Both the position numbers and the translations under genes were made by a program. A stretch of 64,000 nucleotides of DNA from Octopus vulgaris (lineage: Eukaryota): positions 52,824,001 to 52,888,000 of the forward strand of contig OX597830.1 in the NCBI GenBank assembly GCA_951406725.2, written 5' to 3'. The notes beneath the pieces were generated by a model that saw only the letters and a program-made list of their open reading frames with translations, had not been told where the DNA came from and did no database searches. Below are positions 1-64,000 of this stretch, piece after piece (position 1 is the stretch's first letter; each line of letters begins with the position of its first letter).

Positions 1-634
1 TGCTATCTCTTACAGTGTGAAGTGACCATGATGAAACTTCCTCATTGTTGGTGTTGTTTAGCAACTCTGAACCTGTTGGCCTGTGATTAAAAATATTCCA
101 ACAGTGTCAAAACTCTTTTATTTAAAGGCAGTAAGATGAGATTTGGATGACATTCAGCTGCTATTTCTATAGGGTCAGAAACCATGTAGGAGTCCTTGTT
201 TATCACCTGATCAGGTCTGATCAAGTAAACCTATGATCAAAGGTATTTCTGCTGAAATCCTTTCTTACCTGAGACATGATATACTGTTGCAAAACGTGGC
301 CTCCCTTCTGTGTCAACACAGCTCCACCAGCAAAAGTTAGCAGCAGAAAGACCAGAGACTAGCCCAGAAAGCCAGCTTGCCCTGAGAAGAAGAAGAAGTC
401 ATGCACAGCTAGGTGTCTTCAAAACTTCTAGAACTTTATTCTTAACCAATCAGCTTTCTGGCTGCTTGGTAAGCCCCCCTCCTCCCACCATACATCATCT
501 GACCATGTGAGACATGTCATTTATCACATGACATAATTCTGGAATTTTCTGTGACACTCTAACATGATGCAATATTACAGAGTGATTTCACAAAAGGCTA
601 AACAATATTATGTAATTATTGCACAGAAAACTAA

Positions 635-768
635 ACAACTTCACAAATTTACTGTAGAAAATCATAGTTAAGTTAATACAAACATAACTTATTCTCTCCT
701 TCATAACAATATCTATGAACAACTTCATAAATTTACCATAGAAAATCATAGTTAAGTTAATACAAGCA
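635..768 (+). repeat. ~50-bp direct duplication
   Basis: AACAACTTCA.AAATTTAC..TAGAAAATCATAGTTAAGTTAATACAA at 635 and 718. Confidence 0.8.
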
Positions 769-819
769 CACCACCACCACCACCACCACCATCATCTTTC
801 TGTTGTCTTATTTGTTAAG

Positions 820-908
820 GTTTGGATGATGCCAGAAATACAGCATGTCTGGCCTGGAAAATGATCCAAGATGGATGCTTAATGAAAATAACTAAAACTC
901 TGTCAGAG
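820..908 (+). CDS. ERI2: ERI2 internal exon (C-terminal end of DEDDh 3'-5' exonuclease domain)
   Basis: Acceptor ttgttaag|G and donor GAG|gtatat. Translates (G)LDDARNTACLAWKMIQDGCLMKITKTLSE, matching the ERI2 ExoIII region (HSGLDD.RNTA.LAW.M..DGC.MKIT). The phase-0 end joins in frame to 6325. Confidence 0.9.
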
Positions 909-2683
909 GTATATTTAAAAAAGTTTTTCAAGATACATTAAATACTGATAGATGTCACTGTTCTTTTTTTTTTTTTTTTAATCTTTTCTCTATTATAGGC
1001 ACAGGCATGGCTGGGTGGTTAAGAAGCTCGGTTTGCAACCACACGGTTTCAGTTTCAGTCCTACTGCACATCACCTTGGACTAGTGTCTCCTCCCATAGC
1101 CCAGGGCTGACCAATGCCTCATGAATGAATATGGTAGATGGAAATTCAAATGGAAATTGTAGTTAAGACACCCGTGCCGGTGACACATAAAAAGCACCAT
1201 CCGAACTTGGCAAATGCCAGCGCCACCTGGGTGGCGTCCGTGTCGGTGACACGTAAAAGCACCAAAGATCGTGGCCGTTTGCCAGCCTGCTCTGGCCCCT
1301 ATGCCAGTGGAACATCAAAAGCAACCACTACACTCATGGAGTGGTTGGTGTTAGGAAGGGCATCCAACTGTAGAAATACTGCCAGATCAGACTGGATCCT
1401 GGTGCAGCCTCCATGGCTTACCAGACCCCGGTCGAACTGTCCAACCCATGCTAGCATGGAAAACGGACGTTAAATGATGATGATACTACGTGGAAGCTTG
1501 TCATATATATAAACACGTGTGTCTGCATTTGTCCGTGCATTACACTGCTTAACAACAGGCGTTGGTTTGTTTATGTTCCCATAACTTAGTGGTTCAGCAA
1601 AAGAGTCTGATAGAATAAGTACCAAACTTATAAATGAATAAGTACTGGGGTTGATTTGTTTGACAAATAAAAAAAACCTTTAAGCTAGTGACCCTGGAAC
1701 TCCGTGGATTACAATGGTTCCAGTTGATCCAATCAATGGAACGGCCTGCTCATGAAATTATTGTGCAAGTGGCTGAGCACACTACAGTCACATGTACCTA
1801 TTTCTTTATTGTCCACAAGAGGCTAAACATAGAGGGGGACAAACAAGGATATACTAAGGGATTAAGTCGATTACATCGACCCCAGTGCATAACTGGTACT
1901 TAATTTATCGACCCCGAAAGGATGAAAGGCAAAGTTGACCTCGGCGGAATTTGAACTCACAATGTAACGGCAGATAAAATACCCCTAAGCATTTCACCCG
2001 GCGTGCTAGCGTTTCTGCCAGCTCACCACCTTAAGGGTACAGACACATGTGCCCTTAATGTTTTCCTCAGGGAGATTCAGTGTGACACAGAATGTTACAT
2101 GGCTGGCCCTTTGAAATGCACGTACAACTCATTTTTGCCAGCTGAGTGGACTGGTGTAGCATGAAATAAAATGTCTTGCTCAAGAACACAATGTGCCACC
2201 AGGAATTGAACTCACAACCTCATGAACTTGAGGCGATTACCATAACTACTAAACCACATCCCTTCACTTAGCTACAGTACAGAGTGAAACAAGTACCTGC
2301 ACTATTATTGACCTACTCCTCTCTCTCTTTCTATCTATCTATCTCTCTCTCTCTTTATCTATCTATTTCTCTATCTATCTATCTCTCTCACACACATTTT
2401 AGAATTGATAAATGTTATTATGCCAAAGAGAACTCAATACTGATTAACAAAGTACTTTTTATTTTGTTGTCAGTAGTTATTGCATTTTGATATTACATCT
2501 GTGCCAGTGGCATGTAAAAAGCACCTGCTACACTCACGGAGTGGTTGGCGTTAGGAAGGGCATCCAGCCGTAGAAACATTGCCAGATCAGACTGGGCCTG
2601 GTGCAGCCTTCTTGCTTCCCAGACCCCAGTTGAACCATCCAACCCATGCTAGTATGGAAAACGGACGTTAAACGATGATGATG

Positions 2684-3456
2684 ATCTATGCTACATGGCA
2701 GTGAAACATGAGCTGTGACAGCCAAAGGCCTGCGTAGGCTTGGAAGAAACGAAGCCAGTATGCTTCGCTGGATGTGTAATGTCAGTGCATATGTTTGACA
2801 GAGTGTAAGCATCTTGAGAGAAAAGTTAAGCATAAGAGGCATCAGATGTGGTGTGCAAGAGAGGTGACTGGACTGCTATGGTAATGTGATGCGTATGGAC
2901 GAAGACAGCTGTGAAAAGAAGAGCCAATCTCTAACTGTGGAGGGAACCTGTGGTAGAAGTAGACCCAGGAAGAAGTGGTGAAGCATGATCTTCCAACTTT
3001 GAGCCTTACAGAAGCAATGATTAGTGACCGAGACCTTTGGCAGTATTCTGTGCTTGAGAAGACCCATCAAGCCAAGTGAAATCACAGCCATAGCTGATGT
3101 TGGTGTCACATAAGGAGCACCATTCGAGCATTGGGCCTCACAGAGGCAAAGTGACCAAGTTCCTTTCAAGCATTGGGCTTCGTGGAGGCAAAGTGGCTGA
3201 GTTACTTTTGAGCTTTGGGCCTCATGGAGGTAATGGCCAAGACCTTTGGCATTATGCTTGAGAAGAAGACCCATCAAGCCGAGCAAAATCACAATCATGG
3301 CAGATACTGGTGTCGCGCAAATGACACGTAAAAGCAGCCATTAGACTCTCGGAGTGGTTGGCGTTAGGAAGGGAATCCAGCTGTAGAAAACCATGCCAAA
3401 TCAGACAGGAGTCTGGTACAGCCTTCCAGCTTACCAGCCCTGGTTAAACCATCCAA
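2684..3456 (+). mobile_element. RTE LINE 3' fragment with tandem ~42-bp units in the 3' UTR
   Basis: LHGSET*A...RNEASMLRWMCNV RTE C-terminal motif, followed by the shared GGAAGGG.ATCCAGC 3' tail. Confidence 0.7.
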
Positions 3457-4517
3457 GTAGTAGTAGTAGTAGTAATAGTAGGTTTAGAATTTTATAAACC
3501 TTAGTTGTTTAACCCTAGGTCAGTCCTGGTTGAACAAGCTTATCATATTTCATCCAGCTATATAACCCGTTGTTCTAGTAATTTGTAGAACCATCACTCA
3601 CCTGAAATTGTCCTATTTCTAGTCTGTGTTAACTTGAGAGGAAACAGGAAATTGTTCTCAATAAAGAAATATTGACTTTTTTGTGTGTGGTTTTTGCATT
3701 CCATGAAACAATTCCATTTGTCTAAATAACATTTTGTGATTCATTTTCCTGTTAGAATGGAGGTCATATGAAAACCAGGGCACTGAGATAACAAATGTCC
3801 TCTTCAGTTGGAACATTTAAAGGCACCCATATGTATATATAAAACAAACTGGCTCTCATACTAAAGTAGAACTAAACAAACCCTTTGTTATATGTTTTTG
3901 GTAAGTATGAGTAAGGGATCATTAAAAAGAGAGAGAGAGAGAGGGTAAACAAAGAAAAAAAGCAAATATTGTGAGGTCTTTTGCTGATCACAAATGAATT
4001 ATTGCACATTGTGTTAGGTCGTGGGTTTGTTTATGATCAGCAGCTAACTCATTTTAAGTGTATTTTGATGTTTGCTTAAAATTGATTTGGGAAAAAACAA
4101 CAGACATCACAAACTGGTTCTCCAAAGAAATATCTAGTGGAAGACGATGGCAGTGGCAGCTGTTGAAACCTTTCCTTTGTGGTGTTGTTTTTCTTTCATA
4201 TTCTGGCAGAGGAAAGCCCTAATAAGTACCAGTAATATGCTGAGTTTAATTTACTTGATTCTGTCCTTTCCCCTAATGTGTGATATTGTACTGATGTGAA
4301 CAAAACAATTATTATGTACAATGATGTTTGTATCACTGAAGACTGTCATTGGTTGCTTTTATACAATATTTCAGTCAGTCAATGTTTGTTTTCTCTCTCT
4401 CTCTCTCTACACACATATAGTTAAATAAAATCCAGGTAAAAATCTTGTAGAATGCTATGCAATGCTCTTGCTACTTGATATACATTAGGAATTCAATAGT
4501 ATCCATAGATTATATAA

Positions 4518-4917
4518 ATAGATAAATGATAGAAAATGGGACGAATGACATTCTTTATTTAAAATCACTACAATTGTTTCAACATATTTTTACACCTTTA
4601 GTACATTGACAAGGTGTTGCGTAATCATTATCATACATTCAAGGTTTAAAATGTGACTCCTCAGGTGATTGTTTAAATAACTCCTTCATTAGATCCTTTC
4701 GTCATTTCACTCAATGATATTAGCTTTTGTGAAATGATGAGGATCTAACAAAGAACTTATTTTAAACAATCACTTGAGGAGGTGCATTTTACACCTTGGA
4801 TGTATGATAATGATTACACAACACCTTGTCAATGTACTAAAGGTGTAAAAATGTGTCAAAACAATTGTGATTTTAAATAAAGAGTGTTGTTCATTCCATT
4901 TTCTATCATTCATCTAT
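4518..4917. mobile_element. Older fold-back element of a second family, with a hammerhead
   Basis: Imperfect inverted arms at about 4518-4710 and 4728-4917. No visible similarity to 4971-5692 apart from the hammerhead core. Confidence 0.75.
4563..4670 (-). ncRNA. Type I hammerhead ribozyme
   Basis: Minus strand: AATCAC-CTGAGGA-long stem II-GAAAC-AATT-GTA-GTGATT. The plus-arm copy (4768-4872) has core mutations (TTGAGGA, AAAA). Confidence 0.7.
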
Positions 4918-4924
4918 CTATCTA

Positions 4925-4964
<40 letters not shown>

Positions 4965-5157
4965 TATATACTAAGTAATTAAGGGTTTAGCAACGATTTG
5001 CCTCACCACACACCGAATTTAGAAATAGCAGTCAAAGAGTTATAGCTATTCTTTCTACTAAAAGGGAGATCTCAGTAAAACCACAGCACTTGAAAGGCAA
5101 ACACAGACAGGCAAGAGAGAAAGAAATGACGGCAATCTATCATACAATTTTAAGTCA

Positions 5158-5248
5158 CCTACGGACGTACGTTTCGAAATTAAGTTTTAGGAAAGCATAA
5201 GAATTAGATAATTATGTCTTACCCAACTTCTTTTCTCATCAGCGTAGG
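5158..5248 (-). ncRNA. Type I hammerhead ribozyme (inverted copy)
   Basis: Reverse complement of 5313-5403 with the core intact. Confidence 0.85.
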
Positions 5249-5312
5249 ACACTTGAGATGATGTCTTCTAGTACCTCGAAATTTAATATACAATTATTCA
5301 TAATTGTAGTGC

Positions 5313-5403
5313 CCTACGCTGATGAGAAAAGAAGTTGGGTAAGACATAATTATCTAATTCTTATGCTTTCCTAAAACTTAATTTCGAAACGTACGTCCGT
5401 AGG
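5313..5403 (+). ncRNA. Type I hammerhead ribozyme (minimal palindromic stem III)
   Basis: Stem I CCTACG/CGTAGG, core CTGATGA (5319-5325), long stem II GAAA..AAGTT/AACTT..TTTC, then GAAAC-GTAC-GTC. Predicted cleavage after C5397. Confidence 0.85.
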
Positions 5404-6324
5404 TGACTTAAAATTGTATGATAGATTGCCGCCATTTCTTTCTCTCTTGCCTGTCTGTGTTTGCCTTTCAAGTGCTGTGGTTTTACTGAGATCTCCTTTT
5501 AGTAGAAAGAATAGCTATAACTCTTTGACTGCTATTTCTAAATTCGGTGTGTGGTGAGGCAAATCGTTGCTAAACCCTTAATTACTTAGTATTACTTAAA
5601 CTTTCCTCGAATGAGGCTTTTACATGCCGAAATCTACTTGGTGAAATTAATGATTATTCCAAATTAATTAATTTCACCCTATATTATTACTGATAAAATA
5701 TTATATAGATAGACATATATAGGCTAGTATCTGTTGTGCTAAAAGATGAAAATATTGTAAGTGAAATGTGCCAACTGCTTATTGTATGTATGTATGATTG
5801 ATTGATTGATTCTAGTTTCAGCTTATGAGCTGTGGCCATGCTGGGGCACCGCCATTTGTGTATTGGAAAACGGATGTTAATGATGATGTATTAATATTAA
5901 TGTAAATATTGGTATTAATATTAGTATGTATGAAGGCAGCAAGCTAGCTGAATCATTAGCACATTGAGTAAAATGCTTAGCCGCAGTTCTTCTGATTCTG
6001 CTTTGAGTTCAAATCCTACCGTGGTCAATAAAGTATTAGTCAAGTATATAGGAGTCAATATAATTGACTTGCCCACCTCCATAAAATTGCTGGCCTTGTG
6101 CCAAAATTTGAAATAAATTTTAGTATGTGATTTGTATTAATATTATCATTGGTGTATGTATCAATGTTAGTGTGTTTATCAGTATGTATGTCTATATTGG
6201 GATGAATATATTATTTTTGGTTCCTGGAGTTGGAGTCTAATTTCTCAGAAAATATCTACTGCTAGAAATATTGTTTCATGTATGACTTGTTTTGATTTAT
6301 ACCGATTATTTTTTACCATTTCAG

Positions 6325-7767
6325 AATCCAAAGTCCTCAGCACCAAATAAAAATATCAACAGTTTTACTGTAACCAAAGAAAAGCAAAAGACTGTCACAC
6401 CACATACTGCACAAACTAAGGTCTCTGGTGGTGGTAATAATAATAATAATAACAACAACAACAATTGTAATAATAGCAACAGCAAAGATGATATTTTTAA
6501 ACAGCCTTTGCCTGTTATGGAAGCTTCTTCTTTGGATAAGTTTCACAATGTAGTTTTGGTTAATACTTTACATCAGAACAAGCCACAATTTAACACACCC
6601 AGAGCCCAATTTCAGGAATTTACTAAGCATGTGCCAACTGTTCCTGCAAAATCTTTCATAAATAACCTATCATCATCTTCAGGAACTGGATCATATGCAA
6701 AATATATAGATCTCTCCAAAAGAAATCCAGGTTCCGACAAAAGTAATGTTAGTCTTGGCAGAAGCAATTTAGGTCTCAATAAAAGTAATGGTTTTACCTC
6801 AACTGTTGTGGCATCTAGCACTTCCTTAGATGATGGAGCATCAAGCTCTTCCTCAAAGAAGGGAACATGTAGCTTTTCCTCTTTTGTGACATCAGGCTCT
6901 ACCTCAACTGTTGAAGTTTCAAGCTCTTCTTCAAAGAGTGTGACATCTAATACTTCCTTAAATGGTGGAGCATCTAGCTCTTCCTCAAATGGATTTACTG
7001 GAATAAAGTATTCATCATGTTTCTCAGAAAAAAGCAAAAATTTTCCTGTTTATATTGATTTGAACAATTCAAAACAAGACTGGAATTCTTCTAAAGTTCC
7101 AGAAAATTGCAAGAATATTAGCAAAAGGACAAATAATTCACGAGAACACTCCTCAAAAGATCAAGAAATCAAATTACAAACAAAAGCAAATTCTTCATGC
7201 TCCAACTTAACTTCAATCAAACCTTTCGAGACGCCACTAACTTTCAAATATTCAAATAAAAAATTCACAAATTTCGCCATTAAAGAAATCACCAATATGA
7301 CAGTAATTCCTAATGTCTGTGATACGTCATTGAATAAAAGTTCAAGAAATATCACACCAAATGTAAATAAAGACTGTTCACTCAGTAAATCAATGAAAGC
7401 CACACCACCTTTATGTAAATGTGGTTGCCGCTCAATGTTGCGCCTCTGCCAAAAGCCAGGTCTCAATATGGGACGGCATTTTTACACTTGCCCCTTGAAG
7501 ACAAGATCGAAAAGTAAAAGGAAAAGTGGGAACCCAGTTGAACCTTGTAATTTTTTCCAGTGGGAATCACCAGTGTCCCTCCATTCTTCATTTCGTTCTT
7601 CACCATTTTCTTCTTCCTCTATTTCCAACCGTTCTCTCAACATGTCTTCAACTACACGAAATCTTTCGTTTGCCAAAACTGCCAATCTTTCCACTGGTGA
7701 GACATCACAAACACCTAAGTTCACAAAACAGACAATACGACCATGTCAGCTTATTCCCTACAAATAA
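6325..7767 (+). CDS. ERI2: ERI2 terminal exon: long Ser/Asn-rich linker and GRF-type zinc finger
   Basis: Acceptor ccatttcag|AAT in phase 0 within the 491-aa ORF. Contains TPPLCKCG...GLNMGRHFYTCP...CNFFQWE (zf-GRF), the C-terminal architecture of ERI2. Confidence 0.88.
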   Translation, partial: NPKSSAPNKNINSFTVTKEKQKTVTPHTAQTKVSGGGNNNNNNNNNNCNNSNSKDDIFKQPLPVMEASSLDKFHNVVLVNTLHQNKPQFNTPRAQFQEFTKHVPTVPAKSFINNLSSSSGTGSYAKYIDLSKRNPGSDKSNVSLGRSNLGLNKSNGFTSTVVASSTSLDDGASSSSSKKGTCSFSSFVTSGSTSTVEVSSSSSKSVTSNTSLNGGASSSSSNGFTGIKYSSCFSEKSKNFPVYIDLNNSKQDWNSSKVPENCKNISKRTNNSREHSSKDQEIKLQTKANSSCSNLTSIKPFETPLTFKYSNKKFTNFAIKEITNMTVIPNVCDTSLNKSSRNITPNVNKDCSLSKSMKATPPLCKCGCRSMLRLCQKPGLNMGRHFYTCPLKTRSKSKRKSGNPVEPCNFFQWESPVSLHSSFRSSPFSSSSISNRSLNMSSTTRNLSFAKTANLSTGETSQTPKFTKQTIRPCQLIPYK

Positions 7768-8360
7768 ACTGTCAACATGTGGAAGTGAAGGTGGGGATGA
7801 ACATATATTTTTTTAAAGCATCATGTCTGCTACTGGTTTTCACTCAGATATACACTGTGTGTATGTGTTTAATATTAATGCATTTTATTTTAATTTTTTA
7901 AACTTTTCTCTCTCTCTTAACCTCTTTGTATCTACAATAATAATTTATTTCTCTATAAATAATATATTTATTCATTGTTCAAAGAATACTAACACTTACT
8001 CAATGATATCATCATCATCATTTAATGTCTGTTCTCCATGGGTTGGACGGTTTGACCGTTGCTGTTAAGTTAGAAGGCTGCATGAGACTACAGTCTGATT
8101 TGGCATGATTTTCTATGCTTGGATGCCCTTCCTAACACCAACCACTCCAAGAGTGTAATGGGTGCTTTAACCTGCCACCAGCATGGGTGCCATTTGCATG
8201 ACACCTTTATCTGCCACAACTGTGATTTTGCTCAGCTTGATGGGCTTTCTTCTCAAGCACAACATAATGCCAAAAGTCTTGTGAGGCCCAACACTCGAAA
8301 GGAACTCAGCCACGCTGCCTCTGTGAGGCCCTACACTGATATATATATATATATATATAT

Positions 8361-9630
8361 ATGAGCGAAGATGACTCAATAGTAAAAAATAAAAGTGAAT
8401 ACTGTCCTATAAAAGGCAGAAATAAAGCACTTGATGCTTTTTGTGAACACATTACTAGTTTTCCTTTTAGTACCCTACAAAAACAACAAATTAAATCCAA
8501 CCTCAATGCAATGAATAGAAAGACCTAATCAAGTTTAAAAATGATATAAACCTGACCATTAAAGAAGCCGACAAAGGAAGTGCGGTAGTGGTGATGGACA
8601 CAGAGTACTACAAAAATTTCCATGTTGGAAAATAATATTTACTATGAGAAGATAGTACAATACAACCCACAGAAGACACTTAAAAACTTATCCTCCTTAC
8701 TTCAAATACATGGAAAGGGTCTCACTAAGCATGAAATAGACTATCCAATTTTAAATAAACCTAGTCTATTCTACGGATTATCTAAAATACACAAAAATCC
8801 ACATATTTGTAAAGCCTGCAAAGTTTCTCCAAGCCTATGCATTAATGTTCCCCCCCCTACTGACCTCAAACTGAGACCCATCATTGCTGGCCCTGCTTGT
8901 GAAGCCTACCATTTGAGCAACTTCCTCGACATCTTACTCAAACTGTTTCTAGAATATGTGAAAAGCTTCATCGGGGATGACTTGTACATGCTGAACCACC
9001 TCCCGAAGACAGTAAAGAAAGCAACCCTGTTAGTATTATTTGATGTGGTGAATTTGTACACCAATATCCCATGGTATAGAAGCAATAACCTTCTGGCTAG
9101 AAAAATACCCAGAAGAAATCCCAGGATGCATTAACCACAGGTTCATAATTGCAGCACTCAAATTCATCCTACTGAACAACTATTCAGTTTACTCTCAACA
9201 AAAATGTGGAATTGCAATGGGAACCCGAGCTGCTCCAGTGATTGCGAACCTTGTAATAGGTTACCTAGAGCTTAAGTTATATCAATCATCACTACAAAAA
9301 TATGGCATCTCATTTCATTGCTATTTAAAGGAGAACTGGAAGAGGTATTTGGACAATTGCTTTATACTTTGGAAAGACAGCATGGACAAACTCCTCGATT
9401 TCAAAATAATGCTTAGCAATATACAATTCACCATGGAGCACAGCAGTAAACAACTCCCTTTTCTTGACATCCTAATCAAAATAGTCAATAACCACATCGA
9501 AACAGACATCTTCTAAACAATACCTATTATTCAGCTCATGCCACCCCAAATACATAAAAATGAATATACCTTATAATCTAGCGAAAAGATTTTGTACCAT
9601 AGTTTTGGACACCTATACTCGTGAACAAAT
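8361..9630 (+). mobile_element. Penelope-like element, decayed reverse transcriptase
   Basis: Motifs IKEADKGSAVVVMD, FYGLSKIHK, LRPII, FDVVNLYTNIP, MGTRAAPVIANL, RYLDNCF, IQFTME..LPFLD, with frameshifts. Confidence 0.9.
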
Positions 9631-9649
9631 GGAATTAAGATGACATCTA

Positions 9650-10470
9650 ATGCCTATGATGCCTTTTTGGAGGACAATGGTTGAAGTAGCAGAAAGTTTC
9701 ATTAAAGAGAACACTGGTATTCCTGCAAGATAATGCACCTTCCCACGCAGCTATGACATCTCTGGGATACCTACAGCAATTAGGCTTCCCTGGGCACCGT
9801 TTGATGAAGTGGCCAGCGTGTTCACCCAACTTAAACCTGGTTGAAAATCTAAGGGGTGTTCTGAAGAGGAAGATATATCAAGATGGATGACAGCTTTCAA
9901 CAAAAGATGTGCTCTGGGAAGCTATTGCAGATGCTGCTGACAGTATTACACCAGATGAAGTAGTTACCTTGACAAATTCAATGGATAAACATGTAGTGAT
10001 GCTACTGTGTAGGGTTCGGCATGCATGCGCAGAATGGGACTACTTCTGGGTGGCCACCGGAAGTCTTCCCCATGCGCATGTGCGGGAAAACGTTCCCTCG
10101 AGCCCGCCAAGCTCAAATCTCTCTCTTCGGCTAGACAGCATTGCGATCGGACGTGCATTCACAGGCTCTGACAACCACTCGTGCTACGACATAGCGCCAA
10201 CGACCATCAACCAACTTCAACAAACTAACACGAAGCTGTATATCAGAGGCTGTCTTTCTCCCACCAGACACACGTACGACATCGCAATCAATAAACCAGA
10301 ACTACTGTCTTTTTACCTTCAACCTAACTTCGTCTGCATTGCTTTATAAAATTTATATGTGACTAGATCAGATATCGACACCCTTTCAGTGGAGCGATAA
10401 CAGATCCTTCGTTACAAACATGTCAGGGACATTCTCACATGTGGAGGATCATACATCCATCATTAAGAAC
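9650..10470 (+). mobile_element. Tc1-type transposase 3' fragment, interrupted by a solo LTR
   Basis: FLQDNAPSH...WPACSPNLNLVEN. The frame SMDKH|VRDILTCGGSYIHH* rejoins across the LTR. Confidence 0.75.
9992..10416 (+). mobile_element. Solo LTR
   Basis: TGTA...TACA termini, 4-bp TSD AACA, related copy at 49485-49904. Confidence 0.8.
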
Positions 10471-10479
10471 TTTATGATG

Positions 10480-12170
10480 TCATATTTCTTCTATTATTTC
10501 CATTCAAACATATCATTATGTTCATTATAAAGTCAGTTATGATTATATTTGTTGTTAAAAAAAATTAATTGTTGCATTAAATAAATGTTTGTTTTTGCAT
10601 AATTAGCATTTTTATTAGACCTACCTAAAAACTTAGGACGGTAAAAATTATGCCTATTAACAAAAATGGCCATTGTTTCTTTATGTATTGGTGAATCAAA
10701 TTTATTTTGGTACAGTACATGTAGATGGGTGTTATTATGTAGTGGGAAAATATCTAGATTCAAACGGATAAATATTCTGTTATTGTGAAAAAACTGAACT
10801 GCCTAATAATTTGACAGGCAGCGTTTGGCATTGTTAGGACCTGTTTTTGTTGTTGATGAGCTTTTATTCCTATTTGCAACCATTCCATCACTGTTTATTA
10901 TGTTATGAGCTGTGGTTTTTCCATAGGCCCCCCCCCTACTGAGTTTTATGTTATTTAGTTTGTGTATATAGGCGCAGGAGTGGCTGTGTGGTAAGTAGCT
11001 TGCTAACCAACCACATGGTTCCGGGTTCAGTCCCACTGCGTGGCATCTTGGGCAAGTGTCTTCTGCTATAGCCCCAGGCCGACCAATGCCTTGTAGGTGG
11101 ATTTGGTAGACGGAAACTGAAAGAAGCCTGTCGTATATATGTATATATATATGTATGCGTGTGTGTCTGTGTTTGTCCCCCTAGCATTGCTTGACAACCA
11201 ATGCTGGTGTGTTTACGTCCCCGTCACTTAGCAGTTCGGCAAAAAGAGACTGATAGAATAAGTACTGGGCTTACAAAGAATAAGTCCCGGAGTCGATTTG
11301 CTCGACTAAAGGCGGTGCTCCAGCATGGCCGCAGTCAAATGACTGAAACAAGTAAAAGATAAAGAAGATAGTATTCTAGATTGTGAGAGATCACATATAC
11401 TAATTTTACATTATACCTGATGTTGTGATATTTGGAAGATTTGGGGGAGTGCCTATCTAACTCTGAGAAGAATTCCTGACCTATTTTGGATTCTATTTGA
11501 GAATTGAAAACTGGGTTAAACCAAATAATTTTATCACTTATGTTCCCATTTCTTTTAATATATCTATTGGGTTTGCTACTGTATTTCATTTTATCTCTTT
11601 CTACTGTCTTTTTACTATTTCTTTCTGGTCCCTTTCTTTCTACCCTTGTCTGCTACTTCATGAGTTCTGTTTTATATCCTTCTTAATGTTGTGGTTCCAT
11701 TTTGGTCCCTATTATATTTACTGTTTTTCTAGGTTCTGGTATTCTGTGGTTATTTACAGGATTATCTCTAATATTAATAACACTCCCTGGGTATTAAGCC
11801 TTCTCTGTCCTATTCTGTATATATACTATTCTATCCTTATGTCCTGCCCTAGCTAGTGCTGCGATGTGATATTCAGCATGCATGTTGAATATCCATTTGT
11901 CCGCGGATAGCCTGGATATTCTATTATACATGCTTCTCAGGATGCTTCATAGTATATGTTCTGGATGGTTAGATCTGTGGTTCACATATTTTAAGTTTTT
12001 GTTTGGCTTATGGGACAGTTTGAACTTTCCATCGTTGAGGCTAAGCTTTATGTCCAGGAATTTTACAACTCTGATTTTTTTCCTGTTTCTATTTCTTATC
12101 CAAAATTCTTAAAAAGTTTTGTCTTACATCTTTCTATTTCTACATTACTACTTTTTTGTACTGTAAATAA
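10480..12170 (-). mobile_element. Decayed PLE fragment interrupted by a SINE
   Basis: IIWFNPVFNSQIESKIGQEFF.ELDRH.P....YHNI...VKLVY resembles the PLE post-RT linker (IIWFNPP...NIGK.FL..IDKHFP). Boundaries are approximate. Confidence 0.55.
10971..11365 (+). mobile_element. Full-length tRNA-derived CORE-like SINE (other copies at about 998-1690, 24750-25040(-), 28335-28680, 40500-40860(-))
   Basis: A/B-box-like head TGGCTGTGTGGTAAG..GGTTCAGTCCC, CTTGGGCAAGT core, internal microsatellite, tail GCATGGCCGCAGTCAAATGACTGAAACAAGTAAAAGA. Multicopy in the window. Confidence 0.85.
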
Positions 12171-15100
12171 TGCGTCGTCACTATATAAACCCCCACCCAC
12201 CCACTGAGTTCAGGAACCAAGATTTTATTTGCAATAATAAGTATATTCTTACTATATCTGTTACTTGCACTGAGTTGCTAGACCCCATTTTTATATCAAA
12301 TGAATCTTCCCTGTCTGACTGGGTCCAAAGTTTACCTCCCTATTCTATTATAGTACTCTTAGCCACTAAAATTATATCTATTTCATCTCAAGAATTCACA
12401 CGTCAAACTGCCAAACAGTGGAAGATAAACAAATGTCACTGCTGCTCAAGCAGTGTCAAAGACAGTAAAGACACCCATATATGCAAAGTGTCATGCAGTG
12501 AGACTGATTTTGAAATTGTGGTTGGAAAGCAAAATTTTGAATCACACACAGCTATGCCTGCGTGTATTACAAAAATACTTAAAGGTGATTATAGGCTCAG
12601 ATGAGTCTTCCTCATAAGATTTCTTATGAGCACCTGAGAACCAAATTAAGGCCAACAATGGTACCCCACCAACCCTTCTGTTAAAAAACAAGTGCTGAAT
12701 GTGAAATAATAGATTAAGGATTCAATTTTTTTCCATGTCAGATTGCACATCATCATCCTTTTACATCCACTTTGCATGCTGGCATGGCTTGGATGAGTTG
12801 TCTGCTCCTATTTGGAGGTACTATCCTCATAGTTTGGGGCCCATGTTTCACTTGTATGTTTCATTTGACATGGTTTCTATGGCTGGGTGCCCTTCCTGAC
12901 TACAACCATATTGCAGAGTATTCAGGCTACATTTTATCATGACACTAGTGCTAAAGAACTTGTGTGTCCTTAGCAAAATTAAAATATCCTCCTTTTCATT
13001 CACCGAAAACTTTACAAGGTGTACAGGGCTACCTTTTACCATAACACTAACACTTGAGAGGTTGTTTAGTCCTTGTAAGACAAAAGTTTTCTCTTCTCCA
13101 GGTTTCTCTGTTCCTTCAGTGCAAATGCAACTGTGAGGGTGAACTAAAGGAGGAATATGGGTATGTTGACAAAGCAAATAGGGTAGTAGGGGAGGTAGTA
13201 ATGGAAGAGAGACAGTGGTAGGCAGCTACTTGTTAATGGGAGACTGGGTGGGTGATTAAATGAAATGGGTTAAAGTGATGCAAGCCAATGGAGAGCTGTA
13301 TATATATATATTATCATCATCATGGGTCAAACACATTGAGGCAGATTTTCTACCGCCAGATGCCCTTCATGTTGCCATTCCTCCACTTTTTCCATGCTAA
13401 GTAATATTCTCCTAGTTCTTTGAACATGAACAGCACAATGACCAGACATGTTTTCACAGAAGATTGGAAATAAACATTGCTTCTGTAACAATGTTTGTTT
13501 ACAACTACCAGGAAATGTCAATGAGATAGAAACACACACAAACATATTTCTGTTATAGTTTCCATCTATCAATTCCACTCACAAAGCTTTGGTTGGCCCA
13601 GAGCTATAATGAAAGACCATTTGCACAATATGCTTCAAAGTGGGAGTGAACCTGAAAACACATGGTTGGGAATGAAACTCTTCAACCACACAGCCATGCC
13701 TGTGCCTCTAACAGAGTGAACTGGTGCAAATGTTATATCATCAGCATCATCATCATTATTATTTAATGTCTGTTTTCCATGCTGCCATGGGTTGGATGGT
13801 CTGTCAGGAGCTAACAAGGCCAGGAATCACACTAGGTTCCATTATCTGTCTTGGCATGCTTTCTACAGCTGGATGTCCTTCTTAATGCTATATATATAGA
13901 TATATATATATATATTGGCCTGCTCGCTTAGCCAGGGGGTGGCATCATTTGAAGGCTAAAACAGTGTGAAGTGCATTGTGACCAGCAATGTGTAGCAACA
14001 TCTGATAGCTTGGTCAATCACGGTGATATATATATGGTTTCTTTACAAACTGACCAACATATAGATCATACAGATCTTTCTTTGAACATCTGAAAAGTAT
14101 AATACATTGGTGCCAAAAACAGAATATTTACCAAATTTATTTTTGCTCTGTTTTTCATTATGCATTTCTCAGAAGACTTGATCTGATTTGAACATTGAGA
14201 AATTTACAAGACCTAGATACAAGCATGGTTGTACGTTTAAGAGATTTACTTCCCAAACACATGATTTCGGGTTGAGTTTGGCTGCTTTGGGTAAATGTCT
14301 TCTACAGAAGTCACGGAAGTTAAAACCATGTGAGCATGTTTCAATGACAGAAAATAAAAGGACCCCATAGTGTGTGTGTGTGTGTTTGTGTTTGTGTGTC
14401 CTTGTTTTGACATCAAATAATACTTGTAAATGAGTGTTACTGCCATAAAACTGTTTTGCATTTCTAGTGTTCAGTGAAAACATGCCTGGCAATGGGGAAA
14501 TTTTATCTTACTTGGAAACAGGTGAGGGTTGATGATAGGAAAGGCATCAAGCTGTAGAAAAATTTGCCTTAATAAACATCATCTGACACATGCAAGCTTG
14601 GAGAACTGGACATTAAAACAATGATGATTGTTCTGATTTATGCTGCCCGTGTATGAAATACACTCAATACAAAAGTGCCGGCATTAAGAAGGGCATTAAT
14701 TACAGATACTGGAACTTGTCAGATCCTCAGAGACTGTCCAATTTGAAGCAGCATTGGAAACAGATGCTAAATGATGGCGATGATGATATACAAAGGCATG
14801 GCTATATGTTTGAAAAGTTCACTTCCCAACCACATGGTTTTGGGTTCAATCCCACTACACAGCACCATGAGTGTCTTTTAGTAGTCTTGCGCTGAGCAAA
14901 ACCTTGTGAGTAGATTTGGTAAATAGAAACTGAAAGAAGATTTATATATATAAATATATATAAAGTTGAAATTTATAGAAAAACAAAGATGAAGACAGAT
15001 GTATGAACAACAAGTAAGTGTATTAGTTTGACACTCAGGAAAATGAAAAAGTTTATGTTTTGAGCCTATGCTCTTCAACAGAAAGGAATAAGAGAAAATA

Positions 15101-15618
15101 AACAGAGAGAAAAAAACTTGTAGATTTCAGTGGTCCAGCATGGCAAATATATACATACACACACACACATATATATATCATCATCATCATTGTCTTAACA
15201 TCCATTTTTCCTTGTTCACATAGGGTGGATGGAATTTGTTGAGGCAGATTTTCTATGACCATTAAATTCCTGTCACCAACATTCATCTGTTTGCCTGGTG
15301 ATATTTCCCATGACCAGACATGTTTTCATGGAAGATTGGAGATGAGGGATATTGCTTTCAAGACAGTAACACTCATTTATAACTATCATGCATACAACGG
15401 GCTTCATTCAGTTTCTGTCTTCCAAATCCGTTCACAAGGCTCCAGTCGTCCCAGCACTTTAGCAGAAGACACCTGCCCAAAATGTGTGTGTGTATACATA
15501 TGTATGTGTGTATGATTGCGTGCATGTTAAGTATGTTAGTTTACATCTGCAACCACTTGTACGAAATTGAGGTGGTCAGTATTGTTCATAGTTTCTCCTC
15601 TCAACAAAGTCTGAGCAC

Positions 15619-16309
15619 CAATGGCAGCTCATAGAATAAATTAGTGGTGGGGGGGGTTGCTTCAGAAAATTCTTTAGCCATCGTATTAATATTGTGTAAA
15701 AGGAAACAAACATATAAAAAGAATATTTATACATAAACTTGATCGGTTCGCGTTTTAGCCACTGCCGATTAGTGTGTTTAATTTGTTCACTGAACACTGC
15801 CGCAAATTTCCCCCCAAATTCTCCCTAAATCACAAAATAAGGGGAGAAAATCTGCCCTAATTTTCAAATCCTGACAGCAACACTGAAGCTGGGAGCAGGA
15901 TAATAATCTAATTCTACACTTTAACAAACCCAAGAATATAAACACGTTTTTAAGCATAACACACGTGGAGTCAAAAAGAAACACTACCTTTCACCGACAT
16001 TGCATGAACGACAGTGCTGTCTCTCCCTAGCATGAAGCCTCCTATCTCGGACATGTGAGCATGCACACAACAGCCAAACACCGCAATGCTGAAACTCTGA
16101 AGCGTACAGTTTTATACAAGGATTTTTGTATTTTTTTCATAAAGTAGGGGATAGCTACTGGCATTAAGCTTAAGGATTATATAACATACATGTATAAAGA
16201 AAGAATTAAAGGGAAAAAAAACTCATTATATTGAATGTTGTCGATAATATCGAACGGAAATAGGGGGGGGGTGCAGTTTCGCAGTGCCTATATATACGAA
16301 TCACCACTG
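15619..16309. mobile_element. Non-autonomous hAT-type DNA transposon
   Basis: 8-bp TSD CTGAGCAC (15611-15618, 16310-16317). Imperfect TIRs CAATGGCAGCTC/CAGTGGTGATTC with subterminal G runs. Confidence 0.7.
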
Positions 16310-16378
16310 CTGAGCACTCAGTGTTTTCGATACCATGTGGAATAAGTGATCTCTGACTTGAAACAAGGGAAGAGATAC

Positions 16379-16580
16379 GGTACTACTTAAGAAGAGTGGT
16401 CCCGGTGCGCGCACTCGCGCATCCGCGCTAGCTAGTCGTGACTAGTCTATCCTTGCTTTGTTTAAAAAAATTATTTATTTTGTGTTTTATTTACTTTGCT
16501 AGGTAGTAGTTGTAGGATCGACTAGTCACGACTTGCTTGCGCGAGTACGCGCACTGGGCTCACTCTTCTTAATTAGTACC
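16379..16580. mobile_element. Merlin-type MITE
   Basis: About 70-bp imperfect TIRs starting GGTAC, with an exact 8-bp TSD AGAGATAC. GG termini plus an 8-bp TSD fit Merlin/IS1016. Confidence 0.75.
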
Positions 16581-17149
16581 AGAGATACAATATCTCGAAG
16601 TATCAACTAACCCATACCAGCATGGGAAAACGAACCTAAAACGAACGAACATACACACACACACACAAGGTCGACAATCTCGTTAAAATTAAGTCATGAT
16701 ACTAAAACTGTTCATTAACAATAATTATAATAATTTCTGAAGAAAAAGTAATAATATTATTTCTGTTACTAATTGGGCTGCTTTCCATTTGCTTAATAAT
16801 ATAACAAACCTATTACTTTGAGCGAGAGGTGACCTTGTTTAAGTTTTGTGGCCAAAACTCGAGTGCCACTCTTAGTCATGCAATCTGCCAGATTATTTTG
16901 TTTAATCCAGGTTAGTATTGAGTATATGATCAAAATCATTCCAACACTGATCATTCCGCCAATTATTCAAAGACAGTGTATCAAGGCCCACGTTTCAGCC
17001 TTCCCTTTTTAATATAGTTGAATGCTACGTAAAGGAAATTTGGCTGCTATTTCTAATAGATCGATTGACCGCATAAGAGGCTACTTCCCTGGCTTGACTT
17101 GTTATCTTATTCCTGTCTACCTTTGATGACAGATAATAAAAACAGTTAA

Positions 17150-17277
17150 GACCACACCTGTGGCTGGTACGCATGCGCCCAGGTGTGTACTTGAACGATT
17201 GGAATGTTTAGTTGAACCTCTCATTAATTGATTAAACTTAACTTTTGATCTAATTATTTCCCCCCCGCAAGGTAAGG
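17150..17277 (+). promoter_or_regulatory. Candidate promoter and non-coding first exon of the CD225 gene
   Basis: NRF1-like CGCATGCGC flanked by inverted CACACCTG/CAGGTGTG E-boxes, followed by a strong donor CAAG|gtaagg at 17272. The link to the 20068 acceptor is inferred. Confidence 0.3.
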
Positions 17278-17348
17278 AATCATAATTTAATATAGTCCTA
17301 CTAATGTTTACTCAACATGTGTTTAATGTAACAAATATGAACATACAT

Positions 17349-17387
<39 letters not shown>

Positions 17388-17573
17388 TGAAAGAGAGAGA
17401 GCTATATCTTAAATTTAAATAGTATACATCGTTCATATAACTATATATTTTTTATATATTTCAATTTCTATGACTTGAATTTGGACATTCCGTTTTAAAT
17501 AAAATAGTTAAAACTTACAATTACTCGTTAACTTTTAAATTTTCAACCCAAACATTTCTTTTATCCCCCCCTC

Positions 17574-17628
<55 letters not shown>

Positions 17629-17636
17629 TACATGGG

Positions 17637-17676
<40 letters not shown>

Positions 17677-19589
17677 TGGGGTTTAAATTTAAGCAGGTTT
17701 AAGAATAATAATCTAACATTTACTAAAGGAGTGACTCAATAGTGTGAAACAAATCGTCAAATTTATTGTAAAAATTTGTGCTCAGTATAAGTTTCACGCA
17801 CTTCCGATTTCCTTAATACATCCCACCTGTTACTAATGTTATTTTTATTGAGAAAGCGTGTGTTTCTCATATTTGCAGGGGATCTGCAAGAATTGTAAAA
17901 AGATGGGGTGAAAAGACGAATTGTTATTCTTATGAAAAATTGATATAGTTTTTGACTTTTTAAACTATGCTAAAGAAAGGTTAAATATATATATGCAAAC
18001 TATTTCGTTTTCTCATTAGTAAAGAATGGAGTTGGGCTGGATTTTTAGGTGAGGTACCTTGTATTTGTCAGGTCAAACACCTACAAATTTAACTGATACC
18101 CGTTTAACAAATACAGAAATAAAAAAAAGGACAATATTAGTTATGTACACAGTTACCTATTTCTTGTTTGATCTTTTTATTTCCTTATTAAAGAAATACA
18201 ATTTATAATTCTTCATGTCTTCTAAGCAAAACGATAAAAAAATGGCTAGCTTTTAGAAATAACCATGGGTTACTGAAGGTGCACCTGAGTACCAGTAATA
18301 TATTTAAGCTAATTTAGCCTTACTCTTTCTCCATTGTGGAAAATAATTATTGCAGGGAATTTGTAGAATTAGAAGAGCATCGTATAAAATGTATTCCTCA
18401 AGTTATTTATGTTTCTTTTAGAAGTCGACTGAGCCATTTCATCTTTTTGTGGTTGACGTGATATAATCCTACTCGTGTACTAGAATTGCTCAGGTTTTGT
18501 GCCTATCTGAGAAATTATTGTCATAAAAATTTTTATTGCTATTTCCGCCAATGGTGTTTGAAAAAACATGAATTTTAAAATGCGTCTGCTCTCCAGGCCA
18601 ACTTGTTGCTTTTTCATTAGCTCTTGGTTAACGTATCGTCTCTCAAACCTTAATTAAGAACTTTTAAACTCAGACAAAAACGTTTGATTCTGAGCTGCAC
18701 TTCCCTCTATTTATATATACTTCAGAATTGTTTACCAGTACACACAATATTGTTGTTGTTTAGATGATATCTGCTTCCTTTTACTTCAACAATTAAAGAA
18801 TATATGAGATTATATATTAAAGAAGAATATGTGAGACTATTTATTCTCAAGACTAAGGCGACCAATCATTAAATGGCTATAGAATATAATGTTGTTTTTT
18901 TAATTAATTTTAAATATATATACCCATGAAGAAAATGGTGACATTTGAAACACAGTGTGTGTAATACGATCCTCTAACACAATCCAGTTTATCTTGAATT
19001 TTGAAACCAAGTAATTACCTTCGAAGAAATGCAGTTGTTAATTAAATTACGTCTTGTATAAGAAAGTAAATGAAGCTTAAAGCGCTCGTTTTAAATTAAA
19101 TATTTAATTATAATCTTTGAGTCGTTTGGTTGCTTTTGTTTACATTATAAATTGTTTCCTTATTTCTAGTTTGATATTAGTGAAAATGGACCTTGACTTT
19201 GAAACTATTGAGATGGAATGTGTGGGTAAACGGTTTACTATAGTTTGAAGCATTATTATTATTTTGGTGGGAGGATTAAGGACTAATGGGTGGTATGATT
19301 TAAATTTGGCTGCTATGCCTAACACGTAAAGGGTTTTCTAGAATATATTTAGGGTTGCCCAATGTGTTATTTCTTTTTAAAATACTTGTTAGGTTTCTGG
19401 TTGTGAGGGGCAATTTCAGAGGGATTAGATTATTTCTGTGTGTTCCAGTGACCACATTTGGCTCCAAAACAGAATTTAAATTTGAGAAGGAAGGATTTTA
19501 TACTAAAACCTGACTAGTGGGATGGGCCATGTTTGTAAATACTATAGTTTTGGGGGTTTTATTTTCGTAAATTTTCCGTTGAAATTAAG

Positions 19590-19775
19590 ACCTTAGGGTC
19601 TGACTTCTGCCTATTTAGTCACGATTTTAAGGTTTATATCGGGGTATCGGCATTAGTGTCTAACTTCCTATCCACGATTTTAGGATCTAACTTTCTGGTC
19701 ACAATTTAAGGGTTTCACTCTTGCTCACGACTTAGGGTTTAACTGCTTGTGAACATCTTTAAGGTTCACCTTTCT
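19590..19775 (+). repeat. Degenerate ~27-bp tandem repeat
   Basis: CACGATTTTAGGGTCTAACTT-like units. Confidence 0.55.
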
Positions 19776-20110
19776 CATATCATGCTCTCTTGTTTTAAGT
19801 AAAAAAAAAATGGTAAGGCACATTTTGTCATGTAGACTAAAATAAATAATGATGGAACTGTAATGGTTGGAATACCATTGATACTAGGTGTGTTGCATGA
19901 GAGCTGACCTAGAGCTACAAAAACAACACTATGACATTATAACTTAGGGGTCCACCTCTCTTGCCATGACTACTGCCACACATTACACTTTGTTGGTTAA
20001 ATTGTAATTTAAAATGAAAGAATAAAAACATTCTTAGTTTCACCCAGATATTTCTCTCTAATTTCAGATAAACTTTGAACATCACCTGAAAAGTCACAGA
20101 ACTTCTGGAG

Positions 20111-20375
20111 ATGTATTCTGACAAAGGTTCATCCAAAGCCATTGAGGCTGGTGAATACGAGATGGACCGCAAAAATTGGTCTTCTCAACTGAGCGTGGCT
20201 ACCACTGGTAGTCGGCACAGCCTCCACTCAGTGTACACTATACATTCTTCCTATGTCTTACCAATTCTGACAGAAACACCAGACCCTCTTAAGAAGCCAC
20301 CTGACTATTTAGGTTTCTCGATCTGCTCCATTTTCTGCAATCCACTCTTTGGTATATTTGCAATATTGCTGTCAG
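20111..20375 (+). CDS. CD225/dispanin (PRRT/IFITM-like) membrane protein, coding exon 1
   Basis: Acceptor atttcag at 20067, ATG at 20111. KPPDYLGFSICSIFCNPLFGIFAILLS is the CD225 motif. Donor TCAG|gtaagt (phase 1). Confidence 0.82.
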
Positions 20376-20629
20376 GTAAGTTATATTAATCATTTACTTC
20401 ACACCTTCTAGAAGTGGGGGAGGGGTTCTAAAACAATCCTCACTGCTTTCTTTGCTCATCTCTACCACATTCTCTCTACAAATAAATTTCTGATAACAAT
20501 GAATGCAGGAATGTCTATGTAGTGATGAAGCTGTTTTGAAACCATGTAGTTTCTCTGCCATAACCTTCTGTTCGTTAATGCTTTGTGAGTGAAATTTGGT
20601 AGAATAGATGTGTGTGTGCATGTTTCTGT

Positions 20630-23035
20630 CATCATCATGACAGGTAACAGAAACTATCTACAACTTCAAGAGAGCCTCCTGGGCATTTGAGAGAATCTAA
20701 GTCCCGTGTACTCTTAGTGCTTTTCTGTTCCTGCACATTTGTCACATACAAAGATTATCTGTTAATCTACCTGGGATTCCACTGCACCTCTTATGAGTCC
20801 ATAGTTTACACTGGGTGCAGCGAATGGAATTTCTTCCAACTCCTTTGCTACATATTGAGCAAGGCCATTTACCTGATGGGAAGAAAGTTTTATCTTCTTT
20901 CTTACTAACAACCACTTTTGTCTTAGCTAGGTTAACTTTAAGGCCCTTTGATTCCAGGTTTTGTTTCCATACCTGGAATTTCTTCTCCTATTGTGCTAAA
21001 AATTCTGTGATAAGAGCCAGGTTCTCAGCATATAGCAGTTCCCACAAGCACCCAGTTTTGAATTCCTCTGTTGTGGCCTGGAGGACTATAATGACTGAGT
21101 GGTTTGAGAACTGAGCCCTGGTGAACCCCTACCTGAATGCTAAATTCATCACTGTATTCATGGTTGACAGCACCACTATACATGGCTTGGGCAGCTCTAA
21201 CAAGCCACTCCTCTACTCCTAACTTCCTTAGAGACCACCCTATAACAGAGCGGGGAACTCTGTTGAAAGCTTTCTCCAGGTCGACGAAGGCTAAGTACAA
21301 TGGCTTATTTTTGACCAAGTACTTTTCCTGCAGCTGTCTCACTAGGAATATAGCATCTGTGGTACTCTTCCCAGATACAAAACCAAACTGAATCTCATCT
21401 AGTTTAATTCTATTTCTAATCAATTGAGCTTTAACCCTCTCAGTAATTTTCATGACTTGGTCTAGTAGTTTAATACCTCTGTAGTTGTTTTCACCTAAGG
21501 CATCGCCTTTACCCTTGTAGCAGCTAACTATAATGCTACTACACCAGTCATTGGGGATGATGCCTTCCTATATAACCTGATTAACTTTACAGGTGACTAA
21601 GCTGTATCCTACGTCACCAGAAATTTTAATCATCTCAGCAGTGATTCCTGATGGCCCAGGAATCACTTCATGTCCTTAATTGCCTTATCTATTATGCTGC
21701 TATCAACTCTGATGGCTGGTCCCTCAATTGGTTCAATATTTGGTAAATTCTCCTTCTCCCATCCATTTTCCACGTTTAGTAACCTTTCATAGTGACACTT
21801 TCATGCATCTTTCTTCTCTGAGTCACTAAGCGCAAGCATTCCATTATCAATTCGCACACATTTCTCACCTACCACATCTCTATTTTCTCTGATACACTGT
21901 TTTGCAATCCTCAACACCTCACACCTCTGATCCTCACGTTGTAGGACATTTGCAAATCTCTTACCTTCAGCTACTCCTTTTGCTATGTATACCTGACACT
22001 TAATTGCCCATTTAGTTACCTGATATAATTCTCTGCTTCCACCATTTTCCCAGTCTTTCCAGGCCTGTCATTTTGCTTTTATAGTACTGTCAACCTCCTT
22101 GCTCCACCACCATGTCACCCTTGGTCTAGCTGGGACTCTGCACCAACCACAGATTTCGTCTGTAGCCCCCAGTAGATTGTCCCATAGGAACTTTCAGTTG
22201 TCCTCTAAGCTATATGTTCCCAACTCTTCCTCTCTTTCATCAGAAGCTTCCATTAGTAAATCTCTAAATTTTTCTGTTTGCTGGGTCTTTGAGCTTCCAT
22301 AGTCTTCTTTTCCAGATTGGTTTATTTCTCTGAGTCTTTCTAGCTGTAATTCTGAAGTCACTAACTAGTAACCTATGTTAGGTTGTACACTCCTCACCTG
22401 GGAAAGACTTTGCATTTTTAAGCATCCATCTGTCTTGTTGCCTGGCAAGAAAGTAGTCAATCTATCTTATGTGCTCAGCAGACTGATGATTAGGTGGACA
22501 GCAGGTTTTTTGAAGTTAGTGTTGCAGATCATGAGATCATTTGCATCACAGAACTCCAGCAGTCTTGTTCCCTCCTCATTTCTAGGTCCAAAACCATAGC
22601 CACCATGCACTCCCTGGAATCCATGGACGTGCTGTCCAACATGTCCATTGAAGTCACCAGCCACAATAACAAAGTCTCCGTCATTTGTCATTGAGGTGGT
22701 CTGCAAAAGGATCTCATAGAATTGGTCCTACTGCTCATCAATCAGCCCAGACTGAGGAGCATAAGCAGAGATAAATGTAACTTTTAATTTGCTTATGATA
22801 AGTCTCATCTTAATTACTCTATCACGTATTCTGACTACCTTAATTCTTTATCTACCCACTTTTCTGCTAACAGTATGCCTACTCCACCCATTTCATCATT
22901 CTTGCTGACCCAAGAGAATTTCAGTCTCTGTCTCTTACCTACGAGGAATCTTGCTGAGGCTCCCCACCATCTTACTTCTTGTACACTACATACATCAAAA
23001 TAGCGTTGCTCTAACATTTCAACAATCTCTCCAGG
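20630..23035 (-). mobile_element. Decayed RTE-clade LINE within the CD225 intron
   Basis: Endonuclease motifs VQEVRW and AGDFNGHVG. RT motifs QFGF..GKSTTDAIF, FVDLEKAF.RVPR, GVHQGSVL. Confidence 0.9.
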
Positions 23036-23124
23036 TTCGGAAGAAAAGCCATCGTATTTAATAATACTTATTATGGATAAAATATAAATGTTTTTCTAAA
23101 GTTGTCTTTCGTTTTTGTTCTCAG

Positions 23125-23285
23125 AAAAATCCCGAGCATATTTCCACAGGTGTAAATACAGGAAGGCAGCATTGTGTGGCACCTACGCCTATGGAGTGGC
23201 CCTTAGCGGATTAATATGTACAACTATTTTGCTGCTTCTGATTGCGGCACTGTTAATCTGGAGTACCGTACCTTATGTTGAATAA
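23125..23285 (+). CDS. CD225/dispanin membrane protein, coding exon 2
   Basis: Acceptor ttgttctcag| in phase 1. Reads EKSRAYFHRCKYRKAALCGTYAYGVALSGLICTTILLLLIAALLIWSTVPYVE*, the basic loop plus C-terminal TM helix typical of dispanins. The spliced product is 141 aa. Confidence 0.82.
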
Positions 23286-23608
23286 GATGAATCTCTTGTG
23301 GAACTAGGACAGAAAGAAAGAGAAGACCTTCCCCTATTCCCTTCCTCATGAACAATACATATCTATATACATTCAAGCGTGTGTGTATGCATGCGTATAT
23401 ACACACGTATAAACACAGGAAAAAGTAGCCTAGTTATACATATGTATATATAACTCATTAAACCTGAGACTTCATTCAATTTGTAGCATCAAAGAAATAA
23501 TGTGTGTGTGTGTGTGTGTCTATTATTATTATAAGAATTTTTATTAGAAACATCAAATGATACGAAAGAATTGTTTTCGCAGTAGAACTCAAAGTAGACA
23601 AAGCTATA

Positions 23609-23643
<35 letters not shown>

Positions 23644-23804
23644 ACTGCTGTGTCCTTTAGAGTGTGGTTCTTTCTTGGATATATGATCTACTGATGAGAT
23701 ATATATATATTTATTTATATATGCCTTATTCACGCACATACACACTTCCTATTTACTTGATATATCTGCTTGTTTATAATGTTATTTTTATTTAGCAGGT
23801 GTGT

Positions 23805-23867
<63 letters not shown>

Positions 23868-25068
23868 CATACATATACACATACATACATATACACACAC
23901 ACATATATCATATACACACACACACACACACACTATGTACCCTGCACTAAAAGAATTCCACTGACAAGTTTCCTAAATGGAATTAAGACCAGGTATTGCA
24001 ATCAATTCATCAAACGTAACCAGCCGTTACAGTGTAGCTTCTTCCTCTTCTCTTTTCTGTCCTCCAAATCTTACCTCAAATCTGGTTCTGATGACATTGA
24101 AATCATATTCATTGACATTACCTAAATGTTGACATTTTTACATTAGAAATATTTTAATTTAATTAAAAATAGTAATTTTTGTTTTTATTTTTTTACTATT
24201 CTAATTATGATAATTACAAACATTAATAATATACTAAATTCTTTTGTGAAGCAAAATTATATTTTTATTATTAAATTTTGAAACATTCCAGTTTGTGTTA
24301 TAAACTTTCCTATAAGACACTTTGTAATTTTTCATCATCATCATCATCATCATCAGCCAGGTCAGCTTCAAATACCCTAATGTCTTCAGAAATAAATTAT
24401 ATTTCAATAAGACAAAAGGTAGAATGCCTTGGGTCATAAGTTTACTTGATCAGGGTTGACCTGAGCTAAACGACAAAACTGCACTTTTTTCTTAGTTTTT
24501 TCTTTTTCTTTTTGTGATGGGCACCAAATAAACTTGATTAAATCAAATCATTAAATACTGTATCATCAATATTTGGCACCAATGATTTAGAATGTTTCTG
24601 TTGGAATGTCAGTACCAAAATCCTGATTATACCCTGTTGACATGACATGATGGGTCTGTCTAACAGGACATCTACATGATGTATAAACAACATATACATA
24701 CATATATATACACACTAACCACCACAGACACATCTATGTATCTATCTCTTTTACTTGTTTCAGTCATTTGACTGTGGCCATGCTGGAACACCGCATTTAG
24801 TCAAGCAAGTCGACCCCAGAACTTATTTTTTGTAAGCCTAGTACTTATTCTATTGGTCTCTTTTGCTGAACCGCTAAGTTACAGGGATGTAAACACACCA
24901 GCTGTGAAGCGATATTGGGGGACAAACACACACACATACATATATATGATGGGCTTCTTCCAGTTTCCGTCTACCGTATCCACTCACAAGGCTTTGGTTG
25001 GCCCGAGACTATAGTAGCAGACACTTGCCCAAGGTGCCATGCTATCTATCTACCTATCTATCTGTCTG

Positions 25069-25113
<45 letters not shown>

Positions 25114-26557
25114 GGTGTCAGGAAGGGCATCCAGCCATAGAAACCATACCAAATGAGATTGGGGTCTGGTGCAGCCCTTCAGCTTGCCAGCCCTGGTCAA
25201 ACCATCCAACCCATGCCAGCATGGACAATGGATGTTAAATGATGATGATATATGTATATATATATATATATATATCATCATTTAACATGATGCTTAAGGG
25301 TACAATGTACTACTTAGTCTGAGAACTGAACCTATGAGCTGACAATCATAAATTCAGTTGCCTAATCATTTCACTGTGCGCCTCCACTCTTTCTATACAT
25401 TTCTGTGTGTGTGTGTGTATGTGTGCATTCATTCATACACACACACACACATATATACATACAATACACATACATACATTCATACAATCATGTGTGCTCA
25501 TAACCTTATATGCATACCAAAAAAGATGATGAGATGAAGGCTCCCAAAGAGGCTGGTGTGGGTTCATGATAATTGAACATAGAAAGGGTGAACATATAGT
25601 TCTATAGGGGTCAGGATATGTTCATTGGTTCCTGTAAAGTATGATACCTAAAAAGATGGTAAATTACACACAAATGTTAGGCTGTACAAACAGGAGAAAG
25701 AAAACCCAGTTCACATTAGTACAGTTAATTAATTAAGAAACAGCTGATGATTCACTGTCACTACTCTCATTTTTAATTATTTGTTGTAAAAAAATATTAA
25801 AAAGATATATTATTCAAATTTTTCCTGTAGAAATAAATAACCAATTAAAATTTTTTTTAATCACAAAAAAATAAAAACCCAAAAAGCTATACATATAAAT
25901 AATTGAAAAGTGTTTTAAACATCTTATCCAAACAAATTTCTTTCCATGTCATATAAATTGATGGAATTTTAAAAGTGAGTCAAAGCAAGATGATATTGTT
26001 TGAAACCCCAAGACATTTATATTTCACTTATTTTTCTATATAACAATAGTTTTTATCTCTTTGTATTTTTATACTTTTAGTTGAGTTTTTTTCATGTATC
26101 TATCAAGTCATTTATATAAAGGAGAATCTTGTCAATAAAAAGATTAATATTTTTAAATCCTAATTGGTTTTGTTTTTAATGCTTATGTTAGCATATTAAT
26201 TTTGAAAACAATGAAAAATTTAATAAACCAACTTTGTCATTATTAAACTGGTGTTTGGGACATAAATAAGCATGAAACTTTGGTAGAAGGTTTTAACTTA
26301 AACACTTTAAAACACAAAGTTGGTGTCTTACAACCAGAAGCAGTTTCAGGTGAGTTAGCACCAAGAGTTAAACTCTGATTTTTCCATTAATGTTGTTGTG
26401 TATCTCTGGGTCAGCCCTGAACTAGCAGACCTATGATCACCAGTCTTCCAGTGCCATTTTCACAGCCATAATGTATCTACAACCACATTACACAATATGT
26501 CCTTTTTCTTTCTCAATATGACTGTAAATTTAGTTTGAGGAAAATTTAATTGATATA

Positions 26558-27743
26558 CTGGGTTGGCAACTAAGTTCCCACTATTTTTTTTTTAATTTTG
26601 GAATCTATTTTTTTCAAGAATTCTATTTTTGAATCATTTTGGAATCTATTTTGTTTTTGTTTTTTCTAGTTAATTTTGGTTAATTTTTGTTTATTTTCAG
26701 ATCATTAAAATGGAAAGTCACCTCTTTCTTTTCGCTTTTAATCAAGGTTCTAAGGCCGCAAAAGCTGCTTGCAACATTTGTGCTGTGTATGGAGAGGGTG
26801 CCATTGCTGAAAGAACCGCTCGTGATTGGTATGCCAAGTTCAAAAATGGAAATTTTGACCTCAAAGACGTAGTTGAGTTCGATGAAGAGCGATTAAACCA
26901 ACTTTTGCATGAAAATTCTCATCAAATGACAAGGGAACTGGCAGAGAAAATGGAATGCTTCCATACTGGTTCAGAATTATGGAGCATGGGTTTTGCATGC
27001 TTTAAGTGACAACAACAAAAATCAACGAGCCACAATCTCCACTGGTTTGATTGCTCGTCACTGCTCAGCTCATGGACACAAGCAATGATTTCTTTACTGA
27101 ATCATTACTGGCAACAAAAAATGGTGCCTGTACATGAATATGAAGCAGTGTAAAAAATGGTTTAGTCCCAGTAAACAAGCGACACCATGTGTAAAACAAG
27201 ATCTTCATCCACGTAAAACGATGGGTACATGGTGGGACTGTGAAGGGATTATCCATTACAAATTGCTTGAATGGAACCAAATGGTCAATGCAGAACTCTA
27301 TGTTCAACAGATGGAACGATTCTACATGGCTATTCAAGAGAAAAGACCTAATCATCAGCATGGAGTTCTTCTGCTGCATGACAACGCCAGCCCTCAAATC
27401 GCCAATATGACCAAGGAAGCCGTTCAAACGCATGGCTGGGAAGTGCTGCCACACCTGCCGTACTCTCCTGATTTGGCACAAATGGATTTCCACCTCTTTC
27501 GATCTCTTTCAAATGCTATGCACAAAGTTTCATTCAATATTGATGCAGATTTGAGAGCTTGGTTGGATCAATTTTTTCGAGTCGAAATCAGGTGATTTCT
27601 ACCAACAAGGTATTGAAAATCTTGTTGAATGTTGGGAAGAAGTTGTAAACAACAAGGGTGAATACATTATTGATTAATTAGTTGTTATTTCTTATTAAAC
27701 CTTAAAAAAAATTGAAATTTAAAAAAACTGCGGGAACTTAGTT
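26558..27743 (+). mobile_element. Decayed mariner (DD34D) transposon
   Basis: TA-flanked TIR CTGGGTTGGCAACTAAGTTCCC with partial right TIR GGGAACTTAGTT. HTH region FNQGSKAAKAA..IC.VYG, LLHDNA, HLPYSPDLA..DFHLF. Confidence 0.92.
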
Positions 27744-29929
27744 TTAACAGTTGGAGCAGCCACATGGAAGGTTGGTCATCCTGTTGGAAGTATGACTGAT
27801 CCAAATCAGTTGGATGTAAGACAAAGCAGTCGAGAGATTAGTGATCCCCAGCTCATCAACATCACTGCATTGTGTTCATAACTTAAGATACTTTTACTAC
27901 AGGACAATAAGAGTATAGACAGCGGCTGTACTTTTAAAATTGAGCTGAGTTCAGGTGATCGGATGGAAGACAGATGGAAGCCATCCCTTCCTAAGTAATT
28001 CTTCATTATAACTGTATATAAAAATCAATGAAAGAGATCAGTCTACTATAAATATCAATCAAATTGCATCCAAATCAAATCATATCTTAAATAATGTAAA
28101 TTGCTCTACATAAAATAATCCTAGGTACACTATGTCAAGCAAAAAAAAAAAATAATAATAATAAATAAATAAGATAAGATGCTCAGAGCTGGAATTTTCT
28201 TGAGAAATAAATTTTATTAAGGACTAACCTGGGGCTAAGGAACAACTGTGATAGTAGAGTGAGCTACACGATCAGTTGGCCTACTAGAAATAACAGCCAA
28301 AAAATCATAACTTACTATCTTATGAAAAAAAAGATGAGTGGCTGTATGGTAAGTAGCTTGCTTACCAACCACATCGTTCCGGGTTCAGTCCCACTGTGTG
28401 GCACCTTGGGCAAGTATCTTCTATTATAGCCTTGGGCCGACCCAAACCTTGTGAGTGGATTTGGTAGACGGAAACTGAAAGAAGCCCATTGAATATATGA
28501 ATATATGTATGTGTGTATATATGTTTGTCCCCCCAACATCGCTTGACAGCTGATGCTAGTGTGTTTACATCCCCGTAACTTAGTGGTTCGACAAAGGAGA
28601 CCAATAGAATAAGTACTAGACTTACAAAAGACGGTGCTCCAGCATGCCTGCAGTTAAATGACTGAAACAAGTATAAGAGATTTTTTTATGGATAATGCTA
28701 TTAGGGCATGCAAGATGAAGAGATGGTCATGGCAACATTGTCTTTGCCTATTGGTTACAGCATTAACTCAAAAGTAACGCTTTTGATGATGTTTCAATTT
28801 TTCCAAGTCCATTTGTGGGCTGGAACTTCCTAACAATTTTCAGGAATTTAACCATTTTCGAAACAATTCTTTTGTAATAGATGAAATATTGATTCTTTAA
28901 AACTTTCTTAATGGTTTTTAACTGAAATGATAGGAAGTACCATATTCCTTGAGATGGGAACAGATCATATGAGGGAGCTTCTATATAATGACTTAATCTA
29001 TTTGAAATAGCAGCTAAATCTCCCTGAAATCACACCCTTCTTAAAAATAGGATACACAGGACATTGTAGTCTTAAATATAAAAACAGATTGAATAATCAT
29101 AGTTGGAATGTCTTTGATCATAGGTTTGCTCATTCAGGGCAAATAAATGGTTCTTTTAGTTTAGAAGAATAATGGGATTTAAAAAAAAAATCAAAGTTAA
29201 TTGTATTTCACTAAGACTTTTATGGTGGATAAAATTTATATTATAATACAAAATAGACGCCAATGAGGTTAGTTATCTCCCTTCTGGTATACTCCTTTTT
29301 CAATCCACACCATTTGTAAAATATACAATAATAATCAAATTTTTATTTCATAAAATAAAGCCAGCTGAAGCTTTCATATTGAAGATGGAATCGAATCCTT
29401 TTCACAATATACAAAAAGGAATGTTGCTATGAAATATTCTGTAAAAAAAAAAAACGCTTGAATCTCATCACTTATCATTGTTTTAATATTTGCTTTCCCA
29501 CACTCGCATGGGCAGACGGAATTTGAGGCAGATTTTTTGCAGCCTGATGCCCTTTCTGTCACCAAACCACACCAGCTTCCCAGCATGGTAATATTTCTCC
29601 ATTGCTAGTTATGTTTTTACAAGAAATTGGAAACGAAGGACACTATTTCATAAATTGGTCAGACAGCCTTACAAAGATGTAGCTGTAGGCTGGACAAAGA
29701 CACAAATGATAATGGAATGAAAAGATGGTTGGTGGAGGAAGCTGACAATGCATGCCAATTGCTGCTTCCCAAAAACATTGTTGTCTTTTTCTCAACACAA
29801 AATGAGGTATTAAACCGCTTACCAAAGTTCAAAGAATGGATGCAATCGTCCTTACAAGTTGAGGCGCTGAGCCTCTGACCAAAAATAACAAATTCAAATT
29901 TCAAATCGAGGCACTAAGGCTTCCTACCT

Positions 29930-30570
29930 TTCCTTCCCGACCAGGCAATATGCCTCCTGCAGTTCTAAGTTGGGGCTCCAGAAAGCAAAACTGTATTGGT
30001 CCTTGGGAAGAGAATCCATTACCCTGAACATATCATCCTCCATTATGACCTCTGCAGTTATCTGTGGAGGCCAATCCGGGTCTTCAGGCCAGGACAGGAC
30101 CCCCTCCCTCCAGCTTCTTCAGAAAGCTCTGTATTTCTTTTTTCTTTGATTTTAATTTTACTTGACTCTATAGGTCTTCTCAAGTGTAGCATATTGCCCG
30201 ATGATTCAAGGATACTTTTAAATGGGCTGGTTATGCAACACTGCTATAGGCTACGGCTGTGATCTCACTTTATTTGCCGGGTTTTCTCAATCACAGCATA
30301 TCTCCAATGGTCTCAGTCTCATCATTGCCTCTGTGAGAGCCAGCATTCAAAGGACGTGCTTCTCCACCTGGGTCTCCCTCTTCCACTGTTAGGGTGTGAC
30401 ACTTCTTCACACAGCTCTCCTCATCCATACACAGCACATGACCATATCAGCGCCAGTCGTCTCACTTGTACACCACATTTGATGCTTTTTATGTCCAACA
30501 TTTCTCTCAGGGTGCTTACACTCTGTCATGTGTGCACACTGACATTACACAACCAGTGGATCATACTAGC
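29930..30570 (-). mobile_element. RTE LINE 3' fragment
   Basis: 30330-30570 is reverse-complement similar to 2750-3020. Confidence 0.55.
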
Positions 30571-30575
30571 TTCAG

Positions 30576-30925
30576 ATGAGTAACAGTAGAGATACAGGTG
30601 TCAATCCATTACTCCCATTTCTAATGACTCTTGTAACTGGTTAATGAAAACATTATATCATTATAAAGAAACCATTTTCGTCAGATGAATTCACGAACTT
30701 CAAAATGATTTAACATAGTTTAGAATCCATGGTGCAAAACATTTACAGTGATTCTGCTACTGTTTCGGTTGACAGTTTTAAACTATGTTAAATCATTTTG
30801 AAGTTCATGAATTCATCTGACGAAAACGGTTTCTTTATAAGGATGTAATGCTTTCATTAATCAATTAAAGGCGTCATTAGAAACAGCCATAATAGATTGA
30901 CACCTGTACCTCTACTGTTACTCAT
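30576..30925. mobile_element. Third fold-back element (decayed, PLE pLTR-like)
   Basis: Imperfect inverted arms 30576-30721 and 30780-30925. Contains CTGACGA and a TAATG..CATTA-GAAAC hairpin but no clean hammerhead. Confidence 0.65.
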
Positions 30926-32782
30926 TTATATTTTATTCACCTGTCTCAGAATCTGCTCTTCATAAATATTATGGACTGTATATTTAATATTATAATGTAT
31001 GTATCTGAATAGCTCAAGAACAGATTTCTTTACTCAGCTGGGTCTAATAGTCTTACATACACTGTATGAATACCATCCAACTAGTACTTATGTGCCAAGT
31101 TTGATATTTAGCATAATATTGTTGTGTGTATATTATTCTAACCTAATGAGGTGCCTCAATTTAAGTACCTAATTCAACTGAATCTTCCTTATGTATATAA
31201 GGGGGTCTCTACCTTCCGGAACTAGTTTTCCACTATATTTCTTAAAAATTGTGGTAGAGGCTTTGGTTTCAGGACCACTCATGTCTAGAAACTGAGGTTG
31301 GAGGTAAGCAAGGGTATGCTCCCCGTAGAAAATCCAGCTCCAAAAAAGCCTCATGATAGCAAGGAGAATGGGCACCAGCCAGCCCAAAGGTTGCTATGGC
31401 CACTCCTGTTAATGGGGACAAAATCCGGATTTAAAACACTGGATGATGATGAAGATGATATATATGACGGGATTCTCTCAGTTCCCATCAATCAAATTTA
31501 CTCACAAGACATTGGTCGGCCTGAAGCCGTAGTAGACAACACTTGCCCATGGTGCCACACAGTGGGACTGAACCCAGAACCATGTGGTTGGGAAGCAAAC
31601 TTCTTACCACACAACCCGCATAAGATAAAAAAATGTTTTTTTTAGCTATTTCAATACTTTTGATTTCTACTTCATGTCTCCTCCATTTTCTCATAGCCTA
31701 ATATTCCAGGAATACAAACTACTGATTATTCAACATAGCCTCATTCTATATATATACGGTTCCCTGGTTAGGGTAACGAATGTGTTTCAGGCCATCACTG
31801 AACCTCAGCTGTAAAATGTATTTGAAGAGCTTCAGAATCACATCACCCTTTGTATATACATGGTAGCATCAGACAAGTCAAAATTAAACAATATCAAGAA
31901 TATATCCATTTAAAAATGTAACAAATCCTTCATCATTTTCAGACTGTTGTCATCAGACATTACGCAACTCAAATATGCGAACATTTCAACCATGCTCAGT
32001 GGCTGATTTGCAGTCATCATGGTCAGAGGTTTATGTTCCTATGCTCTGGGTTTAGGTTGGTACAAGACTGCACTGTTTTTTTAAAAAAATTTATTGACAA
32101 GCCAGATGCTAATGCCACATATTCAAATTGGTGTACAATTTTCTGGATGTCTTCTATTAAATGAACCACTAAGGCAGGCTCAACAGCAGAAAGAAGTTTA
32201 AACAATACATTTTGTGACATAAAAGAATTTTTTCATTACTTTTTACTGGTTCCTGTCATTACACAGTGGTCATGTTGGGACAGCACCTTAGAGGCCTTAG
32301 TCAGTCAAATCAACCTCAGTACTAATGTTTTAAGCCCAGTATTTATTTTATTACTAATTTTCCAGACCACTGAGTTACAGGGATGTAAAACAATTAACAG
32401 AAGTTGCCAAACAGTGTTGTGTAAAAACAAGATACTGACAGACAAACACAGATACACACACAAATATACTGGGCTTCTATACAGTTTCCATCAATCAAAT
32501 TTACTCAGAAGATATTGGCCTGCTTAGAGTTATAGCAAAAGACAAACCTAAAATTCCACACAGTGGGATTAAATCCAAAACCTGCAACTTCAAAGTGGTC
32601 TTTTAAACCTCACAGCTATGCCTGTAAAAAAAAGAAAGCACCACTCCTCCCAAAAAATTCAGATAATTCATAATAAATAATTTAAAGTTTTAATTCCAGT
32701 TTTTTAAAGCATAATGAAAACAATAATAATGATAATCACTATTTGTACAAATAATAAAAATTCATGTTTTTTTCTCTTGTTA

Positions 32783-32874
32783 CTAAGAAGCAGGTTCTTT
32801 CTTTTGACTATTTGGGAGCGCATCAAATTCATCTAGAAATTTCTCTTGGCGTACGGCTGTCATGGAATAGATAT
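32783..32874 (-). CDS. COA3: COA3 exon 2
   Basis: Phase-1 continuation gives YIYSMTAVRQEKFLDEFDALPNSQKKEPAS*, containing the COA3 signature Y.Y....V.QE.FLDE. Total protein 92 aa. Confidence 0.9.
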
Positions 32875-34370
32875 CTTCAATTGGTTAAGGCAAAAAAAAA
32901 TTATTATTTCTGACTGAGGCACAAGGCTAACAATTTTATGAAGAGGAGGTTAGTTAACTCAATCCAGGTACCCAACTGGTACTTTATTTTATTGACCTTG
33001 AAAAAAACCCCACAAAAGACAAAGTTGACATCAGTGGGATTTGAACCCTGAACATGAGCCGGAAGAAATATCACAAGGCAATTTGTGTGACTATCTAACA
33101 ACTCATGTGAATCCATCACAAGGCCAGCAAATTTGAGAGGAGAGACTTAATTGATATCAGCAGCCCAAGGGGGATGAAACGTGAAGTTGACTGAAGGAGG
33201 GATTTGAACCGAGAATGAAGAAAGCTGAAAGAAAAACCACAAATATTTCTTCCAGAACTCTACCAACTCAGCTAACCACCACCTTCCATTCATTTCACTC
33301 CCCCTTTTCCATTCTAACATGGATTAAAACTGTTTCTGATTTAGGCACAACGCCAGCAATTTTGGGGAGAAAGGGGTTAGTTGATATGACTGACTTGACC
33401 AGTAATTTGCTTTATCAACTCTGGGAGGGTGAAAGGCTAAGATGACCTCAGCAAGATTTGAACTCAAAATGTAAAGAGGTGAAAAATGTATTTTAAGGCA
33501 TTTTTCTAACAGTTTAATGATTCAACCAATCCACCAACCTGGGTAAGAAATAATAACAACACTAAGGGGAGAGGTTTCAATACTTGACTGGAGCTTTGTT
33601 GTATTAGCCCCAGAAGTATAAAAGATAAAGTTGACTTAGACAAGATTTGAACTAATTCCTACAAGCTGTAATGCTATCATTTCCTATCTTAATGCCTATA
33701 TAAGAATTTCTGGCATTCCCCAACTATATAGTAGGAGAAAACTTTTCTCTCTCTGCATAAAATGTAATCAATGTTGAGCAAATCACTACCACCAAGGAAA
33801 ACAATCAGTATAAGGACAATGTTTCACCCCTATGACCCAGTACAAGGGCCAGTTCTCACTCCCTTAAGAAACAAATGTCTGTAAATAACCCAGGAACCTT
33901 ATTCCATCTATCCATTCATCCATCTTCTCCTAGGAAAGTTGTGGAGAGTTCTTGAGTTCCTCCTCCATAGGGTCCTATCAGAAACAACCATCATAAGATT
34001 TTCTGGCTGGATTCCCAAGTGCAACCAACTGAGACTATCCAATCATCTTGTCCTTAACCTACACCTAGGTCTTCTGCCAGTTGGCTTGAAGAATCCATCT
34101 TGCAATTCTTTCCTGGGACATTCTAATCACATGTCCAAAGTACCACAACCATGACCTCTCAATATGGAGTGGCTTGACCCAGAGAGGCTCCCTAATCTCC
34201 AAGCTATGCATCCTGTCAAATAATGTTACTCCAGAGACCCCTCAATGAAACCCCATTTCAGCTGCTTGCTTCTGTTTATTTGAGTGAAAACACCAGCAAT
34301 ATTATTATTGCTTGTAATCTTGGCTAAGTAGACCTATGGTAGTTAGCTGGTCTGTTGATGGCAACATTAA

Positions 34371-35443
34371 CCCTTTCATTACTATATTTCTGACCAAAAT
34401 ACACCCCTTATGTGTTTCAATTAATTTCTAACATAATCATAAATTTAGTTTGGTTTCATTAAACAACTATAACTTTTTTATTTATCAATATATTAATGGG
34501 ATTTTTGGAAGATAATTTAATGAAATGTTCTCAACCAATTCTATACTATAATTTTTGTCACAAAGTGACTCTAATTGCAGGTAGATACAGGTAAATTCAA
34601 CAAAATATAAAATTATTAAAATTTTGTTCAAACATCGCTATAGAAAATGGGTTATTAGCTAATATTCAATTGGGTATATAACAAAATTTTACGATAGAAT
34701 TTGTTATTCTGGGTAACTTTCTGATACCCATAATAATATTTATGGCAAAATAGTCTTAATTTCATTTAAGGTTGCAGGAAACCACTAACTATCCTTTCTT
34801 TCGCCTTGTTTACATTTAGCGTAACGGTTCATTTCCGCCATAATGATTTCAAATAGGCTCATTCGAAAAAGTAAAAAGAAATTGTCTAAGGCTTTACTCT
34901 CCAGGGAAAGTCTGTGGCTTGGTCCAGTTTCTTCAGAAAAATCACTGAAAGAAACAGTTTTTAAATTTTCACTCCATTCAGGAGCCAATTCATTTTCTTT
35001 ATCGCTGTCGGAGCTCTCGGATTCACTGTTTTCACTTTCGGAAAATGAAACATCAGATTCATTATCAAATACCACGTGCTTTTTTTTTCAGTCATAGAGT
35101 TAGATTTATGAAGGTCTTCAGTAGAAAATCCTTCCAATTCTGAATCGCTGCTTGATATAATGAAATTCGTATCCATTTTTTGTCAGAATTACAAATTTTG
35201 AAAACACAATAGGAACAAATTTCGGAAAAAAATCTCGGAATTAAAATTACACTTCGATTGTTGTACAAAACTGTAGTTGAACTGTTTACGAAGTATAATA
35301 TGTGTTTTCACGAATGTACTAAAGAGATTTGCTCTGATATTCTCATTTAATATGAATAGGTAAATACGGGCGGGTTTGGGCAGTTTGATCACATTAACCA
35401 AAATTTTTTTCGGGCAGCTTTGGGCGGTTTGGTAACGAAAGGG
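34371..35443 (-). mobile_element. Internally deleted piggyBac element
   Basis: TTAA|CCCTTTC.TTAC ... GTAACGAAAGGG|TTAA. Acidic Ser-rich N-terminus and FFLLF....EIIMAEMNRYA piggyBac transposase start on the minus strand. Confidence 0.88.
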
Positions 35444-36534
35444 TTAATCTACAGATCTAGTCTTCTTGATATACAATATCTCTGCTAAATTATGGACCAT
35501 ACTGGACTTTCCTGGTATGTGCAGTGTGGCAGTCAAGGTATGTTGCTATCTCCACCGTATTCTCTACTTTTGTATATCTGTTGATTTGGCTGTTAGCCAC
35601 AAGATACAGGCAACATGGATTCATTCAGAGTATGATAGCTGTACTTCTGCATTTATTATTCTTGTGGCATGTACCCTAGCAATGTTTGGGTGTGATAAGG
35701 TTATTGACACAAATGCTATTTTGTATGAGCTTTTTGTGGTTGTCTGGAATTAATGAGAAAGATAGCATATTTAGAAGTTTTGTAATGGTGTTCTGGGGTG
35801 TAATACAGTGTCTTAATGGAGTGAGAGATATGTTTTGTAGGTGGATGACTGGTAGTGTTGTGAGATATTGAAAATGTACCTGAATGTTCGTCTAAATTAG
35901 TATTTTCCAATGTTTTTTGAAACCCAAATCTTTATACCCTTATGTAGTATAGGTAGTAGTAGTAATTTAAAGTTAGTGTACTGCTCATTGCTCCCTTCAA
36001 AGCTTCTTAACAACTCCCTAGGATATCTGTAGTCTAGAATTGGTTGAGAAGTGATGCTGTTAGGATAGAGTTGTACATATGGCTGGGGTGTGACTGAACA
36101 AGCCAATGACGGAATATCTGCACAGTTGTTCAACCTGAAATTATTAGAAGCTAAATCCTCCTCAACATCCAATGGTCCCTTTGATGAACATTATGAGAAG
36201 TATTCTGGAACTGAAGGAGCAAATATTGTAATTTTAACTACAGTAATTGTAGTGCTCTGACAGGGAAAGGGCAAGAAATGGCCTTTACACCAGTTATGTG
36301 AGAGAAAAGAAAAACAACTTGTCACATTTTGCAAGGAGAGAAGAAAAATGACAAGTGACACTGGAAGGTTAAAAGTAAAGACTGAAGTTTTGTCTCAGGA
36401 AGGTCACTATGACCTGAAGTTGATCTGGAGATGAGAAGACAAGTCACTGAAGAAGTCACAAATGACAACAAAAGGACTTAGGCAAACACATCTTCTGGAC
36501 TGATTAACTGAATGATTAATTAAACAATTGATTA

Positions 36535-37520
36535 CAATGGTGGGCTGAAAAGTTCATAGGCTGAATATGAATGAGTGATGCTAGAGCTATGAAATCTTGC
36601 ATGCATTAATTCCAAACTCTTCCTCTTAATAACTTCATTGTTTCCTTCCAGCTAAGCTGACAACTGACTGTTCAAAGCTTTCAAAACTAACTAGAAGTGA
36701 CTTCTCTTGGAAATCAACAAAATTTGGTATTATCAAGTACCCACACAAAAAGAGTTTAGCCCCAACAACATTCTTGCAGACATGGTTGCTACATTAGGGG
36801 ATGACACTCTAGCTTTATCAACAGTGCAAAAGTCTGAATTTGGGAGGGGAATGGAAGGGAGAGTCTAAAAGACAACCCAAGGTCTGGATATCCTGTAACT
36901 CCCACCACCAAGGAAAATATTGACTGTGTTCACCACATGGTGATAGATGAAAGACAAGAGACTATAAATCAAATAGCCAATGCATTTAGCATATTCTGTG
37001 AAAGTGTTGAGAATATTCAGCACAACGAACTTGGCATGATGAAGGTTTCTGCTTGGTGGGTGCCACATCTTTTAACACCTGATCAAAAGCACACCAGGCC
37101 GATTACATCTCAGGAAAATCTGACATTGTTCAAGGCAGATCCAGCTGGTTTCCTTGAACATTTCCTAACCCAGGATGAGTGTTGGCTTCGTCACTTTAAG
37201 CCAGAGACAATGAGATAATCCATGCAGTGAATACACCCCTTCTCACCTGCTCCAAAGAAGGCCAAGGTCGTTTCATCTGCATGGAAGGTGATGGAATCAG
37301 TTTTTTAAGATGCATAAAACACTGTGAGTATTGGGTATCTTCAAAAGGGCCATTCCACCAACGGAGAGTACTATGCCACCTTGCTGAGGCAATCACAAAA
37401 GGCTATCAAGACCAAATGCACAGGAAAACTGAGAAAAGGGGTCTTATTTCATCAGGACAACGTTTCAGTACACAAGTCCTTGGTTTCAATAGTTGCTGTG
37501 CATAACTGTGGCTTTGAATT
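36535..37520 (+). mobile_element. Decayed mariner transposon, 3'-truncated
   Basis: TIR ...GCTGAAAAGTTCATAGGCTGA. Motifs KVSAWWVPHLLT, FLTQDECW, FHQDN. Confidence 0.85.
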
Positions 37521-37644
37521 AGAGAATGAAAACAACAGCCAGTTGTTGGGAAATTTGAAAAGAAAGGGAGATAATTTCCACAAATTACAACTGCACAGAA
37601 TTAACATGCCTAAAGGAACCTGATGAGTCTCGTACAGGGAAACA

Positions 37645-37687
37645 ACTATGGATGTATTTTCACCTTACTGAAGCTCATCAGCATAGT
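37645..37687 (-). ncRNA. Degenerate minimal hammerhead motif
   Basis: Minus strand: ACTATG-CTGATGA-GCTTCAGTAAGGT-GAAA-ATACATC-CATAGT. Stem III looks like a decayed GAAAC-GTAC-GTC. Confidence 0.5.
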
Positions 37688-39388
37688 GAAGTCTAGTCAA
37701 GATCGTTTTACACATACGAATTGTCTACCTTAGACTGAAACCCTACACTGTCAGTACATTTACAGAATATCTAAATACAGTAATTCTTGCACAAAGTAGT
37801 GTAAATCAAGCGATAAACTGAACAAAAACCGTTAATTTTACACAATCGATGGAATTTTTGACAACCTGTGTGTTTAAACACATACATTATATAAACATCT
37901 TTAATGTAGTCATTGATTATGGCCAGTCAGAACGTTAATGCTTTTGCGTCTATTATGCTCTCAGCAATACAGGCAACGCAATAATGTGGCTGGAGCCACA
38001 TTATATATATGTCATCATCATCATTTAACGTCCGCTTTCCATGCTAGCATGGGTTGGACGATTTGACTGAGGACTCCATGCTAGTGGAGTGCTAAGAGCA
38101 CCATCCCAGCATGATCGTTGCCAGGGTCGCTGACTGGATCTCGTGCCAGTGGCACGTAAAATGCACCATTCGAGTATAATTGTTACCAGCATCGCCTTAC
38201 TGGCATGTGAGAGACAACATTCGAGCGAGGTCGTTGCCAGTGCCGCTGGACTGGCTCCTGTGCAGGTGGCACATAAAAAATACCTTTTGAGTGTGGCCAT
38301 TGCCAGTACTGCTTGAATGGCCCTCGTGCTTGTAGCACGTAAAAGCACTCACTACACTCTTGGAGTGGTTGACGTTAGGAAGGACATCCAGCTGTAGAAA
38401 CTCTGCCAGATCAGATTGGAGCCTGGTGCAGCCATCTGGCTCGCCAGTCCTCACTTAAACCGTCCAACAATGCCAGCATGGAAAGCGGACGTTAAACGAT
38501 GATGATATTTAATTCGTCTTTCTCATTAGTATTATAGAAAATAAACTATAGTAATCAAAATGTTATTGGAGTTAGCCATAAAAATCAGAAGTATTTTATA
38601 AAATAATTTCACCAGTACGATCTAGATTTGAAACAGAGCCGGTGTGATCGGCCACCTAGAAATAGCAACCACACTGACCTAAAATTACGCCCTACCATAT
38701 TAAATAAGAAAAGAACATATTACATAATGTTGTCCTAGATAATCCCCAACAAAAAGAGGGGCTTTAATTATATATCCGTGAGATATGAGTTGACTTGGAA
38801 TTCTCACACACATTTTGCTTTTAATTTGTATATGCCCAAGTTATGACAATCATCGTCTCAACAACTGCAGATCGAATATCGATAAAATTTTTATTGAAGA
38901 GTATGAAGAAAAAGAGACACGGTGGAGAACCAGTGATGAGGTCCCAAATGACAGTGATATTGCAAAACAATTATAAAGTAAGAGTAAATAATACAATGCA
39001 TGTGCATTTAATAATTATGACTCTATCAGGTTGCTAAGTGTAAAATCAGCAGATAGTTTAAATAAAACAAGCTACAGTAAATTTCTCTTTCTCCCTCTAA
39101 CTTCTAAATACGTGTTTATTATTACTTCAATTCAATAAGAATAAATCCTTAGACAAGTTCTTTGTCTTGTTCAAAAATAGAAATTTACATGTAAACATTT
39201 AATTTCTTTTGACATCACCGCTTCCCTTAAAAGAAAGACACGATTATATTATCTAAATCTAGAATCATTTCAAAGCTACGTAATAGTTAATGATTTCTGT
39301 GTTGTTAATTTTATATTATTATTATTATATAACAACATTTGGTTAGCAAAGAGAATTTACACAAGTTCCAGTTTCGCGTGAAGGATAC

Positions 39389-39575
39389 AAATTGCAAGAA
39401 CACAGCCACCAATGAGAAACCCTGTCATCAAGTTGCGTCGTTTTAGACTTTTGATACTCTGGGCTCTTTCTTTGTTTATAGACTCCAATTTACGAACGAA
39501 ATATTTCTGCGACTCGCTTAAACTAGCGAATTCCTTCTGCATGTCGACCTTCGGCATTTGTTTGTTCTCCGCCAT
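39389..39575 (-). CDS. COA3: Cytochrome c oxidase assembly factor 3 (CCDC56), exon 1
   Basis: MAENKQMPKVD...KRRNLMTGFLIGGCVLAI matches the COA3 RN..TG..IG..VL.IY motif. Ends in phase 1 at T|gtatcctt. Confidence 0.9.
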
Positions 39576-39597
39576 GTTTGCTGCTACACCGGAAGTG
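39569..39597 (-). promoter_or_regulatory. YY1 and ETS/GABP motifs at the COA3 start
   Basis: CCGCCATGTT (YY1) overlaps the ATG and CCGGAAGTG lies at 39589-39597, in a locally CpG-rich patch. Confidence 0.5.
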
Positions 39598-40949
39598 ATT
39601 TTCGAAAACTCCGCAACCAAAGTCGGAGGCAGCCGCGACCAACTTTTCTATGATTAATAATTATTTTCTATTAGGAGAGCATTGTAGTTCGTTGGAAGCA
39701 TTGTGTATTGTTTGTAAAAAATAATAGATAATAATAATAATAATGATGTGTTTTCAATAGCACAACAATGGACTATAATAACTGTTGTAATTTAATCATT
39801 CATAGTCTGATAGAATATTTCGGAATATAAAACTTCCTTCTTCAGATAATCCTAGTCCCATTTAGATGCATTATAGGAATATTAAATCTCTCCTTCGAAC
39901 TTCATAAGCTCTTTATTTTGGTTGTGACTTAAGAAGGATGAAAAGCCACGATTCAAACTCAGAATTTAAAGGACCGTAACTAATGTCGCAAACTATTTTG
40001 TCCGACGCTCTAACCATTCTGCCAATCAAACACATCGACTTGCTAGAAATAGCAACCAAATCTCCCTCAGATCACACTGTACCATACTTAATAACTACAC
40101 TTGACGGTGTTGCAGACAATAGATATATATTGTTCAGTTTGGTTAGATTTAAAAATTAAATTAAAAATTTAAGGGGGAGATAAGTCAACGTTTTACACCA
40201 TAAACGCTGGCGTTCCTCCTTTTACAACTCTTGCAGTGCCATAATTTCCCATCAGTAACGTCACCGCATGTAGTAAGACCACATGGTGATTACAATTTTC
40301 ACAGGTGCACATATTCATAATTACCCGACTCCGTGTCAACCACTGAAGAATATTGTCTCCAGCTTTTCCTAATTGAATGAAAGTCCTAGATTCCTCTAAG
40401 ATTGATTCGTCCCTTTGCTTCTTTTACTACTTATCTCCCCCTTAATTTTTATTTACTTTTTAATCTAAGCAAACTGAACGATTACTACATATATATACTC
40501 TTTTATTTGCTTCAGTCATTTGACTGTGGCCATGTTGAAGCTCTGCCTTTAGTCAAGCAAGTCAACCCCAGGACTTATTCTTTGTAAGCCTAGTACTTAT
40601 TCTATCAGTCTCTTTTGCCGAACCTCTAAGTTACGGGGATGTAAACATACCACCATCGGTTGTCAAGCAATGTTGGGACACACACACACATACATATATA
40701 TGACGGGCTTCTTTCAGTTTCTATCTACCAAATCCACTTACAAGGCTTTGGTCAGCCCGAGGCTATAGTAGAAGACATCTGCCCAAGGTGCCACGCAGTG
40801 GGACTGAACCTGGAACCATGTGGTTGGTAAACAACCTACTTACCACACAGCCACTCCTACGGCTGTATATATTTATATCCATATCTATATCTATCTATCT
40901 ATCTATCTATCTCTATATATATATATATATGTATGTATGTATATATAGG

Positions 40950-41595
40950 ATAGGATCGTTTGTCCATAAATCCAGAGGAGAGGCAAACTCTAAGATGTAG
41001 AGCAGTTAATATTATAGTGAGGTAGGACGGTTTATGGGGTTACCCTGGGTTTCTCAGTCATAAGAGGTTTAGCTTGGCAGCATATCTTCGGACCCCAAAC
41101 ACTGCTGGCCTGAGACCGCTTTAAAATATGGAGGGAGAAAAGCCTTGGTTTTAATGTGATTATCTCCCTTTGCCATTGTCCATCAATCTTCAGTCACACT
41201 GCCATCTTGCTGTTACCAAGATTGCATGGAAAGTACTCGAGAACCTAGGCCCCTACATAAATGGGATGAAAGGGTGCAAGTTATGCATTAGCGAATGCAC
41301 GTGGATCCTTAAAGACTCGCTCGTACAAGAGGGAATATTGAACTCTGGGACGGAGTGCATTTTAGAAAATTCCTGCTGGCCCTTTGGAATCTGCATGGCT
41401 GCACCACAGCCGGAAACCAGTAGCCAAGGTCAATGGGAGACAATAGTTTACCTTCGTGGTGATTGGTGACTGCAAGATGGCAGCGCAGCTGAAGATCCAT
41501 GGAGAATGGCAGGAGATAATCACCTAGGGTTTTACCCTTAAAAATGAGGCTTTTCCCCCTCCATAGACTGGGTGAAACCGGGCTTAACTGCTAGT
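40950..41595 (+). mobile_element. 5'-truncated PLE end with inverted pLTR
   Basis: WKVLENLGPYINGMKGCKLCISECTWIL...LNSGTE resembles the PLE endonuclease C-terminus. 41127-41218 is an inverted copy of 41463-41565. CTGAAGA..GAAACCGG hammerhead-like motif at 41489-41581. Confidence 0.65.
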
Positions 41596-41849
41596 TATTA
41601 TTATTATTAAGGTGGTGAACTGCCAGAATTGTTAGCACACTGGGCAAAATTCTTAGTGGTACTTCATCCTTCTTAACATTCTAAGTTCAAATTGTGCCAA
41701 GGTCGATTTTCCCTTTCACTCTTTCAAGGTCAAAAAAACAAGTACTGGTTGAGCACTGGGGTTAATGTAATCAACTTACCCCCCACCAAAAAAAAAATTG
41801 CTGACCTTGTGCCAAAATTTGAAACCATTATTATCATTATTATTATTAC

Positions 41850-41904
<55 letters not shown>

Positions 41905-42160
41905 ATCAAGTAAAAGAGCAGTGTAGCCCATCCTAAAAAGTATCTGAATATGGATTGTTTAAATATGATGATCAAAACTCCCTGGTTTCCAGAGTGTGAG
42001 TATTTTGAATTTCCCTCAAAATTAAGTTAAGAAACTTACATACATACCTACAGTTTTTGAACACATAAACAATCAACTTTAAAATCTTTAATAACTACAA
42101 CTTCTGTGAATACCTATCCTTTCCTTTCTCCCTGAGTATTCGGAAACGTAAACATCCTCT

Positions 42161-42236
42161 TTATTCCAAGAACACTACAGTTTCGTCTGTTTGGACAGAC
42201 AAAAGATCACCTCCAGTAAATTTTGAAACCTTAAAT
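42161..42236 (-). CDS. Candidate terminal exon of an unidentified gene
   Basis: ttatag|A TTT AAG... gives (R)FKVSKFTGGDLLSVQTDETVVFLE*. Phase 2 matches the exon at 43315-43394. Confidence 0.45.
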
Positions 42237-42267
42237 CTATAATTCTCTGTAAAAGTTAAATCTATAA

Positions 42268-42509
<242 letters not shown>

Positions 42510-43224
42510 GGGCAGTGAACTGGCAGAATTATTAGCACACCAGGTGAAATGCTTAGTGGCATTTCGTCTGTTTTTACATTCTGAGTTCAAAAGTACACCA
42601 TTGTCAACTTTGCCTTTCATCATTTTGGGGTCAATAAAATAGGTACCAGTTGAGCACTGGCGTCAATGTAATCAATTTATCCCCTTCACTAAAAATTGTA
42701 CCTAAATTTGAAATACACACACACACAGATGGAATGGTCTTGGATGTAACACAATTCATAAAACTGCTCGACCAATACCCAATACTAATTATAACAACAA
42801 CAACAATAACAGAAGATACCTCTTATGTGATGATGTAGTCAGCTAGAAATAGCAGTCAATTTCCCTCCAATCACCAACTGGCTCCACCCTCTAACCAACA
42901 GGTAAGATGTCACCACCTTCTGACCAACAAGTTTGATGTCACCCTTCTGACCAACAGGTGTGGCATCACTACTCTCTCAAAGCAAGATAGGTATTTAGTA
43001 TACCTGTATTCACCTTCATTGTCCAAATTCATGCTACTGACCTTTGTTATTTCTCTTAACTCATTTATGTGTGTGTGTATGTGTGAGTATGTGATGTGTG
43101 TGTGTGTGTGTGTGTGAATGAGTGTATGTGTGTGCATGTGAGTGTGTGATGTGTGTGTGTGTGTGTGTGTGCATGTGCGTGTGAGTATGTGATATGTGTG
43201 TGCATGTGCGTGTGAGTGTGTGAT

Positions 43225-43268
<44 letters not shown>

Positions 43269-43314
43269 TATATGTTGCTATTGGCTTGCCAGTGAAAGAA
43301 CAATGAGGTTATAC

Positions 43315-43394
43315 CTGATTATTCTTGGTTGCAACATTCCAAATTCTTGTGATGTTAGTTGTTTACCAGAAGTAAATCTTACCGTTCCTACTTC
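43315..43394 (-). CDS. Candidate exon of an unidentified gene
   Basis: Pyrimidine-rich acceptor ...ctaaag|, EVGTVRFTSGKQLTSQEFGMLQPRII, donor AG|gtataa. A unique-sequence island among microsatellites. Confidence 0.45.
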
Positions 43395-44004
43395 CTTTAG
43401 TGTTAAAATATATAACAGACAGAGAAAAGAGGAAGAAAGGGGAAGAGAGGAGAGAGAGAGGGAAATGCAGTTTACTGCTGCTGCTGGTGGTGGTGGTGGT
43501 GGAAGTGTTGCAGGGATGTTACATAATTAATAAGTGCTTAATTAGTGTGCAGTACTGAGTGTAGTGGCCTTAACAGGGTGCAGTCCATACAAATAAATGC
43601 AGAAGGAGAAAGAGAAGGAAGAGGAGAAGGAACTGTGGCAACTGAACTCTGATTCCTCAAGAGGAAAAAAGGTTAAAAACTATAACCACCACCACCACCA
43701 ACAACAACCACCACCAATGTACAAGTCTCTACCTGGTCATTTGACCAGCTAAAAATTGCAGCTATCTCCCCCAAATCACAATCTACTGCCACCTTAACAA
43801 AATAGGGATAGACATAACAGAACCAAAGTATGCAATACTTTGAAGTAAGATGAGATGGTCATTTCTGGAATACCTTTGATTGTAGGTCTGCTCAATCAGG
43901 GCTGATTTTGAGCTAAACCACAACAACATTTATGATCACTCAACCTGCTAGAAATAGCAGTCAAATGATCATGAAATGACCATACCCTAAATGAGGCATA
44001 CGTT

Positions 44005-44410
44005 GCTAGTGGAGCGCTAAGAGTACCATACGAGTGAGATCGTTGCCAGAGCAACAAGTTGGCCTTCGTGCCGATGGCACGTTAAACACACCATCCGAGT
44101 GTGATCGTTACCGCGTTGCCTTACTAGCACTTGTGCTGGTGGCACGTGAAACATTCGAGCGAGGTCGTCGCCAGTGCTGCTGGACTGACTCCTGTGCAGG
44201 TGGCACATAAAAAGCACCATTTGGGTGTGGCCGTTGCCAGTACCACCAAACTGGCACGTAAAAGCACCCAATACACTCTTAGAGTGGTTGGCGTTAGGAA
44301 GGGCATCCAGCTGTAGAAACTCTGCCAGATCAGACTGGAGTCTGGTTTGGCAGACCTCAGTCAAATCGTCCAACTCATGCTAGCATGGAAAGCGGACGTT
44401 AAATGATGAT
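44005..44410 (+). mobile_element. RTE-tail short element with internal ~60-bp tandem units (others at 1168-1484, 38012-38506, 48067-48627(-), 52543-53115)
   Basis: Repeated GGCACGTAAAAAGCACC.TTCGAG.G.G.TCGTTGCCAG units, then the shared tail CCATGCTAGCATGGAAAGCGGACGTTAAA(TGA)n. Confidence 0.75.
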
Positions 44411-44754
44411 GAATATTATATAATATAGATCTACATTTTTAAAAAAGTGTGATAGTCATGGCTTGGGCACCTTTAAACATAAGGTGCTTCAGCCAGGGAT
44501 GAGTTTGGACTAAACAGCAATTACAACAACTTGAACAGCATCAACAACAACAGTACCAATAGTAGTAACCACAACAATAACAATAAGCATGAACAACAAT
44601 AAGATCAATAACAGTAGCAACAACAGCAACAACAATAACAGCATCACCAACAGTATAAATGAACAACAGCACAAACAACAGTAACATCATCAACAACAAC
44701 AACAACAACAACACAGGTGAGTGAGTGTCTTGAATACATGTACCATGGTCTCAC

Positions 44755-44816
44755 AATTTTTTTAGATGTTAATGCAACCACAAGCAAAGACACCTTCTTA
44801 GTATCCTGCCCCTGAT
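44755..44816 (-). CDS. Candidate exon of an unidentified gene
   Basis: cactag|AT CAG... (D)QGQDTKKVSLLVVALTSKKI|gtgaga. Phase-compatible with both neighbours. Confidence 0.38.
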
Positions 44817-44857
44817 CTAGTGGCACATTCAAGATGTGATATCCAAAGGGAGTGAGT

Positions 44858-44905
<48 letters not shown>

Positions 44906-45954
44906 TGCACTAACAACCAGCTGATACATATTTACAGCTGAGTAAACTGAGCCAATGTGAAATGAAGTGCCTTGCTCAAGGACCCAATTCAGGACATTAT
45001 GATTGTACTTCAAACACTTTAAATATTCAGCCATGCTATGTCACAAGCACGTACGTATATTAGCTGACATTTCTTCATTGTTGAGAATGTTCCAAAGGTT
45101 TATGGACCTCTGAGACCATTTGCTAGTGTGTGAGTTGCAAGTTCAATCCCCACAAGTCCCTTGATTCATGGCACAGCTGGGTAAAAATGACAGTCTGTCA
45201 TAGTTCACCATGGACAAAGGACAAAGACCCCCATGGTTCATGAATGACCAAGGGATTGCACCTAGAAAGTTCCCTTCCAAGGCACAAGTCCGGGCAAGGT
45301 TGTTTCTGGAAGACCAGTAGTCACCCATGCATATCAGCCTCCCCTCTTAATACCTATTTCTTTACTACCCACAAGGGGCTAAATACAGAGAGGACAAACA
45401 AGGACAGACAAACGGATTAAGTCGATTATATCGACCCCAGTGCGTAACTGGTACTTATTTAATCGACCCCGAAAGGATGAAAGGCAAAGTCGACCTCGGC
45501 GGAATTTGAACGTAGAATGTAACGGCAGACGAAATACCGCTAAGCATTTCGCCTGGTGTGCTAACGTTTCTGCCAGCTCCCCTCTCCATACCATTGATGT
45601 TATCTGAGGGAATGGCAAGGGCTGATATAACTTGGCACCAGTGACGTTGCAACTCATTTCTACAGCTGAGTGAACTAGAACAACATGAAATAAAGTGTCT
45701 TGCTTGAGAACACAACACAGCCTGGTCCAAGAATCGAACTTACTACCTCATGATTGTGAGCCTGATACCTAACCACTGAGCCATGCACCTCCACCATGAC
45801 ACCATCTTAGTGCATAAAAGGTAATGACACACCCAGTGGTGAGAACTAAATGCCTACATAGAATTTGAACTTAGAATGTGAAGAACCAGGACAATAGAAT
45901 AGATAACACAAATTACCTCATCCAATGCACTAACAATTCTGCCAATCCACATCC

Positions 45955-46053
45955 CTGGACTCATATCCATTGGCCTGGACTCATATCCACTACCCAGGAC
46001 TTATATTTACTTCTCTGAACGTGTATCTACTGCTCTGGACTCATATCCACTGT
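45955..46053 (+). repeat. ~20-bp tandem repeat, 5 copies
   Basis: CTGGACTCATATCCAC/T units. Confidence 0.75.
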
Positions 46054-46583
46054 CCTCATTTTCTTTCCCTATTTATTGAGCCCCAAAATGATGGAAAGCA
46101 AAATTGATCATTGCAGGATTTGAACTCAAAGCACAATGAATCAGAACAAATGCCATACAGTATTTTATCTGGCACTCTACTAACTCTGCCAATTTGCCAA
46201 AAAAAAAAAAAAAAGGTACAAAATGTCCAACTAACTATCCCTTGCAAGTGGGTATGGCTCTCATTATTGCTTTAGCAGTCTTAGTCTTGGGCAGACACAG
46301 GTACTCCGTTGATCCAGTGGAGCCTTCAGGATGTAACAGCTGGAATGAGAGAGTGGGGGAGGAGGATTGCACTTGTACTTGTCTGCGGCTCATTTTCAGC
46401 CAGAATAGACTGGAGTAAGGTGAAACAAAGTGCTTTGCCAAAGATACAATGTACCAACTGGTCTGAGAATTGAACCAACATTCTAACCCTTGGACCAAGA
46501 GCTGAATACCCTCACCACTAGGCCATAAATGAAACAAGAAAAACAATACAAATGACAACAATAACACCTACTACTTGATATAC

Positions 46584-46626
46584 CTGAAACTGTAGAACTG
46601 TGGACAATACTAAATTGTTTGGTTGA
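46584..46626 (-). CDS. Candidate exon of an unidentified gene
   Basis: atgtag|STKQFSIVHSSTVS G|gtatat. The phase-1 end fits 44816, but the acceptor is weak. Confidence 0.3.
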
Positions 46627-47230
46627 CTACATTCATGCTCAGTCAAGTATGACATGGACAACAACAATAACAACAAGAACAATGTCGCCTACAAATGACA
46701 CTAAAAAATATATTTTCAAATTGAAAGTGTCTGTAAAGTGCTGGTAGGTGGCCACTTGGTACCAACAAAAGCAAAATTTCAGGTTTGGGTTGGGAAAATT
46801 TTGGAGATAATGCAAATTCAAAGTTTCTCCCAAACAAATGATATTATGACTCAAAATATTAAAAAAAACTCAGTGTTGGGTCCTTTTAAGTGTTCAAAGG
46901 AACAGAAAGCATTAATTTGACTGGAAATCTCTGTTCAATTCAACCATGACTCAATGTCTTTGATAACATAACAGTCGAGCCTCAACAAACAGATTCTATT
47001 TTACTCCCAAAATAGCTATTGATATCAAGTATCACTGCTATTTTAGACTGGGTGTAGCAGTAGTGGCGATGGTGGTGGTTGAAATGGTTGTAGTAGTAGT
47101 AGTGGTGGTGGTGGTGGTGGTAGTAGTAGTAGTAGTGCTGGTGGTAGTGCAGTTGGTGCAAATTTATGGACCATCAAACTAAAACCTTCATGATAGCTAG
47201 TTTTGTTTGAGAAATGAAGAGAGAGAGAGT

Positions 47231-47267
<37 letters not shown>

Positions 47268-48869
47268 TGTGCTTGAAGGTAGATGTTGGTAGAAGTTTGC
47301 AGTGCATATTTTTATCCAAGGCCATTGTAATGAATCCAGAGTAAACACCAAATACTTCAATCCTCAGTGCATCCGTCCACTTTAAGTGTCTTCTGCTATA
47401 AACTCCAGGCTGAACAAGGTTTTGTCAGTGGATTTTGAAAGGGCAGAAACTGAAAGAATCCCGCCACATTCGTGCATATGTGTGTGTGTGTGTGTGTGTG
47501 TGCATGAGTGCATGTGTGTGTATGCATGCATATGTATATACATCACCGTGATCACCGTGACCGACCAGGCTATCAGATGTTGCTACACATCGCTGGCCAC
47601 AATGCGTTTCGCATTGTTTTAGCCTTCAAATGACGCCACCCCGCTGGCTAAGGAAGCAGGCCAATGTATATACATACATATCTATATTTACACACACACA
47701 TGCATGCACAAATACACACTCACATATACGCACAAATCAAAAATGGAAGATGGACAAGCGAAGCATTTTGTGTTACTCAAAGCTATTTACTTCCTAATAA
47801 AGAGTACAAATAAAGTATAAATAAAGTTATGGTAGTAATGCCAATTGCTTTGTTTGTCCATCTCCCATTTTGTATCTGTTTACTCCCACTGGATCAGATA
47901 CCACTTCTAACCACCCTGGGTAGGCAATTTCATCATCTCATTTCCATTTGTACTTCAAGCCAGCATTTTAGTGGTAAACTGATCTGAACACTCATTGTAC
48001 ATACCTATTAATATATGTCAATCAATGTATACACCTTGCATTTCCTCTCTGTCTCTCTCTCTATATCATCATCATCATCATCATTATCGTTTAACGTCCG
48101 CTTTCCATGCTAGCATGGGTTGGACGATTTTGACTGAGGACTGGCGAACCTGATGGCTGCACCAGGCTCCAATCTTGATCTGGCAGAGTTTCTACAGCTG
48201 GATGCTTTTCCTAACACCAACCACTCTGAGAGTGTACTGGGTGCTTTTTATGTGCCACTGGCATGGGGGCCAGTCAGGTGGTACTGGCAAGCGACCTTGC
48301 TCGAATCTTTTTACACATGCCACCGGCACAGGTGCCAGTAAGGTGACGTTGGTAATGATCACGCTCGAATGGCACCCTTTTATGTGTCACGGCACAGGAG
48401 CCAGCCAAGCAGTACTGGCAGTGACCTCACTTGAATCTTTTTACACATGCCACCGGCACAGGTGCCAGTAAAGCGACGTTGGTAACGATCAAGCTCGAAT
48501 GGTGCCCTTTTACGTGCCACCGGCATGGAAGCCAGTTGGCTGCTCTGGCAATGATCATGCTCGAATGGTGCTCTTGGCACCCTACTAGCATGGGCACAAG
48601 TGCCAGTAAAGCGACGCTGGTAATGATCTATATATATATATGTATATACATACATACCCTACTCTACTGTCCTCCATTGTATATTTGTCATCCCGGTACA
48701 CTCTTTCTGCATTCATTATATTCACCCTTTCACCTGTTCCCTATCTCCAACTGTCTTTCACTCTCCAACGTTTGCAACTTCTTCCTACCCATGCTCCATG
48801 TTCTACTGCTCCCACTTACTTCTATCCATCTTCACTACTTTATCTCTTCCCTTCTCCATCCTGGTTACT

Positions 48870-48940
<71 letters not shown>

Positions 48941-49990
48941 AATTATTGTATACAGTGCTCAGGTGCACTACAACTTGTCAAAAAAAAATCTGACTCCTCT
49001 CTTCAATAATGCAAGTAGTTATATAGTTATAAGAAGATCCACCCATGTGACTTAACCTCACTCAAATCAGAGTTAAGTTTGAAGCAGATGGAACTGTTCA
49101 GAATGTCTACAAGAAATGTTCAATGACCAAGGACATTGACAAACCCCACAAAACAAGAAATTGTAGTATAAATGTATTGCGAGAGTTCAAGAAAATCTAC
49201 GTGGCAAGCAAGTGGTTAGGTAGGAATTTCAAAATCAAACATCCTTTGCATTTTAAAGTGCAGCCATTGGAAAAGTTACATTCCAAGAAGATGATCCAGG
49301 CTGAAGAGTGAAGTTTTGTAAGTGGTATTTGGCAAGAAATGGAGAAGATGCTCACCTCCCAACAGAGACTCAATTACCCACCAAACTTGTAACTAATGGG
49401 GTCCTAAGAATCTGCACATTACAGACAAATGTCATATTTTTTTAGCTGTAGTTACAGTATAATGTAGCTGGTCATCAAAAGGGTTGTAGTGATGCTACTG
49501 TGTAAGGTTCAGCGCGCATGCGCAGAATGGGATTACTTCCGGGTGGCCACCGGAAGTCTTCCCATGCGCATGTGCGGGAAACTGACCCCTAAAACCACAG
49601 TCCACTCACTCACTCTCTCTGGCACTTTCAGCCCTCGTGAACAGACGTGCATTTGGTAGTCTCTGAGAACTCTACACCGGCTTAGCAACGGACCACATCG
49701 AATCACTTCAATCAACCAACAAGAAGCAGTACAAAGATTCGGCTGTCGTTTCCCCTCAGAAATACATACACCATCACGAGTAATAAACAACATTTGCTGT
49801 CTTTCCCAGATAACCTGACTTCGTCTGTTATATCTAACTAAATTGAATGTGACGGGATCAGATCGGACACCCCTTCAGTGATACCGATTCCAGATCCTGT
49901 TACAGGGGTAATTAGTTCATTTTGTTTAGATGGCACTGTGACCAGTCCCATTATTTGAACTTTGCTCTAAGAATCTGTTGTGCCAAGCAT
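48870..49990 (-). mobile_element. Decayed CR1/L2-like LINE 3' end with (TTA)n tail
   Basis: 48945-48975 is the reverse complement of the LINE 3' end at 62540-62568, adjacent to an (AAT)n tract. Confidence 0.65.
49485..49904 (+). mobile_element. Solo LTR, same family as 9992-10416
   Basis: Same start TGTAGTGATGCTACTGTG and similar end GATCC..GTTACA. Imperfect TSD AGGGT/GGGGT. Inserted in a decayed LINE. Confidence 0.78.
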
Positions 49991-50089
49991 TCAAGAGGAT
50001 TTTGAAGATGTAGTGTTATATTTCCAACAACCAGACAGGACACTTCCATTCCACCATAGTAATGTAAAGGCCTACCTTGATGAGATTTT

Positions 50090-50330
50090 AGCATACAGGT
50101 GGATTGGATGAAGAGGTTCAGTAGAATAGCTTCCTCATTCACTGGATCTCACATCACTGGACATTTTTATTGGGATATAAAGAATGTGCACACTAATCAA
50201 AGTATACAGTATTATAAATGCATCCCAGCCAATATTACCAATCAATTTTGCACCAGGCAATAGATAACCAGATCAAATGAAATGGATCTATAATACTCTT
50301 TCTTTTGATTAATATACCAATTCTATCAAT
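50090..50330 (+). mobile_element. IS630/Tc1-like transposase remnant
   Basis: WIG.RGSVE..PHSLDLTSLD.F resembles the WIGR.G...WPPRSPDL motif. Confidence 0.45.
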
Positions 50331-50692
50331 AAATATATGAGTATACTTTTTTTACAAACTATGGATTCTTAGAATACTATATATATTCATAATACACACA
50401 CATACTCATGCACATGCCCACACGCACACACATGCACAACACACAAACACATGCACATACACACACACACTCACAAACACTAATATTGTATGCTTTTTAA
50501 AGTTTGTGCAAAGAAGACTAACCAGTTTATTATTAAAACAGTCTATTTAGCACTTGAAATAATCTGTTTAATACAAATACTGCAGCCAACACTGTAATAT
50601 TACTTTGTCAATTCTACTCAAAGAAACCTTTACTCTTTCTTCTTTCAGTTATTGTTCCTTCCTTCTTTCCTTCTCTCTCTCTTTCTCAGCTC

Positions 50693-50800
<108 letters not shown>

Positions 50801-51417
50801 CTCTTTCTTTCTTTCTTTCTTCCTGACTGACATTGACGATGACGACATTGATAATAACAATTACGTCAACAACATAGATGATGACAATGATGACAGCAAT
50901 GATGACAGTGGTAGTTGTGAGAAGACCAATGATGATGATGCTAGTGGCAATGATAATGATGAAAACAACAGCAATGGTGGTGGTGGTGGTGGTGGTGGTG
51001 GTGTTGGTGGTGTTGGTGAAAATAAAGATACTGATGAAGTCAACAGTGTGTTAGCTAGGGCCAGAACTCTTTTGGTCTCAGGTCTACTGGTTCACGGTTG
51101 ACCCGGGGCTAAACAACTATAACATCAATCCATCTTTTGCAAGGTTTATCCCATTTCAATGCAGCATCCACTTGTTCCGACTGATATGTCATATCCCCTG
51201 GCATTAATTCCACCACATTTTGTCATTTTTGCAGGGCAGCTGATCCCAAAGAAGAACCAACCTCAGTAATTGGACAAGTGCTTTATTTATCAGACCCAGG
51301 GAGGATAAAGGCAAAGTTGATCTTGGCAAGAAACGAACTCTGTATCTGACTTACAGGAAATTGTACATTCATTCCATTTCTTAATGTAACGTTACTCCAT
51401 ATATATATATCTATAAA

Positions 51418-51772
<355 letters not shown>

Positions 51773-51870
51773 TTGATAAAAAGGGTAAGACAACAAAAGA
51801 ATGAAAAAAACCTCGATATTATGTAAATAGAGGAATTTATCTGTAAATGTGGCAATTATTCAGTAGCCAT

Positions 51871-51931
51871 GATAAAACTCCGAGTTTCGGATGCTGAGGT
51901 GGAAAACCACACTGCCATATCTTCAGTTATC
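51871..51931 (-). ncRNA. Type I hammerhead ribozyme-like motif
   Basis: Minus strand: GATAA-CTGAAGA-stem II (GTGG-TTTT-CCAC)-GAAACTCGGAGTT-TTATC. Near-palindromic stem III and a GUU triplet. Flanked by inverted repeats 51842-51868/51958-51991. Confidence 0.6.
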
Positions 51932-52041
51932 CGGCCATCGGAAAAAAAAACAAAAAAGGCTACCGAATAATTGTCACATACTACATTTACACCCACACAT
52001 ATATATTTATATATATATATATATATATGTATACATATATA

Positions 52042-52074
<33 letters not shown>

Positions 52075-52076
52075 AT

Positions 52077-52116
<40 letters not shown>

Positions 52117-52732
52117 ATATATATATATAGCAGGTTGACCTTTTCTCTCTCTCTTGCTTTCTCTCATTTTCTCTTTTATCACTTCGAAGTAGGGGACAGG
52201 AGCTCGAGGATTTCACTTAAACTATTAGCATATTTAAACCAGCCATCTCCAGCCCAAATATTCTACTTATTTTATGTCCAAACTGGCTGTAATCAGTTTC
52301 TGCACCTAACCTAAATTGCCATTCTCAAACTAAACAATCCCATAATTGAAATCTCTAAGTTACAAGATAATGCCTGATTAATTCAAAACAACATGATAAA
52401 TAAGCATTACATTTGATAGAGAAATCTGAATGGTAAAGGTTTATATATAGGTTGTGGTTTGAGGGAGATTTGGTTGCTATTTCTAACAGGACTAGTCACC
52501 ATGTAGAGGTTTCCTTCATAGATATATATATATATATATAATGCCACCTGACTGGCCCCCATGTTGGTGGCACGTAAAAAGCACCCACGACACTCTCGGA
52601 GTGGTTGGTGTTAGGAAGGGCATCCAGCTGTAGAAACCTTGCAAGATCAGACTGGTGCGTGGTGCAGCCTCCTGGCTTGCCTGTCCTCAGTCAAACCGTC
52701 CAACCCGTGCCAGCATGGAAAGCGGACATTAA

Positions 52733-52806
<74 letters not shown>

Positions 52807-53123
52807 CAGCGTTGCCTTACTGGCACGTGAAAAAACATTTGAGTGAGGTCATTGCCAGTGCCGCTTGACTGGCTCCTGTGCAGGTGGCATGTAAAAAACA
52901 CCATTTGAGCGTGGCCATTGCCAGTACCGCCTGACTAGCCCTCGTGCCGGTGGCACGTAAAAGTACTCACTACAATCTCGGAGTAGTTGGCATTAGGAAG
53001 GGCATCCAGCTGTAGAAACTCTGCCTGATCAAATTGGAGCCTGGTGCAGCCATCTGGTTTGCCAGACCTCGGTCAAATCGTCCAACTCATGCTAGCATGG
53101 AAAACAGACGTTAAATGGTACTG

Positions 53124-53154
<31 letters not shown>

Positions 53155-53737
53155 TGTATGTATGTATGTATGTATGTATGTGCATATGTATTTCAAGATA
53201 TCTTGTAACAGAAGTTCAACTTCTGCTGCATGGTCAACAAGGCCCTACTCTCAAAAGTTTGGGAACTGGAACAATGATTACAACCATGACAATTACATCA
53301 ATCAACTGCTTTTAAAATAACAACAGCAACAACAACAGCAGCCGCAGCAGCAACAACAACAACAGCAGCAGCAGTAATGAGTTGTTCTTCCTACCTTGTG
53401 GTACTCATTTTTTCAGCCTGGTGGATTGGGTCAATCCAGAATTAAGTTGTCCTCACCATAGACACAAAGTTGTTAATTCAATTTACTGTCACTAAAACTA
53501 CATTGTGATTGGTTCTCCGATGCCCTACCCAGTCAGGTAAACACCCACCCACACCTTCTGTACGCAATATTTGCAAAAGATTAAATATTTTCCCATGCAC
53601 ATATCTCAATAAAACCTGTACCTTTTGTGATTTTCATATTCATATTTTTCTTTCTTTTCCTTTATATTATTATTCTAATTCTTTTGAAGTCACAGTGATA
53701 AATGAAGCAGAGCCAGTGAAGAAAGTCAAAGAAAATT

Positions 53738-53791
<54 letters not shown>

Positions 53792-53809
53792 ATAATAATA
53801 ATAATAAAT

Positions 53810-55860
53810 GACGAAAATAAATGAAAAAGAAAACGACAGCATTCCCCCAAAAAGCCTATTTAGGCGTATTCAAAACCAAATTCAGCTACTTAGGTCTGAC
53901 ATACAATAAGTATGAGATCATGGAGAACCACAGTGACTTTGACAAGACTATCAAACCAACAAAAATCCGAAAATTAAAGAAAAGCCATATTTGACAATGA
54001 TACCACCATAGAAACCATCAAGCAAAAGGTATGTGCTAAAGCTGCCCGCATAGCAAGGTATGAAAAGCAAGTTAGATTCTTCAAGGACAACAAAATGTTC
54101 AAAAATAACCCCAAAAATGTTTACAGGAAGATAAGGAAAATACCAGTTACAGTAAAGTCTTTCCCATCAAGAAGAAGTGCAGGAATTTTGGAATAAAAAC
54201 ACACACTGAAAAGGCCCCTTTGATTGGTAGAACATCTACAGACTTAGACTCCTTAGAAGAGCAAAAGTTGGTGGGTATCAAGGTAGAGGATGTAAGATCT
54301 GCTCTCGGGAGTTCAAGCAAATGGAAGTCTCCAGGAAAGGATAAAATTCCTAACTTTTGGTTGAATGCCTTCCCAGAGAGCCATGAACTGCTCACAAAAC
54401 TTTACAACAATGTTTTGCAATAACCTAATATGATTTCCTCTTGGTTTGTTAACGGTGTAACATTCCCACTTCCAAAAACGAAGAAACAAATGAACCAAAA
54501 AATTAGAGACCCATAACCTGCTGAACAACAATGTATAAAATACTAAGATCTGTCTTGATTGAATATACCTATAATTTTTTAATAGACAGTGGCATATTCC
54601 CTAATGAGCAAAAAGGATGTAAATGTGGCAAGAAAAACCTCTCAATGGCAAATACCCAAAGAAAGCTAATAGTGCTGATGTTGACAAAGCCCTTACCATC
54701 AATAATTAGTGTCTTCTGGATTAATATCAGAAACAAGGGTTTATCATAGCAGCCCAAGATCAATGCCTGCGTACAAGGAACTACCAGGCCAACATATTAA
54801 AGAATGGCAGTAACCCAACATATCATGTATGTCAACAGCAAAATGAAACTATTGATCATGTTGTCTCCATGTGCAGTTTTCTTGTACCTACAGAGTATCT
54901 CAACAGACTTGATAGAGCAGCACAATATATTCTGGGAAATATTCACTGGGAAATTTGCAAAACTCTGAACCTGCCCCATGATAAAAACTGGTGGGAACAC
55001 AAACCACCTTCAGTGCTTGAAAATGACCACATCTCACTCCTCTGGAACCCACCACTCAAACTGACAGAAAGATAGATGCAAATAGGCCAGACATGATATT
55101 GAAAGACTTTAGACAAAAATCATGCCTCCTCATTGATATAACTGTTCCAATCGACATAAACATGTCTGTCAAGATCTACCAAAAGCTGAGCAAGTATAAA
55201 GATGTTGAAATAGAACTTGGCAAAATGTGGAACCTCAAGACTAAAATAATACCTGTTGTCACAGGTGCCCTAGGAATGATAGCAAAAGGAGTTGACTCCT
55301 ACCTAGCTTAGATACCAGGAAACCCCAAAATAGCAGAAATTCAAAAGATAGTGCTCATGGAAATTGCCCATGTCCTACGTAAAATACTGTCTATGTAATC
55401 TCAAATTTTAAAACAAACTCATAATTTTCTTATAGTTTCTTAAACATTCTCTAGAACAATACAATGTGCAAGACCAGGCATAGCACTAACGTGAACTTCT
55501 AACTTGTTGCCTCTTGAGGTCTCTAGGTGAGACTTGGTGTCAACTTGCACAAATACAAAGCAAAAGTCAAACATATAATAATAATAAGCTAAACAGAAAA
55601 GAAGTAGTCAAAGCAAAATCCCAACAAAGGCTAAGAAATTCAGGACTAATAGCAGATCCTGAAAGATTTTTCATTGCAGCACAAGATCAAAGCCTTCCCA
55701 CCAGAAATCACCAAAAACACCCAAATGAAAAGAAATACAAGTAACTGCAGAATATGTGGTGGTGGAGAAAAAACAACAAATCAATTTGTTTCTGGCTGCC
55801 CAGTCCTGGCTAAGAAGGAATATATTCACAGATATGGCAGAGTTGGGACAAAATAATGTC
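53810..55860 (+). mobile_element. Decayed R4/Dong-like restriction-like-endonuclease non-LTR retrotransposon, plus a second fragment at 55590-55860
   Basis: WKSPGKDKIPNFW, RPITC...MYKIL, EQKGC, CRICG zinc knuckle, IHWEIC, NRPD...IDITVP...KLSKYKD...IPVV.GALG. Bounded by (TAA)n tracts. Confidence 0.85.
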
Positions 55861-57984
55861 CCTATAGAGGTTGGACAAAATAATGGAAACACCTAGCATC
55901 ATAGCATCAAAATTTTGAAATATTTATAATACTGTCAAAAGCTTGCTTATTTTCATGTTTTTTTTTTATTATTAGTGTTGTTTAATATGTTTTGCTAAAA
56001 TCGCTGTTTCTTTTCAGAGATCATCAGAAAAAGGTAATTCCTCATGCAGGCCCAACTGATGGGACTTCCATGCCTGTTAAGTTTATCTCGAATGGGCAGC
56101 ACTCCTCAGTAGCACTGCTAGGCAAGGGATTTCTGGAAGTTATCTATAGGTCCAGTCCTGAAAATTCTCCAAAATAGACCGGTTAGTTGATCTTTGTTGA
56201 CGCCCAGAGTTAGCCCCGAGAACATCATCATATTTTCTCTCTACTAACCTTCTATAGAATGCTAGAGTGGAACTACCACCAACCACATTGAAATGATTAA
56301 TAACTAGCTGGACCAGTGAAAAATTCACGGAAATCACAAATATTGTAAGCATCTGTAAATTGTGTGCTGGTGCCATAAGAAATATCTCTATATTGCGACA
56401 GTTACAGAATATAGAAAGACGTGTAAAACTGATAACTATATAATCCAACCAAAATATCTCAGTTACACAAACATAAACAGAATTACTATTTAACCTTAAA
56501 ATACATCGTACATCCTCAAAGAACCTTCGGAATGTTCTTCTGGTATTCTCTTATTCTTTTACTTGTTTCAGTCATTTGATGGTGGCTATGCTGAAGACAT
56601 ATCCACGTGCATGAGTGCGTGCGTGTGCATGCATGTGTGTGTACATCATAGGTTCTCAAAGTGGGTGCTGTCACCTTCTGTTCGGCATTGAGATGGTCCA
56701 GGTGGATGCTGGTGCCTAAGGGGGCAGTGTAGGGGTGGATAGAGAAAAAGGAAGCAGTGGGAGGAAGGCAGTGAATTGGGGGACGCTAAGAATCTATTAT
56801 AATATTATTAGAGTATTGTATACAAATTATATAATATTATATTAAATATAAAATACTTATTTATACATAAAAATAGGGGTGAGGCGCTGAGGTTATTATG
56901 TGGCCATGAGGTGGGGGGCAAAAAGTTTGAGAATATCTGGTGTACATACACACATTCACACACATACACATATACATACATCATCATCCTCATCATCTTT
57001 TAATGTCCACCTTATCATGCTTGCGTGGGTCAGATGGAATATTTTGAGATAAATTTTCTATGGCTGAATGCCCTTCTGGTTACCAACTGTTTCCAACCAA
57101 GGTAATATTTCCCCATGGCCGGACATATCTTCCATGGAAGACTGGAGATGAACAAGATCACTTGTATAATGATGATGCTCATTTATAACCCTTTTGTAAT
57201 ATCAGGACAAGGGTACACATTACACACACACACACAAGCACGTGCACACACATAGATATGTAACATACACAGAATATGTCTATGAAGAATGTTATCAGTC
57301 CCTTCCGTGCATCTCACACAGGTGCAGCTGATGACATTTTTGAACATGTAAAACTTGTCTAAACCATTTATGACACTTGGAACTATTGCCAGGCCAGGAA
57401 TTACTGAAAGCTGTAAACAGTCATCCTCAGGAATATATTGCTGGTTTTTAGATTATTTTTTTTGCTTCCTTAACATGTTCATTTATGCTTACCGATTTCC
57501 ACCAGAAGATAAAGAAGTAGCTGCTAAGTGTATCTGACCCGCTCTGGGTTGGAGGAAAAGAATCTTCCTGTTCTGGGTTCCCATACCATTGGCTCCTGAA
57601 TCTAGTCACAGTGAGAAAGGGGAGGTTTCATTTACCCCTTTGCTCTGGCTATTCTTGAAGTTGTGACCAGTAGAATGGAGGTAGTAGCAATAGGCATGGT
57701 TATCTATTGCTAAATCTTACCTAAACTCCCTAAATCTTACCCTTCTTTTTCAATTTTCCTTGTTTGAGATGTACTTCAGATCCCTATGTCTATCATGTAG
57801 ATTTTTTTTTTTTATCTTGCACTACCAGTCTGATTAACCTCCTCTCCATTCCTATTAGGGGCCTTAATTCCAGTATAGAGTGGTAGTTTGGAGAAATTGT
57901 TAAAGATTTGGAGAGTTGAACAAAGTGCTTTGAAGATTTGTGCCAGCTCTTTCCATTCTGAGTTCTTCAGCTTAACCCCTCTCC

Positions 57985-58328
57985 TGGTTTAACACCACCA
58001 CCTGATCCTTGAGTGCTTTTAGTAGAGTCTACCCTGTTGTCATCCATTTAACATCACTACCTGGCCCTTGGGTATTTTTTAGTACAGTCCAATTTATTGT
58101 CACTCAGTTTAAAACCACCATCTGGTCCTTGAGTTCCTTCGGTAGAGTCTGCTCTGGTTTAACACTACCACGTGGTCTGTGGGTACCTTTAATAGGGTCC
58201 ACTTCGTTGTCACCCAGTCAACACTACCACCCAGTCCTTGAGTATCTGTAGTAGAGACCACTCTGTTGTGTCCAGTTTAATGCAACCACCTGGTCCTTGG
58301 ATACCTTTAGTGTAGTTCACCCTGTTGT
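57985..58328 (+). repeat. Degenerate ~59-bp minisatellite, about 6 copies
   Basis: Recurring GTTTAACAC.ACCACCTGGTCCTTG.GTA..TTTAGTAGAGTC.AC.CTGTTGT. Confidence 0.8.
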
Positions 58329-58465
58329 AAATGTCTGAGTCAAGTCTCTGGTTTAAGGTTAACTTCCTTCCTACCCCTCCACCAGTCTTGGAAACCCTGA
58401 AAAATTAAAGGGTCAAAGGTGCTGCCCTTCTCTCCATTACCAGATGGTAAAGAAAATTAGAATAT

Positions 58466-58886
58466 ACCTATTTCTTTACTGGCCACAAGGGGCTAAACAG
58501 AGAGAGGACAAACACAGACAGACAAATGGATTAAGTCGTTTATAGCGACCCAAGTGCGTAACTGGTACTTATTTAATCGACCCCAAAAGGATGAAAGGCA
58601 AAGTCGACCTAGGCGGAATTTGAACTCAAAACGTAGCGGCAGATGAAATACCTATTTCTTTACTACCCACAAGGGGCTAAACAGAGAGGGGACAAGCAAG
58701 GAAAGACAAACGGATTAAGTCGATTATATCGACCCCAGTGCGTAACTGGTACTTATTTAATCGTCCCCGAAAGGATGAAAGGCAAAGTCGACCTCGGCGG
58801 AATTTGAACTCAGAACGTAACGGCAGACGAAATACCGCTCAGCATTTCGCCCGCCGTGCTAACGTTTCTGCCAGCTTGCCGCCTTA
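58466..58886 (-). mobile_element. tRNA-derived Nin-domain-like SINE, tandem partial dimer (other copies at 1797-2032, 45352-45578)
   Basis: Head GGCGGC.AGCTGGCAGAA..GAGTTCAAATTCC and central GCCTTTCATCCTTTCGGGGTCGAT..ATAAGTACC. The 3' portion is duplicated in tandem. Confidence 0.85.
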
Positions 58887-60395
58887 AGAAAAATAGAATA
58901 CACCATGATAAAAAGAATTCCTTAAGCATTAGTATTGACCAGTAAATATGTTTATCAATGTAAGAAGTTACTAGAACAAGTTTTTAAACCTGTAATGCAA
59001 CAACCACAACAGTAACAACAATAACAACAACATGAAAAAAAGCATCAAAAACCAAAATAACAACAACAACAACAATAATAACAACATCAACAATTGCAAA
59101 AACAACAAAAACAACAGCAACAACAACAACTGCAAAAACAACAAAAACAAGAACAAAAACAACAGCAACAACAACAACTATCAACAACAGTAATGAAACA
59201 ATGGCAACAACAACAACAATCATCTCTAAACCAACAAGTTTTACTACAATTCTAGTTTGAACTTGTATTTTTTTTCTAGTCATTTTTAATTGAATTTTGA
59301 TTTTTTTTTTAAACATATAAAGGTACATTTTTTCTTTGGGTGGAGTGTAGGTTCTATTGTTTAACTTTTTCCTTTTCTTTCAAATGTCTGTGTGTGAGTG
59401 CATTTATTCATACGTGCACGAGTGTTGTGTGTGTGTGTCTATGTTTCTGTGTGTTTATTTATATCTGTGTGCTGTGTCTTGTGCATGTGTGTATGAATGT
59501 GTCTGCGTTATTGCATGAGTGTGAGTGTGTGTATGTGTGTGTGTGTATGTGTGTGTGTGAATGTACGTGTGTGTATATGTGTGTGTGCGTCTGTGTGTGT
59601 GTGTGTGTAGGTATCTATGTATACACATGTGGGTATCATTATTGATGCATATATATGTGTGAGTGTACATGTGGGTATATCTTTGTGTGCATATGTGTGT
59701 ATGTGTGTGTGTGTGTGTGTGTGTATGAGTGTGTGTGGAGTGTGCGTCTTTGCCTGTGACCACGTGTGTATGTACACGCGCATGTGCATAAGTGTGTGCA
59801 TGCCTAATTTCAGTAGCTGTTATTTTTCTGATTATATATTCGACAAAATAGTTTTGGTGTTCCACCTCAGGATCATGAAGTCATTTGTTAAATTCCTGGA
59901 CCTGGGCACTTCACTGTGTTCTTGAGCAAGGTACTTCATTTCATGTTACTCCAGTCTACTCAACCATAAATGAGTACAAGCCAAATGACGTAACCCTCAA
60001 TCGGCTACCGCCTGTCACATCCTCAATGTTGCATTGGGTTGAGAATGACAGGGCTAACAGGATGTCTAGGCCTACTCACAACTATAAAACACACCTAAAA
60101 ATAAGGTTAATTAGTAAAATCATGGTACATGGCAAGTGCTTTCTATTCTAGTCCTGAGCTGATCAAAGCCTTGTGAGTGGATTTAGTGGACGAAAACTGG
60201 TAGAAGCCTGTCACGTGTGTGTGTGTATGTGTGTGTGTGTGTGTGTGTGTTGATAGATAGATAGATAGATAGATAGATACCCTCACCTGTACTTTGATAT
60301 ATGTATATATATGTATGTATATATGTATGTGTGTGTATATATATATATATATATATCTATATATATACACAACATATATATATATATATATATAT

Positions 60396-60433
<38 letters not shown>

Positions 60434-60469
60434 GATAGATAGATAGATAGATAGAGGTATGTATATATA

Positions 60470-63171
60470 CAGGGTGCGGTGAATAATTTGTCATCTAAAT
60501 TATGCAAAAATGAAAGTAATACTGACTTCTCATTTTAACAGATATATTTACCAAAATTACATAAAAATATCTTGAAACACTAAAGAGTAAATCTATTCAA
60601 TGAAATCACCATTGGCTTCAATCATGGCCTCCAGATGACTTAGGAATATCCTGCAACTCTTCTGGACAGCCTCCTTGTTTAAGTTGGTGAATGCTGCCAT
60701 AATCCTTGCCCTCAATTCATCTTTGGTGTTATAAGGTATTTTGTTGGTCTCTCATTCAACTGCACCCCACACATAATAATCAAGGGGGTTGCAGTCTAGG
60801 GATTTAGGTGGCCAGATGTTAGGGATGATATGGTTTCAGAAATTGTCTGACAACCATGACTGAGTTCTGCTTGAGTGTGGTGCAGAGTCTTGTTGCCGTC
60901 TAGCAGTCGCCCACTTGACCCAGGGCAACACTAACTCCTCCAGACACTTGATGTAGGCCTCTGTGTTGAGTCTGAGGCCGTGTGGGAAGATGAATGGAGG
61001 CATAACGTCGTATCACTAGTGATCACTCCAAATACCATGATGTTGACTGGATGTTTGATTTTTATCACTCTTGGTACATATTTTGGGGACACAGCAAGCC
61101 AACAGATGTTCTGTCTGTTCACCATCTGATCCTGGCAGAAGTTTCTCTCATCTCAATGGTTTCTCTCATCTCAACAATGGTGCTACTCCAGAGCAGTGGA
61201 AAACTGCCAGTGTCATTCCTCTGTTCAAAAAGGGCGACCGCACATCACCTGTCAACTATCGCCCAGTCAGTCTCACTAGCTGTATTGCAAAACTGATGGA
61301 ATCGTGTGTCAGAGAAACACTCTGGAACTTCTGGAGCTCTCACAGTCTCATCTGACCCTCACAATATGGATTTGTCCCTAACTCCAGCTGCAGTGATCAG
61401 CTTGTCGAGTTCCTTGAGGACATTACTCAGATCACTGACAGTGGCTCATGGGTGGATGTTGTCTACCTTGATTTTGCTAAGGCTTTCAACTCTGCGCCAC
61501 ACAAAAGGATTATGGTGAAACTCTCTGCAATGGGTGTGAGGGATGACCTTTTTAACTGGTTGAAATCCTTCATTCTCAGCCGAAAGGAGGTAGTCACAGT
61601 TCTAGGACAGCATTCTACACCATATGAGATGTCATCGGGTGTACCTGTTTGTGGCATACATTAATGACATAGATGCCAATTTAAAGAATGCCACAGTATT
61701 GAAATATGCAGATGACATCAAGCTGTACCTTGAAATCAAGAGGACAGATCCTGATGTCTACAACTCTTTCCTGCAATCAGACCTAGACACAATGCAGCAA
61801 TGGATCACAGACTGGCAACTGAAACTGACTGTGGACAAGTGTACCACCATGCATTTTGGGAGAAAAAACCCTGCGTCCACACACTCCCTCCACAACACTG
61901 ATATCAAGAAATCCTCTTGCAAGCATGACCTAGGCATCACTGTCAGCAGTGATTTGCGTTGGACAAAGCATATCTCTAAAATTGTCAAGAAGGCCGAGGG
62001 TGTCCTGGCATCACTCAGCAAGACTTTTGTTAGCCGCTCTCCAGCCATCTATTTAAAACTGTATACAGCTATGGTACGACCACACTTGGAATTCGCATCA
62101 TCAGTTTGGAACCCCTATCTTGCTCAGAACATTGACCTCCCGGAATCTGTCCAGAGACGTGCAACCAAACGCATACCCTCCATCAGACACCTACCATATT
62201 CTGAGCGCCTTGTTTCCCTGGGCATGGATTCACTGAAGCTCCGGCGTCTGGCGACGGACTTGGTAAACACCCACAAGGTTATCAACCACCTCACCAACAA
62301 CAACACTGAACACCTTTTTGATCTCCATGTGTCTAACACACATAGACATGCCTACAAAGTCAGAAAACAACACAGCTCCCATGACTTTTGGAAACATTTT
62401 TTCACGCTCAGAGTTGCTGAAGCATGGAATAAACTGCCTGCGTCAGTTGTTGACTGCCATGACACTGCATCCTTTAAGGCCCTCATGCTTTCCGAAATCC
62501 GCCGAAACTACACCTGATTATATATACACTTTAGATGAGTTGTAGTGCACCTGAGCACTGTACACAATTATTATTATTATTATTATTATTATCTGAGAAA
62601 AACCAAAAGCATGTTCAGTTGGAGGGGATGCTTGAGTTTGTTCAAAAGTTTCACAGCACTGTTTTTCTTCTTGTCCTTGGTGGCTTGGGATAAAAATTGT
62701 CCCTTTCTCATCTTGTATGAGGAATACCGAATGTCTTCATGCACTACCTGCCTGATAAGAAACTCACACTCCCATATCCCTGGATCTGACTGACTTGGAG
62801 GGATCATTGTCAATCATGGCCTGGATCTCACCAACAAATTCAGGAGTTATTTTCTTATCGGAACAATCAGAGTGAGTTTTCAGAGCTGCCATGCCTTCAT
62901 ACTCACCATTTCTGAATCCTCTGCACAGTCCTCAGATTGACACCCAAACACTCTGAAATGTTCGTATTGGAGCTTCTAGTGTGAATGCCAAGCAGTACAG
63001 CATGCCATTTCCAAATTTCTGGCAGAGTAAATTGCGTCATGGCACTGTTTTCCTCACAGATGGTGCCCAACTGACCCTACTATACTCTGTAGTCAACAAA
63101 ATCAAAAACAAACAATGTGTATGCACACAATAAAAAATATGAAATGGCGACAATTTACCCATCACACCCTG
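60470..63171 (-). mobile_element. DD37D/maT-type Tc1-mariner element interrupted by a LINE
   Basis: TIRs CAGGGTG at both ends. Minus-strand motifs FSDE..FCQD, KHPVNIMVFGVI, QQDSAP, WPPKSLDCNPLDYYVWG. Confidence 0.8.
61155..62590 (+). mobile_element. 5'-truncated CR1/L2-like LINE (RT domain and (TTA)n tail)
   Basis: WKTASVIPLFKKG..NYRPVSLTS, QYGF, YLDFAKAF, YADDIKL, RPHLEFASSVWNP. A stop and a frameshift are present. Confidence 0.92.
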
Positions 63172-63175
63172 TGTG

Positions 63176-63218
<43 letters not shown>

Positions 63219-63479
63219 TTATATATGTATTTATGCATGTATGTGTGTGGTTTGTGAGTGTGTGTGTCTGCATTTTCTTGTCTTGACATCATGTGATAGA
63301 TACTTCAATAAACTCTGTCTAATCCTTCAACCTCTATTGAGAAGAACTTGCTGATGTCAATGTTTTACCAATGAAGTCATATTAAGGCTGTCACAAGTTC
63401 CCAAACCTGAAAAAATCCCCTACTTGGTAACCAATATTGCAGTAATGATGACATCATTTCTGCTGTTAATGACTTTTTA

Positions 63480-63645
63480 AACCAACAAGGTGAAAGCTTC
63501 TTCACCAGTGGGATCTAAACACTGCAACACTGATGGAAGAAGTGTGTGAACCACAAAGGGGACAATGTTGAAAAATAAACCATATTAGGCTATATTCCAG
63601 GTGAGTACCTTAGTCAGTCTATGAACTTTTCAGCTGGCCCTCATA
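63480..63645 (+). mobile_element. Mariner 3' end, same family as 36535
   Basis: Transposase C-terminus (..WKKCV...GDNVEK*) and right TIR TCAGTCTATGAACTTTTCAGC. Confidence 0.65.
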
Positions 63646-64000
63646 TGACAACAATTGTTCCAGGTAATCCTGTCAACGGAAAAGCAGCTTGCAAAATTAA
63701 AGTACACATGGAGGAGAACTCCCCATAGACACACACATTTAACATAACTCTGAGGGAGATTCAGCAATGTCTAGAAAATAACAAGCCTGGCAAATTGAAT
63801 TATGACTCATTTTTGCCAGCTGAGTGGACTGTGGTAATATGAAATAAAGTGTTTTGCTCAAGGATACCACCCACTCCTAGGAATCAAATGCATGATCTTA
63901 TGATTGTGAGTCAAATCCCCTAACCACTAACCCACATACCTTTACATGCATGCACGTACTCACACACACACACATATGTACACATAATAGGCGTAGGAGT

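Follow-up and report, generated by a model that had tools for sequence, protein, structure and literature searches.

The locus described here raises the question of whether a nearly perfect palindrome with a hammerhead ribozyme motif on each strand represents a functional design or a by-product of the way in which it was inserted. In the window (the whole analyzed stretch of 64,000 nt from Octopus vulgaris, contig OX597830.1), the element spans positions 4956-5707, target duplication copies included. It comprises two arms (4968-5253 and 5308-5592) that align over 286 columns with 3 differences (2 substitutions and 1 indel) and are separated by 54 nt (5254-5307), in agreement with a preliminary description (~285-bp arms, about 3 differences, ~54-bp spacer). 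That description also placed the element within an ERI2 intron and reported no ORF, and both statements hold: exons of an ERI2-like gene were found at 819-911 and from about 6325, and no frame of at least 80 aa overlaps the element in an open reading frame check. The nearest protein found for this host gene comes from Argonauta hians and has RNase_T and GRF domains; its exons map upstream, at 819-911, and in the frame 6286-7767. The corresponding features, both on the + strand, are an upstream exon (819-911) and the last coding exon, encoding the GRF zinc finger (6325-7767, start approximate).

A pattern scan of the whole 64-kb window identified 2 type I hammerhead motifs, one in the direct arm (5313-5403, + strand, core at 5319) and one in the inverted arm (5158-5248, - strand, core at 5242), so that the earlier claim of one such motif per arm is confirmed. 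Each motif consists of a 6-bp stem I, the CUGAUGA core, a 60-nt stem II, GAAA, and a 2-bp stem III with a palindromic GUAC loop; the predicted cut site follows C5397, and the 8-mer around the loop is self-complementary (computed duplex energy -9.8 kcal/mol). A hammerhead search, named earlier as a check, was positive by pattern scan and negative with the Rfam family Hammerhead_1 (RF00163), which had no match to the window element at the gathering threshold or with E-values up to 5. The motif had been regarded as a minimal hammerhead with an unusually long stem II; the length stands, but the class does not. Minimal hammerheads of Penelope-like elements (PLEs), the min-HHR, have no helix III and a helix I of 4-5 bp (PMC4209133; this and the other papers are cited from the parts accessible to us), and we rejected this class because the window motif has a 6-bp helix I and a 2-bp helix III with the GUAC loop. 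Judged by its sequence, the motif is of the canonical metazoan type, which is expected to act as a dimer (Cervera and de la Pena 2014, PMC4209133). Stem II measures 54-77 nt across several families, and hammerheads with stems of this length escape both Rfam and short-stem patterns; a genome pattern search for a short-stem-II version of the window hammerhead with the same stem III gave 0 matches. Compared with shuffled sequences, stem II folds with a z-score of -2.6 in its commonest form (between -0.9 and -3.8 in the others), and the hammerhead region alone folds modestly better (z -1.9). Another hammerhead-like motif, in the tail of the element (about 5606-5632), was rejected, as it is not conserved in sister families.

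When the genome (2.80 Gb) was searched with positions 5300-5710, the 40 of 3288 candidates that were scored were 96-98% identical. Exact patterns occurred genome-wide at least 259 times for the hammerhead core, at least 670 times for a short 3' end (S) and 162 times for a tailed 3' end (T) running into TA, with 0 matches for the controls in all three cases; the 162 matches correspond to at least about 130 distinct ones, because reverse matches are listed twice. The family unit is 583 bp long and carries one hammerhead, on one strand. In head-to-tail copies, which reach three units, the tailed end runs directly into unit position 1 with no ORF, and at four loci (L010, L023, L098 and L103) tandem units carry consecutive hammerheads, whereas the window copy has one per strand. 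When a natural unit is doubled, its longest stop-free frames reach 48 and 69 aa, and the RT plus GIY-YIG ORF of autonomous PLEs is absent from the window element and from the family unit. The earlier view of a young, non-autonomous element of the PLE/retrozyme type is borne out. Folded as a circle, the natural unit has a z-score of -4.8 against 30 doublet shuffles. Three contigs from one public sequencing run (X12), conceivably of RNA, cross the tail-to-unit-start junction, as contigs from DNA also would. In the contigs of four public runs, examined for an empty site, the assembly is highly fragmented and none of the listed pieces covers the insertion.

Of 80 family loci taken, 13 were dropped as duplicates and 67 were analyzed, with inverted copies at 39/67 and non-inverted copies at 28/67. 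Their outward 3' ends cluster at unit positions ~479 (S, window 5592) and ~582 (T, window 5696), 104 nt apart, and 102/106 of them adjoin TA-rich sequence. Most targets are pure TA, the 15-bp duplication having been measured in the window copy. Two loci (L094 and L095) are identical copies 2734 bp apart in one long TA array, which reflects either a recent local duplication or a duplication in the assembly. ORF-less sister families (C, D and one further; loci L074:470-860, L153-L182, L198, L200 and L251) have periods of 549-604 bp and a common tail domain (about 70-80% identity in the tail), and keep the hammerhead core with altered stems. In family C, stem II is 54 nt long (33 nt in a natural variant), and 3/6 stem I pairs differ from the window family on both sides; the covariation that had been sought in stem I is present as a single between-family event. 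A helix across the unit junction is predicted from 7 sequences of 3 families (7/67 pairs double-changed, covariation term -0.56 kcal/mol), which may be taken as a hint only.

Compared with this unit, the window copy resolves into two 5'-truncated pieces, i.e. unit 194-479 inverted (4968-5253, - strand, ending at S) and, after a 1-nt overlap at the join, unit 139-583 direct (5254-5696, + strand, ending at T). It follows that the "54-bp spacer" simply marks the difference between the two truncations and consists of normal unit sequence, and that the presence of a hammerhead on both strands is a matter of arm length. The palindrome was an incomplete description in a further respect, as it missed the 104-nt tail between the two fixed 3' ends (5593-5696, + strand), which contains an AU-rich hairpin, is unpaired with the opposite arm, and is the most conserved part among the sister families. 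Since unit 1-138 and a second hammerhead on the same strand are missing, the window copy is probably a dead end. At the element ends, the longest exact direct repeat measures 15 bp, as described before (left copy 4956-4970, at the end of a (TA)n run of about 4927-4957; right copy 5693-5707). However, its first 4 nt are equally found in the tailed end of the family, and its last 3 nt in the inverted short end, hence the target-derived part is 8-15 bp.

The young element sits in the TA run at the end of another inverted hammerhead element (4405-4924), older and unrelated but built in the same way, whose motif lies at 4563-4670 (- strand) and whose tail is on its left side; this older element has a 77-nt stem II, a palindromic stem III, a one-sided tail of ~100 nt and 842 candidates genome-wide, about 74-86% identical.

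On these grounds we consider it quite probable that the window element is a truncated member of an ORF-less hammerhead tandem family with a 583-bp unit, a non-LTR retrozyme, copied into (TA)n by the reverse transcriptase/endonuclease of a PLE, with S-primed and T-primed cDNAs joined head to head; the assignment to the non-LTR retrozymes follows from the insertion pattern, which is the known PLE pattern. Insertion by Penelope-type enzymes probably generated the mirror-image shape as a side effect.

The evidence for two priming sites comes from the way in which the ends are paired. Among the 39 inverted loci, 31 combine S with T, 2 combine S with S, 0 combine T with T, and 6 are of other kinds; 22 of the 39 came from a tail-containing query, and the remaining 17 comprise 11 S+T, 2 S+S and 4 other. 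On contigs C1-C2, for which the exact-pattern lists comprise 94 S and 20 T ends, an unbiased count gave S+T for 8/8 inverted pairs, the chance of which is 5e-5 if ends pair independently and 0.004 at best. In an unrelated autonomous PLE (727-aa frames, ~70-nt tail), 15/15 opposite-strand neighbors were S+T, 10 of them counted by script and 5 by eye, one of the latter across two stretches. The arms of one insertion diverge by 1.0% and tandem units by 1.1%, versus 3.1% for different loci, and rare variants are shared by arms at 2.5 per kb versus 0.07 per kb between loci (pairs not independent). Both arms of one insertion are one haplotype, which could also come from gene conversion between them.

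An inverted arm of the same family could instead result from one cDNA folding back on itself, or priming itself on an antisense template, with an endonuclease trim leaving the one-sided tail, as proposed in PMC3846280 and PMC8557442. This scheme predicts both the common haplotype and the one-sided tail, and it accommodates the 19/31 S+T insertions in which one arm lies inside the other, including the window copy (S arm within T arm). Furthermore, 8/78 inversion breakpoints fall at a short palindrome at unit 372-376 (window about 5486-5490), where 0.7 are expected per 5 nt, a cluster noticed after the fact. In the other 12/31, however, each arm extends beyond the other (by more than 80 nt in 11 cases), and therefore one cDNA folding back cannot make those; besides, the two ends match the two in vitro RT start sites of another PLE (PMC11167929). 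We consider the folding back of a single cDNA unlikely. The nearly strict S+T pairing in two unrelated families, the common haplotypes and the non-nested arms together favor two RNA-primed events per insertion, with each target strand primed at its own site on the RNA.

Three further explanations concern the identity of the element as such. The preliminary description had proposed a single fold-back insertion unit, and a defined fold-back element of the MITE kind, or one in which an ambisense pair of ribozymes (one hammerhead per strand) is the functional design, would fit the near-perfect arms and the target duplication of the window copy. Yet arm lengths vary in the family from 33 to about 1000 bp, the 5' breaks are variable, junctions differ locus by locus, the ends are asymmetric, the 28 loci without inversion do not fit, only 15/39 inverted loci have a hammerhead on both arms, and the unit has a single hammerhead on one strand, all of which makes such a design very improbable. 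We give similarly little credence to the unit being the pLTR of a not-yet-sampled autonomous PLE, with the short copies as its truncated insertions. Heavy 5' truncation is common in PLE insertions and few of the candidates were read (see below), but in tandems of up to three units the tailed end leads directly into unit position 1 with no ORF, the sister families repeat with comparable periods, and the sole PLE ORFs upstream of a tail domain are set apart from it by a TA run. Finally, that the inverted arm is an assembly artefact has a practically negligible probability, given arms that differ at 3 sites, ends that carry a duplicated interrupted TA target, and the same rule-bound build at all 39 inverted loci.

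Genome-wide copy analysis, another check proposed earlier, had thus yielded abundant copies with common 3' ends, but no partner: an autonomous element with sequence in common with the unit was not found among 270 loci, including three young autonomous families, this sample amounting to a few hundred of thousands of candidates. These families, detected by protein and GIY-YIG searches, have frames of about 750 aa (L061-L065), 727 aa (L123-L152, L271-L286) and 781 aa (L231, L236, L250). Pfam analysis found RVT_1 and GIY-YIG only; all three end in TA runs, and none has significant DNA similarity to the unit. We take the family with 727-aa frames to be Poseidon-like and those with about 750- and 781-aa frames to be Neptune-like. 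The 727-aa-frame PLE is very young (146 scored matches at 98-100%), and has a canonical short hammerhead and TA targeting, while in the 781-aa-frame PLE a hammerhead-like motif with a U/A core variant was read by eye. PLE fragments adjoining copies of the retrozyme family (L076, L087, L160, L184, L251) were rejected as linked ORFs; they are set apart by TA runs or TA dinucleotides, or lie downstream. The supplement of PMC8557442 lists two octopus Naiad entries with a (TA)n preference; four short unit motifs and one reverse complement had no relevant match in the accessible text of that supplement, where line breaks and cut runs limit the sensitivity.

The preferred reading, in which two cDNAs are primed at S and T, can be formulated as follows. 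Tandem loci would be transcribed, and dimeric hammerheads would cut the RNA to give unit circles, or the RNA would stay multimeric. A dimer of the PLE protein would then introduce nicks into the two target strands, spaced about 15 nt; one of them would prime at S and the other at T, each with 3-4 nt of microhomology and on RNA from one source, and two incomplete cDNAs would join head to head to produce the palindrome, the one-sided tail and the duplication. At each end, the window duplication and the element have 3-4 nt in common, the outcome that annealed priming at nicks spaced about 15 nt would leave. The 5' breaks avoid no region, and 1/78 is no more than 5 nt away from the hammerhead cut, compared with 1.5 expected; as they do not pile up there, the template was likely circular or uncleaved. 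The 39 junctions include 22 with overlap, 4 blunt and 13 with inserted bases. Inverted copies with a tail at one end have been described for PLEs (PMC3846280, PMC8557442). For the anole PLE in vitro, reverse transcription starts at two sites bounding the tail, both strands are extended, a dimer is predicted, and hammerhead cleavage is not needed (PMC11167929). However, no strand difference in start-site use was seen in bulk (Frangieh 2024, PMC11167929), and in frog retrozymes 8/9 dimers showed no cleavage in vitro (bioRxiv 10.64898/2026.07.22.740005); both results count against the preferred reading.

We would give even chances to a more specific version, in which the two target strands are obligately primed by one PLE dimer on RNA from a single source, each strand at a different fixed site and never both at the same one, and in which the octopus retrozymes constitute a long-lived clade whose circles, about 550-600 nt in size, retain a conserved RT-loading fold closed by the cross-junction helix, together with a long-stem-II hammerhead variant missed by standard models. 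If true, animal retrozymes would be tied to PLE enzymes by an insertion signature, and the formation of inverted repeats and tails in PLEs would become open to a direct test; how tandem and inverted structures and tails of PLEs arise is a stated open question (PMC8557442), for which this family provides a clean data set. The signature lends support to the proposed use of PLE enzymes by animal retrozymes. In a PLE-rich genome the element as such is nothing out of the ordinary, and its palindrome is expected rather than a new design; the worthwhile additions are the long stem II and the end-pairing data.

Among known systems, metazoan non-LTR retrozymes (PMC7229834; bioRxiv 10.64898/2026.07.22.740005) share with the family an ORF-less, AT-rich tandem unit with one type I hammerhead of the canonical type and a weak palindromic helix III, dispersed monomers, and partial tandems. 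Their target duplication is longer than 4 bp, which the 15-bp repeat of the window copy would probably match. The 583-bp unit exceeds the 170-400 nt reported in 2020 (PMC7229834), but lies within the 51-972 bp range of the 2026 preprint, and stem II has 60 nt here versus about 4 bp. In the accessible parts of these sources, non-LTR retrozymes are not said to form inverted insertions with two fixed ends, the word "inverted" occurring 0 times in the accessible text of PMC7229834, which does not mention octopus either. Insertions of EN+ PLEs (PMC3846280, PMC8557442, PMC11167929) resemble the family in partial tandems, an inverted 5'-truncated copy, a tail at one end, a (TA)n bias, and a hammerhead upstream of two 3' ends; in contrast, published tails measure 30-40 nt, versus 104 nt here, and the window family has no RT-EN ORF. 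Non-autonomous Chlamys elements such as MRC1 are likewise non-autonomous PLE derivatives with head-to-tail copies, but usually have 3' sequence in common with an autonomous family, and belong to a clade without canonical hammerheads (PMC8557442). A 2026 repeat annotation of Octopus vulgaris lists 190 Penelope-like families and, in its accessible part, no ribozymes (PMC13282606); its sequence library may contain the window family. In the literature searched, we found no description of the family and no counted pairing rule, although Repbase, Dfam, subscription papers and preprint supplements may contain the family.

A comparison can also be made with L1 twin priming. There, the second target strand primes a second cDNA, and the two are joined head to head with microhomology; the second site is variable, and the pieces have no overlap. 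In the octopus family, by contrast, the same sequence is copied into both cDNAs, from two fixed starting points separated by 104 nt.

With respect to the host gene, folding predictions for a transcript through the window copy give -531 kcal/mol for pairing of the arms versus -16 kcal/mol for the hammerhead fold; the copy is thus predicted to form, in ERI2 pre-mRNA, a 285-bp hairpin that would bury the ribozyme, and intronic cleavage is unlikely. Nor can the opposite-strand hammerheads make a dimer in one transcript, because they would pair as sense and antisense. Such insertions would put long perfect hairpins into introns, possibly creating substrates for A-to-I editing or small-RNA pathways. 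Elsewhere around the last exon, window 5810-6118 contains very high-copy short repeat pieces, probably SINE-like, with a DNA-contig depth far above that of the retrozyme, and the serine-rich part of the exon includes diverged 78-nt coding repeats (6803-6985). Downstream of the exon there are decayed PLE coding fragments at 8595-9516, a member of an abundant older PLE family, and at 11335-11652, judged by eye.
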